A program made the position numbers and the translations under genes. Shown here one piece after another: positions 1 through 64,000 of a DNA stretch of 64,000 nucleotides (positions within the stretch are counted from its first letter, which is position 1; the number at the start of each line of letters is the position of its first letter). Below the pieces are notes generated by a model that saw nothing but the letters and a program-made list of their open reading frames with translations, ran no database searches and was not told where the DNA came from. This DNA comes from Nitrosopumilus sp. (GTDB lineage Archaea; Thermoproteota; Nitrososphaeria; Nitrososphaerales; Nitrosopumilaceae), in NCBI GenBank assembly GCA_965214775.1, contig OZ243974.1, positions 2,400,001 to 2,464,000 of the forward strand, in the 5' to 3' direction.

Positions 1-1332
1 TACGTATTCGTTTCTCAATACCCCTACACGTAATTTGCCGAATTTAAGATAGTCTGCGGTTTGAATCATTACGTCAGATAATGACAAATCCTTCAACACC
101 CTTTTTGTGAACAGATCAATTCTGCTTCCATTGGGATGGACAAGTATCTCGTCAGGATATAGACGCAAGTCTTCTTGCGAATATTCGGTTTCGATTATTT
201 TTTCATACGCTAATTTTTCAGTAAGCACTTTACAAAGAATTTCAAAGTCCGATGGTTTTTCAACTATCAGGTCGCAATCCTTGGTGACTGCCTTTAGCTT
301 TTTTAATCTCATATTTTCCCCGCCCATAAGAAATATCTGTAAGGGCTCGGCAAGACTGCTTCCTATGTCTTCAAATAGTGACGGTGCAGGTGTCGGTATG
401 ACATACTGTTCGGGCTTTATCTCGTATAGTTCTGCCTTTGATACAAATTCATTCCATGGGAGAAATAGGCTTTCATTTTTTAATTTTTGTCTTCTAATAT
501 ATCCTTCAACATCCAACCATGTGGATGATATCCCAAAAGACGATGCAGTTTCCCTTAGCCGCTTGACATCAACCCTGTTTTTATTATGGATATAAAATAC
601 TGCAGACATGATTAAGCCCATTTTGTCATTGGCCTTGAACGATGCCAATACCGAATGAATGATTATGTCGTGAATGTCCAGGGGCTCATCTTGTTTGACA
701 TAGTAATCATATGGGGATTCATACATTATTCCATTGTTCGTAAAAACAGAAAAAGCAGTCAGCTCTCCTTCGGTTATTTTTCCTTTTGTAACTTTTCTGA
801 CAATTTTTTCCTTATCTGCATAGAGTACTTCCGCATCAGACTCGTAGAATCTTTCTCTTTCAGTTCTTAAGATTCTTGCAAAATCGACTAGTTCGGTTTT
901 AGATGCGTCTATGTGCATTCTTTCAGGTGTTTTACCTGTGTGATTTTCATTCCTGCGGATTTCTTTTCGTATTATTCCAATTGCTTCAAGATCGGAGATT
1001 GCACGATAAACTGTAGATGTTGACAATCCCGTATTGGTTACAATCTCATTAATGGTCAGCGGGTCAATTAGATACGAAAATACAAGTTCATTGGAATCCC
1101 GCAAAAGATTTACCAAATTCCATTTCTGGGATATTTTTTTGAGCAGTATTGTTTTTGCACTTTCCTGTAATGCTATCGTCTTGCCTTCTTTTTTGATATA
1201 CCCGTCTTGAAGCAGTTTTTTTACTACCTCGTTGAATTGACATGTTTTTACTTTACTAATCTTCTTTAATGCTGCAATATCATGTGTGTTGTTGATGATT
1301 GCCTTGACTAAAGATATTGATGTACTATTCAT
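1..1332 (-). CDS. wHTH protein fused to DUF6036/AbiEii-like nucleotidyltransferase (3' end runs off window)
   Basis: Manually translated open frame from ATG at 1332 to base 1 (absent from ORF track). HTH 'LTINEIVTNTGLSTSTVYRAISDLEAIGII'; C-terminal NTase motif 'IFLMGGENMRLKKLKAVTKDCDLIV...RIDLF'. Confidence 0.75.
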   Translation of the reverse strand, partial: MNSTSISLVKAIINNTHDIAALKKISKVKTCQFNEVVKKLLQDGYIKKEGKTIALQESAKTILLKKISQKWNLVNLLRDSNELVFSYLIDPLTINEIVTNTGLSTSTVYRAISDLEAIGIIRKEIRRNENHTGKTPERMHIDASKTELVDFARILRTERERFYESDAEVLYADKEKIVRKVTKGKITEGELTAFSVFTNNGIMYESPYDYYVKQDEPLDIHDIIIHSVLASFKANDKMGLIMSAVFYIHNKNRVDVKRLRETASSFGISSTWLDVEGYIRRQKLKNESLFLPWNEFVSKAELYEIKPEQYVIPTPAPSLFEDIGSSLAEPLQIFLMGGENMRLKKLKAVTKDCDLIVEKPSDFEILCKVLTEKLAYEKIIETEYSQEDLRLYPDEILVHPNGSRIDLFTKRVLKDLSLSDVMIQTADYLKFGKLRVGVLRNEYV

Positions 1333-1550
1333 TTAATATCATTAAAACATAATTATATATAACGATTTATGATTTAATGATACTGATATAATAATACAAA
1401 ATAAACAGATGTGTTTGCTTTATCCACTTGAAAGCATTGGGCTGCCCTTCCTCACTTCCTCCTTTCCTACCACCATGTCTCCATATATGGCTGTTCTATC
1501 CCTCATCTCACGTCCAAACATTAGTCTGATGCGACCCACCGTAACCATAT

Positions 1551-2678
1551 GTGTCTCAAAAACAAAATTCAGATGGTGCCAAGATAAATGGCAATGCAAA
1601 CAAACAGATTACCGCAAAAAAGAGGATACATGTGAAATCAAAGACTGTACAAATACAACAACAACAGCAGTATGTCGGCCTGGACGTGCACAAGAATTTC
1701 ATCCAGGTCGCGGTGATGGACAAGGGCGGCAAGATGCTGAGTAACACAAGAGTCGACAACAATGACGACGAGATAAGAAAGATATTTTCAGGGATTCCAA
1801 AGAATGCAAAGTGCGTCATGGAGTCCTCTTCAGTATGGTACGGGCTGTTCAGGTTCATTTCAGACAGTCTCAAAAGGGACGTGATCCTCTCAAACCCGTT
1901 TGAGACCAAGGCCATTGCCACATCAAAGAAAAAGACAGACAAGGTCGACGCGCAGATTCTGGCAGATCTTCTCAGGGGAGGATACATATCTGCATGTTAC
2001 GTTCCCTCCGGCAAGACGGTACAGAACAGGCAGCTGACCAGGCACCGCGCAAAGACGATACAGTCAAGGACCGTACTAAAGAACCAGATACACGCAATAC
2101 TGCTGCAAAACAGGATACAGGTAAATGGGGATCCGTTCTCCAGACCGTGGATCTCAAGGGTGAGAGATCTGGACAACTTTAGGATAAATGACAAATTAAG
2201 CATAATTGACTCTATAAACGACAGAATAGTAGGCATTGACATGCGCATCAAGAGCGCAGTTGCCGACAATCCGGATGCAGTATTACTGCAGACGATTCCC
2301 GGGTTTGGCAGCTACACTGCACTGACCATGGCATCAGAGATAGACGGCGTTGACAGGTTTGCCGACTCACACAAGCTGTGCGCGTATGCCGGAATGGTGC
2401 CGTCTGTGAGAAACTCTGCAGACACCATCCACCATGGAAGGATAACAAAGAGGGGCAGCCCCATGATGAGGTGGCTCCTAGTGGAGTCAGTACACAGCCA
2501 CGTAAGACATGCGCCGTCAGACTCGCCGATATCTGTCTTTTACAAGAGGGTTGCAAAGAAGAGGGGAACGTCCAAGGCCGCAGTGGCTGCCGCATCCAAG
2601 ATGCTGCGCATATCATACTGGATGCTAAAGAAGAGGATGACCTTCAAGCAGTGCATAGGAGATGCGTGTGTGAAATGA
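1551..2678 (+). CDS. IS110 family transposase/recombinase
   Basis: VGLDVHK, MESS, KTDKVDA (DEDD RuvC-like); IPGFG, AYAGMVPSVRNS, GRITKRG motifs. Confidence 0.95.
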   Translation: MSQKQNSDGAKINGNANKQITAKKRIHVKSKTVQIQQQQQYVGLDVHKNFIQVAVMDKGGKMLSNTRVDNNDDEIRKIFSGIPKNAKCVMESSSVWYGLFRFISDSLKRDVILSNPFETKAIATSKKKTDKVDAQILADLLRGGYISACYVPSGKTVQNRQLTRHRAKTIQSRTVLKNQIHAILLQNRIQVNGDPFSRPWISRVRDLDNFRINDKLSIIDSINDRIVGIDMRIKSAVADNPDAVLLQTIPGFGSYTALTMASEIDGVDRFADSHKLCAYAGMVPSVRNSADTIHHGRITKRGSPMMRWLLVESVHSHVRHAPSDSPISVFYKRVAKKRGTSKAAVAAASKMLRISYWMLKKRMTFKQCIGDACVK

Positions 2679-2699
2679 ATGTTGGTATTACCATTACAG

Positions 2700-2913
2700 T
2701 TAGAACTTTAATCTGCGTTAACCTAGTTGAGGGCGATCCTCGTTTTGTAACTGCAGAATGGTTCTGACAAATGGATGAAGAATGGTGCTGAGGGAGATCC
2801 TCGTATAGATAAGTGTCCGACCTTCATTTTGGAATTGTCAGGAAAGACCCCCAGCCAAAGCCATGCCTCACAACACCGTTGCGCGTGGAATCCTTATAAA
2901 CGTGACACATAGA
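2700..2913 (+). ncRNA. Putative bridge/seek RNA of IS110 copy 1 (also present in copies 2 and 3)
   Basis: Two loops capped by GAGGG(C/A)GATCCTC hairpins; stems TCTGC/GCAGA, CTGACAA/TTGTCAG, ATGAAG/CTTCAT; loop arms match IS ends and flanks. Transcript boundaries unknown. Confidence 0.7.
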
Positions 2914-3082
2914 TAACTGCAGAATGGTTCTGACAAATGGATGAAGAATGGTGCTGAGGGAGATCCTCGTATAGATAAGTGTCCGACCTTCATTTTGGAA
3001 TTGTCAGGAAAGACCCCCAGCCAAAGCCATGCCTCACAACACCGTTGCGCGTGGAATCCTTATAAACGTGACACATAGATAA
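2748..3082. repeat. 166-bp direct tandem duplication of the IS110 3' end
   Basis: 2748-2913 is repeated at 2914-3079. Confidence 0.95.
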
Positions 3083-3195
3083 TAGGTTAGCCCTTGCCTA
3101 GGCAGCAATCAGGCATGAATCTGCCTCTAGTTACGATTTTCATGCCTGAACAGACGGGGGTGTGACTTTAACTCTAGGCAGGGGCTAACCTGTTA
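3080..3195. repeat. Palindromic MITE-like element between the inverted IS110 copies
   Basis: TIR AGGTTAGCCC(T/C)TGCCTAG at both ends; inner TCAGGCATGAA/TTCATGCCTGA. Confidence 0.75.
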
Positions 3196-4570
3196 TCTAT
3201 GTGTCATGTTTATAAGGATTCCACGCGCAACGGTGTTGTGAGGCATGGCTTTGGCTGGGGGTCTTTCCTGACAATTCCAAAATGAAGGTCGGACATTTAT
3301 CTATACGAGGATCTCCCTCAGCACCATTCTTCATCCATTTATCAGAACCATTCTGCAGTTACAAAACGAGGATCGCCCTCAACTAGGTTAACGCAGATTA
3401 AAGTTCTAACTGTAATGGTAATACCAACATTCATTTCACACACGCATCTCCTATGCACTGCTTGAAGGTCATCCTCTTCTTTAGCATCCAGTATGATATG
3501 CGCAGCATCTTGGATGCGGCAGCCACTGCGGCCTTGGACATTCCCCTCTTCTTTGCAACCCTCTTGTAAAAGACAGATATCGGCGAGTCTGACGGCGCAT
3601 GTCTTACGTGGCTGTGTACTGACTCCACCAGGAGCCACCTCATCATGGGGCTGCCCCTCTTTGTTATCCTTCCATGGTGAATGGTGTCTGCAGAGTTTCT
3701 CACAGACGGCACCATTCCGGCATACGCGCACAGCTTGTGTGAGTCGGCAAACCTGTCAACGCCGTCTATCTCTGATGCCATGGTCAGTGCAGTGTAGCTG
3801 CCAAACCCGGGAATCGTCTGCAGTAAGACTGCATCCGGACTGTCGGCAACCGCGCTCTTGATGCGCATGTCAATGCCTACTATCCTGTCGTTTATGGAGT
3901 CAATTATGCTTAATTTGTCATTTATCCTAAAGTTGTCCAGATCTCTCACCCTTGAGATCCACGGTCTGGAGAACGGATCCCCATTTACCTGTATCCTGTT
4001 TTGCAGCAGTATTGCGTGTATCTGGTTCTTTAGTACGGTCCTTGACTGTATCGTCTTTGCGCGGTGCCTGGTCAGCTGCCTGTTCTGTACAGTCTTGCCG
4101 GAGGGAACGTAGCATGCAGATATGTATCCTCCCCTGAGAAGATCTGCCAGAATCTGCGCGTCGACCTTGTCTGTCTTTTTCTTTGATGTGGCAATGACCT
4201 TGGTCTCAAACGGGTTTGAGAGGATCACGTCCCTTTTGAGACTGTCTGAAATGAACCTGAACAGCCCGTACCATACTGAAGAGGACTCCATGACGCACTT
4301 TGCATTCTTTGGAATCCCTGCAAATATCTTTCTTATCTCGTCGTCATTGTTGTCGACTCTTGTGTTGCTCAGCACCTTGCCGCCCTTGTCCATCACCGCG
4401 ACCTGGATGAAATTCTTGTGCACGTCCAGGCCGACATACTGCTGCTGTTGTTGTTGTATTTGTACAGTCTTTGATTTCACATGTATCCTCTTTTTTGCGG
4501 TAATCTGTTTGTTTGCATTGCCATTTATCTTGGCACCATCTGAATTTTGTTTTTGAGACACATATGGTTA
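3194..4570 (-). mobile_element. IS110 family (IS1111-like) element, copy 2
   Basis: Near-identical to copy 1, inverted; single 3' non-coding region. Confidence 0.9.
3431..4561 (-). CDS. IS110 family transposase/recombinase
   Basis: Differs from 1551..2678 by a few substitutions and one extra Gln. Confidence 0.95.
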   Translation of the reverse strand: MSQKQNSDGAKINGNANKQITAKKRIHVKSKTVQIQQQQQQYVGLDVHKNFIQVAVMDKGGKVLSNTRVDNNDDEIRKIFAGIPKNAKCVMESSSVWYGLFRFISDSLKRDVILSNPFETKVIATSKKKTDKVDAQILADLLRGGYISACYVPSGKTVQNRQLTRHRAKTIQSRTVLKNQIHAILLQNRIQVNGDPFSRPWISRVRDLDNFRINDKLSIIDSINDRIVGIDMRIKSAVADSPDAVLLQTIPGFGSYTALTMASEIDGVDRFADSHKLCAYAGMVPSVRNSADTIHHGRITKRGSPMMRWLLVESVHSHVRHAPSDSPISVFYKRVAKKRGMSKAAVAAASKMLRISYWMLKKRMTFKQCIGDACVK

Positions 4571-4609
4571 CAGTCCGTTTACACATCATCAAAATCTGCC
4601 AATCTCGAA

Positions 4610-6385
4610 TCAACCTTCTGCGGGGCTAACCTGCACCCACGCGCCGTCCCGGATCTGCCACACTGCATAGTCCGTACGCAGCCTGTCTCCTGCATCGTTA
4701 AACTCGATGTTGCTTCCGCTTGCACCATCGTACTCTTGCGCCACCGAGACGATCCCGTCTGCCACGTCCGGCGCAAAGCCGGTCTGGCCGTCAAGTACTG
4801 CCTCTCCTATCAGTCGCATGGCATCATACGCAAAGAACGCATACACGCTTGGCTGCCTGCCGAGGACCTCGACGAGCCGCGCCTCCACGTCTTCTGTCAC
4901 GTCGCCGTACGGAACGGTGGGCTGGACGGATGTAAACTCCACGGCCTCTGCAAACCGCAGTGCCTCCGCACTGCCTGCCGGTACCGTGTTGGCATCGGCG
5001 CCAAACCATCTGACGCCTGCCAGCACATCATGCTTTGTGGCCTCCTCTAAAAAGTCATAGGTCTCCTCAAAGCCTATAAACAGGACTGCGACCTTGTCTG
5101 CGCCATGGATGCCGACCTGTCCGGACACTGTCTCTGAGAGCATCCAAATGTGTTGATCAAACTGGCCTGATGCGTCATACAGCACAGGCTCTGAGAACAT
5201 AACTGTTCCTTCTCCATTCTCCTCCTCTACGTCTGCCATGTGTCTCTCATCGGACTCGGGTGATGTATCTGCCTCGACAAACGCCATACCTGTGTTGTCA
5301 ATGAGATCAGTAACCCATATGCCGTCCCTTCCTGCGGGAACCACGACCTTTATTCCCTCGATTGCCATCAGCCGGGCAAGCGCCTCGCCGTGGCCGCGGT
5401 GATCAGATATCATGCGCATCAGCGAGTCTCCCGCTGTGGCATAGTCTGTCACGACAGAGCAGCAACTAAAAAGCAGCATGCCGTTCTCATCGGCATAGTC
5501 TATGACATCTCTCTCAAAGATGTCAATTGAGGGGCCAACGACCAGCCGGACTCCCTGCTCCCTTAGCTCTGCCACGCCCTCCAGCTCCCTGCTGCCGTCT
5601 GTACCTGTATCGTAAACTATGACCTCAAGATACCACGGATGGCCGCCTGCCTCCAGCTTTGCGTTAAAGTCGTCGGCTGCCGTTTTTGCTGCATCTGTTA
5701 TGTCCTGGCCGTATCCTGCGGCGCCTCCGCTGATGGGTGCAAGCAGTCCCACTGTAACTGTGTGCATCTCCCAGTTCTGTATGGTCTCATAGGCTGCCAG
5801 ATCATAGCCTATCTCAGAGAGCGTTTCGTACGTGGAGGGCTTTAGACACGTGGGCATTGCAGAGTCCCTCAGAAACGGCTCCCTCGGCGCGTTGCACTGT
5901 ATGGCAGAAAGGAAGACGCCGTCCCTGTACTGCGTTGCCGGCGGGTCGTGTCGTACAGCATACGTGCCGCTGCCAAAGACGTACCCGTCATGCAGGACCA
6001 GCAGCGTGTGCTTGACCTCGTCGCGGCCGGTGGCCGGATTCAGGAACACATAGTATATCCTGGTCTCCCCGTCTGCATCAAGCTCCGCGTTTATCTGCTC
6101 TAGCGTCTTGTCCGGACGTATGCTGTCCAGCGCATTCGTACCAACAAGGGACGGATTGGTCCCGTGTGCCAGCACCAGGCCGTCCCTGCCAAGCACAAAC
6201 GGATAGTGCTCCCTGTCACTTTGCATTGTTATGGCCTCAAGTCCGGACTCTTTGTACGTCTCTATGGCAGAGATGATCTGGGCCCGCGCCGGATCCTGGT
6301 AGGCGTCTTCTGCATATGCAATGCCGCCTGCAGCAGGCATCAATGCCGCAAGTACTGCCAGCGCAACTATCACAGTCTTTTCCAA
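4610..6385 (-). CDS. Secreted Cache-like domain plus branched-chain amino acid ABC-type substrate-binding protein
   Basis: Signal peptide; 'HYPFVLG..GLVLAHG...YYVFLNPATG..EVK...YVFGSG' Cache-like; 'VGLLAPISG..AGYG', 'YAFFAYDA', 'FNDAGDR' PBP type 1. Confidence 0.8.
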   Translation of the reverse strand: MEKTVIVALAVLAALMPAAGGIAYAEDAYQDPARAQIISAIETYKESGLEAITMQSDREHYPFVLGRDGLVLAHGTNPSLVGTNALDSIRPDKTLEQINAELDADGETRIYYVFLNPATGRDEVKHTLLVLHDGYVFGSGTYAVRHDPPATQYRDGVFLSAIQCNAPREPFLRDSAMPTCLKPSTYETLSEIGYDLAAYETIQNWEMHTVTVGLLAPISGGAAGYGQDITDAAKTAADDFNAKLEAGGHPWYLEVIVYDTGTDGSRELEGVAELREQGVRLVVGPSIDIFERDVIDYADENGMLLFSCCSVVTDYATAGDSLMRMISDHRGHGEALARLMAIEGIKVVVPAGRDGIWVTDLIDNTGMAFVEADTSPESDERHMADVEEENGEGTVMFSEPVLYDASGQFDQHIWMLSETVSGQVGIHGADKVAVLFIGFEETYDFLEEATKHDVLAGVRWFGADANTVPAGSAEALRFAEAVEFTSVQPTVPYGDVTEDVEARLVEVLGRQPSVYAFFAYDAMRLIGEAVLDGQTGFAPDVADGIVSVAQEYDGASGSNIEFNDAGDRLRTDYAVWQIRDGAWVQVSPAEG

Positions 6386-6430
6386 TAGATCATGTGGGAT
6401 GTGATCTGCTTTAAGTCTTAAACATCACAA

Positions 6431-6569
6431 AAGATGACCCGAAACCGTCAAAAGCCGTACGAATTTTTCAAGTGATTTCACAGGCATCTGTATTTTGGTG
6501 GTTTTTGAGATGATATTTTGTGCAAATTCGTTCATGCACGCACTCAGACTGCCAATTTCGAATCGATTC
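6431..6569. repeat. MITE family A (ends of the IS5 element at 16770); other copies ~7181-7340, 8402-8535, 12112-12251, 12698-12853, 17932-17996 (half), 55541-55677, 60834-60970
   Basis: ~137-bp repeat with ends AGAG(A/G)TGATCCGAAATTAG and TTTCGAATCAACTCT, degenerate in some copies. Confidence 0.8.
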
Positions 6570-6590
6570 GGCAAAAACAAAAGTCTTAAT

Positions 6591-6682
6591 GTATGTGGTC
6601 ACGTCCCCTTGCGAGCTAGGCATGAAAATCATAGACATGCATGCCAACTCGTGCCTGATTGGCAGGGTAGGTGACCTCGTAC
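6591..6682. mobile_element. IS66-type MITE with 8-bp TSD
   Basis: Ends GTATGTGGTCAC...GTGACCTCGTAC flanked by GTCTTAAT on both sides; sister copy at 61743-61835. Confidence 0.85.
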
Positions 6683-6728
6683 GTCTTAATCAAACTTCGC
6701 TTGTCTGCCAATTGTGACCAGACTGCCA

Positions 6729-7013
6729 TCATTTCTGCGTTGCAAATTTCTTCCGTTCCTGGATGATCTCAATCTCTACTGTTTCAAGCGGATCCTCGAC
6801 TTGGTTTCTTTTGATCGAAAACATCTTTGGCTTTTCAAAATCATCAGTACAATCCGGACATGCATACACTAGCACCCTGTGTTCGTTTGGCGCTTTGGGA
6901 TTGGATAGTCTGGGATAGTACACCAATCTTGCCCCACAATCAACACAGTACCTGTTGGCCCTTCTGGTCCTGACCAATGCAAACCTCCTGCATTCTATAC
7001 TCTCTGCGATCAA
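6729..7013 (-). CDS. Small zinc-ribbon protein
   Basis: CVDCG...CPDC pair. Confidence 0.7.
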   Translation of the reverse strand: MIAESIECRRFALVRTRRANRYCVDCGARLVYYPRLSNPKAPNEHRVLVYACPDCTDDFEKPKMFSIKRNQVEDPLETVEIEIIQERKKFATQK

Positions 7014-7645
7014 TTATTAGATCTATGTGGTCTAATTTGATACACAAAATAGTATGAATTGACAACTGATCGGACCGGGGGTTCAGGCATGAATTTTGTT
7101 ACTGGTAAATGCCAATCAAACGGATTTTACGCCTAAAACCAGAAACGGCTTTTAGAACCTGCTGCTCAGTTGTGCAAAACAGAGGGATGATCCAAAATCA
7201 GGAACGTGCAAGCCGTTGTCTTGGTTTTTCTGTAAATTTGTCAGGCAGTTTGCCACAGATGGTTTTGCGTTTTGCTTTTTTGTTTGATGCAGGTCCGTTT
7301 TTTATGGGCGATGACCGAACTTGCCAACTTTGAATCAACTTGGGGGTTTCTGCAGTGCATCACAAAGCAAGCTGGCCTGCCTGTCAATGAACGCAAAAGG
7401 CAGCACCGGCGCTGTTGTGCCCAGTATGGAGCCGGGTTTGATCGACTGCCTTGGTTCCTGACATCTTCTTTCTTTCTTTCTTTCGTTCTTCTTTGCATCA
7501 TCCAAACCGCATCAGTTGGGTTTTGACATGCAACACCTTTTGTATTTTTTTTCCAGACCCGCACGGACACGGATCATTTCTGCCTCGTAGTGGTCATGTC
7601 GTATGGCATGTTGTCATACGGAATGTCTTTCTGCCTGTGGGGTTT

Positions 7646-8392
7646 CTAATCCCTATTGACAAAGATCTCAAGTGGATCCATTGAGACGCATCTTGTTGCT
7701 AAAATGCTTGAGTTGTTTGTGTGTTTTTCGATCAAATCATCATACTCGAAAAAGTCATTTGTGACAAACCCGCTTTCAAGCGATCTTATCAGATACTTTA
7801 AGGTGTCTGGGTCTCTCAAATCAGTCAAAGAGTCCATCAGAAAGGTTCTTTTGTCTATGTCCTGCTCTATTTGTATCGCATCACGTATCGTCTTGATGAT
7901 TTTTTGCTTTTCTTGCGGGTGTTCTAACGCGATTATGACCAGCGCACTGGCAGCACAGTATCTTGAATATATGCTGGCAGAGGACAGCGACACCACATGG
8001 CAGAGAGAATCCACTGCCTTTGGCCCCATGTATGCCAAGGCGTTTGGAATATTTTCGTTAACCTCGTTGCTATACGTTAACTTGGGATACTGAACAAGCG
8101 CCGAGTTTATTGCAGTCTGTGCCCTCTTTGTGCCAATTTTTGCAAGTATGTGCAATGCACATGTCGGGATCCCCGGCCAGTACGTACCCCAGTCGTCGTC
8201 ATGGTATCTTTGATACGTTGACATCTCTGCCAGCATCTCAAACGATCTGTCATCTTTTATTATGATCTCAAGGATCGGCCCGGGGGTACCTGTGCCGTGA
8301 AACTTTAGGTGGTCTATTGCCTCTTCCCAGTCCAATACAGAAAGATAATGTTGCAACGCTATTATTGGTTTTGATGTTGGTATCTTATTCAT
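7646..8392 (-). pseudogene. HEAT-like/DUF1186-like SEC-C protein, C-terminally truncated paralog of 13003..13872
   Basis: Aligns with 13003..13872; SEC-C remnant GRNDPCPCGSGKK lies downstream of the stop (~7530-7585) and is frameshifted in an A run. Confidence 0.75.
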
Positions 8393-8605
8393 ACCCTGAA
8401 TGGTGATCCGAAATCAGAAACCGTACGAATTTTTCAAGTAATTTCACAGATAACTTGCATTTTGTTGGTGTTTTGAGCCGTTCTATGCAAATTCGTTCAC
8501 AAATAATCAGTCTGCTAATTTCGAATCAATTCTCTATCATGATCCTCATCATCGCGTTGTATCTGTTGTCAAGGTACACGAAACGCGATTTTATTATGAT
8601 TCCGA

Positions 8606-8687
8606 GTATAACATCAGATCCTATTTATGTTGGCAAGCAAATACTTCCTAGATTCCTAGGCGGTTTAAATAGAACCTGATGTTATAC
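8606..8687. repeat. IS66-type MITE; related copy ~53542-53607
   Basis: TIR GTATAACATCAG(A/G)T(C/T)CTATTT resembles the TIR GTACAACTTCAGATCC of the IS66 at 17997. Confidence 0.75.
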
Positions 8688-8738
8688 GATCAGGGCATCA
8701 CAGGTTAGAATATAACACGAACGCAGGAAAATCATGGC

Positions 8739-9056
8739 ATGCGGGCAGATGTTGTAAAGGGAGGTCCAAAATTTGCAAAGTTTTTCAAAGGGTTAGACAT
8801 AGAATCCAAGCGATACAAAGAGATCACAGGTTCGTTTGATCTTCTAAAGGAGGATGTGTCGCGGGGAAACAGAATACCCAAGGATAGATGGCCCAAGTGC
8901 TACATCAAAGCATATGACACCAATAATTTGTACAGATATTCCCTTACAGATGGATGGCGTATGATCTATTGCATATATTCACGAGGAGGCAACATCGTAT
9001 GCAATATTTTAGAATCATTCGATCATAAAGGGTATGACAGGCGGTTTGATTACTAG
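8739..9056 (+). CDS. RelE/ParE-like toxin-fold protein
   Basis: 105 aa basic protein; 'NLYRYSLTDGWRMIYCI...DHKGYDRRF'. Confidence 0.55.
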   Translation: MRADVVKGGPKFAKFFKGLDIESKRYKEITGSFDLLKEDVSRGNRIPKDRWPKCYIKAYDTNNLYRYSLTDGWRMIYCIYSRGGNIVCNILESFDHKGYDRRFDY

Positions 9057-9057
9057 G

Positions 9058-9360
9058 CTATTTCAGAGTTACAGACGCATCGTCTAGGGCGTCGGTCTTT
9101 TCGTTGGAGAATATCCAAAATACCTCGTTATTGTCATATGTTATTTTTTTTGATGCCTCCAAATATTCCAAGACAGTAGTCAGAGTGCCGTACTGCATGG
9201 CCTTTGGAAGCCTCTTCCAGAGCTGTGTCTTTGAAAGAACCCGGTGTTCTAGAAGGACATCCTCCACCATGAGTATAGAATCCAAGGTGGGACTGTGCCT
9301 GTTTTTAATTTTGGAATTTGTTTCAGATATCGATTCCTTAGAAACACTGCCTTGGCTCAT
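9058..9360 (-). CDS. Small wHTH protein, possible antitoxin/regulator
   Basis: 'SPTLDSILMVE...SKTQLWKRLPKAMQYGTLTTVLEYLEASKKI'; start chosen at MSQG. Confidence 0.6.
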   Translation of the reverse strand: MSQGSVSKESISETNSKIKNRHSPTLDSILMVEDVLLEHRVLSKTQLWKRLPKAMQYGTLTTVLEYLEASKKITYDNNEVFWIFSNEKTDALDDASVTLK

Positions 9361-9408
9361 TATACACTGTTGTATGTACAAAGTTGTATATAACAATACT
9401 GCATATCA

Positions 9409-9557
9409 TAGTTTGTTGTATGACTTCCTTTTTCGTCAAAAAACTCCTGGTTTCGATCACAGATAGATCCGAAATCAACTGTGATTTTTATCTGGACTTA
9501 TAATTTAGGACGAATTCAAGTAAAAAAATCGAGTTATGCAACAAACTAGATGTTGTA
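9409..9557. repeat. MITE with IS5-type inner TIR (TAGTTTGTTGCATAAC) and IS66-like outer tip; sister copy 50639-50798
   Basis: Aligns over ~140 bp with 50649-50790; inner TIR equals that of the IS at 13894-15133. Confidence 0.85.
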
Positions 9558-10136
9558 TCTATGTGTCGTGCTTATAAGGATTCCACGCGTAACGGTGTTG
9601 TGAAGTATGGCTTTGGCTGGGGGTCTCTTCCTGACAATCACAAAATGAAGGTCGGACACTTATCTATACGAGGATCTCCCTCAGTACCATTCTTCATCCA
9701 TTTGTCAGAACCGTTCTGCAGTTACTAAACGAGGATCTCCCTCAACTACATCAACGCAGATTAAAGTTCTAACTGTAATGACAATAATAATAATGATGAT
9801 GACGTTCATTTCACACGCATGTCCACTATGCACTGACTGAAGGCCATCTATTTCTTTAGCATACGAGGACTCCATGACGCACCTGGTGTTATCCGGAATC
9901 TTTGCAAACATCTCTCTTATCTCGCTGTTCCTGTTGCTTATTTTTGTATTCCCCAGGACCTTGCCGTCCTTGTCCATCACCGCGACCTGGATGGACTCCT
10001 TGTGCACGTCCAGGCCGACATACTGCTGCTCCGCCTTTGATTTCACACATATCCTTTTTTTTGCGCTAATCTGTCTGTTTGCATTGCCTTTTATCTTGGT
10101 ACCATCTGAATTTTGTTTTTGAGACACATATGGTTA
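9556..10136 (-). mobile_element. Internally deleted IS110 copy 3 (non-autonomous) retaining both ends and the ncRNA
   Basis: Same ends as copies 1 and 2; transposase jumps from 'MESS' to the last codons; diverged in sequence. Confidence 0.9.
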
Positions 10137-10154
10137 CCCTTGTTTTGGCTCAGA

Positions 10155-10261
10155 GTAACAGCTCGGGCTCTGGAAGTTCAGGTGTGAGTTTTGCCACCTC
10201 GGAGGCCCATGACATATTCGTGCCTGAAATCAGGAACAGCTTCCAGAGCCCGAGCTGTTAC
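10155..10261. repeat. GTAAC-ended MITE; relatives ~7061-7173 and 50961-51078
   Basis: Perfect 22-bp TIR GTAACAGCTCGGGCTCTGGAAG. Confidence 0.8.
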
Positions 10262-10402
10262 CTCAAAGACTTATGCTCATTGCTATATGGATGTCAAGAC
10301 TGATGCTGTCTGCGTTTGGAATCTGTTGGACCATCAGTTACAAGGCTGGATGATCGCCGGTTTTGGATTTGTTATAAATAGGCCACCCATGATTTGTTTT
10401 TC

Positions 10403-10547
10403 AATATATAAAAAACTAGCAGCCAGCTTGCCTATGAATATATAAAAAACTAGCAGCCAGCTTGCCTATGAATATATAAAAAACTAGCAGCCAGCTTGCC
10501 TATGAATATATAAAAAACTGCCAACCAGCTTGCCTATGAATATATAA
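10403..10547 (+). promoter_or_regulatory. 34-bp tandem repeat (x4 plus partial), each unit containing a TATA box
   Basis: Unit AATATATAAAAAACTAGCAGCCAGCTTGCCTATG; last TATATAA ends ~25 nt before ATG 10572. Confidence 0.8.
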
Positions 10548-10571
10548 TGAAACTCATTATGATCACAAAGT

Positions 10572-12086
10572 ATGGCAAAAGAGTTGGATCTGCGCAATTC
10601 GAATCCCTGGTGGAGGAATCCTGCAAGTATTCTAGACGATAAAAAAATCATAGAGTGGGAAGAATCTCAGATAAAGTATGATCCAAGACTTGGGAATGCA
10701 ATTGAATATGATTTTGAGGCAGGTAATACCGTAGTTTACACCCTGCGCGGACCTCGACAGGTGGGCAAAACAACCCTGGTCAAATTACAGATCAGGGATT
10801 TTTTAGAAAAAGGAACAAACCCGTGGAATATCATGTACTATTCGCTTGATCTGGCAAATACCCCACAGGACGTAGTCGACGTGGTTGAGACCTATTTGAA
10901 AGTCAGTAGCAGGCAAAGAGGTGAAAAACGATCCTATCTGTTTTTAGACGAGGCATCATCTGTGGCAGATTGGCAAAAAGGCATCAAATGGTTGGTGGAT
11001 GGTGACAAGCTAAGGAATTGTACGGTTGTGGTAACGGGTTCACAGGCAACTAACATCCGCAATGCAGCAGAACGGCTACCGGGCCGCAGGGGGATCATAG
11101 ATGATGCCTATGACCGGGTTTTACTCCCAATGAAGTTTGCAGAATACGCATCGCTGCTAAACGAGGACGTGAGAAAACTAGTCGAAAAAAACGATTTGCT
11201 CCCATTTGGAAACAGGGAGGAAATTTTTAGAAAATTAGTTGCCGGAGAAATTGATGAAAGACTAGACAAGATAAACGCATATCAAAATGAAACAAACGAC
11301 CTGCTAATGGAATACATGATGACTGGCGGCACTCCCAGGGTAATAGATGAAAAGATGAAAACAAACACAATTCATGAAGGCATATACGCAAACTATTTGG
11401 AAGGGATTAGGGGACAATGGAGTGAACTCGGAAAAAATGAAACCATGTTAAAGCAATTTGCCGGTGCCATAATCAAAAGCATGACCGGTCATATCTCCTG
11501 GAACGGTCTTGCCAAAGAATCCGCGCTGGGAGGCGGGGGCACGGCACAGGAGTATGCATATGCCCTGTATGATCTGTCCGTACTGTCTGTAATCCACCTC
11601 TACGGGGAACAAAGGAAAATTCCCCTGATCCAAAAAGACAGAAAGTTCTATTTCCACGACCCGTTTTTTGCACACATATTCAACGGCTGGATGAGTCCGG
11701 GAGGGAATTTTGAGGCCAGCCTCCGATATCTTGAGGATGAGGCAAATCAAAGCAGGCTGATTGAGGGAATTGTTGCCGATCATCTTATCAGACTGGCCTT
11801 TTCGATGAGCAAAAAGAAGCAGACCCATGACTACTATAACCACGTTTTCTATTGGAAGGATGACAAGGGGCGTGAGGTGGACTTTGTACTTTATGACGGG
11901 GACAGGATGGAGGTTCCAATCGAGGTAAAGTTCAGAAACAAACTGAACCCAAGGGATCTGGCCCCGCTGGTGGGCTTTCTTGGCAAGACAGGCAGCAAAA
12001 AGGGATTGGTCGTTTCAAAGACTGCCTTGGATGAAAAGGCAGACTATGTTGTGGTTCCTGTCTCTGTGTTCTTGCTGCTGATTTGA
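10572..12086 (+). CDS. AAA_14/DUF4143 (COG1373) ATP-binding protein
   Basis: GPRQVGKTT, LFLDE, VTGS, TGGTP, KFYFHD, EVDFV...IEVK. Confidence 0.9.
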   Translation: MAKELDLRNSNPWWRNPASILDDKKIIEWEESQIKYDPRLGNAIEYDFEAGNTVVYTLRGPRQVGKTTLVKLQIRDFLEKGTNPWNIMYYSLDLANTPQDVVDVVETYLKVSSRQRGEKRSYLFLDEASSVADWQKGIKWLVDGDKLRNCTVVVTGSQATNIRNAAERLPGRRGIIDDAYDRVLLPMKFAEYASLLNEDVRKLVEKNDLLPFGNREEIFRKLVAGEIDERLDKINAYQNETNDLLMEYMMTGGTPRVIDEKMKTNTIHEGIYANYLEGIRGQWSELGKNETMLKQFAGAIIKSMTGHISWNGLAKESALGGGGTAQEYAYALYDLSVLSVIHLYGEQRKIPLIQKDRKFYFHDPFFAHIFNGWMSPGGNFEASLRYLEDEANQSRLIEGIVADHLIRLAFSMSKKKQTHDYYNHVFYWKDDKGREVDFVLYDGDRMEVPIEVKFRNKLNPRDLAPLVGFLGKTGSKKGLVVSKTALDEKADYVVVPVSVFLLLI

Positions 12087-12306
12087 GCAATTTATGATGA
12101 TGACTGCTCCGGAGAGGCGACTTGAAATCAATTGTAGCACGAATTTTTCAAGTGATTTTATAGACGGTTGTATTTTGTTGGTGTTTTGAGATGTTTTACA
12201 CAAATTCGTTCATGCACACACGATCATTTGTCAACTTTAAACCAACACTCTTGGAAAACGACAGATCCTTTGAAGGATAAATTGCCGCCTTTACGACATC
12301 ACGTGC

Positions 12307-12501
12307 CTATATGCCTGTCAGTGAAAAGATCATGCTTGTCACGATGCCGATTCCTATCAGGGCGATTCCAAGATAGAGGCAGTTTTTGGCCTTTCTGGGG
12401 TCGTCATGCCGCAGAACAAAATACGCGATCAGCCCGCCGCACACATTCATGAATATCGGCAAAAGAAACCACATGTTGCTCCTTTGCTTTTCGGAATACA
12501 T
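12307..12501 (-). CDS. Small two-TM membrane protein
   Basis: 'WFLLPIF..GGLIAYFVLRHDDPRKAKNCLYLGI'; upstream TTAAA box. Confidence 0.7.
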   Translation of the reverse strand: MYSEKQRSNMWFLLPIFMNVCGGLIAYFVLRHDDPRKAKNCLYLGIALIGIGIVTSMIFSLTGI

Positions 12502-13002
12502 GGGAATGGTTTGTCCCGTATGCTCTTTAACCTTTAGGTGAAGTTGATTTGATGATCCTGTCAGCTCCGAGCAACTGCAGGTTTTGTGGAATCAGTTGTT
12601 CTCTTGAGAAATGAGATGGATTTGGCCGACTCGGGGATGCGCGTGGGTTGCTGGTTTACGGCTTGGTTCGGGCAGGCAGAGTGGGTGCTGAGGGGGAAAG
12701 GATGATCCGAAATCAGGAACCGTGCAAGCCGTTGTCCTGGTTTTTCTGTAAATTTGTCAGGCAGTTTGCCACAGGTGACTTTGCGTTTTGGTTTTTTGTT
12801 TGATGCAGATCCGTTTATGGGCGATGACCGAACTTGGTATCTTTGAATCAACCTGGGGGTTTTTGCAGTGTATCACAAAGGAGGCTGGTCTGCCTGTCAA
12901 TGAACGCAAAAGGCGACACCGGCGTTGCTGTGCCCGGTATGGAACCGGGTTTGATTGCCTGTCTTGGTTCTAGACGTCTTTCTTCCATTCATCTGAACCG
13001 CA

Positions 13003-13872
13003 TCAGTTGGGTTTTGGCATGCAACATTTTTTGTATTTTTTCCCAGACCCGCAAGGACACGGATCATTTCTGCCCGGTTTTTTGTTGTATGGGATGTCAT
13101 CATCATCATCATCATCCTCCTCATCATCATATATGCTGTCTCTTTGATTGGTGATTTTGTGCTCAACTGTGCCAAAGATCTCAAATGGATCCATTGAGAC
13201 GCATTTTGCTGCTACCATGTCTGATTTGTCTTCGTACGTTTTGATCACGTCCCCCTGATCGAAGAATTCATTTGTGACAAACCCTCTTTCAAGCGAGTCT
13301 GTAATATACTCTGATACGTCTGGGTCCCTCAGATCAACCAGGGAGTCCATCAGAAAGGTCCTATCGCCTATGTCCTGCTCTATTTGTACCGCATCACGTA
13401 TCGTTTTGATGATTTTTTGCTTTTCTTGCGGGTGTTCTAACGCGATTATGACCAGCGCGCTGGCAGCACAATATCTTGAGAATATGCTGGCAGAGGACAG
13501 CGACACCACATGGCAGAGAGAATCCACTGTCTTTGGCCCCATGTATGCCAAGACGTTGTGAATCTGCTCGCCAATACTGCTATCAGACATCATGTCAGGA
13601 TACTGAACAAGCGCCGAGTTTATTGCAGTCTGTGCCCTCTTTGTGCCAATTTTTGCAAGCATGTATAATGCATATACCGGAACCAACGGCGCGTAGGTTT
13701 CATTGGTGTTGTCATGGTATTTTTGATACGTCAGCATCTCTGCCAGCATCTCAAATGATCTTTCGTCTTTTACTATGATCTCAAGGATCCACTCCTGGGT
13801 GATTGTGCCGTGAAGCTTTAGGTGGTCTATTGCCTCTTCCAAGTCCAATACAGAAGGATGATGTTGCAACAC
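13003..13872 (-). CDS. HEAT-like protein with C-terminal SEC-C metal-binding motif; native start cut off by IS
   Basis: GRNDPCPCGSGKKYKKCC; poly-Asp linker; homology to the paralog's N-terminus stops at the IS end at 13894. Confidence 0.8.
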   Translation of the reverse strand: MLQHHPSVLDLEEAIDHLKLHGTITQEWILEIIVKDERSFEMLAEMLTYQKYHDNTNETYAPLVPVYALYMLAKIGTKRAQTAINSALVQYPDMMSDSSIGEQIHNVLAYMGPKTVDSLCHVVSLSSASIFSRYCAASALVIIALEHPQEKQKIIKTIRDAVQIEQDIGDRTFLMDSLVDLRDPDVSEYITDSLERGFVTNEFFDQGDVIKTYEDKSDMVAAKCVSMDPFEIFGTVEHKITNQRDSIYDDEEDDDDDDDIPYNKKPGRNDPCPCGSGKKYKKCCMPKPN

Positions 13873-13893
13873 TATTATTGGTTTTGATATTGA

Positions 13894-15133
13894 TAGTTTG
13901 TTGCATAACCCTTCCTAAAATTTGAAATCTGACTGAAAATCACCGGAATGATCAACTAATCCTTGCCGAAAAAGTAATGGATCATGAGGATGCCTCGTAT
14001 GGTATACATTGGCACACACGGATAATGCAAAGTACGTAGAGAGAGGGGCAGGCCTGGTCGTCAAGTACGACCCCGGCTGGGAGAAGGATCTCAAGGCTGC
14101 CAACCGCCACAAGGAAGGCGCCCCGTTCCTGTATGCAGAAGGCATGATAATGGCCGCAGCCGCCCTCAGGACCGCATTCATGCTAAAGTACAGGCAGCTG
14201 TCAGGCATGCTCGGGGAGATGCTAAAGGGTGCGGACTCGCCGTGTTACACCACGATATTCAGAAGGATACAGAAGCTTGACGTAGATATTGCAGAGAACA
14301 TAATTACGGTGCGCGACAAGTCCTGTAACCTGGTCATGATAGCTGACGCCACGGGCCTCAAGCAGCACAACCGGGGCGAGTGGATATGCAAGAAATGAAA
14401 GGTAAGGTGCGGATTCGTCAAGATGCACCTGATGGTCGATGCAGACACCAAGCAGGTGCTTGCAGTATCTGTCACAAGTGATGCAGTCGGCGACAGCACG
14501 GAACTGCCGGCACTGCTTGAGGAGGCGGCCAAGAACATCAAGGAAGAGGAGGAGCAGCAGCAGGAACGCACCGACGGCGCAGATGCAGTCAAGATTTCCA
14601 ACATGCTTGCAGACGGGATCTCACCGATTACCCTGCTTGACACCGGCGCGAATCCAGATACACCGGGAAAGATCCTGCTTGCAGACGGCGCATACGGCTC
14701 GAGGAAGAACGTGGCCGAGTGCCACAAGCGCGGTATAAAACCACTCATACGGCTTTTGACAAGCTGTACTGCAAAGGGCAAGGGCACCGGCGACAAGTGG
14801 GGCATGCTTGTACGATGGCAGCTCGGGGGCGGCCCCGAGGTGCCTGTGGGTGATCTCTCAAAGGAGGAAAGACAGGAGAACCTGCGGTACTGGAAGAGCA
14901 CGGTCGGCTTTGGCAGCAGATGGATCGTCGAGATCGTGATATCGGCCATAAAGCGCATGTTTGGCGAGTGCGTAATGGCCCTCAAGTGATCCAATATAGT
15001 GCAGGAGGTAAAGCTGAGGATATGGCTGTATAACAAGTGGATTGCAGAGGCGGTGGCTACCGTGTAGGAACCGGGTGCCGGTCATGATCCGGGCGGACTG
15101 ACTTGGCTCTAGTCGGAGTTATGCAACAAACTA
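13894..15133 (+). mobile_element. IS5-family element with interrupted transposase
   Basis: 16-bp TIR TAGTTTGTTGCATAAC; no matching TSD. Confidence 0.85.
14009..15067 (+). pseudogene. IS5 DDE transposase with two in-frame TGA stops (14396, 14987)
   Basis: DATG, KMHLMVD, ADGAYG and RWIVE..ISAIKR motifs all in one frame. Confidence 0.85.
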
Positions 15134-15243
15134 GCATGGCCGGCTAGGCCCTCAAATTTTCAAAGGCTGCCTCCCCGGCCCTCCATCGATCCCAGAAGCG
15201 CCGCATAAACGTTTACAAGCGGAGGCGATCCTATACCTGCACG

Positions 15244-15660
15244 TTGAGTGTCAGCTTCAAGTACGAGAACAGGCTGTCCCGGTATGTCCTTGATAGCGAG
15301 GGCGGATACAGGCATGAGACGGTGACCGTCGGCGAGAATGCAGTGCCCGGCAGGGGAGAGATCATAGTCGACGTGTACGAGCCGGATCCCGGCAGGCGGA
15401 GGAGTCTGAGGCGTTTCCTGAGCAGCCGTATCATCCTGGGGGACCTGTATATGGAGGAGATGTACTGCGAGACGCTGGCGTGGAATGACAGGAAGGGGTC
15501 AAAACGAAGCGTGGGGGCGCTGTTTGAGCTGTACCATGGAAGCACGATGTCTGAAGGGAGAATGTACAAGCTGGCCGCGGCGTTTAAATCGGTGAGGGAG
15601 CAACGCCGCAGAAGCGGGGTCTCCGGGCATCGGCGCGTCGAGTGTGAGGCAGACCAGTAG
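15244..15660 (+). CDS. Hypothetical protein
   Basis: 138-aa ORF with plausible composition; no recognised motif. Confidence 0.4.
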   Translation: MSVSFKYENRLSRYVLDSEGGYRHETVTVGENAVPGRGEIIVDVYEPDPGRRRSLRRFLSSRIILGDLYMEEMYCETLAWNDRKGSKRSVGALFELYHGSTMSEGRMYKLAAAFKSVREQRRRSGVSGHRRVECEADQ

Positions 15661-16032
15661 GCGGAAGTACAAGACCCCCCGAAGCCACCCAGACCCTGCC
15701 GCGGACCGGCAAATCCGCATTCTGCACAATTTCTTCTGGATGCGGTGACAAGCGCTCCTGCGACCAGTCCCCCACATGCCAGCAGCTCGGGCTCGAGGCC
15801 ATCCATGATCCTGGGTATGGATGACGGCCGGCCGTACCTCACATGATCCGCATGAGCGGATCCGCCCGCCGCCGATGGCCTGATTCATGGGATTCATGCC
15901 AGAAGGGAGCCTGTCTCGGATTCACAGGGGGAGTCTGCCGGGCTGCACGGATCCGATGATCGGGGGCATGGCCAGGTGCATGCTGCCCGGGTCTAGGCGG
16001 CCGCGCCGGGCCGTCTTGCCCGGCATCCCCGC

Positions 16033-16704
16033 TCAGGAATGGCCCAGATCTGGGTGTATCTGGTTTAGCTCGTCCCGGTATCGGGGGTCTATCAAATCCC
16101 AATTGCTGTTGAGAAAGGTCAGGCACACGGGTTCTGCCATCCAGCTGCCGCTGATGTTGTCGTTCTCAAGAAACGCAGCGGCGACGTCATTGATCTGCTT
16201 TGGGGAGAATGCGGTGTGTTCAAACAGCACATAGGCTGCCGCGCCGGCGTCTTCAGCCGAGTCGGTGCAGCGCATCTCCTCTATCAGCATGTCGATCGCT
16301 TTTCGATCCTCGTCATGAATCGATCTCATGGCCCGTGCAAGCATCGACACCTCATCCGGATCAATCCCCGGATCAATTTTCTGCGAGTCCCCAAACCCGA
16401 ACATAAAGCCATAGGGCGTGACATGATCAAGGCTGACCGGAAATATCTTCCTGTCGTACGCTATGGCGATTCCGACCTCGTGATCCGTAAAGTCCGAGTT
16501 TTTAAAGTTCTCAGACAGCAGCGCCACGAACAGGGAGCACTTTTCGATTAGATCCTTTATATCGTCCTCCCAATCCTTCTTGAGCGCCAAATCATCGCCT
16601 GCTCCAAACACGTCAAAACCCTGCCCTGTCAGCATCTCTTCCAGGCGCCTGGCAGCAGTCCGGTCCTCTGCTGCATGACTCAGAAAGATCTGGATGCGCT
16701 CCAT
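16033..16704 (-). CDS. TIR (Toll/IL-1R) domain protein
   Basis: 'IFLSHAAED', 'FVALLSENFKNSDFTDHEVGIA' with the catalytic-position Glu. Confidence 0.85.
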   Translation of the reverse strand: MERIQIFLSHAAEDRTAARRLEEMLTGQGFDVFGAGDDLALKKDWEDDIKDLIEKCSLFVALLSENFKNSDFTDHEVGIAIAYDRKIFPVSLDHVTPYGFMFGFGDSQKIDPGIDPDEVSMLARAMRSIHDEDRKAIDMLIEEMRCTDSAEDAGAAAYVLFEHTAFSPKQINDVAAAFLENDNISGSWMAEPVCLTFLNSNWDLIDPRYRDELNQIHPDLGHS

Positions 16705-16769
16705 GTTGATATGGCTGGGAAGTCCGGATTTTTAACGCTTGTGATGCGCATGTGGGGCCACGCCCCCTG

Positions 16770-17928
16770 AGAGTTGATTCGAAATTAGCAAATTTTGATC
16801 AAATGGGCACATATTGTACACCAACCCGATCCAAATGCAGGCAAAATGTACATAATTCATGAAGTTGTTTGATAAATTATCAAAAAACCCCCGGACATTC
16901 AGGATGTTTGCCGGCATGACTGCCCCCGAATTTGATTTGTTGTATGCAAAGGTGGCAAAAAAACACCCAAAGATGGACAGAAAGAGGCTGCTTTCTGCCA
17001 AAAAAGACCGCAAGCGTGACATCGGTGCAGGACGCCCGACTGCCCTGAACCTAAAGGAGAGTCTTCTGCTGTCCCTGTTCTACTACAGGACGTACGTCAC
17101 GCAGGACGTGGCATCTGCCATGTTCGGCATTGGACAGGCATCAGTCTCGCGCACAATTGACAGGATTGCGCCGGTTCTCAAGCAGTGCCTGTCGATCCCC
17201 GAAAAGATCTATTCGGGCACCAAGAGAATATCCTCAGTAGAGGAGCTAATGGACGTACTTCCAGAACTTGTCTGCCTGACAGATGCCTCAGAGCAAAAGA
17301 TATGCAGGCCCAAGAGAAAGGACATGGAGAGATCGCACTATTCAGGCAAGGCAGGCACGCACACAGTCAAGGTCCAGTATACCACCAACATTCACGGACT
17401 CATAGTGCACAAGACGCCCCACTCTCCGGGACGCGTAAACGACATCACAATGTACCAGATGAGGCATCCCACGTTCCGGTACGACCAAAGAAAGGAGAAA
17501 GAGAAAGAGAAAAAGTGTCCCGGCGGCGGCGGGGATGGTGATGCGCCGCAACAACAACAAAAGAGCACAAAGCTGCGTCACTACATGGACCGCGGATACC
17601 AGGGAGCACAGTCAGTGGATGCAGGCACGGACGTCATACTCCCAATCAAGAAAAAACCGGGCGGCAAGCTCACTGATGCGGAAAAAGAGTACAATATCAC
17701 GCACTCAAAGATACGCGTGTACGTGGAGAACACCATACGCAGGGTCAAAACATACAGAATAATGGGCGACCGGTACCGAAACCCACTCAAAAAGTACGAC
17801 CTTGCCAACAGTATCGTGTGCGGACTGGTCAACGATAGGGCGTTGGCCAGAATCGCTGCTGCGGCCTGAGTGGCGGCAGCAGAACGGCTGCGGACGGGGC
17901 ACTCGATTTCTAATTTCGGATCACCTCT
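16770..17928 (+). mobile_element. IS5-family (ISL2/IS493-like) element
   Basis: TIR AGAG(T/G)TGAT(T/C)CGAAATTAG; CTG target duplication. Confidence 0.85.
16859..17869 (+). CDS. IS5-family transposase (HTH_Tnp_4 + DDE_Tnp_4)
   Basis: GAGRP, YSGK..HTVK, DRGYQG, R..VENTI motifs. Confidence 0.9.
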   Translation: MKLFDKLSKNPRTFRMFAGMTAPEFDLLYAKVAKKHPKMDRKRLLSAKKDRKRDIGAGRPTALNLKESLLLSLFYYRTYVTQDVASAMFGIGQASVSRTIDRIAPVLKQCLSIPEKIYSGTKRISSVEELMDVLPELVCLTDASEQKICRPKRKDMERSHYSGKAGTHTVKVQYTTNIHGLIVHKTPHSPGRVNDITMYQMRHPTFRYDQRKEKEKEKKCPGGGGDGDAPQQQQKSTKLRHYMDRGYQGAQSVDAGTDVILPIKKKPGGKLTDAEKEYNITHSKIRVYVENTIRRVKTYRIMGDRYRNPLKKYDLANSIVCGLVNDRALARIAAAA

Positions 17929-18127
17929 CTGAGAGTTGATTCGAAATTAGCAGACTCTGATTATTTGTGAACGAATTTGCATAAAGCAGCTCAAAAGTAC
18001 AACTTCAGATCCTTTTTATACTGACTAGGGAACTTTTTGCCCGGAACTTTTTGATCCTTCCGCATCTGCTGTGACAGACCCGCTACATCACACCACACGT
18101 CCCTTGTATATGCAAGACCGGCAGCGC

Positions 18128-18169
18128 GCAGACAACAGATTATTGGCAGACAACAGATTATTGGCAGAC
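18128..18169. repeat. 18-bp tandem repeat in the IS66 3' non-coding region
   Basis: GCAGACAACAGATTATTG x2 plus GCAGAC. Confidence 0.85.
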
Positions 18170-18292
18170 GGCACCTGCAGGAAACCAGCATTGTCAGATT
18201 TGCCTGGCGTTGTTGACTGGCAGACTTGCCTGCACAGTCGGATTCTTTGACATGAAGCTACGGGTTACGCCGTCCCGTAGACGCCAGACGGA

Positions 18293-19894
18293 TCATGTTG
18301 TTGTAGGAGCTGCTGCTGCTGGTACGACGGCCGTCCGGTTCCGGCGTACCGCTCCTCTGCTGCTGCCTGCGTCATCATCGACTACAGGCCGCCACACCGG
18401 CGGCGGCCCGGGACACTCAAAGACGCTGTATCTTGTACCGTCCGTATTGACAAGCAAGGACAGCAGGCGCGCATCATTATCATCATCTCTTGCATCTGCA
18501 AAGATATCCCAGACCGGATTCCGCAGGTATTTCAAGAGTCCGCCGGCAGGATGTATATTCTGCTTGCGACATGTCATCGAGAACGTCAGCAGCGCAGAAG
18601 CCGTCTTTCTTCCCCCGTCAGTTACGATCTTGTGGCGTGCATTGCGTTGTGGTATGATCCCGTCGCGTATGCACCGCTCCGTATCGTTGTTGTGCAGCGG
18701 CATTCCCCGATGCGCCAGACACGTAAACATGTTGGGCATGGCGTTTAGCAGGTGTGTACGCACGTGAACGTCCTCATACGGGTTGATTATTTTGTATACT
18801 TCCCTGGAAAGATCCATGTATGTAAGCGGCGCAAGCGTCTTGATTTTATCTATCTTCCTGTAGAATTCCAGCAGCAAGTCATACCTTTTCTCATCATCGC
18901 CTTCGGGCATCTTTACTGCAAGCTTTTCTGCATACGCCAGAAGGTGCCTCCAACACCTCTGGATTATATCAAAGAACAGCTTGTACTGGGCCAGTTCGTC
19001 TACGACTATGGGAGTCTTGGGATCCAGCCATCCAAAGTGCGTGTGCAGTACCTCGGAGGACCGGGAATCTGCAAAGACCACAAAGCACGCCCCCTCGCAG
19101 TTGAGCACCCAGACGTACCCCGTGTGCCCGTCGCCGCGCTTAAAGCCGGTCTCGTCCATCTGTATCCACGGCCTGCCCGCAATGAATGACTGTATGCGTT
19201 GTATCATGTTTTGTTGAATCGCCTCTGCCACTGTGTGCCGGGCGGCAGTCACGGTATTTGGGGCCATCCTGAATCCAAACATATACTGAAAGTACTCTGC
19301 AATGTCCTCGTCTGTGTTTCCCTTCTCAAAGAACATCATGATTAGAGAGAGTGAGACGGGCCCAAGTGACGTGCCGCTTAGAAACGGGGTGGCCGCTACA
19401 TGCACGGTATTGCACTGTGGACACACCGCGTTTTGGATGATGGCATTGGCAGTGAGCATGCGCATAAAACCGTCCAGGTCGTTGACAAGCTTGTGGATCG
19501 GCTTGAGCATCCGTAACTGGATGTTGCACCTTGGGCATATTTTGGAGCCAAGATCGTACCTTAATGTCATGGATGGCCGGTTGCCGTGCGATGTACCATG
19601 GTGTCCGCACGGAGGGCCGCGTTTCTTGCCCCGAGCAGCATCGCCTGGACTGCCGCCGGGATCCTCGCCCCTTTTCTCCCTGAACTTTCTTCTGGCATCA
19701 TTGTGTAATGACGGCGTGGACGTGGGCATGTTGGGACTCTCGTACAGGGCAAGCCTTGCCCGGAGCTCGGAGTTCTCCTCTTTGATGTCGGAGTTCTCCT
19801 TTTCCAGCTCGGAGATCTTCTCATCCCGCTCCTTGATCATGACAAGTGCCTTTGCAAGATCCATATGGTGTGCAGGCGTAGATTTGGAGTCCAT
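18293..19894 (-). CDS. IS66-family transposase
   Basis: Coiled coil, CxxC pairs, MDETG, YVW, QRCWRHL, HNN..ER motifs. Confidence 0.9.
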   Translation of the reverse strand: MDSKSTPAHHMDLAKALVMIKERDEKISELEKENSDIKEENSELRARLALYESPNMPTSTPSLHNDARRKFREKRGEDPGGSPGDAARGKKRGPPCGHHGTSHGNRPSMTLRYDLGSKICPRCNIQLRMLKPIHKLVNDLDGFMRMLTANAIIQNAVCPQCNTVHVAATPFLSGTSLGPVSLSLIMMFFEKGNTDEDIAEYFQYMFGFRMAPNTVTAARHTVAEAIQQNMIQRIQSFIAGRPWIQMDETGFKRGDGHTGYVWVLNCEGACFVVFADSRSSEVLHTHFGWLDPKTPIVVDELAQYKLFFDIIQRCWRHLLAYAEKLAVKMPEGDDEKRYDLLLEFYRKIDKIKTLAPLTYMDLSREVYKIINPYEDVHVRTHLLNAMPNMFTCLAHRGMPLHNNDTERCIRDGIIPQRNARHKIVTDGGRKTASALLTFSMTCRKQNIHPAGGLLKYLRNPVWDIFADARDDDNDARLLSLLVNTDGTRYSVFECPGPPPVWRPVVDDDAGSSRGAVRRNRTAVVPAAAAPTTT

Positions 19895-20113
19895 GTGTTA
19901 CATCAAACAGGCATGATCAAAAAAGATTTCCATCGAAATTCTTTGACTAGGATGCCGATAATGGATCACCCCAGCAAATTCCAATCCTGCAATGACTGGT
20001 CACAAATGTCTGATGTTCAGCCATGTTCGCAGGGGCATCTGATCATAAGATGCTGCCCAAAAATGTTTGACTGTCAGTATAAAAAGGACCTGAAGTTGTA
20101 CCTTAAGTCCATA

Positions 20114-23100
20114 GTTTCAATCCTTGTTATGATGGATTAGTCATTACGACTTGTAGGGCGGCGCTAAAACTATCAAAGTCCATAGTTTCAATCCTTGTTA
20201 TGATGGATTAGTCATTACGACTACCTTTTTTCTTAGTATGAATTACTACGTTCACCGTTTCAATCCTTGTTATAATGGATTAGTCATTACGACCGTTTTT
20301 GGATCTGTTTGAAGGTGCATATTACGGGTTTCAATCCTTGTTATGATGGATTAGTCATTACGACGGCTGAACCATGATGTTATGCCTTCACGGTTAGAAG
20401 TTTCAATCCTTGTTATGATGGATTAGTCATTACGACAAAGAGATGGAAGGCAAGGACATACCAGCAATGGAGTTTCAATCCTTGTTATGATGGATTAGTC
20501 ATTACGACTAGCCCAAACCCAAATATCCCCGGAGGCTTTTTTGGTTTCAATCCTTGTTATGATGGATTAGTCATTACGACATTCCGGAGGCAGTTACAGA
20601 TCAGTGGGTAAAAAAGTTTCAATCCTTGTTATGATGGATTAGTCATTACGACAAACTTACAAGGTAACCCATGTGACAACGCATGAAAGTTTCAATCCTT
20701 GTTATGATGGATTAGTCATTACGACCTTCTGGAATTGTTCTAATTCCATTTTGTTGATAGTTTCAATCCTTGTTATGATGGATTAGTCATTACGACGGAA
20801 AAGCTGAAACTATTATCAGAAAAGGATAGACGTTTCAATCCTTGTTATGATGGATTAGTCATTACGACCTAACCTAGACATTTTTGGTGAGGAAATCGAG
20901 ACTGTTTCAATCCTTGTTATGATGGATTAGTCATTACGACTCGATATGACATTGACCACAATTAGGACAGTTATCCAGTTTCAATCCTTGTTATGATGGA
21001 TTAGTCATTACGACATTAGAAAAGAGTTTGAATTTCAAACTGTATTTTCCGTTTCAATCCTTGTTATGATGGATTAGTCATTACGACGTGTTTTTTCATA
21101 GTCGTTATATTCTAGTCTTAAGTTTCAATCCTTGTTATGATGGATTAGTCATTACGACAAACCAATATACCCAGAGGTATCAATCTGGTCTAAGTTTCAA
21201 TCCTTGTTATGATGGATTAGTCATTACGACATGCTCTGCAAATTTGCAGAGTTTTGCAACAACGGGTTTCAATCCTTGTTATGATGGATTAGTCATTACG
21301 ACTATCAAACAGTAAAAGCAAATAGGGCCATTTTGCTGTTTCAATCCTTGTTATGATGGATTAGTCATTACGACTTCGATCTGTGCTTTGCATTTCTCAA
21401 GTTGTTTTCCCAGTTTCAATCCTTGTTATGATGGATTAGTCATTACGACTGTTTTATGGTATTAAAATAGGCTGGCGGTTCCGCCGTTTCAATCCTTGTT
21501 ATGATGGATTAGTCATTACGACTGATTTTTGTTTTTTGAATCCGCCCTACTCACATTGTTTCAATCCTTGTTATGATGGATTAGTCATTACGACCTAACC
21601 ATAGACAACAACACGGACACGGCCCATCCGTTTCAATCCTTGTTATGATGGATTAGTCATTACGACCCGATAAGATTCAGACTTTTCAACTTGATGCTGA
21701 GGTTTCAATCCTTGTTATGATGGATTAGTCATTACGACTCGATGCAGCTCCTCGGCCTCTTGCTTTGTTGAGCGGTTTCAATCCTTGTTATGATGGATTA
21801 GTCATTACGACCAGCATTTCGGTTTTTCCAGTCCCCGCCGGGCCGCGTTTCAATCCTTGTTATGATGGATTAGTCATTACGACAATGGACACGCCGCAAC
21901 ATTGAAGGCTTTCTTGACTTGTTTCAATCCTTGTTATGATGGATTAGTCATTACGACAAGTCATCAGAATCGTGGCCTTTGGACTGGGAATGTTTCAATC
22001 CTTGTTATGATGGATTAGTCATTACGACTCACTTAGCATTCGGTGTATGGTTCTTAGACTAACTTTGGTTTCAATCCTTGTTATGATGGATTAGTCATTA
22101 CGACTGGCTTGTGGCCATATTCCTTGGTTAATGCATGAAAAGTTTCAATCCTTGTTATGATGGATTAGTCATTACGACCAGCCAAAAAAGAAGAATCTGA
22201 ATAATGCCCGAGCGTTTCAATCCTTGTTATGATGGATTAGTCATTACGACTTGCTCATGTCTAGTTATTCTCATGTACGTTATAGTTTCAATCCTTGTTA
22301 TGATGGATTAGTCATTACGACCGTTGCAATCCGGAAATATGACTTTGCCGAAATTGAGTTTCAATCCTTGTTATGATGGATTAGTCATTACGACGGTACA
22401 ACACTGTCTTCAATGTCGGGTATCGTATCGTTTCAATCCTTGTTATGATGGATTAGTCATTACGACATTAAATACCTGAAATGCAAACAATGTTCCTTGT
22501 AAAGTTTCAATCCTTGTTATGATGGATTAGTCATTACGACTGCTTTTTTCTGCTATTTCTTTTAGCAGTGTTCTTCGTTTCAATCCTTGTTATGATGGAT
22601 TAGTCATTACGACCTTTGACACAGACGCCGAGATCGTACAAGAAGTAAAGTTTCAATCCTTGTTATGATGGATTAGTCATTACGACTCCAGTTCTTCTTG
22701 TGAAGGGTTGAACATTTTTGGTTTCAATCCTTGTTATGATGGATTAGTCATTACGACGGGGATGGACATGACGGCGACCTGACCGTATCGGGTTTCAATC
22801 CTTGTTATGATGGATTAGTCATTACGACGGGAACGGAAGCGCAACGATGCCGAGCTGTATTTCCCGTTTCAATCCTTGTTATGATGGATTAGTCATTACG
22901 ACTCAAACTATCTGAAGAAAACAATTCCGTACAAGATTGTTTCAATCCTTGTTATGATGGATTAGTCATTACGACATTCGTTGGTCACGATATACGTTTA
23001 CTAGTCGTTCGTTTCAATCCTTGTTATGATGGATTAGTCATTACGACTCACTGATATTGTAACACATGTGTTACGTGACAAGTTTCAATCCTTGTTATGA

Positions 23101-25007
23101 TGGATTAGTCATTACGACCTAGCTGATACTGTGATAATGCAGTCGGGTTCGGTTTCAATCCTTGTTATGATGGATTAGTCATTACGACTCAAAAAGCACG
23201 GCTTTGCAGTCGACCCATGGCTGTTTCAATCCTTGTTATGATGGATTAGTCATTACGACCGAACAAATCCTTTAGTTCCGCTATCTTGGGATCAGTTTCA
23301 ATCCTTGTTATGATGGATTAGTCATTACGACAGAAAACTAGAAGAAGCCGTCGAGAACTTGAACAAGTTTCAATCCTTGTTATGATGGATTAGTCATTAC
23401 GACAAGAAAGATACAGTTTGATCTTCAAATGCGACTTGTTTCAATCCTTGTTATGATGGATTAGTCATTACGACATTACATCTATATACATAGATTTTTT
23501 ACAGCCCTCAGTTTCAATCCTTGTTATGATGGATTAGTCATTACGACCTCTTTTTTTGACTTTTTTGACTTTTTTTGATCGAGTTTCAATCCTTGTTATG
23601 ATGGATTAGTCATTACGACCGTCAATGAATTTCTGCGGGAGGTTTGCCGCCTGGGGTTTCAATCCTTGTTATGATGGATTAGTCATTACGACTCTGTATG
23701 AGCAGGGTACGGAAAACACCACGGTAGTTTCAATCCTTGTTATGATGGATTAGTCATTACGACCAACAACAACTAAGACAGCTAGACCCTGCCACCTTGT
23801 TTCAATCCTTGTTATGATGGATTAGTCATTACGACGGTCTCTAGTGCATTTACAATTTGGGTGCGTGTCGTTTCAATCCTTGTTATGATGGATTAGTCAT
23901 TACGACTGTTGTTTTAGCGTGCGTTTGGCCCATTGTGTTTGGTTTCAATCCTTGTTATGATGGATTAGTCATTACGACGTACGTGCAATACTGCTCAGAT
24001 TGCTGCGGGTCGTTTCAATCCTTGTTATGATGGATTAGTCATTACGACAAAGGCAGAAACGACACAACGTCTGTATGATATCTGGTTTCAATCCTTGTTA
24101 TGATGGATTAGTCATTACGACAGGATTATAGGGATGCTTTGCTGGATAGGGTAAAAGTTTCAATCCTTGTTATGATGGATTAGTCATTACGACTTTGCCG
24201 TTGACGTACCCCAACGCTTTCAAAATGTTTCAATCCTTGTTATGATGGATTAGTCATTACGACTTTTTGTTGTTGTGTCAATGGTTATACCGTGCCAGTT
24301 TCAATCCTTGTTATGATGGATTAGTCATTACGACAATACGGCCAGGGAGAAGTCAATTATGGCGAGGTGTTTCAATCCTTGTTATGATGGATTAGTCATT
24401 ACGACAGGGCAACAATATCAATCCAACCAAGGGTCAGCGGTTTCAATCCTTGTTATGATGGATTAGTCATTACGACCCAAAAATAGTTTCAATCCTTGGG
24501 AGATTAGTCAAAATTCAATCGTTTCCGCGAGGTGTTTCAATCCTTGTTATGATGGATTAGTCATTACGACTGGATCTCAATTTCAATTCATGGGTCATAG
24601 TTTCAATCCTTGTTATGATGGATTAGTCATTACGACTATAAAAATCGTTTTCCATGATCACCAGGTGTTTCAATCCTTGTTATGATGGATTAGTCATTAC
24701 GACTCATCGGCTCTTCCTGGATTTTATAATCATCAATGGTTTCAATCCTTGTTATGATGGATTAGTCATTACGACTGACTCTGAAACGGGCAGAGATCAA
24801 GTTTCCAGACGTCCAAATGTGGAGGGTTTCAATCCTTGTTATGATGGATTAGTCATTACGACGAACCAGGCGACAACTTTTATCCCGTCATACAATGGTT
24901 TCAATCCTTGTTATGATGGATTAGTCATTACGACAGATGACTTCAACAAATCTGCGGCTTTGAATCATACGTTTCAATCCTTGTTATGATGGATTAGTCA
25001 TTACGAC
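20114..25007 (-). CRISPR. CRISPR array, 68 repeats of 37 bp and 67 spacers
   Basis: Repeat on minus strand GTCGTAATGACTAATCCATCATAACAAGGATTGAAAC (canonical ATTGAAAC end); leader next to cas4; manual count; one variant repeat at 20257. Confidence 0.97.
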
Positions 25008-25110
25008 AGCCTGTATTTTGAGCGTTCAGGACATGAAATGACTTGATTTTTGACTCTTCCTCCGTGATGGTTTGCTGTTCTGTCCATTTATCAATCTATA
25101 TTTAAAAAAC
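25008..25110 (-). promoter_or_regulatory. CRISPR leader; candidate TATA box within the last codons of cas4
   Basis: 83 bp between cas4 stop and first repeat; minus-strand TTTAAATA at ~25098-25105. Confidence 0.55.
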
Positions 25111-25681
25111 CCTCGGGGCACACCTTCCTGTAGCAGCAATTGAGACATCGATTGTCAAAGCTTGAGTCAGGCATAATTCCTGTACTGATAATTTTTTTTG
25201 TCTTGTGTAGCATATCTAGTGCAGTTTTTTTCACCGATTCGTCTATTGTAAACATGATCTCATCTCTTTTTTCCTTGTGAAATATTACAAACGCCTCGTT
25301 TACTGGCTTTTTCAAGTTTTCCTCCAGTAGGATGGCAAGAAGCCCGATCTGAACCCGAATTGTATCGTGCATTTTTGTATAATTAGAGAACTTCCTCTCA
25401 ATCAGCACTACCTGATCCTCCAACTCTATTGCCTCATCCACTATTCCAAAAAAATCATGGTATTTTGAATGAAATTTGACGGCAATTATCTTCTTGCCTT
25501 GCAGGTTTTTTGGCATAAATGCCCTGTTTGTTTTTTCATGTCTTTCATGAAACGCTTTACCGGCGGCTACTGTTCCTCTTTTTTCCTCGTATTGCAAAAG
25601 GCCAAGCACCTCTGAATAATATGTAAACTTTGGACAAAAAACATTTTCGACAACCGTTGTAACCGATATCATCGTATTCAA
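25091..25681 (-). CDS. cas4: CRISPR-associated exonuclease Cas4
   Basis: FCPK, GIVD..IERK, C-terminal CxxCxxxxxC Fe-S cluster motif. Confidence 0.92.
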   Translation of the reverse strand: MNTMISVTTVVENVFCPKFTYYSEVLGLLQYEEKRGTVAAGKAFHERHEKTNRAFMPKNLQGKKIIAVKFHSKYHDFFGIVDEAIELEDQVVLIERKFSNYTKMHDTIRVQIGLLAILLEENLKKPVNEAFVIFHKEKRDEIMFTIDESVKKTALDMLHKTKKIISTGIMPDSSFDNRCLNCCYRKVCPEGFLNID

Positions 25682-25965
25682 ATCACCTGCGAGGGCGTTT
25701 TGTCAGACACATAGTCTACATCAAAACTCTTTCCAAGTGTGGTTATTTTCCCAAAACACTGATTGCAGCTCATCATAAGATAGAAGGAATCCTCATCATG
25801 GGATATTATGGTTTTTATCTTTTCGATAAGATCTTTTTTTTGTTGCCCCGAGAGTTGGCCGCAAAACACGCTTTTTTGAATCCTGACTAGTCCTGCATCC
25901 TTTAGTACGTTTATCACTGCTTCCCTCACGGAGTTTTCAGTTATGTCATATACTGCATAATACAT
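25678..25965 (-). CDS. cas2: CRISPR-associated Cas2
   Basis: 'YAVYDI...RIQKSVF'; start uncertain. Confidence 0.92.
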   Translation of the reverse strand: MYYAVYDITENSVREAVINVLKDAGLVRIQKSVFCGQLSGQQKKDLIEKIKTIISHDEDSFYLMMSCNQCFGKITTLGKSFDVDYVSDKTPSQVI

Positions 25966-25973
25966 TACATGCT

Positions 25974-26984
25974 TTATGACAACACCACCTCCAAGTTTTT
26001 CTTTGTCAATTTTTCTATTATTTTTTTGCAATAGTTCCATGACGTCCTCTCTACTTCCTTGGAGTTTTCCTGTTTGTATGATGATAAAAGTGCGGCTCTC
26101 CCGCTCTTTGTAATTCTTATGCCAAGGTTTTCTGTGTCATCCATCTCATCCTCAAACCAGTCGTCTCTCACCATACGTTTGTTGAATAACGATACTAACG
26201 TCCTGTCTATTGTGGGTCTGCACATTTCTATTATGTCAAATGCAAGTGTAGGCTTGCCGTAAGAGTCTACGTGATAGAATCCCGCATTTGGATCAAGTCC
26301 TGATAAAATTATGGCTTTCTCAACCCCCGCATAGCCCATTCCATACATGTAGTTGAGTGATGCATTGAATCCGTCCAGTCCGGGATTTTGACTCCTTTTT
26401 TTAAATTGCCATTTTTTTGGCAGGCATGCAGATATGGTAGCAAAATACTCTGCGGCACACAGTCCCTCAAACCCCAGTAACCTCTGCTTGAAATTAAGCA
26501 ATTCGGACTCAAGATGTCTGACTTTTTGCCTAGTTTGGTCTATCAGATCTATTGAGCCATCAAGCTTTAAGAGTATTTCACTGCTTCCGGTTCGCTTCCT
26601 GTTGTTTTTGAGATCCAACAACAACTTTTTTTGTCCCTTGAGCTTTTCTAACACAATCTCTCTGGATATTTCTACTGCTGTTTTGGTGTCCGAGTTAAGA
26701 TACTGCATACGTCTGACCTCTGTAGTCTTGCCTGGGGTACTTGCCCACATTCGTGCATATGGCCTACCGCCATAACCTGCAAGAACCAACTGGATCTGTC
26801 TTTCAATGCACAGCTTTACAGCCTGTGTGCTTATCATTGCATTGGCAGTAACTATTATGGCCTCTATCTTTTCTGCAGGTATCTCTGTTGACTCCCTCTC
26901 GCCATCAGGCAGTTTGGTTTCTACCACAAAGCGTTCACGCTTGCGTCTTATGGCACTGCCGTGCGTAGATATCTCTAGTATCAT
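25974..26984 (-). CDS. cas1: CRISPR-associated Cas1
   Basis: 'LLGFEG..A..YF', 'NASLNYMY', 'GLDP..GFYH', 'LAFDIIE'. Confidence 0.95.
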   Translation of the reverse strand: MILEISTHGSAIRRKRERFVVETKLPDGERESTEIPAEKIEAIIVTANAMISTQAVKLCIERQIQLVLAGYGGRPYARMWASTPGKTTEVRRMQYLNSDTKTAVEISREIVLEKLKGQKKLLLDLKNNRKRTGSSEILLKLDGSIDLIDQTRQKVRHLESELLNFKQRLLGFEGLCAAEYFATISACLPKKWQFKKRSQNPGLDGFNASLNYMYGMGYAGVEKAIILSGLDPNAGFYHVDSYGKPTLAFDIIEMCRPTIDRTLVSLFNKRMVRDDWFEDEMDDTENLGIRITKSGRAALLSSYKQENSKEVERTSWNYCKKIIEKLTKKNLEVVLS

Positions 26985-27631
26985 GTCCTTCCTATTGCCC
27001 CGAATCCCTTTGATACGCTGTTACCTATGCCCATAAGATCTGGAAGGCTTAGGTTTGTGACAAATCGGGCGTAAAAAGAGCAGAACGGATTCTGATGTGC
27101 AACCACATATGTTGGTCTGAGTCTCTTTATACTGACATACAGCTTGTAGTCTATACTAATGCCTATTCCCTTCAACGCGCTGAGAAAGTTTCCAACCAAT
27201 ATATTCTCTAAAAACCTGTATTTCAGATCAGAACTTATCGTTTTGAATTTTTCATAGTTTTTAGAATTAAGTGCGATCCAGGGAGTCTGAAACTTGTATT
27301 GGGTTATGTCGTCTGTAATCTGATGCATGACGGTTGAAAACTCTATACTGGATACAGCTATTTTGCAGTTTGGCAACACGATTTCTTCCAAACTCGACAA
27401 TTTATCAAATACGATCTTGGCGTAATCTCCGATTCCGACCACCAGCAATTCGTCATTGATTTTTTTGTACTGCACAAGAGGATACCTGTACGGGTTTTCA
27501 TCATGGTGGTGAAATTCAGTATCCTGAAAGAATCTGTACCCAAGATAGCCGCGTAATTTAGAGGCCGAGATTCTTTTTTGCTCATGTATGTTAATCTTGG
27601 TATACGATATGGCTACGCTTTTTGAGTCCAT
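26981..27631 (-). CDS. cas6: CRISPR-associated endoribonuclease Cas6 (Cas6b-like)
   Basis: 'YRYPLVQYK', 'TPWIALN', C-terminal GIGNSVSKGFG loop. Confidence 0.9.
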   Translation of the reverse strand: MDSKSVAISYTKINIHEQKRISASKLRGYLGYRFFQDTEFHHHDENPYRYPLVQYKKINDELLVVGIGDYAKIVFDKLSSLEEIVLPNCKIAVSSIEFSTVMHQITDDITQYKFQTPWIALNSKNYEKFKTISSDLKYRFLENILVGNFLSALKGIGISIDYKLYVSIKRLRPTYVVAHQNPFCSFYARFVTNLSLPDLMGIGNSVSKGFGAIGRT

Positions 27632-27693
27632 GGTTCAAACCACATCTTTTCTACCATATAATTAATTGTGCGCCAATCTAATCCTATGCTATA

Positions 27694-27768
27694 GCAACGG
27701 GCAGAAGTCTTTGAGTCAAAGTAGGTCATAACTACACGTAAAAAACCTCAACTATTTCTGCTCGTTGC
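27694..27768. mobile_element. 75-bp MITE with 4-bp TSD; sister copy 45872-45946
   Basis: TIR GCAACG(G/A)GCAGAA; TSD TATA here and TACA at 45.9 kb. Confidence 0.8.
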
Positions 27769-30002
27769 TATAGTTTGCCATATGTAATCGTTGAGTCCTC
27801 AGACGAGTCATCGACAAGATGCCAGTCCAGACCCATCTTCTTGTGGTATATTTTTTGCAGGTGTTGTTTTTTTGGAAGCAGGATGTTCTTTTCCATTAGT
27901 TCATCATCAAACAACTCCGTGCCCACCTTCTCCAGAGGAATTGGAAGCATTGCAGTCATCTCCCCAAATCTTTTGACGATGCCCTGTGGTTTTTTTGTCT
28001 CAGCAATGCCAAGCAGTTTATTTCTAACAGAGTCCCATTCGTCCATGTCTGGCACAATTACAGTGTCCCTGTTGTCTTTTTCAGATATTAGTTTCCTAAC
28101 AAAATCCCATACATTTTCAAAATCCATCTCAGAGACAAGATGTTCTAGCTTGCTTGAATTGTTTATGTTGATTTGGTTCCTCTTAGAAATTTCCTCATAG
28201 TATTCTTTCAGAGCATCATAGATCTGTACGGAGTTTACCATGCCGCAGACTCTCTTTTCTGACTCTTGGAATTCTAACTGACTGTACGGCACGTGACTGT
28301 TGCCCTCTGTCGAGTATACTACTAACGTTGCATTTGGATTGTTGCCTTGTCTGTTGAGTCTACCCATGACCTGTATGATGTTGTCAAGCGGGGCCATCTC
28401 TCTGAACACGTGGGAAAAGTCAATGTCAACGCCTGCTTCTACTACTTGTGTTGCTACAAGAACATAGTCTGACATTTTTGGAAGATCTTTGATCAGATTT
28501 ATCCTGTCCTTTTTTCTGACTCCTGTGGAAATATACTCGATCTTTTTACCCCTGTTTGCCTGGCTGATCTCATTGTAAAGTCGTACGGCCTTTTTTCTGG
28601 TGTTGGCCATAACCAACGTGTTGTCGACTGGGATCGTTTTGATATCTAAGGAATCTACGACTGAAACATGCTTTTTCGTCAGATCAAGATATGAATCAAT
28701 CGTCTCCTCTGATATTTTCACACGCGCTACGTCACTGATCTCATGAGGTATCGTTGCGCTGACTAGGATGAACTTTGTTTTCATGTACTGACTCATTTTT
28801 TCAAAGATGTTTTTCAGGTTTGACAAGATCGGTTTTGGTATTGTCTGTATTTCGTCTACTATCAAAATCGAATTTCTAAATGATGCCATCTTCATTTTGT
28901 CCTGTGCCCTGTTTGAGTAGATTGTCATCAGGAGTCTTTGGGTCGTGGTAATGACGAATTTTTTATTAAATGACTCGTTTTCAAACACCCATTGATTGAT
29001 CCTGCCAAGCATTCCGTCGACGTGTTTGTCTTCCAGGGATGTTGAATGCAAGTGGTTGTAAATCAAAATGTCGTTTAGTTGGGACTGCTCTGACACCTCT
29101 AGGATTTTCTCCTCAAAATCTTCTGTCAGGGCAAGTAACGGGGAGAAGTAAAACACGCGCTCGACATCTTTGCGTTTTGAATAGTGGTTGATTATGTCTA
29201 AAAAGACCTTTGTCTTGCCGATTCCGGTGGGTGCATTGATTATTGATATGTTCTGCATGTAATCAAAATTATCCATGACCTGGCTTTGGAAGTCGGTGCG
29301 GAGTTTTGCAAGCGGACTGCTGGCGTTTCTTAATTTTTCAGTATTGAACTGCAGGTTGAATCTCGGCACGATCCAATCATTAAAACTGCCTCTATCGGCC
29401 TGAAGCAGGCACGAGAATGCATATGCCATTTCCAGATAGTCGTCAGGCGAGTTTTCGGATTTTAGTTTAAGATCAAAATCGATAGGGCGGCAGAACCTTC
29501 TTTTACCAGAGTCCCAGTTAAGCTTTGAAAATCCTGGTTTTTTAGACGCTTGCAAGGAAAATTCATCCATTTGCATGGCGATTTCATCCCTTGATTTTTT
29601 GATTTTTTGTTCGTTCCGTGAATTTTTTCCTAACTGTTGCCTGATTTTGGAGTGGTGTCCGTAGATGAGCACCGAAATCTTGTCAATCAGATCACGTTCT
29701 AACCCGGTTTTGTACAAGAGTCTCTGTGCGGCCCACGCAGAAAATATTGAATGCTCATGTGCATATGTTGACTCTGCCTCTTTCTCCGTGGTTGTTCCGT
29801 GAAAAACCGTCTGATAAAACGGGTTTATTTTTCCAAAGTCGTGTAGCAGTCCTGAATAAAACGCGAGTTTTGGGTTTCTGAAGAGTGTTTGTGAGAAAAT
29901 CTCTTCTGATTTTTCTGCGACTTCGATCAGATGCTCTATGAGGAGGTGCTTTTTTTCATGTATCGGATGCGAAAGAAATTTAGTACATGCAGACGACGTC
30001 AT
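27768..30002 (-). CDS. cas3: Cas3 HD nuclease-helicase
   Basis: LHDFGK, APTGIGKT, DEIQ, SAT, TQVVEAGVD, GRLNR. Confidence 0.95.
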   Translation of the reverse strand: MTSSACTKFLSHPIHEKKHLLIEHLIEVAEKSEEIFSQTLFRNPKLAFYSGLLHDFGKINPFYQTVFHGTTTEKEAESTYAHEHSIFSAWAAQRLLYKTGLERDLIDKISVLIYGHHSKIRQQLGKNSRNEQKIKKSRDEIAMQMDEFSLQASKKPGFSKLNWDSGKRRFCRPIDFDLKLKSENSPDDYLEMAYAFSCLLQADRGSFNDWIVPRFNLQFNTEKLRNASSPLAKLRTDFQSQVMDNFDYMQNISIINAPTGIGKTKVFLDIINHYSKRKDVERVFYFSPLLALTEDFEEKILEVSEQSQLNDILIYNHLHSTSLEDKHVDGMLGRINQWVFENESFNKKFVITTTQRLLMTIYSNRAQDKMKMASFRNSILIVDEIQTIPKPILSNLKNIFEKMSQYMKTKFILVSATIPHEISDVARVKISEETIDSYLDLTKKHVSVVDSLDIKTIPVDNTLVMANTRKKAVRLYNEISQANRGKKIEYISTGVRKKDRINLIKDLPKMSDYVLVATQVVEAGVDIDFSHVFREMAPLDNIIQVMGRLNRQGNNPNATLVVYSTEGNSHVPYSQLEFQESEKRVCGMVNSVQIYDALKEYYEEISKRNQININNSSKLEHLVSEMDFENVWDFVRKLISEKDNRDTVIVPDMDEWDSVRNKLLGIAETKKPQGIVKRFGEMTAMLPIPLEKVGTELFDDELMEKNILLPKKQHLQKIYHKKMGLDWHLVDDSSEDSTITYGKL

Positions 30003-30720
30003 TGCCTATTTCACAAAATTCAGACAGGTTTCTTTTCGAGTCTCTCGTAATTTCGATCCTAGAATCGTTTGTGGGGATCCAGTGTTTTAGGACACGTCCA
30101 TCAAATTTCCCCCCGTCAAAGAAATGGTGTATGTGCCTTTCTATAATAATTGAACCTCCATCCGTAATCATTTCGGGTTTGAACTGAAAATCTTGGTTGT
30201 AGGTTTCAGATTCGTCTAGTACCACGTACTGTGTTTCTTTGCCTTCGGCATCATTAACAATACCTACGTCAACCTCATTAAAGTCAGATATTATTGCGGG
30301 ACAGTATGCGTGTCCTAGGTACGGCGGATACATGAATTCATTTTTAGTTAGAGCTGATGAGATCGCGGCGTGGTTTTCCTTGTCCGCGTTAACGTAAATC
30401 GTGTATTTGGGACGTTCGACCACTTCAGTCTTGAACGGCTTTGTCTTGGCTTCTTTTAGAGAGCGGTGGTTTGTAAAGAAAGTCACTTTTTTCGGTTCAG
30501 ATTCTAACTTCAGACCAATCTTCACACTTTTAAAAAATTTCAGGTATTGCTTTCCATAAATCTCGTTTAGTGTGTTGGAGCGCTGGACTCCAATGATTGC
30601 GCCAAGTATACCTACTACCGCACTCTTTGACGGGATGTGGTAAACTGTCTGGTTGGTTGTAACAGATGGATCTCTAAACGCGGCAAAATCACCTGAAATC
30701 CTAAATGATATGAGTTTCAA
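29980..30720 (-). CDS. cas5: Cas5 (type I-B-like)
   Basis: 'GDFAAFR...IPSKSAVVGILGAIIG', 'PYLG'. Confidence 0.92.
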   Translation of the reverse strand: MKLISFRISGDFAAFRDPSVTTNQTVYHIPSKSAVVGILGAIIGVQRSNTLNEIYGKQYLKFFKSVKIGLKLESEPKKVTFFTNHRSLKEAKTKPFKTEVVERPKYTIYVNADKENHAAISSALTKNEFMYPPYLGHAYCPAIISDFNEVDVGIVNDAEGKETQYVVLDESETYNQDFQFKPEMITDGGSIIIERHIHHFFDGGKFDGRVLKHWIPTNDSRIEITRDSKRNLSEFCEIGNDVVCMY

Positions 30721-31640
30721 TCCGAAATAACTTCTACATTAAGCCCTTTATTTGCAAGATCTTTGGACAGATCTTCTATGTCTCCTGCGACGTCCTCAGC
30801 ACCCTTGATTCGTATCAATTCTACCTCTGACTTTCTTTTTGACATTACGCTTACAAGTTTTGAGAAGTCAAACGGATTCTTTCCTAGTTTCTTTGCCATT
30901 CCCTTTAATTCCTTATTTTCGTCAACTAGGTTTGGGAGATCATTGTATGTTTTGTCATTGTATTTTATGTCGATATACAGGATACTGCGCTGTGGGTATT
31001 TTGATCGAGTGGTTAGATTGTTTGTACCATTCCACATGCAGTCATGAATCATGGCTGACTTGCCTTCGAACTTTTCCATGATCTTTTTATCATCTGCATA
31101 CTTTGATAGGTTCCTTGGATTGAGTACGCCCTGTACTTTAATCAGCGCATACTCTACGGAATAAAACTTGCCGAATGTGGAAAATTGCTTTCCCTTTTTT
31201 TCCTTACCTACAAATCTTCCGACTATTGTCGGATTAATTATCTGCACTTTGTTTACGCTTTTTGATATTCCAAATTGCAGTGGACCTGTGAGTTTTTCTG
31301 ATCTCCCCTCGTCGTTTTCACCCTTTCTTATTGGCACCAATGCTCCAAACAGCGGCACGTCAAACGTCTTTTCCAGTAGCTTTGACATCACGTCTCCATT
31401 AAGGGATCCCGCTATCTCTTCAGCTTTGCCATCTGCAGCGATCGCCTCTCCTTTTTCATCATAATCGACAAACAGTGTTTCGCCTCTGACATCTCGTGCG
31501 TAATCTCGCATGGTTCGTTTGATTCGTACATCGGTCACCATTATGGTATCATCTGGCATCATTCGAGGTTGATTTTCAAACCCTGGATCTCCGTTTGGGT
31601 TCTGCATTGATTCGTAATAGAATAAAATCTCAGTACTCAT
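30717..31640 (-). CDS. cas7: Cas7 (Csh2-like)
   Basis: 'NPNGDP..ENQPR...VTDVRIKR..RDY', 'D..LFG', 'TGPLQF'. Confidence 0.92.
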   Translation of the reverse strand: MSTEILFYYESMQNPNGDPGFENQPRMMPDDTIMVTDVRIKRTMRDYARDVRGETLFVDYDEKGEAIAADGKAEEIAGSLNGDVMSKLLEKTFDVPLFGALVPIRKGENDEGRSEKLTGPLQFGISKSVNKVQIINPTIVGRFVGKEKKGKQFSTFGKFYSVEYALIKVQGVLNPRNLSKYADDKKIMEKFEGKSAMIHDCMWNGTNNLTTRSKYPQRSILYIDIKYNDKTYNDLPNLVDENKELKGMAKKLGKNPFDFSKLVSVMSKRKSEVELIRIKGAEDVAGDIEDLSKDLANKGLNVEVISD

Positions 31641-33412
31641 ACCATCATCTCCATTTTACTATAGTATCCCTTGAAAAAGAAATACGAATAATCCTTTGAT
31701 GCGGCATCATCGGTAATTTCCTTGTCAGGTTGCAGAGATCTGATCTTATCAGTAGCATTTTTCTTTTTTTCATCTGAGGTTTTTGATAACTGCACACCTT
31801 TGCCTATCCGTGCTACGATAAAACGGAGTCTTTCTCGGTCATATTTTGAATATGTCAGGATATCCGACAGCGAATTATCCATTTCCCCAATGTTTTGTTT
31901 AAAGTCGATGTATGCCTTGGCAATCTGACCTATCTTTTCGGCAAACTCTTCGTTTTTATCCATGTATGAGTATGTATCTTTGCCCCTATTACATAAATGT
32001 TGCAAGCAATAACTTGATCTCTTGAAAAAAGATACCTGATCATGTTGATTCTTGCTCTTTATCCATTTGTGTATTTCCTGCCTCACGCTTTTGTTGAAAA
32101 ATGACAGTAGATAGTCTTTGGGAGTATTGTTATTCATTAGGAAGTTTTTCACTGCATAAAGATATGTATCCCAGATGGGATTTTTGCCAGAATTGTCAAT
32201 CAGGACTTCGATGCATAGTGGCGGAATGTCCTTCATGTCAGAAAACATTTTTTCCATTCTATCTGTTGTCAAATTTTCATCAATCATCACTTCTTGTTTT
32301 GCTTGGTTGATTCGTATACAAATCACCTTTAGTTGTGCATTCTCTGTAAGGCCTGAATTTCCCTTCAAAGTTATGTAATTTTGATATAGTTGAACTAGTA
32401 TTCCTTTTCCGGTATCAGTAAATTCACGTTTATGTTCACTGTCGGTGGTGATATTAGTAAAAGTCCAATCCAACCTACTGATGGTAAATGTTTGTTTTGG
32501 ATCTGTGTATATTTTGTCTAGGCTACTGTCCCCAACACCAATGTTTTTGTAGAACTCCTCTTTTTGTTTACAGTTTATAGTAAATGCTCTGTCGTCATAT
32601 GAAAGGAACTTGGCAGTTTTTGTTGCACTTGATGCATGTCTGAATGCCTTCATTCCCAGATAATCGGTAAATGGGTCTTGTTCAGGATCCCCTTTGCTTT
32701 CATCTGCTCTTTTAAACTTGATTATGTGATCATCTGGTAAAACATAGATTCTAAACGGTATTTTGCTAGGTTTTGTAATACTATGTTCTTGTTTTTTTGC
32801 AAACTCCATAAATTTTTCAACTATGCCGTCATATGCGCTTACATTCAAAATTCCTTCGTCATCAATAATTCCAGAATCAACATATTCAGAAAATAACGTG
32901 CTAGAATTTACCCAATAATTTTTTTTATCGATTCTTAGCTTAGGCTTCCCGTCAGCTTCCTTGATGACCTCTCCAGCAGATACATCTAAAATGTGTTTTA
33001 TATAATCTGGTTTTTTGCCAATTGTGATTTCAAGTTTTGTCTCTGATGCCTTGTTTGTCTTTATAATACCGTAAATTTCAAGGTATGGATTTGGCGCTGC
33101 AGCACCAACCCTGTGATCTGGAAGCTTGCTTATGACGTCATCAGAAGTATTCAGAGGCATTTTAAGCCAGTTTTGCAACTCTTTTGTCCCTTTAGTTGTT
33201 TCTGAACCCCACTCCTCAAGCGTTTTTTCGTCAACTGTAGCTGTGTTGTCTTTGTAGAATATCATCTTAACTGGAAGTTGTTTTTTTGGTGCAGATCCTT
33301 TGCTGTCTCTGTTTCCATAAAATAATTCATACGCTAGCAATAACAGTAAACAACACGCTATTTTTTTAAACATTTGCATTCGTTCAAATTGCTTACTGAG
33401 ACATACACTCAT
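31637..33412 (-). CDS. cas8: Divergent Cas8b-like large subunit (start likely further downstream)
   Basis: Position at head of cas7-cas5-cas3; C-terminal helical segment ending 'YFFFKGYY'; called mainly by synteny. Confidence 0.65.
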   Translation of the reverse strand: MSVCLSKQFERMQMFKKIACCLLLLLAYELFYGNRDSKGSAPKKQLPVKMIFYKDNTATVDEKTLEEWGSETTKGTKELQNWLKMPLNTSDDVISKLPDHRVGAAAPNPYLEIYGIIKTNKASETKLEITIGKKPDYIKHILDVSAGEVIKEADGKPKLRIDKKNYWVNSSTLFSEYVDSGIIDDEGILNVSAYDGIVEKFMEFAKKQEHSITKPSKIPFRIYVLPDDHIIKFKRADESKGDPEQDPFTDYLGMKAFRHASSATKTAKFLSYDDRAFTINCKQKEEFYKNIGVGDSSLDKIYTDPKQTFTISRLDWTFTNITTDSEHKREFTDTGKGILVQLYQNYITLKGNSGLTENAQLKVICIRINQAKQEVMIDENLTTDRMEKMFSDMKDIPPLCIEVLIDNSGKNPIWDTYLYAVKNFLMNNNTPKDYLLSFFNKSVRQEIHKWIKSKNQHDQVSFFKRSSYCLQHLCNRGKDTYSYMDKNEEFAEKIGQIAKAYIDFKQNIGEMDNSLSDILTYSKYDRERLRFIVARIGKGVQLSKTSDEKKKNATDKIRSLQPDKEITDDAASKDYSYFFFKGYYSKMEMMV

Positions 33413-33537
33413 GCATGCATAAAGTCATTAGATTTTATGCGTGGTCGGTTCAGATCTAGGATTATCATGAACAAATTTATCTCATTTAGGTCGATTACAC
33501 ATAAAGTCTGCTATGTAAGTCAATCACACAAAACAAG

Positions 33538-33614
33538 TGGCGCCGCCCATCAGACTTGAACTGACGACCGTCCGATTAACAGTCGGATGCTCTACCACGC
33601 TGAGCTAGGGCGGC
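33538..33614 (-). tRNA. tRNA-Asn(GTT) with encoded CCA
   Basis: GCCGCCC/GGGCGGC acceptor stem, anticodon loop CTGTTAA, T loop GTTCAAG. Confidence 0.95.
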
Positions 33615-33687
33615 ACTGTCTTTGTAGCTTGGCAAAAGTGATTTAATCCTTGCTACTGCGCAATCTGGGCCAAGTGAAAGGAAAAGG

Positions 33688-33975
33688 TCAGTTGAACCTT
33701 GCGAAAAACTCCTTTATCTCCTTTGAACGGCCCTCGACAATCCCGGTGATCCCCCTGTGCTCGTCGGGGGTCGGCTTCCTCCTGTACACTGCCTGAAAGA
33801 TGCCAAGGGCAGAGCCCACCATCTCCCCGACAAAAAACCCGCACAGAAAATCCCCGTTGTTCTCGCATTTCCATGACTGCCTGACCTTGGGGGAAACTCC
33901 TGCGGATTTGTACAGCTCCAAGGTATCCTCAACAAGCTGCGTGATCTCCTTTGAGAATTTGGGATCCAGGGCCAT
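33688..33975 (-). CDS. Conserved hypothetical protein
   Basis: Co-oriented 11 bp after rpl6; typical composition. Confidence 0.7.
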   Translation of the reverse strand: MALDPKFSKEITQLVEDTLELYKSAGVSPKVRQSWKCENNGDFLCGFFVGEMVGSALGIFQAVYRRKPTPDEHRGITGIVEGRSKEIKEFFARFN

Positions 33976-33986
33976 CAGAAAGTCTG

Positions 33987-34550
33987 CTACTCCTCTTCTA
34001 TTCCCTTTTTCTTTTCATATGCATAGATGCCATCAAGAAAAACCCTGTGATCCTTGTTTTTTACCTTTGTCTTCAGCTCGATGTTTGCTGCAGTCTGCGT
34101 GATGTCTGTCCAGACCTCGCCTGTCAACAGGACGTCTTCTCCCTTTGGAACCACCCTTGTATTTCCCACGACTGATGCAGTCCTGGGGGCCCTCTCTCCC
34201 TGAAAGTTTTCAATCAAAATTTTTTTTCCTTCCACTTTTACTGTAATTGGAAAGTGCGCAAAGACCACCTTCATCCTGATGGTATATCCGCTGACAAGCC
34301 CCTCGCAGATGTTTCTTACAAGTGACCTTGCCGCATGCAGTATGGCATAGTCCCTCTTTTTCTGTCCGATGGTCCTCAAAACGATCTTGCCCCCGCTGAT
34401 CTCCGGGGTGACCGGGATGCTTTTGAAGCTTTGGTGCGTCTTTCCAAGGGGCCCCTCAAAAGTCAGCATGTGTTTCTTTTGCGTGACGGTAACTTCCTTG
34501 GGAATGTCCACCGCATCCTGGAACTTTTCAGCTTCCTGCTCAGTAGACAT
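33987..34550 (-). CDS. rpl6: 50S ribosomal protein L6 (uL6)
   Basis: 'HFPI', 'NFQGE', 'DHRVFLDGIY'. Confidence 0.96.
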   Translation of the reverse strand: MSTEQEAEKFQDAVDIPKEVTVTQKKHMLTFEGPLGKTHQSFKSIPVTPEISGGKIVLRTIGQKKRDYAILHAARSLVRNICEGLVSGYTIRMKVVFAHFPITVKVEGKKILIENFQGERAPRTASVVGNTRVVPKGEDVLLTGEVWTDITQTAANIELKTKVKNKDHRVFLDGIYAYEKKKGIEEE

Positions 34551-34932
34551 ATCCTATCAGAAACCCCCCGATTCCCTTCTGCGCCGCATCATGGTGGGAC
34601 ATTACCCCCTGGTTTGTAGTCACCAGCAGCATGCCCCTGTTGTATGCCGGCAGGTACTGCTGCTCCCAGCTGTTAAACTCGTCGGTCTTTACCTTGAATC
34701 TTGGCGAGATTGCGCCGCATTTTGTAATCTTTGCCAGCAGCCTTATCTTGAACTTTCCCCCTCTCTTGTCGTCAATGTGCTCAAACTCCCCGATGTATCC
34801 GTCCTTTTGCAGGGTTTTGAGAACCTCGATTCCCAGCTTTGATGTCGGAAGGACCGTACACTGGTCCTTTCTTCTTGTCTCGTTGTTGTAAAGCGTGACA
34901 AATAGATTTGCTAAAACGTTGCTTGCCGGCAT
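34540..34932 (-). CDS. rps8: 30S ribosomal protein S8 (uS8)
   Basis: 'GYIGEFEHIDDKRGGK', 'CGAISPR'. Confidence 0.96.
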   Translation of the reverse strand: MPASNVLANLFVTLYNNETRRKDQCTVLPTSKLGIEVLKTLQKDGYIGEFEHIDDKRGGKFKIRLLAKITKCGAISPRFKVKTDEFNSWEQQYLPAYNRGMLLVTTNQGVMSHHDAAQKGIGGFLIGYVY

Positions 34933-34936
34933 GATC

Positions 34937-35116
34937 TCACCTGTTCTTCCTGAATCCTAGGGATGCTGCTACCTCCCTAAAGCACCTTCTGCAGATCATC
35001 AGGTCGTATTTTTGGATGACGGCAGTATAGTCCCCGCATCTCTTGCACCATCTTGATCCCCTGCCAAAGTCGTGCTTTTTTCTGCCGGTAAACTCGTAGG
35101 ATCTGTCTTTTGCCAT
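34937..35116 (-). CDS. rps14: 30S ribosomal protein S14 (uS14)
   Basis: Manual translation MAKDRSY...CKRCG...CRRCFRE...LGFRKNR; missing from ORF track. Confidence 0.95.
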   Translation of the reverse strand: MAKDRSYEFTGRKKHDFGRGSRWCKRCGDYTAVIQKYDLMICRRCFREVAASLGFRKNR

Positions 35117-35646
35117 TATGCTACTGTCACTCCGAACTCTTTTACCATGTAATCCTTTGCCTCCTGGCTTGTAATGATGTGGGACTTGCCGACGCTTGCC
35201 TTGTGCTTGCTTCTTGTCCTTATGCCGTAGCCTGGCCTTGCCAGTGCAACGGAGACTCCCAAACCCAAAATTCCGATCTGCGGATCGTATTTTACGCCGG
35301 GAATGTCAATGTGCTCCCCGATTCCAAACGAATAGTTGCCAAAATCATCAAACGATCTCCCGTTGACCGCGTTTCCCTTTGCCTCTAGCAGCCGCCTCAG
35401 CAGTGCCTTTGCATCCTCTCCCCTGACTGTCACTGATGCCCCGATTGGCTCTCCCTTTCTTACGCCCCAGTCTCTCTGGGTTGCCTTTGCGTCCCTGGCA
35501 CACGATCTCTTGCCGGATATCTGATCGAGTGCCTTTTTTGCTATATCTATTGCATCACCGGATCTTCCTACGCCCATGTTCAGGACGACTTTCTCGAGCC
35601 TGATTCTCTTCATGGGGGACTGGGCTGTTTTTTGGGACATCGTCAT
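35116..35646 (-). CDS. rpl5: 50S ribosomal protein L5 (uL5)
   Basis: 'KVVLNMGVG', 'FDDFGNYSFGI.EHID'. Confidence 0.96.
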   Translation of the reverse strand: MTMSQKTAQSPMKRIRLEKVVLNMGVGRSGDAIDIAKKALDQISGKRSCARDAKATQRDWGVRKGEPIGASVTVRGEDAKALLRRLLEAKGNAVNGRSFDDFGNYSFGIGEHIDIPGVKYDPQIGILGLGVSVALARPGYGIRTRSKHKASVGKSHIITSQEAKDYMVKEFGVTVA

Positions 35647-36362
35647 CACTTTATCCGTATTGCTGGCTCCTCTTTTCCGATTGGCATTATGATGTCTGCT
35701 GGAATCTCGATCTTTCTTTGACCTAGCGCAACGACGACCCTCTTTGGCAGGATGAACGTGCCCTTTTCAACGCTTTGGATTTTGCCGATCTGCCCTGCGT
35801 TGATTCCGCGTATCACCAGGCACTGGCAGCCTGCCTCCAGCTTGATTACCTTGATGATTTCCTGGCTTGGGACAGTGATCAGGCATGCATCACCGATGCT
35901 TGCCTGGACGTCTGACATTACCGAACGTCCGTCATGGAACCCGATCTGCATCCTTCCGTTTTTGGTCGTTGTCTTTTTTGTAACGATGACCAGCTTTTTG
36001 GATTTCTCTGATTCGTCAATCTTGATTGGTTGTAGCAGCTTTCCCTCTGTTGGAACCATGCGGTAAATGTCCGAGACATTTTCCAGCTCGACTATGTCCA
36101 TCAGTCCGATTGCATGGTGGAGCGACTTTCTTACAACGCCGTCAATCTTTACCTTTCCGGAATAGATTGACGTCTTTGCCTCCCTGAGGCTTGAGACGAT
36201 CTTTAGCATGTCCCTGAGAAAGACCGCAGTTGGAACCGAATAATGTTTCTTGTGTGCGCCCGGCCTTGTGGTGATTACGAATCTTTTGTCTTTTCTTGTA
36301 ATGCCCCAGAACTGGGGTGCCATTTGGCGTTTGAGTTTTTTACTTCCGGATATGCTTACCAA
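35646..36362 (-). CDS. rps4e: 30S ribosomal protein S4e
   Basis: 'KLKRQMAP..W', 'IGLMD', 'HDGRS'. Confidence 0.95.
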   Translation of the reverse strand: MVSISGSKKLKRQMAPQFWGITRKDKRFVITTRPGAHKKHYSVPTAVFLRDMLKIVSSLREAKTSIYSGKVKIDGVVRKSLHHAIGLMDIVELENVSDIYRMVPTEGKLLQPIKIDESEKSKKLVIVTKKTTTKNGRMQIGFHDGRSVMSDVQASIGDACLITVPSQEIIKVIKLEAGCQCLVIRGINAGQIGKIQSVEKGTFILPKRVVVALGQRKIEIPADIIMPIGKEEPAIRIK

Positions 36363-37624
36363 TTGTTGTTTTCATCTCCCTTTTTTTCGGATTTTTCCTC
36401 CGTTTTTGTTTCTTTGGGTGCTTCCTCTTCTTCCTCTCTTTCTTCTGTCGCTTCTCTTTCTTCTGTCGCTTCTCTTTCTTCTGTCGCTTCTCTTTCTTCT
36501 GTCGCTTCTCTTTCTTCTGTCGCTTCCTCTTCTTCCTCTCTTTCTTCTGTCGCTTCCTCTTCTTCCTCTCTTTCTTCTGTCGCTTCCTCTTCTTCCTCTC
36601 TTTCTTCTGTCGCTTCCTCTTCTTCCTCTCTTTCTTCTGTCGCTTCCTCTTCTTCCTCTCTTTCTTCTGTCGCTTCCTCTTCTTCCTCTCTTTCTTCTGT
36701 CGCTTCCTCTTCTTCCTCTCTTTCTTCTGTCGCTTCCTCTTCTTCCTCTCTTTCTTCTGTCGCTTCCTCTTCTTCCTCTCTTTCTTCTGTCGCTTCTCTT
36801 TCTTTGGCCCTTGCCTCAAGCGTTTTCCCTTCTTTTGCTGCTTCTGCTTCTGCTTTTCTTGCCGCATCTGTCGCCTCATTTAGTTCTTGTATTGCCGCAT
36901 CTACTTCCTCTTCTGCATCTTCCAATGCCTCTTTTGCCGCATCTACTTCCTCTTTTGCATATCTTACCTCCTCCATTGCCTTTTCTGCCGCATCCATTTT
37001 TTCATCCCATGTCTCCTCAGGTGCCGCCTCCAATGCCTCTACTGCCTCTTCTGCCACTTTCAATGCCTCGCTTCTTGCCTCTACTGCCTCTTCTGCCACT
37101 TTCAATGCCTCTCTTTTGTCTTCCAATGCCTCTTTTGCCGCCTCTGTTGCTTCTGCCGCATCCTCCATTGCCTCTTCTGCCACTTCCAACGCATCCCTTT
37201 TTTCTCCTTTCTCTTCAGTCATTGCATCCATTGCAGCGTATTTCTCCTTGGGCGCAGTCCTGGGCATGCTGTCTGGGCTCTTGCCTTCTAATTTTGCCAT
37301 TCTCCACTTGTCATCGGTGTTCAATGACTTTACAACCAGGTTTGAGGTGTGGATATAAACGTCATATTTTTCCCCCCTTGTCTGTTCCTTTTTGATTCCT
37401 TCGATTGCCACGCTGTTTTTCTGGGTTGACACCTGTCCGACCTTGCCGCTTACCCCTGCAAACTCCCCCCTGACAATCGTAACGCTGTCTCCCTTGACGA
37501 CCCTCACGCTTCGTTTTCCGTATCTGTTTTGCAGTTCTTTTGAGAGTGCGCTTCCAAGTTGCTTGCTTTTGGATTGGTATGTTGCGCGATAAATCATCTT
37601 GTTACGCATCTTAGTCGGCTTCAT
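36356..37624 (-). CDS. rpl24: 50S ribosomal protein L24 (uL24) with long acidic C-terminal extension
   Basis: KOW 'VVKGDSVTIVRG', 'IHTSN', operon position; E/A-rich tail. Confidence 0.93.
   Translation of the reverse strand: MKPTKMRNKMIYRATYQSKSKQLGSALSKELQNRYGKRSVRVVKGDSVTIVRGEFAGVSGKVGQVSTQKNSVAIEGIKKEQTRGEKYDVYIHTSNLVVKSLNTDDKWRMAKLEGKSPDSMPRTAPKEKYAAMDAMTEEKGEKRDALEVAEEAMEDAAEATEAAKEALEDKREALKVAEEAVEARSEALKVAEEAVEALEAAPEETWDEKMDAAEKAMEEVRYAKEEVDAAKEALEDAEEEVDAAIQELNEATDAARKAEAEAAKEGKTLEARAKEREATEEREEEEEATEEREEEEEATEEREEEEEATEEREEEEEATEEREEEEEATEEREEEEEATEEREEEEEATEEREEEEEATEEREEEEEATEEREATEEREATEEREATEEREATEEREEEEEAPKETKTEEKSEKKGDENNNW
36421..36800. repeat. Coding tandem repeat, 30-bp (ATEEREEEEE) and 18-bp (ATEERE) units
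   Basis: Nine consecutive perfect 30-bp units, four 18-bp units, one further long unit. Confidence 0.95.
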
Positions 37625-37632
37625 CTTTCCTT

Positions 37633-38055
37633 TTACACCACCATTGATGCCAGGTTGGCTACCCTTGGCCATTTTTCTGAGGCTTCTGCTGCCACCGGTC
37701 CCTTGATGTCCGTCCCCTTTGTCTCTCCCTCCGGGGTGATCAACACTGCGGCGTTGTCCTCAAAACAGACTCTGACTCCGTTTAGCCTTCTGACTGCGTA
37801 TTTCTGTCTGATGATGACTGCGCCGTGCACCTGCTTTCTTAGCTCTGCGGGCCCCTTTTTTACGACAACATTGCAAAAGTCGCCAACGGCTGCCGCCGGC
37901 AGCCTTGAAACCCTCGTTTTGTGTCTTGGAACATTGATTACCTCTAGAATTTTTGCGCCTGAATTGTCTGCACAAACAATCTCGGCACCTACCGGGATTG
38001 ATCTTGTGACGTACGGGCGGAACTCCTCTACGCCCTTTCCTGCCTGTTTTGCCAT
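37633..38055 (-). CDS. rpl14: 50S ribosomal protein L14 (uL14)
   Basis: 'ADNSGAK', 'FEDNAAV'. Confidence 0.97.
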   Translation of the reverse strand: MAKQAGKGVEEFRPYVTRSIPVGAEIVCADNSGAKILEVINVPRHKTRVSRLPAAAVGDFCNVVVKKGPAELRKQVHGAVIIRQKYAVRRLNGVRVCFEDNAAVLITPEGETKGTDIKGPVAAEASEKWPRVANLASMVV

Positions 38056-38379
38056 CTATGATCTGACCTCCACGACAACGTATGAGACTGATTTTGATAT
38101 CGGCCTGCATTCTGCAGCAAGTACGGTGTCGCCCAGATCCACGTCAATGCATGAGGGCACATGGGCATGAATGCTGCTCTTTCCCCTTGCATATCTCTTG
38201 AATTTGTTATAGTAGACTGGCGCATCCTTTTGCAGCGTTATGGTCTGCTTTGCCTTGTTGCCTGTGACTTTTCCCTCAAAGAGCCTTCCTCTGATGGCCA
38301 GGTTGCCACAAAACGGACAGTTCTTCTCGTCGCATTTTCTTTCTGGCTCTTTTACCTCAAGGCCGATGTTTCTGGTCAT
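38056..38379 (-). CDS. rps17: 30S ribosomal protein S17 (uS17)
   Basis: 'CPFCG', 'ECRPISK'. Confidence 0.96.
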   Translation of the reverse strand: MTRNIGLEVKEPERKCDEKNCPFCGNLAIRGRLFEGKVTGNKAKQTITLQKDAPVYYNKFKRYARGKSSIHAHVPSCIDVDLGDTVLAAECRPISKSVSYVVVEVRS

Positions 38380-38750
38380 GGACTTTCTCCTCCACTGCTT
38401 TTTCTTCTTCCTGCGCCTCTTCCTATTCTGTCAAACGGCCTTTTTTGGATGGTTGAGCCGTCAATGATTACAGGAGGGCAGTCTCCGATTGAGATCTCCC
38501 AGACGCTGTCTGCCTTTGCAGCCAGTTTGACTCCTTTTTTCGTATCTAATGCAAACATGGATTTTGTTTCGTTGATTATGGTCCCATTTAATCCTATTAT
38601 TTGCGGGTTGGATGACTCTACAATCCTGGCGTCTGACCCGATGAACTCCTGTGAAGTAGCGTTTTTTGGTGTTGTTGCTGCTGTTGTTGCTGCTGTTGTT
38701 GCTGGTGTTGTTGCTGTTGCTGCTGTTACTGTTGTTGTTTCCATCGTCAT
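38376..38750 (-). CDS. rnp1: RNase P protein p29 with Thr/Ala-rich N-terminus
   Basis: 'EFIG', 'GLNGTIINETK', 'RPFDR'; canonical operon position. Confidence 0.88.
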   Translation of the reverse strand: MTMETTTVTAATATTPATTAATTAATTPKNATSQEFIGSDARIVESSNPQIIGLNGTIINETKSMFALDTKKGVKLAAKADSVWEISIGDCPPVIIDGSTIQKRPFDRIGRGAGRRKSSGGESP

Positions 38751-38980
38751 CCTCTTCTTCCTTCCTCTTCTTCCTTCTCTTCTCTCTTCATCTCGTTTAG
38801 CCTGGTCAGCATTCTTGCAATGTCGTGTCTGAGCGGTTTTAGTTTTCCGCTTTCCTTTCTTAATGTGCCTTTGGCAGCATCAATGCGTAGTTTTGTCAGC
38901 TCGCTGCGCGCCTCTTGTATTCTGCCCTCAAGATCCTTTCTGTTCAGGTTGTTTATTGTTTTCATGCTTGTCCTGGTCAT
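38747..38980 (-). CDS. rpl29: 50S ribosomal protein L29 (uL29)
   Basis: '[10 protein letters not shown]'. Confidence 0.93.
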
Positions 38981-39738
38981 TTCATCTTGGCCTCCTCTTC
39001 CTCTAGCGTCTCTAGTTCCTTCATCTTTTCCTCCTCTATTGCTATCTGCTCGGACTCTGTCCTTGCCTTCTTTTCGGCTTCTGTCTCGTCTCTCATCTTT
39101 CCGGTCTCTGCATCCTTGACTTGTTTTGCCTTTCTTGCCGGTGGTTTTTCTGCCCTTAACTCAAACTCTGGAACGAACTTTTCCTTCCTTGCAATTCTGA
39201 TTCTTATTCCGATCAGTCCCATTGGCGTGTTTACGTGCGCAATGTCCTCATCAACGATCACTTCTGCGTGGTGGCCTGCCCTTGGCAGGACTCCGGAGGT
39301 GTGCTTTTCAAACGCCGAGCGGTCGCCCCTTAACTTCCCTGAAATTGTAATCTGAACGCCCATGGCCCCTGCCTCCATGATCTGCTTTAGAGTCCACATG
39401 GTCGCCCTTCTAAATGCGATTCCCCTCTCCAGGTGCGATGCCATTCTGTTGCACATTACGCTTGGCGAGAGTTCGGGCTTGTCAATCTCAACTACCAAGA
39501 CCTGCGGGTTCTTTAACCCAAAGTCTGTCGACAGTTTTTCTGTAATCTCCCTGATTCCGGAACCCTTTCTTCCGATGACGATTCCCGGCCTGGTCACATG
39601 CAGTGCCACCTTGGTGCCTGTTGGCGTCTTTGAGATTTCTGCATGGGAGAATCCTGCCTCCTTGATTGCCTCCCGGAGATAGTCCTTGAGCAGCATCATG
39701 TTGTAGTTGTCCTTGATTACGTTTTTGACTGACGACAT
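38977..39738 (-). CDS. rps3: 30S ribosomal protein S3 (uS3)
   Basis: '[10 protein letters not shown]', 'ISGKL'. Confidence 0.97.
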
Positions 39739-39741
39739 GTC

Positions 39742-40209
39742 CTAAATCTCCTGGGCCACCAGTTCCACGTGTGTCAGCACGTTGTTCTTTGGGGTTGCCC
39801 TTCCCATTGCCCTTGGGATGAATCTTTTTACGGTCACTCCCTTGTGAACAGTCGCGTTTATGATCTTCAACCTGTCAAGGTCCATTCCCTTGTATTCTGC
39901 ATTTGATTCCAGATTGTTCAAAACCTTGATGAACTCCTGGGCCGCCTTTTGCGGATAGCGTCCTGACATCATTCCGGGATCAGACTTGTGTCCCACCTGG
40001 TTTTTGAACCTTCTAAAGGCAATTGCCCTGTCCTTGTGGACTACGGCTCGCAGGTAGTCCCTTGCCTTTTCAATGGACAGTCCCTTGATTGCAACTGCCA
40101 CTTCCCTTGCGTGCTTGTGGGAGATGCCTTTTTCCCTTAACGAAGAGCGCACATGGCGCGTCGAGTCATATTTTTGGAAAGCATAGCCGAATCTGCCCAA
40201 GACAATCAC
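39742..40209 (-). CDS. rpl22: 50S ribosomal protein L22 (uL22)
   Basis: 'GRYPQKA', 'PRAMGRA'. Confidence 0.96.
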   Translation of the reverse strand: MIVLGRFGYAFQKYDSTRHVRSSLREKGISHKHAREVAVAIKGLSIEKARDYLRAVVHKDRAIAFRRFKNQVGHKSDPGMMSGRYPQKAAQEFIKVLNNLESNAEYKGMDLDRLKIINATVHKGVTVKRFIPRAMGRATPKNNVLTHVELVAQEI

Positions 40210-40601
40210 TTCAATGGAACGTAGAGGCTTGATCTTGATGCACCTACGCCTGGAGCACCGTGTGAGACCCTCTTGTTTGTTATGACATATTCCCCGAGGT
40301 AGTGCCCGATCATCTCTGTCCGGATCACAACTGGAACAAACTCCTTTCCCGAGAAAACATTTACCGTAACGTCTACCATGTAAGGCAGGACAATCAAGTC
40401 TCTGACATGCGTCTTGATTGGATTTTTTAACTTGCCTGCTTTTGCAGCCTTTATCTCTTCGATCAGCTTTCTCTTGCCGTCTGTAATCCCCCTTGTAAGG
40501 GACCTTCTCTGCCTTGCATTAAACAGCTGGAACAGCTTTTCTAATGACATGCCCTCCAATTCCTCCCTTGGAATGCCCCTGTATGCAAATTCCTTAACCG
40601 T
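40206..40601 (-). CDS. rps19: 30S ribosomal protein S19 (uS19), apparent ACG start
   Basis: ACG-VKEFAYRG...; 'MIGHYLGE', 'GVGASRSS'. Confidence 0.93.
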   Translation of the reverse strand, partial: TVKEFAYRGIPREELEGMSLEKLFQLFNARQRRSLTRGITDGKRKLIEEIKAAKAGKLKNPIKTHVRDLIVLPYMVDVTVNVFSGKEFVPVVIRTEMIGHYLGEYVITNKRVSHGAPGVGASRSSLYVPLK

Positions 40602-40691
40602 TATGGCTCATCTCCGTATCTTTCTGCATTTCTGCATTTCTGCCTTCCTTTATGTATGCCTGCATGTGTTCTTGGAGTTTCAGTGTCCATA

Positions 40692-40958
40692 TTATAGCAT
40701 TCCTATCTTTGTTGCAAGGTCCCTTGCCTTTTCGGTGTTTGTAAATTTGACAAATGCCTTTTTGCCGTAAATGGTTCTGGCAGTGTTGACGTCTGTGATC
40801 TTCTCGTTGTAAAGTACGCCGATGGCCTCGGCGATCTCCGGCTTGCTTGCAGATCTGTCCACGATAAAACAGATCTTGCTTTCGTTTTCAACCATTGCAA
40901 ACGTCCTTTCTGTAATGTGCGGCTTTATGATGATTTTGGTTGCTTTATCCACGTTCAT
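40692..40958 (-). CDS. rpl23: 50S ribosomal protein L23 (uL23)
   Basis: 'PHITE', 'GKKAFVK'. Confidence 0.95.
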   Translation of the reverse strand: MNVDKATKIIIKPHITERTFAMVENESKICFIVDRSASKPEIAEAIGVLYNEKITDVNTARTIYGKKAFVKFTNTEKARDLATKIGML

Positions 40959-41794
40959 TGCGCCGTCCTCACCATTACCTCCAGGTGTGTTGATTTGATC
41001 TTTCCGATTTCCTTGATTGCGGATTTTGAATATACCGTCAGCCTGATGGGATCCGAGCCGGGCGACAGGTCCAGGACGCTGAGATCCTTTGCAGCAGTTG
41101 CCTCCACTCCCGGCAGGGCCCCGACTGCCCTTGAAATGTTTGCGGCGTCTTTTACTACAAACAGTACGCTCTTTCCCACCTTTTTGCTTCTTCCTCTCAG
41201 TCTGGACTGGCCGGAGCGGGCCTTTCTTGCATAAAGCCTTTTGACGTCCTGGGACAGCTTTAACGAATCCAGTATCCTGAGAATTACATTTGTCCTGGAG
41301 ACTGATTCAATGTCATCAGAAACGACAATCGGAAACGATTCGATTCCCTCCACCCTGTGCCCCCTTGACTTGACTAGCTCCTTTGATGCAGTAGCCGCAA
41401 TTGCCGAGCACAGCGCCAGCTTTTTTTCCTTTTTGTTGAGTTTTTTGTAAATGACTTTTTCTACGATTGGCGGATGTGCCTGCCTTCCGCCCCTGGTGGA
41501 TGCAACTTCGGCACCCTGGCCCTGCCTTCCGCCACCGCCTCCCTGGGCCCTTGCCACGCGGGAGACGCCCCGCCCTGTCGGGGGGTCGTGGGAGTCTGCA
41601 ACAACATCCATTCCCGCCGTCGGATGCCTTCCCTGCCGCTGGAATCTGTGCGAGTTTAGATTGGTGTAAGCTTTGCAGATCAGCTCTTTTCTGTAGGGGG
41701 TTGAAAATACCAGCGGAAGCTCGATCTCTTCTTGCCTTGTTCCGTCCGTGGATGAGACCACCGCTGTTGTTGTCGTTGTTGTCGTTGTTTCCAC
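40955..41794 (-). CDS. rpl4: 50S ribosomal protein L4 (uL4)
   Basis: 'TGRGVSR', 'GGRQAHPP', 'KKLNKKE'. Confidence 0.96.
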   Translation of the reverse strand: METTTTTTTTAVVSSTDGTRQEEIELPLVFSTPYRKELICKAYTNLNSHRFQRQGRHPTAGMDVVADSHDPPTGRGVSRVARAQGGGGGRQGQGAEVASTRGGRQAHPPIVEKVIYKKLNKKEKKLALCSAIAATASKELVKSRGHRVEGIESFPIVVSDDIESVSRTNVILRILDSLKLSQDVKRLYARKARSGQSRLRGRSKKVGKSVLFVVKDAANISRAVGALPGVEATAAKDLSVLDLSPGSDPIRLTVYSKSAIKEIGKIKSTHLEVMVRTAQ

Positions 41795-42789
41795 TATGCG
41801 ACTACCTCCAGGATGTTTGGTTTTACGACTTTGGATGGGGCGTTTCTGATCTGGCTTCTTAGCTTGATCAGCCTTTTATACGTTCCAGGAACCGAGCCTT
41901 TTAAAATTATAAAATCTCCCCTGACAAAGCCAAAGTGCTTGTAGCCGCCCTTTGGATTAATCTCAATCTGCCCGTCCTTGGCGTTTCCCATGACCATAAT
42001 CCGCTTGTCATACTCTGTTCTTTGGTGGAACCCCATCTGTCCTGCTCTGGGAACCGTATACATGACGTATTGCGGCGATATTGGACCAAGCGAGCCGAGT
42101 TCCCTTACGGTCTTTCTTGACTTGTGCTGCTTTTTCTTTGCGCCATACCTCTGGATGACGCCCTGCCATCCCTTTCCCTTTGTAATTGCAGCAACGTCAA
42201 CGCTTGCGCCGGTCTCAAAAGTTTGATCAATCCTGATCTCTTTGCCAAGAAGTTCCTTGACATGGTTGAACTGTCTTACAACGTCGCCGCCGCTTACTGA
42301 TGCCTCAAAGACGTATGGCTTTTTCTGCTCCAGCCCTGCAGCCCTAGGCGAGACTGCAAGAATTGCAAAGATCTCCTTGATTTTTCCAAGTTTTTTCTCT
42401 GCAATGTCCAGTGCCCCTTCGTCGCTTTTCAATGTGATCTCCTTGGCAATGTATCTTGGAATGCCTTCAGAAGCATAAACGTCAAACTCTGCATGCAGAC
42501 CGTCATGATCCTTTGAATACCCCCTGATCCCCAGAACCAGGACAGGCGGAGTGGCCAGAACGGTTCCAAGGCTTACCATCTGTTTTCCCGCATTTGGCGT
42601 CTTGCTTCTGTCATCAATGCTGACAACCTGGACACATCCGGCTTTGAATCCGCAATGGGCCAAAATTTTCGGCTCTTCTGAATCTGATTTTGGCCATGCA
42701 CGGATTCTTGCCTCCATGCTTTTGGCACGCCCTCTAGGCAGGTATGCAAGGCTTCCTCTGCGCGGCTGACTGTGTCTTCTGGCACCCAT
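41794..42789 (-). CDS. rpl3: 50S ribosomal protein L3 (uL3)
   Basis: 'PRRGSL', 'TKGKG', 'GQMGFHQRTE', 'KGSVPG'. Confidence 0.97.
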   Translation of the reverse strand: MGARRHSQPRRGSLAYLPRGRAKSMEARIRAWPKSDSEEPKILAHCGFKAGCVQVVSIDDRSKTPNAGKQMVSLGTVLATPPVLVLGIRGYSKDHDGLHAEFDVYASEGIPRYIAKEITLKSDEGALDIAEKKLGKIKEIFAILAVSPRAAGLEQKKPYVFEASVSGGDVVRQFNHVKELLGKEIRIDQTFETGASVDVAAITKGKGWQGVIQRYGAKKKQHKSRKTVRELGSLGPISPQYVMYTVPRAGQMGFHQRTEYDKRIMVMGNAKDGQIEINPKGGYKHFGFVRGDFIILKGSVPGTYKRLIKLRSQIRNAPSKVVKPNILEVVA

Positions 42790-42887
42790 TGTTAAGACGC
42801 GTCATCGAAAACCCTCTATTAAACCATGTGTAACTTGGTTAACCTGGAATATTTTTGTGGTTAACTGCCTGCCTGTGTCCGAAATTT

Positions 42888-43007
42888 TTACGGCCAAAAC
42901 AATTTTGATGATGATGCAATGATGTTGTAAATGGTGTACGCCCCGATTGCTATTCCTGCTGCACCCACCCCGATTGCAAGCAACAAGAAATTCTTTCTTT
43001 CTGCCAT
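42888..43007 (-). CDS. 39-aa single-TM small protein
   Basis: MAERKNFLLLAIGVGAAGIAIGAYTIYNIIASSSKLFWP, 9 bp after the SPOUT gene. Confidence 0.55.
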   Translation of the reverse strand: MAERKNFLLLAIGVGAAGIAIGAYTIYNIIASSSKLFWP

Positions 43008-43016
43008 TGTATGTGA

Positions 43017-43832
43017 TCACCGCACTCTCTGGGAGTTTATTACTGCCAGCGTTCCTAAAAGCGCCTCTTCTAGCCGGACAGTCTCTGTTGCCTGATCCGG
43101 AAAAAAATTCAGCGACTTTGCGTTCTGGAGGTTTTTCATCCTTCCTCCGAGTATCTCGTGGACCCCTTTCTCCGGGGAGCCGAACACCAGAAGTGTCTCC
43201 TCCTTGGACTTTACGTACTTTGAGAGCTGTTCTCTTGTGGCAGTCCTTCCCTTTCTGGATGTAATGATGGTGCCTCCCTTCTTCCACTCGTTGATTAATG
43301 AAAACAGGCTTGCCCTCTCCTTTACAGAATATCCCCAGTACTTTGGAATCTCTGACTTGCGGATCTCTTTGAGAGCCAGTCCCGGATGGCCCTCCTTGAA
43401 CTGAACCGTGACTCTTTTGCCCATGGGTGTTTTTCCAAAGAACGGAACCAGCCTGTCTATTCCGACATCTACGAATTTCTTGCCTTTTGCGCCAACTATG
43501 ATCCCCTCTCTGATGTCCCCCCGTTTGATCTTTTCTGGATTTGCAGGCGTTGTATGGCTTGCAATTCTCAATGGCTGCAAAACCCCTGCAAATTTCAAGT
43601 CGTTTATTTTTGGGAACAGCCTTTTCCGCAAAAACTGCGGGGTCTCCAGATACCTTAGAATCGTTACCATCAGATTGCCATCCTGCCTGTTTTGTCCCTC
43701 CTGGTACACGTAGATGGTGTCTACTTTGAAGATTGCACATGCGCGCGCCAGCACCGAGACCTTTCTGGTTTTGTCGATTTTCAGGGACTCGTCTGAGAGT
43801 GCCGACTCTGGGATTGCAACTGAGAGTTTCAA
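43017..43832 (-). CDS. SPOUT RNA methyltransferase (COG2106)
   Basis: 'LSVAIP.S', 'YLETPQFLRK', 'YWGY', 'QATETVRLEEA'. Confidence 0.9.
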   Translation of the reverse strand: MKLSVAIPESALSDESLKIDKTRKVSVLARACAIFKVDTIYVYQEGQNRQDGNLMVTILRYLETPQFLRKRLFPKINDLKFAGVLQPLRIASHTTPANPEKIKRGDIREGIIVGAKGKKFVDVGIDRLVPFFGKTPMGKRVTVQFKEGHPGLALKEIRKSEIPKYWGYSVKERASLFSLINEWKKGGTIITSRKGRTATREQLSKYVKSKEETLLVFGSPEKGVHEILGGRMKNLQNAKSLNFFPDQATETVRLEEALLGTLAVINSQRVR

Positions 43833-43867
43833 TGTTGTATGGTATTGCAGGCAGTTAATATCTTTAG

Positions 43868-44614
43868 TCAGTTTTGGCCGTGCGGGTACTTTTCTTTGGC
43901 AGTCTTTGCATAGTTTGCAACCTGCTTGTCTGAGACTATCTCGTAGAGCCCCGTGTCGGTCTTGACCTGGGCCATTCTGATTTGGCTTGAGCTTTCCTTG
44001 TCCTCGCTTGCAAGGTAAATCCCCGCGGCTGCCAGTGCCGCTGCATCATCCAGCGAGAGGTCCTTGCCGTAATTTTTTTCCAAAAAGTCCGTGACCTGAT
44101 CTGAGCGGGAGCCGATTGCAATTGCATCATACGAAATGTAGGTTCCGCTGGGATCAGTCAGGAACAGCTGCGGCCTCTTCTCGACGACCCCTCCCAAAAT
44201 CAGGGCAACCCCGTAGGGCCTAAGACCTGCGTACTGCGTGTACTGCTGGGACTGGTCTGCAAGGTGTTTTGCAATCGTTTCGACTTCGACTGCCTCATCG
44301 TAAATCATTTTGTTGCTTTGTGAGAAAAATCGCGCATTGTCAACCTGGCTTCTGGCATCCGGAATGTATCCGGCAGCCGCAACACCAACATGATCATCAA
44401 TCTGGAAAATCTTTTGGGCCACATCTGAAACCTGCAGTTTTCTGGTCTTTTCTTCTACTGCAATGACGATGCCGTCCTTGCATTTTATTCCTATGGCAAT
44501 GGTTCCTCTTTTTACCGTTTCAATGGCATATTCCACCTGGTAGAGTCTGCCGTCTGGCGAGAAGACCGTAATTGCTCTGTCGTAGCCTTGCTGTGCAGGA
44601 AGCATTTGATTCAA
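43868..44614 (-). CDS. psmA: Proteasome subunit alpha
   Basis: 'YDRAITVFSPDGRLYQVEYA'. Confidence 0.97.
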   Translation of the reverse strand: MNQMLPAQQGYDRAITVFSPDGRLYQVEYAIETVKRGTIAIGIKCKDGIVIAVEEKTRKLQVSDVAQKIFQIDDHVGVAAAGYIPDARSQVDNARFFSQSNKMIYDEAVEVETIAKHLADQSQQYTQYAGLRPYGVALILGGVVEKRPQLFLTDPSGTYISYDAIAIGSRSDQVTDFLEKNYGKDLSLDDAAALAAAGIYLASEDKESSSQIRMAQVKTDTGLYEIVSDKQVANYAKTAKEKYPHGQN

Positions 44615-44746
44615 ATGTTTTGGAGTTTAATTTAAAGTCTGCCCATGACCTGCCCGGGTTGGCATTTCTGGGATGGGCCTGAAAAATAGCCGCTTTTTTG
44701 CCGTTTTCCTTGATCCCTTAAGTAATATTTTGACGTAGTCAATGAA

Positions 44747-45139
44747 ATGAATTTTGAAAACCTCCTGACGAGAATCATGAATTCGGACGTAAATATCAGG
44801 CATAGTATCGTTACGGATGCCGACGGAAACATACTTGCAACAAACCACCGCAAAGGCGTGACAAACTATCTGTCGCCAGAGGAGACTGCAGCATCACTGC
44901 AAAGGGCTGCAAGCTCCTGGAAGGGAAGAAAGGCGTTGGGGCCAAAAATCGGAAGCGGGCTGTATGCAGTAGCTGCCTTTGAAAAGATTACCAGGATGAC
45001 ATTTCCTTTGGGAAACGATCATCTGATCTTTGTAAGCATGGGCTCTGATACGGTTCGAATGGACATGCACGAAGGCGGTCAGAAGCAGATCATCGAGCAC
45101 GTGCTAAACATTTTGAGTCGTGATCCCACCAGAGAATGA
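44747..45139 (+). CDS. Roadblock/profilin-like thaumarchaeal protein (DUF6659-like)
   Basis: 'IG...YAVAAFEKITRMTFPL'. Confidence 0.7.
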   Translation: MNFENLLTRIMNSDVNIRHSIVTDADGNILATNHRKGVTNYLSPEETAASLQRAASSWKGRKALGPKIGSGLYAVAAFEKITRMTFPLGNDHLIFVSMGSDTVRMDMHEGGQKQIIEHVLNILSRDPTRE

Positions 45140-45221
45140 TCTGAACGGTGATTATTCCCGCCCTCTCTTTTGTTTTTCAAATGAAAGCTTAATGTTGAGC
45201 AACAACGTTGTTTTTTCTGGC

Positions 45222-45683
45222 ATGGAGTTTGAGATTGGGTTTTCAGGACATCAAAACATCCGCTCCAACCACAAGAAAACAATCGAGATTACAAGGGCAT
45301 CCCATCTTAGCACTCGTGGTGACTGCATTGTCGGCATTAATGCGACATCCGGCTGCGCTGATTTGCCCCAGGAACTAAAAGAAAAATTAAAGGATCCCGA
45401 CTCAAAAGTCACCTTCTCAATCAGTGTGGGAGGCGAGGAGTTTGCCGTTGTCGGCAGGGGGCATCCTGATTTGATACTGACACACAAAGACGACATTGTA
45501 ATTAGAAAAAGTGATTTTATCTGTCCTAGAACCATGGCAATCAGGTGCGACAAGGCATCTGACTTGGTCCCTAGAGGGATGGTCTCCTTGCTGCAAAACC
45601 CCCTGGCAAAGGGGTTTTTCACCATCAGGATTGAAGAGGACAAAGGAAAAGAGGACAAAAAAGAAGAATTGCAATCATTATAG
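45222..45683 (+). CDS. DUF371 domain protein
   Basis: 'GHQNI...H..TIEIT...L..RGDCIVG', 'GRGHPDL', 'IRKS'. Confidence 0.88.
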   Translation: MEFEIGFSGHQNIRSNHKKTIEITRASHLSTRGDCIVGINATSGCADLPQELKEKLKDPDSKVTFSISVGGEEFAVVGRGHPDLILTHKDDIVIRKSDFICPRTMAIRCDKASDLVPRGMVSLLQNPLAKGFFTIRIEEDKGKEDKKEELQSL

Positions 45684-45725
45684 TACCAGTGGCAATAATG
45701 AGACAATTTTATACTCTGTTTTTTT

Positions 45726-45854
45726 ATGTGCGGTGTGGGAAGAAAGGCCAATTTTTTGATTCTAGTTCCTTTGGCAGCTTTTGCTGCTGCAATCATTGGG
45801 TTTGGAATGTACAACACAATTTGTAAAAACTCCAACATTCCGATAAATTGCTAA
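45726..45854 (+). CDS. ~40-aa single-TM small protein
   Basis: (MCG)VGRKANFLILVPLAAFAAAIIGFGMYNTICKNSNIPINC. Confidence 0.45.
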   Translation: MCGVGRKANFLILVPLAAFAAAIIGFGMYNTICKNSNIPINC

Positions 45855-46789
45855 AAAAGAGAGATGATACAGCAACGGGCAGAGGCCTTTGAGTCAAAAC
45901 ATGGTCAGATCGCCCGTAAAAGACCTCGATTATTTGTGAGTGTTGCTACAGTCTTCCCAAAAGTGCCCGTCTCACGGCGGTGCAGACGGCGGCATGCAGA
46001 TCTGCAGGCATCCTCATCTGAATTGTTTCTAGTTTGGGATAATTTGATGTGGTACTTCTGGGAAGACTGCTATGGCAGATAATTTTTCCTCCGACACTGT
46101 CTTCAATTGGTTTGATTAAGGTCTTGCAAGTATATGATCATTCTCATTTAAGACGCCAGTAAATATCGGATCCTTGGCTATGTCACTAGTCATACATTAG
46201 AACTCACATCATATCTGAGATATATCGCTTTTTCTTTTTCATCAAGTTCTTCTAGGATTTCTTTGAGTTGATCAAAATCGTTTGTTTGTTCAACGCCCTC
46301 AACAATAGTCTGTTTGATAAAGTCCTCCAATGATTGAGACATGTTGGTTTTACGCCAAACTACTAGTTAAATAATTTTAGATATGCCCAGTAGTTGAAAA
46401 TGCATACTCCATATGCTGCCTGTGTGATGATGTCTCCATCCATTCACGGCTCTGCACGCATTGGATTCGGCATGCCAGAACCACGTAAGACAGATGCTCT
46501 GGCAAACAAAAGTACATTTTCAACTACTGATGCTGCATGAATCTCGTGCGTAATCGGTGCAGATCAAGAAAAACCAGGCAGTTTTTACGTCATCTTTGCA
46601 ACAAAGTGAAATGTAAGCGGGATTGCTGCGTTGCCTTGCTGTTTAGACGTCGTGCCTTTTGTCCGGTTTCTGTTTTTACTCAATTTTTTGGCACGTTTCC
46701 TGGCTGATAAAAAACATGCAGTAAAAACAATGCATTGGTAAAATCTAATTTATCATGGCTTTCTTAAACCATGACCTTCTCTTCATTTT

Positions 46790-47131
46790 ATGGCAAACCT
46801 GACCGTTGAACTGCCTGTTTCAAAGAAACCGACTGATGCGGAGCTAAAAAAATTAAAGGACTATTTTAAAGAGATGCCTGTAGGCGAGGTTCTTGCCGGG
46901 CTGAAATTTGCCAAAAATCGATGGTCTGCAAAAGATGCCGGAACGCTAAAGGTCGGAAGAAAAAGCATAATCCAAAAAGAGGTCCATTCTGTAACTGCCG
47001 AGCAGGCCCAATGGAGGCTAAAAAACTGGAAGATGATGATTGCCAACTATCGAAGACGCGGTTACAGCTATCCTACAATTTCTCGAATTAAAAAAATCTT
47101 GGTTCAAAAAAGCAAAAAAAAGTCTAGGTGA
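46790..47131 (+). CDS. Basic conserved hypothetical protein
   Basis: 113 aa; TTAAA box ~25 nt upstream. Confidence 0.75.
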   Translation: MANLTVELPVSKKPTDAELKKLKDYFKEMPVGEVLAGLKFAKNRWSAKDAGTLKVGRKSIIQKEVHSVTAEQAQWRLKNWKMMIANYRRRGYSYPTISRIKKILVQKSKKKSR

Positions 47132-47480
47132 TCCGAAGATTCCATTTTTTGGACCATCTTCTGATGAGAAATACCGCAATGGCATATGTGATTGCAGTAT
47201 GAACAATGAGGCCATAAATCGTCAGTTCCGGACTGCTTCCCAAGACCGCATAGCCCCAATCAAACCCGGTCTCCTCTGAGAACACTTTTTGGTCATACTC
47301 TGAGGCTTCATCAAACGGGTTGACAGCTGACTGTACGCCTGTTGAGACTGCGTTAAAAACAATGATAATCAAAAGATACCATCGCAGTCTTTTTACTCTG
47401 TATGAAGCTATGATGTCCATTATCGGAATAAAACAAAACACTGTTTGCCATGTCAGGCTGACAGGACCTTTGGCAGGCAT
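47124..47480 (-). CDS. Hypothetical membrane protein
   Basis: Three hydrophobic segments; 'RRWSKKWN' end. Confidence 0.7.
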   Translation of the reverse strand: MPAKGPVSLTWQTVFCFIPIMDIIASYRVKRLRWYLLIIIVFNAVSTGVQSAVNPFDEASEYDQKVFSEETGFDWGYAVLGSSPELTIYGLIVHTAITYAIAVFLIRRWSKKWNLRIT

Positions 47481-47805
47481 GAGGATGTTGATTTATGGCT
47501 CTTATTTAGCGTTGTCAAGAGGTAGCGGCCAGGACAAATGCGAATCAAAAGGATCGTCTCTGTCATACTGTTGGATCATATTCAAGGTGCCGTGTTTCTT
47601 GCCATGCTTTGTTCCTGCCAGGTTTTCCAGCACGTTCTGCTTTGGCTGAATGTATGAAAAAAAAATAAAACGGCTGCCATTAAAACCCCTATTCTCTTGT
47701 TTCGGGAACAAGCCGTCTCAAGGCTTTGTCAATGTGCAACGGGCATCAAATGAATTGCTGATCATAAATCATGTGGCGCCAAGAGTCAAAGACACATGCA
47801 AATTA

Positions 47806-48846
47806 TCTATCATACGAAAATTAGTTCCGCCTAAGATCAGGCGTACTTTGAAGGATTATTTTAGGCTGTACCGATCAAAAAACGTGAGGAAAAAATTGGA
47901 GGAAAAGTCGCTCCGGTACATAGAAAAGCAGAGGAAAAAGGGCGTGCCTGCAAAGCAGATAGCCCGGGAGCTGGGCATCAGCGACAGGTATGTCAGGAAG
48001 ATATGGGCCAGATTCCGCAGCTCCGGCACAGTCCTGCCACGGAGCGGGGCAGGAAGGCCCTGCATGGACACGGATCCCGTGGATGTGGAGGCGGTCCTTG
48101 ACGCATATGCGCGGATGCCGTCGGGTGTGGAGAGGCTGGCATTGCGCATGAGGGCCGCAGGCAGGCAGATAAGCTACCATGCAGTATACAGGATCATGAA
48201 GGTCGAGGGAATAACGGACGGCTCGCCTGCCAGACCCAGACAGCTCAAGTGGCTGCGCTATGAGCGCAAGTACTCCAATGCAATGTGGCACGTGGACTGG
48301 CACGAAATGAAGGATTCACGCCTAGAAAAACTCAATCTGGTGGCATATCTTGACGATTCCTCGCGGTGCATAACCGGATTTGGCGTCTTTGAGCGCGCGA
48401 CCTCGGAGAACGCAGTCCTGGTGCTGCGCAAGGCCATCAAAGAGTTCGGGACGCCGGCCCAGGTACTCTCGGACAACGGCAGCTGCTTTACGTCAGCCAG
48501 GCGCGGTACCCCAAGGGGCAGCTGGACGCCCACGCTGTTTGAGAACGAGCTGCTAGAGCACAGCATCGTCCTGCTCAACTCGCGTCCGCATCACCCCCAG
48601 ACCAACGGCAAGTTGGAGAGGTGGTTCAGAACGCTTGAGAAGGAGCTGACGCACTTTGAGAAGGTAGACGAGTTCATCGAGTTCTACAACGAGCACAGGA
48701 CGCACTGGTCGCTTGACATCAAGCGTGCAGAGACTCCCAGAATGGCGTTCCGGAGCCGGGAGGCCACAGAAGCGATCAGGAAAAGCGACCCCAAATGGAT
48801 GGAGAAGGATACTAATGAGGGGCGGAACTAATTTTCATATGAAACA
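47806..48846 (+). mobile_element. IS481-family element with 14-bp TSD
   Basis: TIR TCATA(C/T)GAAAATTAGTTCCGCC, right end ...ACA; ACACATGCAAATTA duplicated at 47792-47805 and 48847-48860. Confidence 0.88.
47884..48831 (+). CDS. IS481-family DDE transposase
   Basis: HTH; WHVD, DDSSR, SDNG, PQTNGKLER; start placed at the GTG inside the element. Confidence 0.9.
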   Translation: MRKKLEEKSLRYIEKQRKKGVPAKQIARELGISDRYVRKIWARFRSSGTVLPRSGAGRPCMDTDPVDVEAVLDAYARMPSGVERLALRMRAAGRQISYHAVYRIMKVEGITDGSPARPRQLKWLRYERKYSNAMWHVDWHEMKDSRLEKLNLVAYLDDSSRCITGFGVFERATSENAVLVLRKAIKEFGTPAQVLSDNGSCFTSARRGTPRGSWTPTLFENELLEHSIVLLNSRPHHPQTNGKLERWFRTLEKELTHFEKVDEFIEFYNEHRTHWSLDIKRAETPRMAFRSREATEAIRKSDPKWMEKDTNEGRN

Positions 48847-48895
48847 ACACATGCAAATTACAAAAGATTTATAGCTTTGAGGATGACTGAAAAAT

Positions 48896-50341
48896 GTGGC
48901 AAAGATCAACGGCTATGTCTTAAATGACATCATCAAGGCAGATGGCAAGGATCTTTCAAAATATGTTGCCCCCGACAGCGTGGCATTGACAGTCACGTCC
49001 CCGCCTTATAGAAACGCAATAAACTATTCTCAGCACGTAAAAAACACGAAAAACAAAAAAAATGTCCGTTTTCGTGGGGATGTGGGCCTGAGCACGTCAG
49101 AATATTTGGATGAGATGGAAAAAATTTTCTCAGAGGTATACAAGGTAACAATTTCCGGGGGGTTTTGCTGTATCATAATTGGAGACGAAGTAGACAACGG
49201 CCGGCTGATCCCGTTGCCAAGCTATCTTATTTCCAGGTTGGTAGGTAAAGGCAGCTCCGGGGAAGGGTGGAGACTGCGGGATGTCATAATTTGGAACAAG
49301 GTTACTGCCGGAAGAAACGGTGCAGGAAACAGGTTTGGCATATTCATTCAGCATCCGTTGCCAGGCTATTATCGGAGCAACATAATGCACGAATACATCA
49401 TAATCTTGGAGAAGGGGCCGCAAAGAAGAGAAATTGACAGATCTAGGACAAAAAGACTTCCGCTAAATCGGGCAATGAAGCGGCAGGTCTCCCTTTCCAT
49501 ATGGGATCTTCCGGCAGATAAAGCCGTACTGGAGGAATCAAAGAAATCAGTCTGGGATATCACGCCTGTTCCGCCAAGAGTGATAGATCATCCCGCCGTA
49601 TTTCCAGAACAGATTCCATGGAGGTTGATCAACCTGTATTCCAGGGAGGGTGATGTGATACTAGACCCGATGAACGGAAGCGGCCAGACTACAAAAGTGG
49701 CTCGCAGTCTGAAGCGAAACTATGTCGGAATTGATAAAAGGCTTTCATATGTGAATCTGGCAAAAAAGCGGCTGGAGGAACCGTTCATGCTGTCTAATTT
49801 CATGACTCCGGTATACCTTCCAATAAGATGGTCTGACAGCGAGGAATCAGGCAAAAAAGAGGACGCGCACTTGGATATCTCTGATGTTCCCAAGGGATTC
49901 GGGCATGTCTTCTCAAAGCAATCATCAAATGAGGTGTTGGGAGTCCCTGGAAACTACCTATACTACAAAGACAAGGAGAACAGTTGGATATGTTATATCA
50001 TGGCAAAAAGCAGCATCCCTACAAGAATCAACATCGGAAGTCTTTCAGATCCTAAATCACCACTGCGCACAGTACTAGATGTGTTGCCCGAACAAGCATT
50101 TCACAAGGCACATCTAAACGAAATTCTGCCTGCCAGATTGGTCAAAAACAGGCAGCCCATCAAGGCCGTAATTGATGTTTTAGAACACGAAGGATTTTTG
50201 AAAAGTACTGGCAGAAAGAAGAGGGGGTCAGGGGAGATGTATGTGGTAGCCGTTCCAAAAAAACAAAACAACAACAGTAGAAGACAAATGGTTTCGGGGG
50301 TAGCTGCATCAAAAAAGAAAAATAAAAAGAAAGACCAGTAG
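48896..50341 (+). CDS. N4-C/N6-A DNA methyltransferase (beta order) with C-terminal extension
   Basis: TSPPY, HPAVFP, LDPMNGSGQT. Confidence 0.9.
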   Translation: MAKINGYVLNDIIKADGKDLSKYVAPDSVALTVTSPPYRNAINYSQHVKNTKNKKNVRFRGDVGLSTSEYLDEMEKIFSEVYKVTISGGFCCIIIGDEVDNGRLIPLPSYLISRLVGKGSSGEGWRLRDVIIWNKVTAGRNGAGNRFGIFIQHPLPGYYRSNIMHEYIIILEKGPQRREIDRSRTKRLPLNRAMKRQVSLSIWDLPADKAVLEESKKSVWDITPVPPRVIDHPAVFPEQIPWRLINLYSREGDVILDPMNGSGQTTKVARSLKRNYVGIDKRLSYVNLAKKRLEEPFMLSNFMTPVYLPIRWSDSEESGKKEDAHLDISDVPKGFGHVFSKQSSNEVLGVPGNYLYYKDKENSWICYIMAKSSIPTRINIGSLSDPKSPLRTVLDVLPEQAFHKAHLNEILPARLVKNRQPIKAVIDVLEHEGFLKSTGRKKRGSGEMYVVAVPKKQNNNSRRQMVSGVAASKKKNKKKDQ

Positions 50342-50638
50342 TTGAAAATGTACCCCGCAAATCCGTCTAGCCGGGATCGTGCAGCCGCCGCCCAACCCCG
50401 ATCCTGTCTGCATCTGGTACACAGAGGCAGCACGAATACAGTACCACAACATACATGAATCAGCTGTGTCATGACGCGGGCCTTTGGATCGGCCGAGTCC
50501 CTCCTGTCAGCCATATGTTGCATACTGCAGACGACACGTAAAACAAAAGCATCCGCATGACAGGATTCCTGCTGACGGTCCGTGGCCTGACGCTCTTGGC
50601 ACAGCGGTACCCCGTCTTGATGCCCCACCTGTTCTGAT

Positions 50639-50798
50639 GTACAACATCTAGTTTGTTGCATAACTTCCTTTTTCATCAAAAAACTCCTGATTTCGATCAC
50701 AAATAGAGTCGAAATCAACCGTGGTTTTTATCTGGATTTATCATTTAGGACGAATTCAAGTAAAAAAATCGAGTTATGCAACAAACTAGATGCTGTAC
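50639..50798. repeat. Composite MITE: GTACA(A/G)CATC tips around IS5-type TIRs
   Basis: TIR GTACA(A/G)CATCTAGTTTGTTGCATAACT. Confidence 0.85.
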
Positions 50799-51238
50799 CT
50801 TTTTTTATGTGTTAACTATGGCAAGACATCTGTAAATGCCGTAGAACTGTTTTTCGCTGAAATTGCTCCTCCGTGTTGCTTACAGTGTTTTTACAGCCAG
50901 CCAATCACAACCCCTTTACTATTTTTTGTTGCGTATAATGACATGGCTCAAAGGTTTTTTGTAACAGGCAGGACTCTGGAAGTTTGGGCATGAATTTTCT
51001 TACTAGCAAATGCCGATCAAAATAGAATTTGTGCATAAAATCACCATCAGAGACGGCTTCCGGAACCCGATCAGTTACTTTCCAAGCCACTCATATATGC
51101 AAGGTATTATGAAAGCAGAACTCTGTCTCCTCCCACTGTGGATTATATGTCTCCTGAATAATTTTTATGTGTTATTATATATACAAAGAGACAAATTTGT
51201 CAAAATCATAAATATGCTGCACACATTACTATTGCTAT

Positions 51239-51928
51239 ATGAATATGCAAGAACACACACAAGTACTTGAAAAGGCAAAAGATGCAATCAGATTTGCACA
51301 AGAGCTGCCTCCCAGTCCAGTCTATGATCTGAAGAATCTGGGAAACACCGTCAGCGTCTCAGCTAGGACCGTAAAAAGAAGACTGATCCGTCTAGAAGAG
51401 TTGGGACTGGCAGATTATAATCGCGGAAAGTTTACAATAAAAAGAGAGGTGATTTCTCAGCCATACACCGTCTTGCAAAACATCATCCCCTCGCTTATGT
51501 CACTCAAAAAAGCCAGAAGGTTTGGACGGCATTACAAACCAACTGATGTCAGCTTTATGAAAAAACATCTGCCAAAAGGCTCAATCATAACACTTGATCA
51601 CAAGGCCCATGAGCTAACAAAGTTTCAGACCCCGCTTAACTTGTATGTCTATGTTGATAATGTGGAAAAGATCTCCAAGTTTTTGAAGAGTCACAGGTTT
51701 CGTGAAGGAAAAAGGGGAAGTGTTGTACTTCTTCCAAAGATTGGCTCTTTTGAAAATCACGTTGAGAGGATCTTTCTTGATTGTGTGGCAAACGGTGGCC
51801 GAAGCTTTCTGGATGCTGCTGCCATCGTGCTAACACACAAGGACATGATAAAAACCAGGGTTCGGTTTGCAGCAGATACAATGCTAAAGGTGCAGGAGGA
51901 CTTGCAAGCAGATGAAACCACTCATTAG
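51239..51928 (+). CDS. wHTH protein, AbiEi-like antitoxin candidate
   Basis: HTH 'VSARTVKRRLIRLEELGL'; overlaps a downstream NTase gene. Confidence 0.65.
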   Translation: MNMQEHTQVLEKAKDAIRFAQELPPSPVYDLKNLGNTVSVSARTVKRRLIRLEELGLADYNRGKFTIKREVISQPYTVLQNIIPSLMSLKKARRFGRHYKPTDVSFMKKHLPKGSIITLDHKAHELTKFQTPLNLYVYVDNVEKISKFLKSHRFREGKRGSVVLLPKIGSFENHVERIFLDCVANGGRSFLDAAAIVLTHKDMIKTRVRFAADTMLKVQEDLQADETTH

Positions 51929-52422
51929 AGAAGCCGTATCCATTTCTCAGGACTTTGGAACCGCCACATTTATCGGGGCAATTGCAGTAATGCTGCATAC
52001 TGACGAACAACGGCAGTCCCAGTATCTGGACTTTGTTGTTGCCGAGCAAATAACAACTGACGAGTTTTTGGCCAAGGGATACAAAATTGATCAGCAGAGA
52101 CAAAAAAATCACACCGAGAGGATACAAGATTGACGTGTATCATGAGCGGAACCTAAATGGCATTCCACTTGGTTACATCGTAAAGACAGCAGCGACAATT
52201 GTAGTAGACATGAAGAAGGGAACCACAGTCAATGCCATCTCCTTGGAGGGATTGATTGTTGCAAAGTTTAGGGCAGGACGTGACCAAGATATTGAGGATC
52301 TGCAGAGGCTGGCAGTTCGTTGCGGGCCAAAAATCGACTGGAGCAAGGTCAAAGAACTTGCAAAATCCGATACGGAGTACTCTGGAATAGAGCAGGCAAT
52401 CCGTCTTTACATTACTCGGTGA
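51912..52422 (+). pseudogene. Frameshifted DUF6036/AbiEii-like nucleotidyltransferase
   Basis: 'IGAIAVMLH...RQSQYLDFVV' in one frame, 'IDV...LIVAK.RAGR.QD.ED' in another; shift near 52095. Confidence 0.7.
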
Positions 52423-52508
52423 CGTGCCTGAAACTGACTCTGGTTTACCCACATCTGGTTCAGACCATTCAAAAGATAACTAGTAAAGAAATATTGTAAA
52501 ACTGTGGA

Positions 52509-53489
52509 TTGATCTGTGAATGCCCGGATCACCAGAACCGAAAGGCAGACTGCAAGCACATCAAGGTCATACTGGAGCTTGTCAGAAGGAACGTGTTCGG
52601 ACACGAGGGGTTCGGGATGATGGAAAGGTCGAAACTCGGGCTGTGCAAGTTCTGCAATTCGGGCAATATCGTAAAGGCAGGTATGAAAAAGAACAAAGCC
52701 AAAACTATGCAGATGTTCAAATGTCAAGACTGCAAGAAGCGATTTACTGCAAACTTTGGATTCGAGAAAAAGCAGTATGACGACAGGATCATTACCGGAG
52801 CCCTGCAGATGTACTATACCAGAATGTCTGTCGGGGACATCGCGGATCACTATGAGATGATGGGAACCGACGTGTCATTTAAGGCCACATACAATTGCAT
52901 TGACGAATATTTCAGACTTGCGGCCGGATACCTCAGCGGCATAGTCCCAAGGGTCGGCTCATGGTTCCGGGCTGATGAGGTGTGGGTCAAAATAAACGGC
53001 AGGCAGTGCTGCCTTTTTGCCTCGATGGATGACGATACCCGGTACTGGCTGGCCTCGGATCTGGCAACAACCAAGTTCCAACACAATGCCGATTCCCTCT
53101 TGGACATGACCAAGAGGCAGGCAGGAAAGAATCCTAGGAATTTCATCACAGACGGGCTTCCAGCCTATGCCAAGTCCTCAAGGAAGGTATTTGGAAAGGG
53201 CACAAACCACGTAAAGCACATTCACCTGGCAGGCAAGCGTGACCGTGACAATAACAACAAGATGGAGAGGCTCAACGGCGAGATTAGAGACCGTGAGAAG
53301 GTGTTCAGGGGCCTCAAAAAGACAGACACTGCAATTCTTGACGGAATGAGGGTCTATTACAATTTCACAAAAAAGCACGGCGCACTGAGCGGCCAGACCC
53401 CGGCAGAATCGGCCCTGATAAACGTGGACGGTACAAACAAGTGGAAGACGATCATTCAAAATGCCTCACTAAGCAAGAGCTATGTTTAG
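52509..53489 (+). CDS. IS6-family (IS240-like) transposase with SWIM/Zn-ribbon N-terminus, probably 5'-truncated
   Basis: CECPD..CKH, ADEVWVK, ITDGL, NNKMER, YYNF. Confidence 0.85.
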   Translation: MICECPDHQNRKADCKHIKVILELVRRNVFGHEGFGMMERSKLGLCKFCNSGNIVKAGMKKNKAKTMQMFKCQDCKKRFTANFGFEKKQYDDRIITGALQMYYTRMSVGDIADHYEMMGTDVSFKATYNCIDEYFRLAAGYLSGIVPRVGSWFRADEVWVKINGRQCCLFASMDDDTRYWLASDLATTKFQHNADSLLDMTKRQAGKNPRNFITDGLPAYAKSSRKVFGKGTNHVKHIHLAGKRDRDNNNKMERLNGEIRDREKVFRGLKKTDTAILDGMRVYYNFTKKHGALSGQTPAESALINVDGTNKWKTIIQNASLSKSYV

Positions 53490-53827
53490 GCACAAATTCC
53501 AATCTGGAGAAGATCGTGATTTCATGCCTATATCACCAAGAGTACACAGAACCCTAGGAATCTAGGAAGTATTTGCTTGCCAGCATAAATAGGATCTGAA
53601 GTTGTACACTTTTTCTATGTTGTTCATTATTCGTGAACTGTCTGCAGAATCCTATTTCCGCGTTATGTAAGGAACAGCCTAAAATCATCCCGCATGTGCA
53701 TATCAGAACATATGCCAGACCAAACCATGATCAAAAAAATTAAACTGCAGACTTCCCATCGGTTTTAAACAAGGCATCTCCGGCTCAAAGACGCACAGGC
53801 ATGCCTTTTCAGATCCCCCCGCAAGTT

Positions 53828-54502
53828 CTAAATGAAAACGTCTGATCTTTTCTCAGCAATCTGCCGTTTCAGATTGTCTGGAACATCGGGAATCGTAGAC
53901 TTTGTCTTGCCTGCAATTACGTTGTGCGCCTCTTCCAGTATTGCAAGCGTGTCTGCATTGGTCTCTGTTCTGATGTCAAAGGAGTTGGGGGCTTCTGCTC
54001 CTACCGATGATCCTGACATCACGTCTCCTAGCACCTGTGAGAGGTCCTGCATTGACGCGTTTGCCTCAGGCATAATCCCGCTTAATGACGGAGTCAGCCC
54101 TTTGATGATTGACATGCACGGGCTAAGCGTCACTACTACGTCTCCAAGCTCCGAGACCGTGTCTAGCCTCAGCTTGATCTGTTCCATGGACAGCCTTGCC
54201 CCGCTGATCATGTTCTTCATTTTTCTTACCTGGGCCAATTCGCCGGCATAGGCTTGGGCATAGCCGTTTTTGTTGTTTCTTTGGGCATTTACTATTTTTT
54301 CAAAAATCACGTCATGTTTTTTGCGCAGTTTTTCATCAATTCCTTCCAGTTTTGATATCTGAAACTGTAGTTTTTTTTGCGCAAAATCAATCCTGTTTTT
54401 CAGGGGCTCGTCAGGCTTTACCCTGTCCATGACTTTCTGGGAGATGCTTTTTCCCCCGCCTGTGCCTGTCCAAGAACTGCTCAACATGCCTGAATTACCC
54501 AT
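53828..54502 (-). CDS. ESCRT-III/Snf7 (CdvB-family) protein
   Basis: 'YAGELAQVRKM...EQIKLRLDTVSELGD...LSP...MPEA', 'ILEEA'. Confidence 0.9.
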   Translation of the reverse strand: MGNSGMLSSSWTGTGGGKSISQKVMDRVKPDEPLKNRIDFAQKKLQFQISKLEGIDEKLRKKHDVIFEKIVNAQRNNKNGYAQAYAGELAQVRKMKNMISGARLSMEQIKLRLDTVSELGDVVVTLSPCMSIIKGLTPSLSGIMPEANASMQDLSQVLGDVMSGSSVGAEAPNSFDIRTETNADTLAILEEAHNVIAGKTKSTIPDVPDNLKRQIAEKRSDVFI

Positions 54503-54699
54503 TCTGGTTCCAAATCTTTCTTTTAAAGAGATTTGTAACTGCGGCAAGTGTCACCGGAGTGACATGTGACTGCAGTTACATATCATCATCATCATCATCA
54601 TGTAAGAGTTTACCCCTCCTCCGCATAATTTAGATTGAACACAAGGCCAATTTTTGATCACCATCTGGATCCATATGCGTCTAGACCACACCTGTATTC

Positions 54700-55161
54700 A
54701 TGCCTGATTTAGAGACCAAGATATTGCGCGACGAGCTGGCCCGCACCATAGCCGAATTAGGCAGGAAGGATAGGATCATCGCAGACAAGGATCTTACAAT
54801 AGTCGGGCTTACCGAACAGCTGGCCGAGGTCACGGCAGGAAAGACGATGCTGACAGCAGGAAAGACGATGCTGACAGCAGGAAACCAGCAGTTCAAACAG
54901 CACATCAAATACTACGAAAACCCGCACACCCCCTCATCGCAGAACTCGATTCCGACCAGGCAGAAAAAGACTGCTGCTGCAAAGGCATCAGGCAACGTAC
55001 CGGCATCTGCAAAGGCAAAGCCGGGCCGCAGGCAAGGACACAAGGGAGTATCACACAAGAAGATGCCGACTGAATTTGTAAAGGATGAACCCGTATTTCT
55101 GAAGCGTTTCACTGCCGCTTATCGCTATGCCATTTATTATAAGCAGGACGCGGTCCTGTGA
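54700..55161 (+). pseudogene. N-terminal fragment of IS66 transposase
   Basis: Coiled coil, 'YYENPHTPSS', 'KPGRRQGHKG'; no DDE domain. Confidence 0.75.
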
Positions 55162-55238
55162 TTTTATGTCCAATGGTATGGTAGTGTAAAATTCATTTTT
55201 AATGCCGGAAATGAATGCGTTCTTGCCAAAGCCGGTGA

Positions 55239-55977
55239 TCATGCCTGCTTCTCATCCGGCATGCCCCCGAGAAACCTCTCCATCTCCCTGCGCATCGACC
55301 CGGGTGATGCCTTGTTGATTCTCAGGTGACCTGCCCACCGGCGTCCGGGGTACAGTGTATCCCACCTGCTGCGCAAGCCGTGCCTGCGGCCTACCCCAGG
55401 ATCGTGGTTCCCAAAGCCGTCCAGGCACATGTTCCATACCGGCCTGTAGTGATCTAGCATGAATCTCTCCGACTGGGTGATCCATACCGGTACGACTGCC
55501 ATGTGCCTACATGTAAAGTCGGCAACATCAAGGCCACCTGAGAGTTGATTCGAAATTAACAAACTCTGATTATTTGTCAACGAATTTGTATAGAACGGCT
55601 CAAAACACCAACAAAATACAAACTATCTGTGCAATTACATGAAAAATTCACATTGTTTCTAATTTCGGATCATCTCTCTGCGGCCTCTATGGACTTGCGG
55701 TGTTCTGACAGCCTTCTCTGCAGCGTCCCTGCCGCATCCTGCCTTGTAGGACCGGCTCCCTTGCGCGTGCCCTGCGGGCCGCCTTGCCGGTGTATATCGG
55801 CCTGCCGCCCAGCTTCCCGTACTCTGAGTCCCCGCCGGAATAGTACAGTGCGTATATTCCGGATCCGTAGACCTTTCTGATGCCTCCAAGCGGAACCTTT
55901 GGTCTCCTCTCAAAGTTGTATACGAGTCCTGCCATGAGGTTCTCGTACGTGAGCGGATCGTATTCCCGTGATCTCAC
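55239..55977 (-). pseudogene. Eco29kI-family GIY-YIG restriction endonuclease, frameshifted and MITE-interrupted
   Basis: 'GIYALYY...PIYTGKA', shifted 'PQGTRKG...RLSEHRKSI', then 'PVWN..LDGFGNHDPG.GR...WDTLYPGRRWA'; MITE 55541-55677 with CTG TSD. Confidence 0.88.
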
Positions 55978-57296
55978 GTCTTTCTCATCTCCACTACCGA
56001 CTCGTACAGCCTCCCGCTGCCTGCTGTCGCCCTGACCGAGGAGCCCACTATGCTGCTTCCCGTCCTGACATGGCGCGGCGTGTGGATTCCTACCGTCTCC
56101 ATTCCGGCATCCTCTGATATTGACGCTAGGAACCTATCCGTTGGGACGTCGACCCCCTGCAGTATGCTGTTGCCTATGACTATGATCGCCGTGCCGCCCC
56201 TCCTGAGACACCGTCTGGCCGCCCTGGCAAACCTCAGGCAGTCGTTAAGGTACAGCGCGGCATAGTTTGCCCATCCACGGCCCCCGTATGCGCCGCGATC
56301 CGGGTGTTTAGACCTTATTCTTTCAAGCGTGTCTAGTATGTCCGGATCGCTGATGGACGCGTCTAGGTTCACCACGTCCATGTACCTAGCATTCTGCCAA
56401 TAGGTCCCAAAGTTCATCGCATCCGTCCGCTTTATCTCTGATGTCGAGGCGCACAGCCCCAGCCAGTACATGTGCGGCCTGGTATTTCGGACATAGTGGT
56501 AGTTGTTGAGGTACGGCGGGGATGTGACGATGAGATCCACGCTGCCGTCTCCTATGGCCCCGCCCCCCTCCAGAAACGACTCTTCTGAGACGGTTCCGGG
56601 CCCGCGCCGGCTGCGGCCGCCTGCACGCGATGCTGCATACCAGTCCATGTCATCTGCCATGAGATTTACCTTGGATGCCACGGCGCCTGCAACGTCAAAG
56701 TCGGCCACCTCCGGGCGCCCGGCTGCCGCCCTGCGCCCCAGGCTGGGCTCGTATGAATAGTTTGAAAACCCCACCATCAGGGAGGCAAAGGCCAACCTAA
56801 ACGCGTCGGCCACCTGTTGTTGCCCCTGCTGCATTCCTATAAAGTCCATCACCTGCAGCGCCTTTCTTTCCACCGGCGGGCTATAAAACGGCGACTTTGT
56901 CCTGAATCCCTCCGGCGGCCGCGACGCGGGCTCGCCTGCCGAGCCCATAAAGCGTACAAATTCTGCGGCCGTCCTGCGCAGCAGATCAGTATCCGTCATG
57001 TATGATTTGAGCTTGACTGCAGAGACTAGTCGCGCGTACGGGTTGATCTCAAATCCTGCCGTCTGGCATCCTGCAAGGTCGGCCTCCACCAGCGTCGTGC
57101 CCACCCCTGCAAAGGGGTCAAGTACGGTATCGGCATCCCCTGCAAACCTGGAGATTGCATCTGCTGCAAAGTGCTTGGAGAATCCTGCCACCCATCCGGT
57201 CCAGCGATGCACCGGCTCGTCCCTGTTGGCGGCAAAGGCGGGATCGCAGAATCCTGCAGTACCGTGCACCTGTCCTGCCGCAAGCCTGGCCCCCAT
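55974..57296 (-). CDS. Amino-DNA methyltransferase (probably m4C, alpha order)
   Basis: 'VLDPFAGVGTT' precedes 'TSPPY'; overlaps the nuclease start. Confidence 0.88.
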   Translation of the reverse strand: MGARLAAGQVHGTAGFCDPAFAANRDEPVHRWTGWVAGFSKHFAADAISRFAGDADTVLDPFAGVGTTLVEADLAGCQTAGFEINPYARLVSAVKLKSYMTDTDLLRRTAAEFVRFMGSAGEPASRPPEGFRTKSPFYSPPVERKALQVMDFIGMQQGQQQVADAFRLAFASLMVGFSNYSYEPSLGRRAAAGRPEVADFDVAGAVASKVNLMADDMDWYAASRAGGRSRRGPGTVSEESFLEGGGAIGDGSVDLIVTSPPYLNNYHYVRNTRPHMYWLGLCASTSEIKRTDAMNFGTYWQNARYMDVVNLDASISDPDILDTLERIRSKHPDRGAYGGRGWANYAALYLNDCLRFARAARRCLRRGGTAIIVIGNSILQGVDVPTDRFLASISEDAGMETVGIHTPRHVRTGSSIVGSSVRATAGSGRLYESVVEMRKT

Positions 57297-57340
57297 GCCA
57301 TGTACTGGCGCGCTGTGCTTAAAATCCTTTCAGTGGAATG

Positions 57341-58539
57341 GGGGTTGTCCAAAAAATTTCCAAGAGGCTGCAATAATCTGCCAGTCTGCCCCCGTATGTA
57401 TGTAAATTCAGATGCAGAACGGGACATTTTCGGCCGGCCATGCGCAAAAGGCAACGTAAATATCCATGCGGGCCATACCTTACGGTAGTGCTGCGGTTCA
57501 ACAACAGTACGGAATTATGATAAAAAATTATACCGTAAGGTTGTAGCACAACACGCGAGCGAACAGCTCGACTGTAATGGTTCCGTCCAGCTTTGAGCGC
57601 AGGACGGATCCAGTCCTTTCCTTCATTGCCGAGAACAGGGCCTCTACCTGGCTCCTCATGTGATAGGCGCGCCAGAACTCGTCTGGCCTGTCACGCAGCC
57701 ACTGCAGCATCTTGGCCCGGGCACTGAACCCGCGGGGCTTTTCGTTTCCCTTTGCCGGCTTTATGGCAGGTCCGCGGCCGCTTTTTGCAATCAGCTCGCA
57801 GTTTTTGTACGAATCGTATGCCGAATCCAGCGCCACTATGCCGTATCCTCCCTTTGGAATGCGGGAAAACATGCGGGCAAACTCCGGCGAGTCGGACGAT
57901 GTGCCAGGCGTGGCCTCAAATGACAGTATCCTGCCTCCTACTGCGCCTACTATGTGCAGCTTTGCAAAGTCGTGTCCTGTCATCTCCCCGTACTTGGCAT
58001 GATGCCAGCTCTTGTACTTGCGGAGGCCAAACCCCGTCGAGTCGCCGTGCAGGTCCGCTATGCGCTCGCCGTCTGACATGGCCAGCACGACCTCGTCCAT
58101 AAAGTCCTTGCCCATTTCCCAGAGCATCTTCACCCTGTTGTGCAGGGTGGACTTGGAGAGTGTGTGGTCTAGGCCGCACCTCCTGAGATCGTCCGGATTT
58201 GTCTCCAGATGCGTGGCCATGATCCTGTAGGACAGGTGGTTCTCGATCCTGAGGATCGCAATGCGTATGGCAGACCATGCAAGTTTGGCATCGATTCCCG
58301 TCTTGGCTGCCATCTTCTTGGCCACCCTGCGCACGATCTTTCCCAGGTTCTTCCTTGCCCTCTTCTTGCGTGGGCTCTCCTGCCTGCGCTTTTGCTCGTA
58401 GAGTCGGTAGTATTCTGTGTTCTTTCTGTTGTTACTCATTGAAATAGCTAGGATCGGCTGATCAAAATTGTTTTCGGCGTATTACGCCCATGATCTATAA
58501 GCTTAGCGGTCATTTTGAGGAAATTTTTTGGACAACCCC
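57341..58539 (-). mobile_element. IS5/IS4-like element with 9-bp TSD
   Basis: 21-bp TIR GGGGTTGTCCAAAAAATTTCC; AGTGGAATG duplicated. Confidence 0.9.
57528..58439 (-). CDS. DDE_Tnp_1 transposase
   Basis: DSTG, KLH, DSAYDS, YHMRSQVE..FS..K. Confidence 0.9.
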   Translation of the reverse strand: MSNNRKNTEYYRLYEQKRRQESPRKKRARKNLGKIVRRVAKKMAAKTGIDAKLAWSAIRIAILRIENHLSYRIMATHLETNPDDLRRCGLDHTLSKSTLHNRVKMLWEMGKDFMDEVVLAMSDGERIADLHGDSTGFGLRKYKSWHHAKYGEMTGHDFAKLHIVGAVGGRILSFEATPGTSSDSPEFARMFSRIPKGGYGIVALDSAYDSYKNCELIAKSGRGPAIKPAKGNEKPRGFSARAKMLQWLRDRPDEFWRAYHMRSQVEALFSAMKERTGSVLRSKLDGTITVELFARVLCYNLTV

Positions 58540-58852
58540 AGTGGAATGACTGCAATGTAGCCCGTTGTTTCATGCAATGTGTGACTGCGGCATCCAATGC
58601 CTTGTTGATTGGGATTCAAGGATGGAATTCAGTGTGTGATGCCGTGCCCCCGGCACTGCCTGGCGGGGATCCTGCGAGCCGTTCCCCGCTTAAATGTAAA
58701 GGCGCATCATGTCTGCATTGTACCTTGGAAGGCTTGCCGCAATGGCTCGCGTAAGAGTTTACCCCTCAGGCGACACTGCTGGCCGGGGCCTTCATGGTCA
58801 CTCCTGTCACGTCGTATCTTGAGAGAGGGGTAAACTCTTACCATCATCATCA

Positions 58853-59989
58853 TCATCCAAACGTATATGTGAATATCTGAAAGCCCTTTCCTGCAACGCT
58901 GATCTCCAGTTCGTGTGTGGAGCTTTTGTCGCTGCTAATTATGTTGTAGAGGTTTGGCTCAGAGACCAAAAGCATGCTTGATGGTGATGGTAGATCCGAA
59001 CCCGCGTATCTGGCCGGAACCGGTTCCCCGTCAAGCAGAACCGTCAAGCTTGCATCCCCGCTAGTCACGATGTTTACCTCTTTTGCGTTATACAGCAGCC
59101 TGATTGACCCTGTTTCTGAAATCAGTTCCATGCTCTCGCCGTGATTCTTCCATTCTCCCACAGGATAAAAGTTATGCAGGCTGATTTTGTCAGGTTCAGA
59201 GTATGACACGGTTTTTCCCGGCCGGAACCCCTCCTCGCTTCCCAACTGGTTTCTATTTTGTGCAAACTTGTAGCCAAAGTACAACTCTGGGGTTCTAAAC
59301 AGCGAGTGCTCAAACTCCTCGATGCTGACTAGCGATGATGCAGACGATGATGCGTCCTGAATCCCCATCGCGTCTGCCCTTTCTTTTAGCAGCTGCTGAA
59401 TCACCTTCTCGGTTTCTTGATATGCCCCCTCCCCGATGTGATCATATCTTATATATCCCTCATGATCTGCAATGTACTTTCTTGGCCAGTACCTGTTTTC
59501 AAATGCCTTCCAAGTTTCCATGTCGTTGTCCATGACTACGGGATATCTGATTCCGTGCTTGTCAATTGACATTTGAACATTGTCCGGATCCTTTTCGAAC
59601 TCAAATTCCGGAGAATGTATCCCGACGATCAACAAACCTTGATCAGAGTACTTGTCATCCCATGCCGTAATGTATGGCAAGGTCCTTATGCAGTTGATGC
59701 AGCTGTATGTCCAAATGTCATACAGCACGACTTTGCCCTTGATCTCTTCTTCTAGTTGTTCAGGCGTGGTGTTCAGATGATGTGCGATTCCGACAATGTC
59801 TGGCGCCGTCTTGAACCAGGACTTGTCAATTTTGCTGACAGCCTCCCCGCCTGTCGTTATGACGCCTGGCCGGACTGTCTTGCCGTCATCATCCAATGTC
59901 GAAAAAACAGCGCCCATTATTCCTACTGCCGCTGCAATTGCAATCCCCAAAACCAATGCCGTCTTAAACTCGCTTTTCATAGATATCAT
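58853..59989 (-). CDS. Membrane-anchored thioredoxin-like redoxin (DipZ C-terminal-like)
   Basis: 'WTYSCINC', 'HSPEFEFEK', 'TPELYFG', 'YTFG'. Confidence 0.9.
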   Translation of the reverse strand: MISMKSEFKTALVLGIAIAAAVGIMGAVFSTLDDDGKTVRPGVITTGGEAVSKIDKSWFKTAPDIVGIAHHLNTTPEQLEEEIKGKVVLYDIWTYSCINCIRTLPYITAWDDKYSDQGLLIVGIHSPEFEFEKDPDNVQMSIDKHGIRYPVVMDNDMETWKAFENRYWPRKYIADHEGYIRYDHIGEGAYQETEKVIQQLLKERADAMGIQDASSSASSLVSIEEFEHSLFRTPELYFGYKFAQNRNQLGSEEGFRPGKTVSYSEPDKISLHNFYPVGEWKNHGESMELISETGSIRLLYNAKEVNIVTSGDASLTVLLDGEPVPARYAGSDLPSPSSMLLVSEPNLYNIISSDKSSTHELEISVAGKGFQIFTYTFG

Positions 59990-60720
59990 CCTAATAGCAG
60001 TAATTCGTTGAGAAGAGGAAAGTTTGCAATGTATGCCAGCTGGTTTGTAAATACCAGGACTCCCAAGACCACGATGAATCCTCCCAGAATCACGTTATAG
60101 TATTTCAGATGCCTGCTCATTGAGCGAATAAGCCTGTTTGCCCTTGAATAAAATATCCCCATGACAATGAATGGAATCCCAAGCCCCAACGAATAAACCA
60201 GCAGCAGGTTGAATGCGACTGACGGCGTGGTCGCAGCCAAAGTCAGAATGGTTCCAAGTATGGGCCCCACACACGGGGTCCATCCTGCAGCAAATGCCAA
60301 TCCGAAGACAAACGACATCGGATAGCTGGCCTTTGATCTCCTTGGGGAGAATTTTTTCTCAATGTTCAGCCTGCCAATCCTTGTTGACAGGAGCAGGAAT
60401 GCCCCAAACCCGACAATGATGACTCCCCCTACCTGGTTGAATCCCTCGATGAACTCTCCTGATGATGTCGATAAAACGCTGTTAATGATAACGCCAAAAG
60501 TGGAAAACACCACGGAAAACCCCAGAACAAAAAATACCGAGTTTAAGATTATGCTAGAACGGTTGATTGAAACTGTTTTTGAGCCGTCCCGCTGGTTTAG
60601 TTCTGACAGGGTAGTCCCTGAAATGTATGCCAGAAATGCCGGGATCATGGGAAGTATGCACGGAGCTGCAAATGATCCAAGTCCTGCAAGCGCCGCTATG
60701 CCCAGTGTTATTTCTGACAC
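59986..60720 (-). CDS. ccdA: CcdA/DsbD-family disulfide transporter
   Basis: 'PCILP', 'GWTPCVGPILG', 'YSLGLGIPF'. Confidence 0.92.
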   Translation of the reverse strand: MSEITLGIAALAGLGSFAAPCILPMIPAFLAYISGTTLSELNQRDGSKTVSINRSSIILNSVFFVLGFSVVFSTFGVIINSVLSTSSGEFIEGFNQVGGVIIVGFGAFLLLSTRIGRLNIEKKFSPRRSKASYPMSFVFGLAFAAGWTPCVGPILGTILTLAATTPSVAFNLLLVYSLGLGIPFIVMGIFYSRANRLIRSMSRHLKYYNVILGGFIVVLGVLVFTNQLAYIANFPLLNELLLLG

Positions 60721-61100
60721 ACATTAAAACCGTGTTTTTTGCTTTAAAGCATTATTCCATATCTTTCCCCAATCACAGCAGCCAAGTAAAGTACCACAGA
60801 TCTGACATTATGGTGAGGGTTTGGGCTCCCCAGAGAGATGATCCGAAATTAGAAACCATGTAACTTTTTCAAATAATTTCACAAATGATCTGTATTTTGT
60901 TGATGTTTTGAGCCGTTCTATGCAGATTCATTCACAAATAATCAGAGTTTGCCAATTTCAAATCAACTCTGCAGACAGATCAAGGGTACGGCAGGATCCT
61001 CACACGTGTGCCGGCTCCGTGCAGCGTCTAACATAATTGATCAAGGCCGCAGTTATTTTCAGGCGATTAACTTACATTTGGGATCTGTCCTAGTAGCGAT

Positions 61101-61448
61101 ATGGCAGAGTCCAATGTCGCGCTGATACTACAGGTGAGAAGAATGAACGAACAGCCCAAGAGGGAGACGAGGAAGCGCAGGATGGAGATCAAGCAGGGCA
61201 AGAAAAGGCTCAAAGAGGATCAAGGCGTGATGAAGCAGATTAGACGGCAGTCAGGGCCCGATCTCCAAGTGCTACTCGCACCAGTGGACGACGACGGGGC
61301 CGCGGCCAGGCGCACGATAAACATGATAAAGGAGTACAAGGTGATAACTGACCCGTACGACGGGACGGCCGAGGAATTTGACCGGGAGCTTGAGGTGATG
61401 TGCGGACTTGTCAACTTTAGACTGCTATCGGATGAGGGACAGCAATAG
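61101..61448 (+). CDS. Hypothetical protein
   Basis: 115-aa charged ORF with ATG start. Confidence 0.5.
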   Translation: MAESNVALILQVRRMNEQPKRETRKRRMEIKQGKKRLKEDQGVMKQIRRQSGPDLQVLLAPVDDDGAAARRTINMIKEYKVITDPYDGTAEEFDRELEVMCGLVNFRLLSDEGQQ

Positions 61449-61742
61449 CCCAAGCACGGGTTCTGATACCGCGGTACGGAGCGCATTGCAGCGCTACACG
61501 GTGCCGCACGACATTGTAGTTTTTGCCAGATGGATTGATCCGTATCTGCACTGTACGCAGATTCTGCTGCCTTTGTGCACGTCATATGATGCCGTCAGCC
61601 TTGCACGCATGGCATGCCCGCCGTCGGAATGTTTTGATCCGGCCGATTACGCATAAGGTCTACTGCTGCCTAGCATCCGTTTTACAGATTCACTGGTTTG
61701 CACTTGGCAGTGCCAACGTCAAAAAATGGAATATGATTTTGA

Positions 61743-61835
61743 GTATGTGGTCACGTCCCCCTACCATCTAGGCACGAAAATTACAATCATGCACGCTAAT
61801 CCGTGCCTAGCTGATGGGGGTAGGTGACCTCGTAC
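61743..61835. mobile_element. IS66-type MITE with 8-bp TSD
   Basis: GTATGTGGTCAC...GTGACCTCGTAC flanked by GATTTTGA twice. Confidence 0.85.
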
Positions 61836-62110
61836 GATTTTGACACGTCGTGCCTGTTTTGACAAAAGACATTTGATTTTCAACTGCAGCACGCACTACG
61901 ACACGCCTGTGGCATGCTGCCGGCTACAAGTTCGTAAATGCCCAAATCCATCAGCATCTAGGTGAAACGTGCCAAAAAATCGGGTAAAAACAGACTGGAC
62001 AGGAGGGACAACGTCTCAATAACAACAACAATGTAAAACAGCAGCCGGTTTACATTTCACTTGTCTGCCCAAGGCAATCAATTTTTAATGGGGTTCTGCG
62101 TGTTCTGTTT

Positions 62111-62215
62111 GTGAACAAGCGCTTTCTAATCGTAGGCATAGTCTTGGGAATCATTGTGTCAATTGCCGTAATCATAGGCTCCCCTGCCCTGGGCGGCTTT
62201 GACGCTATGCGATAA
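62111..62215 (+). CDS. 34-aa single-TM small protein
   Basis: MNKRFLIVGIVLGIIVSIAVIIGSPALGGFDAMR; TTTTAA box ~25 nt upstream. Confidence 0.55.
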   Translation: MNKRFLIVGIVLGIIVSIAVIIGSPALGGFDAMR

Positions 62216-62245
62216 TGGCAGCAACAGCCCTTGGCATCATCATCA

Positions 62246-63409
62246 TCATCGCATGAATTTTCTGTAAGCCCCGTCAAAAATACCTAGCGCGTCATCGATG
62301 TGCCTGTCGGCAAGCCACGAAGTAACCGATATTCTCAGCCTTGCCTGGTTTTTTGCGACAGTGGGATATCTGATCGGCTGGACAAACAGGCCTTTGTCAA
62401 ACAGGTACCTTCCAAAATTTACGGCAGTTTTTTCATCTCCTACAATTATCGGAATGATGTGTGATTGAGATCCGGTTTCAAACCCCATCTCTGCCAGCCC
62501 TTTTGAGAGCCGGCTTGTGTTTTTTTCCAGTTTCTTTCTTTGCTTTTCAGTGTTCTGCGTGACGCGCCTTAGGGCATGCTCTACGAGAAACGATGGCAGT
62601 GCCGACGTATAGATAAACGACTTTGATTTGTTGATGCATAAATCAATGATGTTGTTTCTGGCAGCGATATACCCTCCAAAAGATCCCAGTCCTTTGCTCA
62701 GGCTGCTCACATACAGATCAATCTTCCCTGAAACCTCAAAGCGGCTGGGAGTCCCTTTTCCGTCCTTTCCCACGACAAAGTCCCCGTGAGCATCGTCTAC
62801 TATTGTAACTGCACCGTGTTTTTCTGAAATGTTTGCAATATGTTTTAGTGGTGAAAAGTCCCCGTCCATGCTAAAAATCCCCTCAGTCACGACAAACCTG
62901 TTTTTTCTGGTTCCCTCTTTTTTTAGCTTCTCCTCCAAATCCGAAACATCGTTGTGCCTGTATACGGTAATTTTTGCACCAGACAGCCTGCATGCCTCAA
63001 TTATGCTTGCATGGTTTAGCTCGTCACTGAAGATGGCATCCCCCTTTTTTGCCACAGTCGAAATGGCGCCAAGGTTTGCCATGTATCCTGTCGGATAAAC
63101 CAGGCTGTTTTGCAGGGATTTGTGTTTGGCAAGGATTTCTTCGAGTTTTTTGTATGACTCGTCGTTTCCCGACACCAGTCTGGAACTTGATTGGAGCTGC
63201 CTGTCTGAAACCATCCTTGTGGGCCGAATTCCCAGGTAGTCATTTGAGCATAAATTCAGTAGTTTTTTGCCATCATCAAATGTAATGAATGCGCCCTGGA
63301 CATCCCCGTATCTTAGATTTCGATGCAGGCTGTCTCTTTTGATCTCTTTTAACTCTGAATCAATAAAATCCAGTTTGTTGTTGTTATGCTTTGAGGCCAA
63401 TCCTCTCAA
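62246..63409 (-). CDS. bioF: 8-amino-7-oxononanoate synthase
   Basis: 'SNDYLG', 'DELNHASI', 'DDAH', 'SLSKG', 'IRYPTV'. Confidence 0.92.
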   Translation of the reverse strand: MRGLASKHNNNKLDFIDSELKEIKRDSLHRNLRYGDVQGAFITFDDGKKLLNLCSNDYLGIRPTRMVSDRQLQSSSRLVSGNDESYKKLEEILAKHKSLQNSLVYPTGYMANLGAISTVAKKGDAIFSDELNHASIIEACRLSGAKITVYRHNDVSDLEEKLKKEGTRKNRFVVTEGIFSMDGDFSPLKHIANISEKHGAVTIVDDAHGDFVVGKDGKGTPSRFEVSGKIDLYVSSLSKGLGSFGGYIAARNNIIDLCINKSKSFIYTSALPSFLVEHALRRVTQNTEKQRKKLEKNTSRLSKGLAEMGFETGSQSHIIPIIVGDEKTAVNFGRYLFDKGLFVQPIRYPTVAKNQARLRISVTSWLADRHIDDALGIFDGAYRKFMR

Positions 63410-64000
63410 TCATCTGGCGGTCTTTTCTTGCCCCGTTTCCGCCCATTGTCAGGTACCCTTCAGTAATGATTCCGTTTGCCCCGCTTTGCAGCAGTTCCTC
63501 TCCTGCATCGTCCAGTCTTGCCTCCCTTCCCCCTGAAATCTTGATTACCGATTCAGGAAGCAGGAATCGAACCACGCAAAACATCCTGAGAATCTCGGAG
63601 TTTGGCAGCTCTGCCTGAAGCTCCAGCGGGGTTCCAGGCATCGGCACCAATATGTTGATCGTCACCTCTTCGGGATGCAGCCTTCCAAGTTCTAATGCTA
63701 ATTCTAATCGCTGTTCTCTTGTCTCGCCCAGTCCGAGAATTCCGCCGGTGCACAGCTCCAGTCCCGCGTCCCTTGCCGTTGCCAGGGTCTCCAGCCTGTC
63801 CTTGTATGTGTGAGTCGTGCAGATTTCGGGAAACTTTGATTCTGCGGTTTCCAAGTTGTGGTTGTACCTTTTAACCTTGAGCTCTTTGAGTTTTTTTGCC
63901 TGATCTGGCGTCAGAAAGCCCAAGCTGCACTCGACACTGATTCCCACCTTGCCGTTGATCTCCGAGATGATCCTGCAGACCATTTCAAAGTCTTTTGGTG
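63384..64000 (-). CDS. bioB: Biotin synthase (5' part outside window)
   Basis: 'YNHNLET', 'CTGGILGLGE', 'GYLT'. Confidence 0.93.
   Translation of the reverse strand, partial: PKDFEMVCRIISEINGKVGISVECSLGFLTPDQAKKLKELKVKRYNHNLETAESKFPEICTTHTYKDRLETLATARDAGLELCTGGILGLGETREQRLELALELGRLHPEEVTINILVPMPGTPLELQAELPNSEILRMFCVVRFLLPESVIKISGGREARLDDAGEELLQSGANGIITEGYLTMGGNGARKDRQMIERIGLKA

Follow-up and report, generated by a model that had tools for sequence, protein, structure and literature searches.

Insertion sites of an IS1111-type element at IS66-type tips in Nitrosopumilus, its predicted guide RNA and a transposase-less derivative with a different guide

Why do IS110-family insertion sequences lie at one and the same base in the terminal repeats of other mobile elements, and what might direct them there? 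The question is raised by a stretch of the Nitrosopumilus sp. genome (GCA_965214775.1, 2.83 Mb), referred to as the window: 64,000 nt of contig OZ243974.1 (2,400,001–2,464,000), with position 1 at the window start. Copies of the full-length element are labelled F, those of a 581-bp derivative D. We consider it highly probable that this is an IS1111-type element with RNA-guided insertion at IS66-type tips, acting through a target and a donor loop module, and that the derivative owes its different targets to its guide.

Insertion at the tips of IS66-type elements

At one end of the window two full-length copies in opposite orientations enclose a miniature element:

1542–3081, plus strand: full-length IS copy F1 (copy 1), ends TAACCATATGTGTC... 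to ...GACACATAGATA, right end tandemly duplicated
2916–3081, plus strand: second 166-bp right-end unit of F1 (first unit 2750–2915); the unit begins directly after an internal G-TA
3080–3195, unstranded: MITE-A, a 116-bp IS66-type MITE with both tips occupied, its terminal G/C bases cut off from it by the IS copies
3194–4570, minus strand: full-length IS copy F2 (copy 2), 1377 bp; transposase ORF 3431–4561, target-loop core 3353–3396

The terminal repeats of the enclosed MITE read TAATAGGTTAGCCC.../...GGGCTAACCTGTTA. Joining the outer flanks of F1 and F2 over the common TA yields G-TA-ATAGGTTAGCCC and G-TA-ACAGGTTAGCCC, so that, as the sequence-only reading had proposed, removal of both copies restores an element struck at the equivalent base of its two tips, each time at G|TA. 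An insertion swaps the terminal G alone for A, and the remaining repeat stays contiguous; immobilisation of the IS66-type element, put forward in the sequence-only reading, is conjectural. Both orientations of the MITE relative to the IS are found, as are free copies; the idea that the right flank is part of the IS was rejected on these grounds.

The same junction recurs throughout the genome. All five intact full-length copies sit at the G|TA base of the MITE-A family, adjoining one 15–20-nt tip at the identical base, which excludes chance. With the derivatives D1–D8 (8/8) and the mini right-end units (3/3) included, IS66-type tips are targeted in every one of these cases; the intact full copies and D1–D8 lie at GTA-tipped repeats, as had been claimed for the copies in the window. 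G precedes TAACC... in 15/15 tabulated elements, the left flank being otherwise variable, and the right flanks group into tip families. Insertion is directional, the right end pointing towards the repeat interior; a MITE struck at both tips therefore becomes an inverted structure of about 3 kb. An interrupted copy, F6, carries a guide mutated to TAAACTAG and a right end GATC, and our attempt to assign it to a GTA-tipped target found none. Contigs of four sequencing runs (X1, X4, X5 and X8) contained neither circle-junction nor empty-site joints at the F3 locus.

Elements with related tips are found elsewhere in the window:

6591–6682, unstranded: GTA-tipped 92-bp MITE, perfect 8-bp target site duplication (TSD) GTCTTAAT
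10155–10261, unstranded: 107-bp MITE, tips GTAACAGCTCGGGCTCTGGAAG, a tip family struck elsewhere by mini right-end units
17997–20101, minus strand: IS66-family element with a single 533-aa ORF (18293–19894; PF03050), tips GTACAACTTCAG..., unoccupied
61743–61835, unstranded: GTA-tipped 93-bp MITE of the same family as that at 6591–6682, perfect 8-bp TSD GATTTTGA

The sequence-only reading had noted that the IS66 element and the two MITEs with perfect TSDs have GTA tips in common, and this is borne out. The ORF of the IS66 element matches PF03050 (DDE_Tnp_IS66) with 63 bits (cut-off 23.1; genome positions 2418635–2419303). Its NF033517 score of 108.5 bits stays below the cut-off of 180 bits, and we therefore regard it as a divergent family member. 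Six of the 11 full copies of this 2.1-kb element, whose tips read GTACAAC, have perfect 8-bp TSDs. A DDE_Tnp_IS66 transposase is thus combined with an 8-bp duplication and repeats starting with GTA(A), as expected of IS66; for comparison, ISDge4 of the ISBst12 group has one ORF, a repeat GTAACTGCTCAGCA and a direct repeat of 8 bp according to the accessible text of PMC12898284. The genome is rich in such elements (52 DDE_Tnp_IS66 matches). MITE-A comprises 21 full-length copies of about 116 bp ending in GTAA...TTAC or a near variant; small size, lack of an ORF, multiple copies, IS66-like repeats and an 8-bp TSD characterize it as an IS66-type MITE. Among its 19 free copies, 10 have perfect 8-bp TSDs and eight match at four or fewer of the eight positions.

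These duplications establish the order of events. Excision of F5 or D5 restores a TSD at 8/8 positions, and at D1 the left flank and the TSD on the opposite tip of the IS66 nest agree, again at 8/8; the IS66-type elements therefore came first. Removal of the IS copies leaves 2/8 matching positions for the MITE in the window (outer 8-mers GACCCACC and AGTCCGTT), 3/8 for F3 and 2/8 for D7. The mismatch in the window had been read as a sign of possible later rearrangement or another history. The outer 8-mers do not match, but this is unremarkable because 8/19 free copies match no better than 4/8, and TSDs are restored at the three loci named above. In a genome-wide search for reciprocal TSD partners of 13 elements, D1 alone had a partner at a repeat tip; about one chance hit is expected per 11-mer by our estimate, and hits away from tips are uninformative.

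Transposase, ends and a predicted guide RNA

The coding and non-coding parts of the element are represented in F1 by the following features:

1551–2678, plus strand: IS110-family DEDD transposase ORF, 375 aa (Pfam PF01548, PF02371)
2699–2768, plus strand: target-loop module of the predicted seekRNA/bridge RNA, guide TAACCTAG at 2719–2726, with outer stems
2773–2818, plus strand: donor-loop module, stem GGATG/TGTCC

Both domains of IS110-family transposases are present in the F1 protein, the N-terminal DEDD/RuvC-like domain (PF01548, E = 3.6e-24) and the C-terminal Transposase_20 domain (PF02371, E = 6.5e-22). The near-identical F2 protein scores 235.9 bits with NCBIfam NF033542, ‘IS110 family RNA-guided transposase’ (cut-off 140). 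Matches in the PDB are the transposases of ISCro4, with an alignment spanning residues 37–366, and IS621.

The hallmarks of IS1111 elements given in the available text of PMC11187229 are a non-coding region 3' of the gene and subterminal repeats. In F2, 237 nt of non-coding sequence extend from the stop codon (3431) to the right end (3194), and only 9 nt separate the left end from the first possible start codon; the long non-coding region thus lies downstream of the transposase gene. The left end reads TAACCA-TATGTGTC and the reverse complement of the right end TATC-TATGTGTC. This gives a subterminal inverted repeat of 8 bp, perfect, or 9/10 if extended, with short asymmetric extensions of 6 and 4 bases (TA counted on both sides); it is shorter than the 11–13 bp stated for IS1111 in that text. 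A further IS1111 trait, visible in the sequence and the predicted fold, is a top-strand match 5' of the bottom-strand match together with matches to the element's own ends, and PMC11187229, in the part available, reports this order of segments for IS1111 seekRNAs. Judged by these sequence features, the element belongs to the IS1111 type within the IS110 family, here with an archaeal host.

We propose that the 237-nt region would act as a seekRNA/bridge RNA built from two stem/internal-loop modules and would guide a site-specific recombination at a TA core, corresponding to bases 2–3 of the IS66-type inverted repeat (tip 5'-G-TA-...). The donor module matches the ends of the element itself: the 5' side of its loop contains ATGGT, reverse-complementary to the left end ACCAT, and the 3' side contains ATAGATAA, which corresponds to the right end, TA and the first base of the left end. 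The target module has GAGGgcgatCCTC as its inner hairpin, and the 3' side of its loop, GTTTTGTAAC, includes G-TA at 2747–2749. The 5' side of this loop would pair with the 6–8 bases immediately within the repeat, while the 3' side would contribute G-UA-AC only, matching the tip; of its GUUUUG, only the final G matches the observed left flanks. Since the sequence beyond the tip is arbitrary, recognition would in effect be that of a half-site.

The fold of the modules is conserved. RNAalifold on five sequences gave the two modules with 31 pairs, seven of them with compensatory changes. Folded singly, the whole non-coding region was no stabler than shuffled sequences (z = −1.5 and −0.06); only the alignment-based modules are informative. 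Rfam models run over 1400–4700 gave nothing meaningful, the best being a miRNA model on the MITE hairpin (23.5 bits, gathering score 47). Three relatives with 47–56% protein identity (G018, G021 and G015) have the same module layout and show matches of 6–8 nt to their right flanks on the 5' side of the target loop; 7 nt (G018) and 12 nt (G021) of left flank and core are matched on the 3' side. The register suggested for these relatives differs by 1–2 nt, their exact ends not being fixed by empty sites.

The 581-bp derivative and its guide

The copy taken in the sequence-only reading for a third one of the same IS, and its targets, are the following:

9400–9557, unstranded: MITE occupied by D6, occupied tip ...CAAACTAGATGTTG-TA, other end degenerate
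9556–10136, minus strand: D6 (‘copy 3’), 581-bp non-autonomous derivative with both RNA modules kept
9716–9759, minus strand: target-loop core of D6 with altered guide TGATGTAG
50639–50798, unstranded: unoccupied sister MITE without TSD, tips GTACAACATCTAG / GTACAGCATCTAG

Excision of D6 restores GGG-TA-CAACATCTAG, a tip like that of the sister MITE; this part of the earlier reading holds. However, what D6 retains is about 290 bp from the left end, with 94 transposase codons, and 309 bp from the right end; in the parts common to the derivative and copies 1 and 2, identity is only 81–86%. It is an internally deleted, transposase-less element of a different subfamily and not a retargeted copy of the same IS. 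Its first 48 and last 12 bases and its donor-loop guide segments are identical to those of the full-length element.

The target guides differ: 5'-UAACCUAG in the full IS and 5'-UGAUGUAG in the derivative (segments compared, GCGTTAACCTAGTT and GCGTTGATGTAGTT), each complementary to its own target. Within a 6-nt stretch three positions differ, and each version is Watson–Crick complementary to the target at which it is found. TAACCT of the full IS has the reverse complement AGGTTA, present in TA-AT-AGGTTA; TGATGT of the derivative has ACATCA, present in TA-CA-ACATCA, in the same register and with three compensatory changes. A guide change had been anticipated in the sequence-only reading; the three substitutions agree with it, except that they separate two subfamilies and not two states of one IS. 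The pairing is not perfect beside the core, where position +1 or +2 is mismatched. The derivative with its three substitutions sits at the tip family GTACAACATCA, the repeat of the 2.1-kb IS66 element and related MITEs, and D1–D8 are all (8/8) at GTACAAC... tips of this element or its MITEs. For the ninth copy, D9, no GTA-tipped target could be assigned; it sits some 10 nt beyond the tip of a repeat from another family and has TGACCTAG beside TAGGTC, the match being shifted by one base.

Occupancy of the tips appears to track the guide match, as judged from counts that are small and from tip copies that are kin to each other and hence not independent: CAACATCA tips are occupied in 6/24 cases and CAACTTCA tips in 1/47 (Fisher p = 0.005), ATAGGTTA tips in 3/5 and other MITE-A tips in 2/40 (p = 0.0065), and TACAACATCA sites without a preceding G in 0/17.

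The derivative would presumably be mobilised in trans by the transposase of the full-length element. The D copies share 99.7–100% identity, four of them being 100% identical and two more at least 99.66%, whereas their IS66 targets are only 86–95% alike. The derivative seems to have been active more recently than its autonomous partner. Among all 15 target loops of the genome, none belongs to an autonomous copy with the derivative's guide. Likewise, none of the 15 matches the ACAGCTCGGG tips of the mini right-end units, and the parent of these units is therefore not present.

Alternative explanations and known systems

A transposase or a DNA structure of the terminal repeat might itself read the tip, the complementarity being coincidental or minor. 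Pairing over merely 6–8 nt, the mismatches adjacent to the core and the unmatched guide for the left half would fit this explanation, as would the ability of MITE repeats to form hairpins and a preprint that, in its accessible part, reports a requirement for both sequence and structure in one IS110 element. Yet the three compensatory substitutions fall exactly at the loop position, and the same position is complementary to unrelated flanks in three distant relatives; moreover, the derivative, which lacks a transposase of its own, shares ends and donor loop with the full IS but differs in target, and the same tip is struck in the 2.1-kb IS66 element, where a hairpin is unlikely. We consider tip reading by protein or structure improbable. 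More weight, while still rather unlikely, can be given to the view that the 581-bp derivatives are relics that owe their spread to segmental duplication or to an autonomous parent now extinct, and not to the resident transposase. Their divergence from the resident full IS indicates another lineage, and an autonomous copy with their guide is missing from this genome; on the other hand, near-identical copies with left flanks unrelated among loci and diverged targets indicate recent independent insertions, and the terminal bases and donor-loop segments are those of the full IS.

Two further explanations concern the history of the junctions. Insertion of IS66-type elements or MITEs beside pre-existing IS110-type ends would agree with the lack of TSDs at the MITE in the window, F3 and D7 after removal of the IS. 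It is already contradicted by the TSD positions: for F5, D5 and D1 the second TSD lies beyond the far IS end and not between MITE and IS. Free MITEs lack TSDs about as often, and identity among the D copies contrasts with divergence among their targets; we attach almost no credence to the reversed order. The palindrome of about 3 kb could also stem from inverted duplication of one IS–MITE junction or from misassembly, since its arms are long and 97–99% complementary and its outer flanks are without TSD. However, F1 and F2 are 98.5% identical, the arms differing by 1.45%, by the 166-bp duplication and by one Gln codon. F2 is closer to copies elsewhere in the genome (98.8–99.0%) than to F1, and the two MITE tips differ (AT versus AC) as free copies do, which makes this origin very improbable. 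RNA-guided insertion at the tips thus remains our preferred explanation.

Tentatively, the system may represent an RNA-programmed hyperparasitism, in which a mini-element with its own reprogrammed guide borrows the transposase of another subfamily and attacks IS66 tips. Among intact IS66 copies 20/22 tips have the guide-mismatching variant CAACTTCA, possibly the trace of an arms race. If true, the tip as a half-site would let the mini-element strike every IS66 copy whatever the flanking DNA. The locus also shows how the invariant terminal bases of one transposon family serve another as a safe landing pad, available in many copies within an archaeal genome. The full IS and the derivative, alike in ends and donor loop and unlike in guide and target, amount in effect to a natural retargeting experiment by evolution, of interest as IS1111/IS110 elements are current tools for programmable recombination. 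Keyword searches of the open-access literature returned nothing relevant on non-autonomous IS110/IS1111 elements carrying a guide, nor on insertion of IS110-family elements into IS66 repeats.

IS4321/IS5075, which the sequence-only reading had named as targeting Tn21-type terminal repeats, enter a 38-bp repeat some 10 bp from its end. They are likewise of the IS1111 type, with subterminal repeats and insertion in one orientation into transposon terminal repeats of which both ends can be occupied. Here, however, an archaeon is the host, IS66-type elements and their MITEs are the prey, and insertion is at repeat bases 1–3, so that one flank is arbitrary DNA. IS621 encodes its RNA at the 5' end and has CT as its core, whereas here the RNA would be encoded at the 3' end and the core would be TA; similarity to the IS621 transposase is low (E = 8e-9, C-terminal domain only). 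According to the accessible text of PMC11208160 and PMC11208158, the IS621 bridge RNA likewise has donor and target loops and a dinucleotide core common to both.

ISEc11, ISPa11 and ISKpn4, in the available text of PMC11187229, also have a non-coding region downstream of the transposase gene, a top-strand segment 5' of the bottom-strand segment and a target specificity that shifts with the RNA segments. In contrast, the RNA is predicted from sequence here, its bottom-strand segment matches G, the core and 2 nt only, and a transposase-less derivative bears its own variant guide. ISPpu9/ssr9 provides another parallel: the accessible part of PMC12288879 describes a non-coding module with IS-like ends, occurring alone and in tandem, with proposed mobilisation in trans. 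It reports that ssr9 is not required for transposition and, to that extent, describes no target change, whereas the small element here retains guide RNA modules with a new guide. Finally, half-match recombination and tandem non-coding units at IS110 loci appear in the available text of two preprints (bioRxiv 10.64898/2026.08.31.748434 and 10.64898/2026.08.14.744561), which resemble our case in half-guide matches and in partial modules in tandem beside the transposase gene. There, a half-match is an off-target event; here the half-site looks like the normal target, and such a natural half-site bears on how much guide insertion needs.

Copies of the insertion sequence and their targets

Two copies of the same insertion sequence (IS) lie in inverted orientation around a short repeat:

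window 1542-3081, + strand: IS copy 1 (F1), inverted relative to copy 2
window 2750-2915 and 2916-3081, + strand: tandem duplication of the last 166 bp in copy 1
window 3080-3195: 116-bp element with its own terminal inverted repeats, between the two copies
window 3194-4570, - strand: IS copy 2 (F2), the same IS as copy 1

Each copy encodes a protein of 375/376 residues with DEDD_Tnp_IS110 and Transposase_20 domains. The transposase scores 235.9 bits against the NCBIfam 'IS110 family RNA-guided transposase' model (cut-off 140), and its only relatives of solved structure are the ISCro4 and IS621 transposases. A poly-Q run near its N-terminus differs by one Gln codon between the window copies (QQQQQ versus QQQQQQ; 1650-1670 versus 4440-4460). 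The host is an archaeon, as the best SSU-clan model for its rRNA gene is the archaeal one.

A search of the 2.83-Mb single-contig genome (G000:C1) with copy 2 revealed five intact full-length copies (F1-F5), one interrupted copy (F6), nine derivatives with an internal deletion (D1-D9; 581-610 bp, or 748 bp with a right-end duplication) and shorter fragments. Left-end pieces 68-72 bp long, with 92-97% identity to the IS, lie at G000:C1 548986, 808481, 1198519, 1299349 and 1896559; in the two that were checked (548986 and 808481) the fragment runs straight into a second IS110 family, so that the left end is chimeric.

The 116-bp element represents an IS66-type MITE family (MITE-A) with about 25 genome copies, which lie in either orientation to the IS beside them. 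Two of the 21 full-length copies are occupied and 19 free. The free copies end in 5'-GTAA...TTAC-3' or a near variant; their 8-bp target site duplications (TSDs) are perfect in 10 of 19, agree at 7/8 positions in one and at 4/8 or fewer in eight. The repeat targeted by the derivatives forms the ends of a 2.1-kb element (window 17997-20101) with a single 533-residue ORF, above the cut-off for Pfam DDE_Tnp_IS66 and below that of the NCBIfam IS66 model. Its 11 full-length copies are tipped GTACAAC...GTTGTAC, and six of them have perfect 8-bp TSDs. It resembles an ISBst12-group IS66 member for which one ORF, GTA(A) repeat tips and duplications of 8 bp are described (PMC12898284). The two GTA-tipped window MITEs with 8-bp TSDs mentioned in the sequence-only reading were located at 6591-6682 and 61743-61835.

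The last eight codons and stop of a periplasmic-binding-protein gene (window 4610-6385, - strand) read GTGCAGGTTAGCCCCGCAGAAGGTTGA (region 4571-4640), which looks like a MITE-A tip joined to the first part of a highly abundant MITE of about 140 bp (78% over 55 nt). This 3' end may be MITE-derived.

Insertion sites and order of events

In all 15 tabulated elements the left end, TAACCAT(A/G)TGTG..., is immediately preceded by G, the other left-flank positions being variable; the right end is ...ACAT(A/G)GATA in all except F6 (...GATC). The right flanks are non-random: A(T/C)AGG(T/A)TAGCCCCTG... in 5/5 intact full-length copies and CAAC(A/T)T... in D1-D8. They are tips of independent IS66-type elements. 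Since derivative junctions have only TA in common with the uninterrupted target, we infer TA to be the crossover core. The sole change at the prey tip is terminal G to A.

Genome-wide tabulation bears out the proposal that this IS inserts at the G|TA tips of IS66-like ends. All five intact copies occupy MITE-A tips, and D1-D8 (8/8) GTACAAC... tips: D1, D2, D3 and D7 all at the same IS66 end, D8 likewise after discounting a nested IS with TSD TACAACAT, and D4, D5 and D6 at MITE tips. Most copies thus lie at GTA-tipped repeats; the misfits are F6 (mutated guide, right end GATC, another IS inserted about 10 nt away) and D9, located some 10 nt beyond the tip of a different repeat family.

Solo right-end units of 166-183 bp (G000:C1 69298-69480, 114824-114990 and 2249425-2249601) start at an internal G-TA, contain the donor loop without the target loop, and follow G-TA at GTAA(C)AGCTC(G/A)GG MITE tips in 3/3 cases; no element in the genome has a guide matching these tips. 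Directly left of one unit, a 17-bp sequence, GTGAACCTGTTGTATTT, stands in tandem (114770-114823). Tandem right-end copies (166/167 bp or 110 bp) occur in 4/14 elements (window 2750-3081; G000:C1 634050-634160, 1167112-1167279 and 2397367-2397534). Each starts just after an internal G-TA within the DNA encoding a guide-loop segment, which suggests a putative origin by recombinase action on pseudo-sites.

Removal of F5 restores the TSD TTTTGAAG on the genome + strand (CTTCAAAA in IS orientation), removal of D5 restores AGCTTGCA around an 82-bp MITE, and for D1 an exact second copy of the left-flank 8-mer, GATTATTC, stands 11.7 kb away, outside the distal tip of its IS66 nest. Because in all three the IS lies within the pair of TSD copies, the IS66-type element was there first, in the order originally proposed. 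Four derivatives are 100% identical and two more at least 99.66%, while their IS66 ends are only 86-95% alike; the derivatives therefore inserted recently and independently, into targets that were already old.

No TSD is restored around the window MITE (2/8 positions), F3 (3/8) or D7 (2/8). For the window MITE this had already been noticed and taken as a possible sign of rearrangement; the absence stands, but the window structure needs no special history, because free copies lack TSDs at about the same rate. Copies 1 and 2 differ by 1.45%, and copy 2 is nearer to copies elsewhere, which favours two insertions over an inverted duplication. No joints were found at the F3 locus in contigs of four sequencing runs (X1, X4, X5, X8). 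A 660-letter X1 contig follows the F3 left flank up to the last base before the IS (position 491 of G000:C1 1625700-1628100), and its next 347 letters match nothing in that stretch; it may represent an alternative arrangement at this locus, where the TSD is not restored.

Predicted guide and tip recognition

The IS has the layout described for IS1111 elements in PMC11187229: a non-coding region (237 nt) 3' of the gene, subterminal repeats (TATGTGTC) and short asymmetric terminal extensions. RNAalifold analysis of the full IS, a derivative and three related elements found elsewhere in the genus (47-56% protein identity) gave two modules, each with an outer stem, internal loop and inner hairpin (31 pairs, seven with compensatory changes):

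window 2699-2768: first (target) module; 5' side in the full IS contains UAACCUAG
window 2773-2818: second (donor) module; 5' loop side AUGGU, complementary to left end ACCAT

The 3' side of the second module, AUAGAUAA, equals right end, TA and first left-end base; as its loop sides match the element's own ends, it reads as the putative donor module. The reverse complement of UAACCUAG, CTAGGTTA, matches the MITE tip TA-ATAGGTTA at 7/8 positions. That of the derivative guide UGAUGUAG, CTACATCA, matches TA-CAACATCA at 7/8, with the register unchanged. Three positions distinguish the guides, and each difference is compensated in the respective target, so that different tip subfamilies would indeed be tracked by guide change. 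The D5 guide UGAUGUUG matches CAACATCA perfectly (8-mer); that of D9, UGACCUAG, which adjoins TAGGTC, is shifted by one base.

In each relative the corresponding loop position shows complementarity to that element's own right flank (G021 and G015, 7 nt; G018, 6 of 8 nt), and in two the 3' loop side repeats their own left flank and core (G018, 7 nt; G021, 12 nt). This is the order, top-strand match then bottom-strand match, given for IS1111 seekRNAs (PMC11187229). The 3' side of the IS studied here is GUUUUG-UA-AC, and because only G-TA-(AC) matches real sites, the target would be a half-site, the tip and repeat interior being recognized whatever the outside DNA. Such recognition suits a mobile target.

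Occupancy of tips
Tip; occupied; comparison
CAACATCA; 6/24; versus CAACTTCA, Fisher p = 0.005
CAACTTCA; 1/47
ATAGGTTA; 3/5; versus other MITE-A tips, p = 0.0065
Other MITE-A tips; 2/40
TACAACATCA without preceding G; 0/17

Occupancy is consistent with guide match rather than decisive, the counts being small and the tip copies mutually related. The mismatching T variant is present at 20/22 tips of full-length IS66 copies.

As its termini and donor-loop segments equal those of the resident IS, the derivative is probably mobilized in trans by the resident transposase; over the rest of its sequence the identity drops to 81-86%. No autonomous copy with the derivative's guide was found in the genome.

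Other IS110 families and known systems

The second IS110 family, which shares 34-37% protein identity with the present one (G000:C1 2746625-2747977, 2030267-2031627 and 2751247-2749895), starts with (G)TAACCATATCAG. Two copies lie within a few bases of tips that belong to other multi-copy IS families, one tipped CAGTAGTTCC... (seven free copies) and one tipped CTATACTGACG... (six free copies). Tip-targeting may be general among the IS110-type elements of this genome. A third family (29-31% identity) occupies 2021387-2022835 and 1982891-1984338. The flanks of one copy are contiguous, with about 9 bp overlap, at four other loci inside another repeat, which look like empty sites; the other copy lies inside a truncated left end of the present IS.

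As far as keyword searching of open-access text shows, the archaeal host, the IS66-type prey, insertion at repeat bases 1-3 with a naturally half-matched guide, and a recently amplified transposase-less element with its own retargeted guide appear to be new. The closest behaviour is that of IS4321/IS5075, which target Tn21-family repeats, and the predicted mechanism matches the IS1111 seekRNA (PMC11187229) and IS621 bridge RNA (PMC11208160, PMC11208158) systems. The tandem right-end units and small modules resemble ISPpu9/ssr9 modules (PMC12288879) as well as the tandem non-coding units and half-match recombination of two 2026 preprints (bioRxiv 10.64898/2026.08.31.748434 and 10.64898/2026.08.14.744561).

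What the first reader, a model, noticed from the sequence alone, without database searches (positions are those of the whole stretch)
2700..2845. Archaeal IS110 bridge-RNA-like element with readable target and donor loops, naturally retargeted between copies
Seen: the 3' non-coding region has two parallel loops, each capped by GAGGG(C/A)GATCCTC. Loop 2 carries ATGGT (2782-2786, reverse complement of ACCAT at the IS left end) and ATAGATA (2805-2811, identical to the right end including the shared TA); both are unchanged in all three copies. Loop 1 carries AACCT (2720-2724) in copies 1 and 2, whose right flanks read TA-NN-AGGTT. In copy 3 the same loop positions read GATGT and its flank reads TA-NN-ACATC, so three substitutions covary in exact register. 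The other arm ends in GTA, matching G|TA at all left junctions. Known: IS110/IS1111 recombinases use such bispecific ncRNAs, encoded downstream of the ORF in the IS1111 group. Inference: this is an archaeal RNA-programmable recombinase with a TA core and two guide alleles in one locus. Caveats: only three copies, a 5-nt match, and the GTAAC arm could instead be stem.
Basis: partly seen in the sequence, partly recalled or inferred. Interest (0 to 1): 0.92.

Follow-up and report, generated by a model that had tools for sequence, protein, structure and literature searches.

The report
Archaeal IS110 element with bridge RNA
A jumping gene in an ammonia-oxidising archaeon carries a small folded RNA whose loops spell out both its own ends and the DNA sites it inserts into, as in the RNA-guided IS110/IS1111 recombinases known from bacteria; this is a new archaeal example rather than a new mechanism.

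Summary
Window 1542-3079 is an IS110-family element: Pfam PF01548+PF02371 and NCBIfam "IS110 family RNA-guided transposase" at 235.6 bits against a cut-off of 140. It has a TA core, 8-bp subterminal inverted repeats and a ~130-nt structured region 3' of the transposase gene (about 2699-2830).

The fold has five helices and two open internal loops. It is conserved in relatives: 88% of cells are paired against 37-49% in slid controls, 17 of 28 pairs show compensatory changes, and 0 of 500 shuffles reach the observed values. RNAalifold finds the same helices.

- **Loop 1, 5' arm:** antisense to the right flank over 7-9 nt, not only 5.
- **Loop 1, 3' arm:** repeats the left flank plus TA.
- **Permutation tests:** right side, 50 guide alleles from 19 genomes give 6.61 of 9 matches against a null of 4.29 (0 of 5000). 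Left side, 35 alleles give 3.79 of 6 against 2.28 (0 of 5000).
- **Alleles in this genome:** four loop-1 alleles, each aimed at the first bases of another transposable element. Unoccupied target sites exist.
- **Loop 2:** covaries with the element's own ends.

No RNA or recombination test was possible.

The parts
1542..3079 (+). IS copy 1, full length, from the T of the left TA core to the last base before the right TA core (3080-3081). It carries one extra tandem 166-bp 3' unit.
   Evidence: BLAST against the element's own genome; end motifs and flanks; interrupted target terminus G|TA|ATAGGTT compared with unoccupied ends.
1551..2678 (+). Transposase ORF (375 aa as listed; the true start may be the in-frame GTG at 1632). 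DEDD RuvC-like domain plus Tnp domain.
   Evidence: ORF; PF01548 2.7e-24, PF02371 6.9e-22; NF033542, 235.6 bits, cut-off 140; aligns to IS621 8wt6 and ISCro4 9t56, catalytic residues conserved.
1548..1555 (+). Left subterminal inverted repeat TATGTGTC, 4 nt inside the core. Its partner GACACATA lies at 2904-2911 and, in the second unit, at 3070-3077.
   Evidence: Read directly. The same pattern appears in relatives' ends.
2699..2830 (+). Predicted bridge/seekRNA. P1 2699-2707 with 2760-2768; P2 2713-2717 with 2752-2756; cap 1 2729-2741; P3 2773-2776 with 2815-2818; cap 2 2790-2802. A T-rich tract near 2825-2830 may be the 3' end (inferred).
   Evidence: structure and covariation; model R1 hits window 2691-2838 at 138.3 bits.
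2718..2728 (+). Loop 1, 5' arm (TTAACCTAGTT): right-target guide, antisense to the right flank from the A of the core onward.
2742..2751 (+). Loop 1, 3' arm (GTTTTGTAAC): same sense as the left flank G plus the TA core plus the first two bases of the left end. The TA at 2748-2749 is also the boundary of the 166-bp unit.
   Evidence: left-flank test; solo units and the truncated copy break exactly here.
2777..2789 (+). Loop 2, 5' arm (contains ATGGT at 2782-2786): donor guide, antisense to the left-end bases ACCAT (1544-1548).
2803..2814 (+). Loop 2, 3' arm (contains ATAGATA at 2805-2811): donor guide, same sense as the right end ATAGA plus TA.
2748..2913 (+). First 166-bp 3' unit (loop 2 plus right end). 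It is repeated in tandem at 2914-3079.
   Evidence: self-matches with a 166-base offset; solo units elsewhere with the same G|TA left junction.
3080..3195 (.). Target element, a ~110-bp inverted-repeat element ('MITE-A'). Both of its termini are occupied by IS copies 1 and 2. Its first G is at 1541 and its last C at 4571.
   Evidence: 56 ends of this family in the genome, 4 occupied.
3196..4570 (-). IS copy 2, full length, loop-1 allele AACCT, right flank TA-AC-AGGTT. RNA model hit at 3271-3418.
9558..10136 (-). Copy 3: a 579-bp derivative with no transposase gene, loop-1 allele GATGT, right flank TA-CA-ACATC. RNA model hit at 9634-9781 (141 bits).

Best explanation
This is an IS110-family insertion sequence with IS1111-type organisation, in a Nitrososphaeria archaeon. 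Its 3' non-coding region most likely encodes a ~130-nt bridge (seek) RNA, transcribed in the same sense as the transposase gene.

The RNA folds into two internal loops, each closed by a short hairpin.
[quoted passage not shown] Its 3' arm has the sequence of the left half plus TA, so it would pair with the bottom strand.
- **Loop 2 reads the donor in the same way.** Its 5' arm is antisense to the first bases of the left end. Its 3' arm has the sequence of the right end plus TA.

The DEDD/Ser recombinase bound to this RNA would bring a circular right-end-TA-left-end junction together with the target and exchange strands at TA.

In this genome the loop-1 alleles send the elements to the first bases (G-TA-...) of three other families of transposable elements. 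Derivatives without a transposase gene carry their own RNA with a different guide (GATGT). They would therefore be moved in trans by the enzyme of the full-length copies.

What is shown: the family, the ends, the conserved fold, the guide-flank and guide-end covariation, and the unoccupied target sites. What is inferred: transcription, RNA-protein binding, the circular intermediate and the strand-exchange chemistry.
For: **Family.** PF01548 and PF02371; NF033542 'IS110 family RNA-guided transposase' at 235.6 bits, cut-off 140. The alignment to IS621 conserves the residues matching D11, E60, D102, D105 and S241.

**Activity.** Five full-length copies have intact ORFs 98-100% identical to each other.

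**Structure.**
- On 19 sequences from 17 genomes, 88.4% of 517 cells are paired, against 37-49% when partners are slid.
- 17 of 28 pairs have compensatory changes; 0 of 500 shuffles reach the observed values.
- RNAalifold independently returns P1, P2, both caps and P3 and leaves both loops open.
- Many conserved G-U pairs (for example 17 of 19 at columns 34/86 and 19 of 19 at 125/142) fit only the tnp-sense strand read as RNA.

**Target guide, right side.** Of 145 distinct rows, 119 were kept. They hold 50 alleles with a mean best match of 6.61 of 9, against a null of 4.29 (sd 0.13, maximum 4.76); 0 of 5000 permutations reach it. A stricter filter gives 41 alleles, 6.77 against 4.34, 0 of 5000.

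**Target guide, left side.** 86 rows hold 35 alleles, scoring 3.79 of 6 against 2.28 (sd 0.14), 0 of 5000.

**Target length.** Among copies sharing one guide, flank conservation ends after about 8-10 nt on the right and 4-6 nt on the left.

**This genome.**
- AACCT copies: 4 of 5 at AGGTT. GATGT copies: 6 of 8 at ACATC.
- The AAACT copy at 1197660 sits at a third target family, matching 7 of 9. A right-end fragment at 1782131 sits at the same family, matching 8 of 9.
- Unoccupied targets read G-TA-AY-AGGTT and G-TA-CA-ACATC.
- ACATC ends are occupied 4 of 16 times, ACTTC ends 1 of 46 times, p = 0.014.

**Donor guide.** The right-end states ATAGA, ATGGA, ATGGG and ATAGG, and the left-end states ACCAT, ACTAT, GTCAT and ATCAT, track the two arms of loop 2.

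**By-products at the guide-encoded TA.** A tandem 166-bp unit, solo units and one copy cut exactly at the loop-1 3' arm G-TA.

**Literature.** The same arm order is described for IS1111-type seekRNAs (PMC11187229). IS1111 members that target the terminal repeats of other transposons are known (reference list of PMC11208160).
Against: - No call tested the RNA, the RNP or recombination. Everything beyond sequence is inferred from homologous systems.
- The single-sequence fold is only modestly better than shuffles (z = -2.2; 8 of 200 shuffles fold as well). It pairs GUUA with UAAC, which hides the TA of the 3' arm.
- 11 of 50 alleles score 5 of 9 or less. Examples are the single copies in G126 (L056), G129 (L073) and G323 (L070), and the copy of this genome at 1535917, whose flank reads TC-AG-CTAAG.
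- The register between guide and core shifts by one base in some lineages (G230, and the GACCT allele here). I therefore allowed shifts of +-2, in the null as well.
- The same-sense control lies slightly above its null (4.18 against 3.89; 34 of 5000).
- The alleles come from related elements and are not fully independent.
- The 5' arm of loop 2 is also identical, in the same sense, to a motif about 30 nt inside the left end, and roughly antisense to a motif inside the right end. The simple donor-guide model does not explain this.
- Model R1 finds nothing next to the nearest named relatives, ISHvo10 and a Halorubrum element.
- Rfam has no matching family.
Confidence: 0.85

Rival explanations
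1. The conserved 3' region works as DNA, not RNA. Single-stranded or extruded DNA hairpins in the element's end would pair with the target, as the subterminal guide sequences of IS200/IS605 elements do, or would serve as protein-binding sites.
For: None of my calls shows an RNA. The arms also match DNA-level by-products: breaks and duplications exactly at the TA inside the arm-encoding DNA. The 5' arm of loop 2 has same-sense copies inside the left end, as binding sites would.
Against: Conserved G-U pairs in the helices (17 of 19 and 19 of 19 at two positions) would be A-C mismatches on the other strand and are weak in DNA. The protein belongs to the family that NCBI names RNA-guided and shares the IS621 active site. 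In the IS1111 members that were tested, the 3' region gives an RNA that co-purifies with the transposase (PMC11187229, abstract and section 9).
Confidence: 0.05
2. The region encodes a structured RNA or 3' UTR with another role, such as regulating the transposase, or it is a hitch-hiking small RNA module like Ssr9/MITEPpu9 of ISPpu9. Target choice would then be made by the protein.
For: The 166-bp 3' unit behaves as a separate module: tandem, solo and excised forms exist. This parallels ISPpu9, where the ssr9 module forms its own circles and is not needed for transposition (PMC12288879, abstract and passages).
Against: A regulatory RNA does not predict that loop arms change together with the flanking target in 50 alleles and with the element's own ends. 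The 166-bp unit contains loop 2, whose arms match the element's ends, so it is not unrelated cargo.
Confidence: 0.05
3. The loop-flank complementarity is chance or an artefact of boundaries. Either the 'flank' is really part of the element, or the copies arose by duplication of larger segments.
For: Within the window alone there are only three copies and a 5-nt match. In this genome the flanks are themselves repeated sequences.
Against: The same target termini exist unoccupied: 52 of 56 MITE-A ends, and 57 of 62 ACATC/ACTTC ends of the 2.1-kb element. The left flanks of all copies differ. The permutation tests give 0 of 5000 on both sides. In relatives, the flanks are unique beyond about 10 nt.
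Confidence: 0.02

Closest known systems
IS1111-group elements with a 3' seekRNA / bridge RNA (ISEc11, ISPa11, ISKpn4; Siddiquee et al. 2024, PMC11187229; Durrant et al. 2024, PMC11208160)
   Same: DEDD/Ser transposase; the longer non-coding region lies downstream of the gene; subterminal inverted repeats; a short core dinucleotide flanks the insertion; the top-strand match lies 5' of the bottom-strand match; each close variant has its own target.
   Different: The host is an archaeon (Nitrososphaeria). Both target and donor guides sit in simple internal loops; Durrant et al. note a multi-loop donor site in many IS1111 members (passage read). The protein is only about 34-36% identical to the nearest named elements. 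Nothing has been tested experimentally here.
IS621 bridge recombinase and bridge RNA (PDB 8WT6; PMC11208158)
   Same: Same protein family and active-site residues. The RNA has two loops with target and donor guides, and the core is included in or adjacent to the pairings. The bases after the core in the 3' arm (AC, the first bases of the left end) resemble handshake guides; this last point is inference.
   Different: The IS621 RNA lies 5' of the gene and its arm order is the reverse: the 5' side pairs with the bottom strand. Its core is CT, not TA. Protein similarity is low (E = 1e-9).
[quoted passage not shown]
   Same: An IS110-family element whose natural target is the terminus of another transposable element.
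   Different: I know these only from titles in reference lists; the paper itself was not read. Here three unrelated target families are hit by three guide alleles in one genome.
ISPpu9 / MITEPpu9 modular transposition (PMC12288879) and tandem non-coding units beside IS110 transposases (bioRxiv 10.64898/2026.08.14.744561)
   Same: A 3' non-coding module is found attached, solo and duplicated, bounded by sequences that resemble the IS ends.
   Different: Here the 166-bp module contains the donor-binding loop itself, and its left boundary is the TA inside the DNA that encodes the target loop's 3' arm.
ISHvo10 family (Haloferax volcanii), the nearest named element
   Same: An archaeal IS110-family transposase, 34% identical over 87% of the query. 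The seekRNA paper lists it among the diverged relatives of IS1111 (section 6).
   Different: That paper says ISHvo10 has long non-coding regions on both sides. RNA model R1 finds nothing in its locus.

Membership tests
IS110 family (DEDD RNA-guided transposases) | N-terminal DEDD RuvC-like domain (PF01548) plus C-terminal Tnp domain (PF02371) | tested here: met
   PF01548 at 2.7e-24 (86.2 bits, cut-off 29); PF02371 at 6.9e-22 (78.1 bits, cut-off 21.3).
IS110 family (DEDD RNA-guided transposases) | Scores above the curated cut-off of NCBIfam NF033542 | tested here: met
   235.6 bits against a cut-off of 140, covering profile positions 1-341 of 343.
IS110 family (DEDD RNA-guided transposases) | Catalytic D, E, D, D and the Ser of the G--P----S(G) motif | tested here: met
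   GLDVHK, MESSS, TDKVDA and GMVPSVRNSA align with the IS621 stretches that hold D11, E60, D102/D105 and S241 (residues named). The residue after Ser is A, not G.
IS110 family (DEDD RNA-guided transposases) | Site-specific insertion with only a short core repeated at both junctions and no terminal inverted repeats | tested here: met
   TA at both junctions. Unoccupied sites read G-TA-AY-AGGTT and G-TA-CA-ACATC.
IS110 family (DEDD RNA-guided transposases) | Circular intermediate with a right-end/left-end junction | not testable with these tools
   The contigs of four public runs showed no joints, and contigs cannot show rare circles.
IS1111 group | The longer non-coding region lies downstream of the transposase gene | tested here: met
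   at most 90 nt upstream (1542-1631) against 235 nt downstream (2679-2913, one unit).
IS1111 group | Subterminal inverted repeats of 7-17 bp | tested here: met
   TATGTGTC at 1548-1555 and GACACATA at 2904-2911, 8 bp, lying 4 and 2 nt from the core.
IS1111 group | The transposase falls in the IS1111 clade of a family tree | not tested
   No IS1111 reference proteins were on hand. The nearest named hit is the ISHvo10 family at 34% identity.
Bridge RNA / seekRNA | A structured RNA with loops whose arms match both strands of the target and of the donor ends | tested here: met
   fold; target; donor.
Bridge RNA / seekRNA | Guide and target covary across orthologues | tested here: met
   right side 0 of 5000 and left side 0 of 5000 permutations reach the observed scores.
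Bridge RNA / seekRNA | IS1111-type order: the top-strand match lies 5' of the bottom-strand match | tested here: met
   compared with PMC11187229 section 9.
Bridge RNA / seekRNA | The RNA is made, binds the transposase and is required; changing the guide changes the target | not testable with these tools
   An experiment is needed. The natural alleles are consistent with it.
Bridge RNA / seekRNA | Match to a curated RNA family | tested here: not met
   no Rfam 15 family matches window 2600-3100 (best hit 9.7 bits to an unrelated lncRNA model). I did not check whether Rfam 15 holds any bridge-RNA family, so this says little about membership.

The most novel reading that the evidence does not exclude
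Ammonia-oxidising archaea and their relatives (Nitrososphaeria) carry a working clade of RNA-guided recombinases whose guides diversify inside single genomes. This genome has at least four alleles, and the genomes sampled here hold 50.

In this genome the guide RNA also travels on short elements that lack the enzyme. These elements carry a guide (GATGT) found on none of the six full-length copies, so they would be retargeted parasites of the autonomous element that aim at the tips of other transposons.

If the system is active and programmable, it would be a native tool for DNA insertion in a group of archaea that, as far as I recall, has no genetic system.
Probability: 0.6. Interest if true: 0.65.

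Novelty: new member of a known kind. Interest (0 to 1): 0.5.

Why it matters
The finding extends RNA-guided (bridge/seekRNA) recombination, with sequence-level support on both sides of the target and on both ends of the donor, to a clade of mesophilic archaea that matters ecologically.

It also supplies a natural table of about 50 guide-target pairs with a simple two-loop RNA. That is the information needed to design a reconstitution experiment.

It shows in one genome how changing a few loop bases moves an element from one family of host transposons to another, and that enzyme-less derivatives can carry their own guide.

For specialists the mechanism is expected. The value lies in the resource and in a possible genetic tool, not in a new principle.

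Tried and rejected
- **RNA evidence:** The look-up of sequencing runs listed no RNA holder, so expression could not be examined.
- **Public runs:** I laid the contigs of four runs on window 1300-4800. They gave only loose ends at the element borders (1540, 2745-2749, 3193-3197, 4572), which match other copies of the same genome. There were no joints, and nothing was learned about circles or excision.
- **Rfam:** the gathering scan of the whole window and the permissive scan of 2600-3100 found no family for this region.
- **Model R1 on haloarchaeal loci:** with filters off, it found nothing in the ISHvo10 and Halorubrum loci.
- **Automatic anchoring:** a first attempt to anchor loop 2 and the right end by fuzzy motifs picked false sites inside coding sequence. 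I replaced it with the covariance model.
- **Cap-hairpin filter:** the first version was too strict and dropped 49 of 145 rows. I loosened it to drop 26, and both results are reported.
- **TATA-like TTTAAT at 2707-2712:** considered as a promoter and rejected, because it is not conserved in relatives and would start transcription inside loop 1.
- **The 166-bp unit as the insertion target rather than part of the element:** considered and rejected, because the whole span from left end to right end sits between the G and the TA of interrupted target termini.
- **Literature:**
  - A search for IS110 together with Nitrososphaera, Thaumarchaeota, Nitrosopumilus or AOA listed 15 of 2,346 papers; one of those listed mentions IS110, once, and I did not read it.
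  - A search for bridge RNA, MITE, non-autonomous and IS110 returned only the ISPpu9 paper as relevant.
  - I found no paper that describes this clade's RNA.

Full report
**What is there**

The window lies at 2,400,001-2,464,000 of a single-contig genome of 2.83 Mb. The genome is archaeal. The archaeal SSU model matches full length at 1459 bits, and a 56%-identical homologue of the transposase is named from Nitrosopumilus.

Window 1542-3079 is an insertion sequence. Its 375-aa ORF (1551-2678) carries PF01548 and PF02371. It scores 235.6 bits, against a cut-off of 140, on NCBIfam NF033542, 'IS110 family RNA-guided transposase'. It aligns to the solved IS621 and ISCro4 recombinases, and the residues that match IS621 D11, E60, D102, D105 and S241 are conserved (residues named in passages of PMC11208158).

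The element begins G|TA-ACCATATG and ends ACATAGA-TA. It has 8-bp subterminal inverted repeats, TATGTGTC at 1548-1555 and GACACATA at 2904-2911. Its long non-coding region is downstream of the gene. These are the features used to tell the IS1111 type from the IS110 type (PMC11187229 section 6; PMC11208160 passages).

**Checking the observation**

- 48 BLAST matches.
- 16 copies of loop 1.
- 15 elements with both ends: six full-length (one interrupted), seven derivatives of 579 bp and two of about 605 bp that lack the transposase gene.

The loop-1 alleles are AACCT (5 copies), AAACT (2), GATGT (8) and GACCT (1).

| Allele | Copies | Right flank |
|---|---|---|
| AACCT | 5 | AGGTT in 4, AGGAT in 1 |
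| GATGT | 8 | ACATC in 6, ACTTC in 1, ACATT in 1 |
| GACCT | 1 | TAGGTC, one base closer to the core |

For AAACT, one copy (at 1535917) has a flank that does not match. The other (at 1197660) sits at a third kind of site, CG-AATTT-ACCCC.

**What the targets are**

The flanks are the very tips of other transposable elements.
- A ~110-bp inverted-repeat element, whose terminus reads GTAAY-AGG(T/A)TAGCCCC. It has 56 ends in the genome, of which 4 are occupied.
- A ~2.1-kb element, whose terminus reads GTACA-AC(T/A)TCAGG.
- A third family, beginning GTACGAGTTTACCCC.

In two cases I checked for each of the first two families, 8-bp target duplications lie outside the G. The conserved G at the left junction of the IS is therefore the first base of the interrupted terminus. 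That explains why nothing further left is conserved in this genome.

Unoccupied ends read exactly as the model requires. In the window itself, one small element (3080-3195) has both tips occupied, by copies 1 and 2 in opposite orientation.

Among the ends of the 2.1-kb element, the minority ACATC variant is occupied 4 of 16 times and the majority ACTTC variant 1 of 46 times (Fisher p = 0.014). A fifth occupied ACATC end fell out of the count because of a one-base deletion in my anchor.

**The fold**

Nineteen sequences from 17 genomes align over about 150 nt. Five helices (P1, P2, cap 1, P3, cap 2) are supported.
- 88.4% of 517 cells are paired, against 37-49% with slid partners.
- 17 of 28 pairs have changes on both sides.
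- 0 of 500 shuffles reach the observed values.

RNAalifold predicts the same helices without being told and leaves both internal loops unpaired. Frequent conserved G-U pairs fit only the tnp-sense strand.

The single-sequence fold is less persuasive (z = -2.2).

**Relatives**

- The transposase has homologues in 42 of 301 genomes sampled from the class. One of these, G315, is unpublished and enters only this count.
- A covariance model built from the alignment (R1) finds the RNA in 25 of the 26 genomes that I passed to it.
- I fetched 120 further regions and aligned 166 hits to the model. This gave 145 distinct combinations of arms and flanks.
- I dropped 26 rows in which P2 or cap 1 did not pair, or in which the flank was only the tandem unit. 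All dropped rows are listed.

**Permutation tests**

The 5' arm of loop 1, reverse-complemented, was laid on the right flank from the A of the core, with shifts of up to two bases allowed.
- **Right side:** 50 alleles match at 6.61 of 9 positions on average. Permuting flanks among alleles gives 4.29 (sd 0.13, maximum 4.76); 0 of 5000 permutations reach the observed value.
- **Stricter filter:** 41 alleles, 6.77 against 4.34, 0 of 5000.
- **Left side:** the variable six bases of the 3' arm equal the left flank at 3.79 of 6 positions, against 2.28 (35 alleles, 0 of 5000).
- **Same-sense control for the 5' arm:** barely above its null (4.18 against 3.89).

Copies that share a guide share only about 8-10 bases on the right and 4-6 on the left. 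Beyond that their flanks are unique. Several genomes hold many alleles, each next to its cognate site.

Not all alleles fit. Eleven of 50 score 5 or less, and some single copies (L056, L070, L073) do not match on the right.

**The donor loop**

The 3' arm of loop 2 carries the right-end sequence in each of its states (ATAGA, ATGGA, ATGGG, ATAGG). The 5' arm is antisense to the left-end states ACCAT, ACTAT, GTCAT and ATCAT, with some one-base misfits.

One thing is unexplained. The same 5' arm is identical, in the same sense and over about 7 nt, to a motif some 30 nt inside the left end, and roughly complementary to a motif inside the right end. These two motifs look like a second pair of subterminal repeats.

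**By-products**

The DNA that encodes the loop-1 3' arm (G-TA-AC) looks like a left junction, and it behaves like one.
- The 166 bp from that TA to the right end occur in tandem: copy 1 here and two other copies.
- They occur alone, with a G|TA left junction, at three loci.
- They are missing from the copy at 1197660, where the arm's G-TA is joined directly to the target.

Comparable modular behaviour is described for ISPpu9/MITEPpu9 (PMC12288879), and for tandem non-coding units next to IS110 transposases (bioRxiv 10.64898/2026.08.14.744561, passages).

**How it most likely works**

The mechanism is set out under Best explanation. Its arm order (5' arm to the top strand, 3' arm to the bottom strand) is the one reported for IS1111-type seekRNAs and is the reverse of IS621. 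Everything in it beyond the sequence comparisons above is inferred.

The enzyme-less derivatives in this genome carry GATGT or GACCT guides. None of the six full-length copies carries either guide. They must therefore use the enzyme in trans together with their own RNA, unless their autonomous parent has been lost.

**Novelty**

Bridge RNAs have been predicted for 85.7% of IS110 entries and 93.0% of IS1111 entries in ISfinder. Archaeal IS110 recombinases are catalogued (662 in bioRxiv 2024.06.21.599552). Archaeal entries such as ISHvo9 and ISHvo10 were in the seekRNA survey.

I file this as a new member of a known kind, with moderate interest. The mechanism is expected. The contribution is the archaeal clade, the clear two-loop anatomy, the natural set of guide-target pairs and the derivatives that carry their own guide.

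Noticed in passing
window 20114-25007 (minus strand): A large CRISPR array: 68 repeats match Rfam CRISPR-DR7 (RF01320) at 38-41 bits.
   Followed up: no
window 3080-3195; 56 ends genome-wide: A ~110-bp inverted-repeat element with termini GTAAY-AGG(T/A)TAGCCCCTGCCTAG and 8-bp target duplications. It is the natural target of the AACCT and ATCCT guide alleles.
   Followed up: partly
window 18002-20096; also short forms near window 8611-8678 and an end at 53602: A ~2.1-kb element with termini GTACA-AC(T/A)TCAGGTCCTTTTTATACTG and 8-bp target duplications; there are about 60 ends in the genome. The minority ACATC variant is the target of the GATGT allele. Its own genes were not examined.
   Followed up: partly
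G000 C1 1197640-1197660, 1782116-1782131, 335240, 41258: A third repeat family whose terminus begins GTACGAGTTTACCCCTCA. It matches the AAACT guide allele at 7-8 of 9 positions.
   Followed up: partly
window 1572-1582 and 2779-2789; the same places in relatives: The 5' arm of loop 2 (for example GAATGGTGC, or GATAGCAT in other lineages) is identical in the same sense to a motif about 30 nt inside the left end. It is roughly antisense to a motif inside the right end (about window 2862-2870). All of them change together between lineages. The simple donor-guide model does not explain this.
   Followed up: partly
window about 1596-1612 and the left ends of relatives (loci L054-L079): A stretch GCAAACAAACAGATTA upstream of the DEDD domain is conserved at the DNA level even where the proteins are only about 50% identical. 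It may be a regulatory or binding site rather than coding sequence.
   Followed up: no
G000 C1 548984, 808415, 1299348 and others: Solo left-end pieces of about 68 bp. In three of them the piece is joined to one and the same unrelated repeat, which suggests another composite short element that borrows this left end.
   Followed up: partly
loci L057-L061, L066 and others: In many relatives the stop codon of the transposase gene (TAG in GGTTAG) lies inside helix P1 of the RNA. The RNA would then overlap the end of the mRNA and may be processed from it.
   Followed up: no
L175, L176, L054 (genome G288, another genus of the family): G288 carries the same enzyme-less GATGT element (identical model score of 141 bits; flank TACAACATCA). 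It also carries AAACT and ATCCT alleles, the last beside an AGGAT-type terminus. This suggests recent exchange between genera or shared inheritance.
   Followed up: partly
G000 C1 634031-634400: One full-length copy has a partial duplication of about 110 bp. It starts at the TA just after cap 2, inside the DNA that encodes the 3' arm of loop 2. This is another break at a G-TA site.
   Followed up: partly
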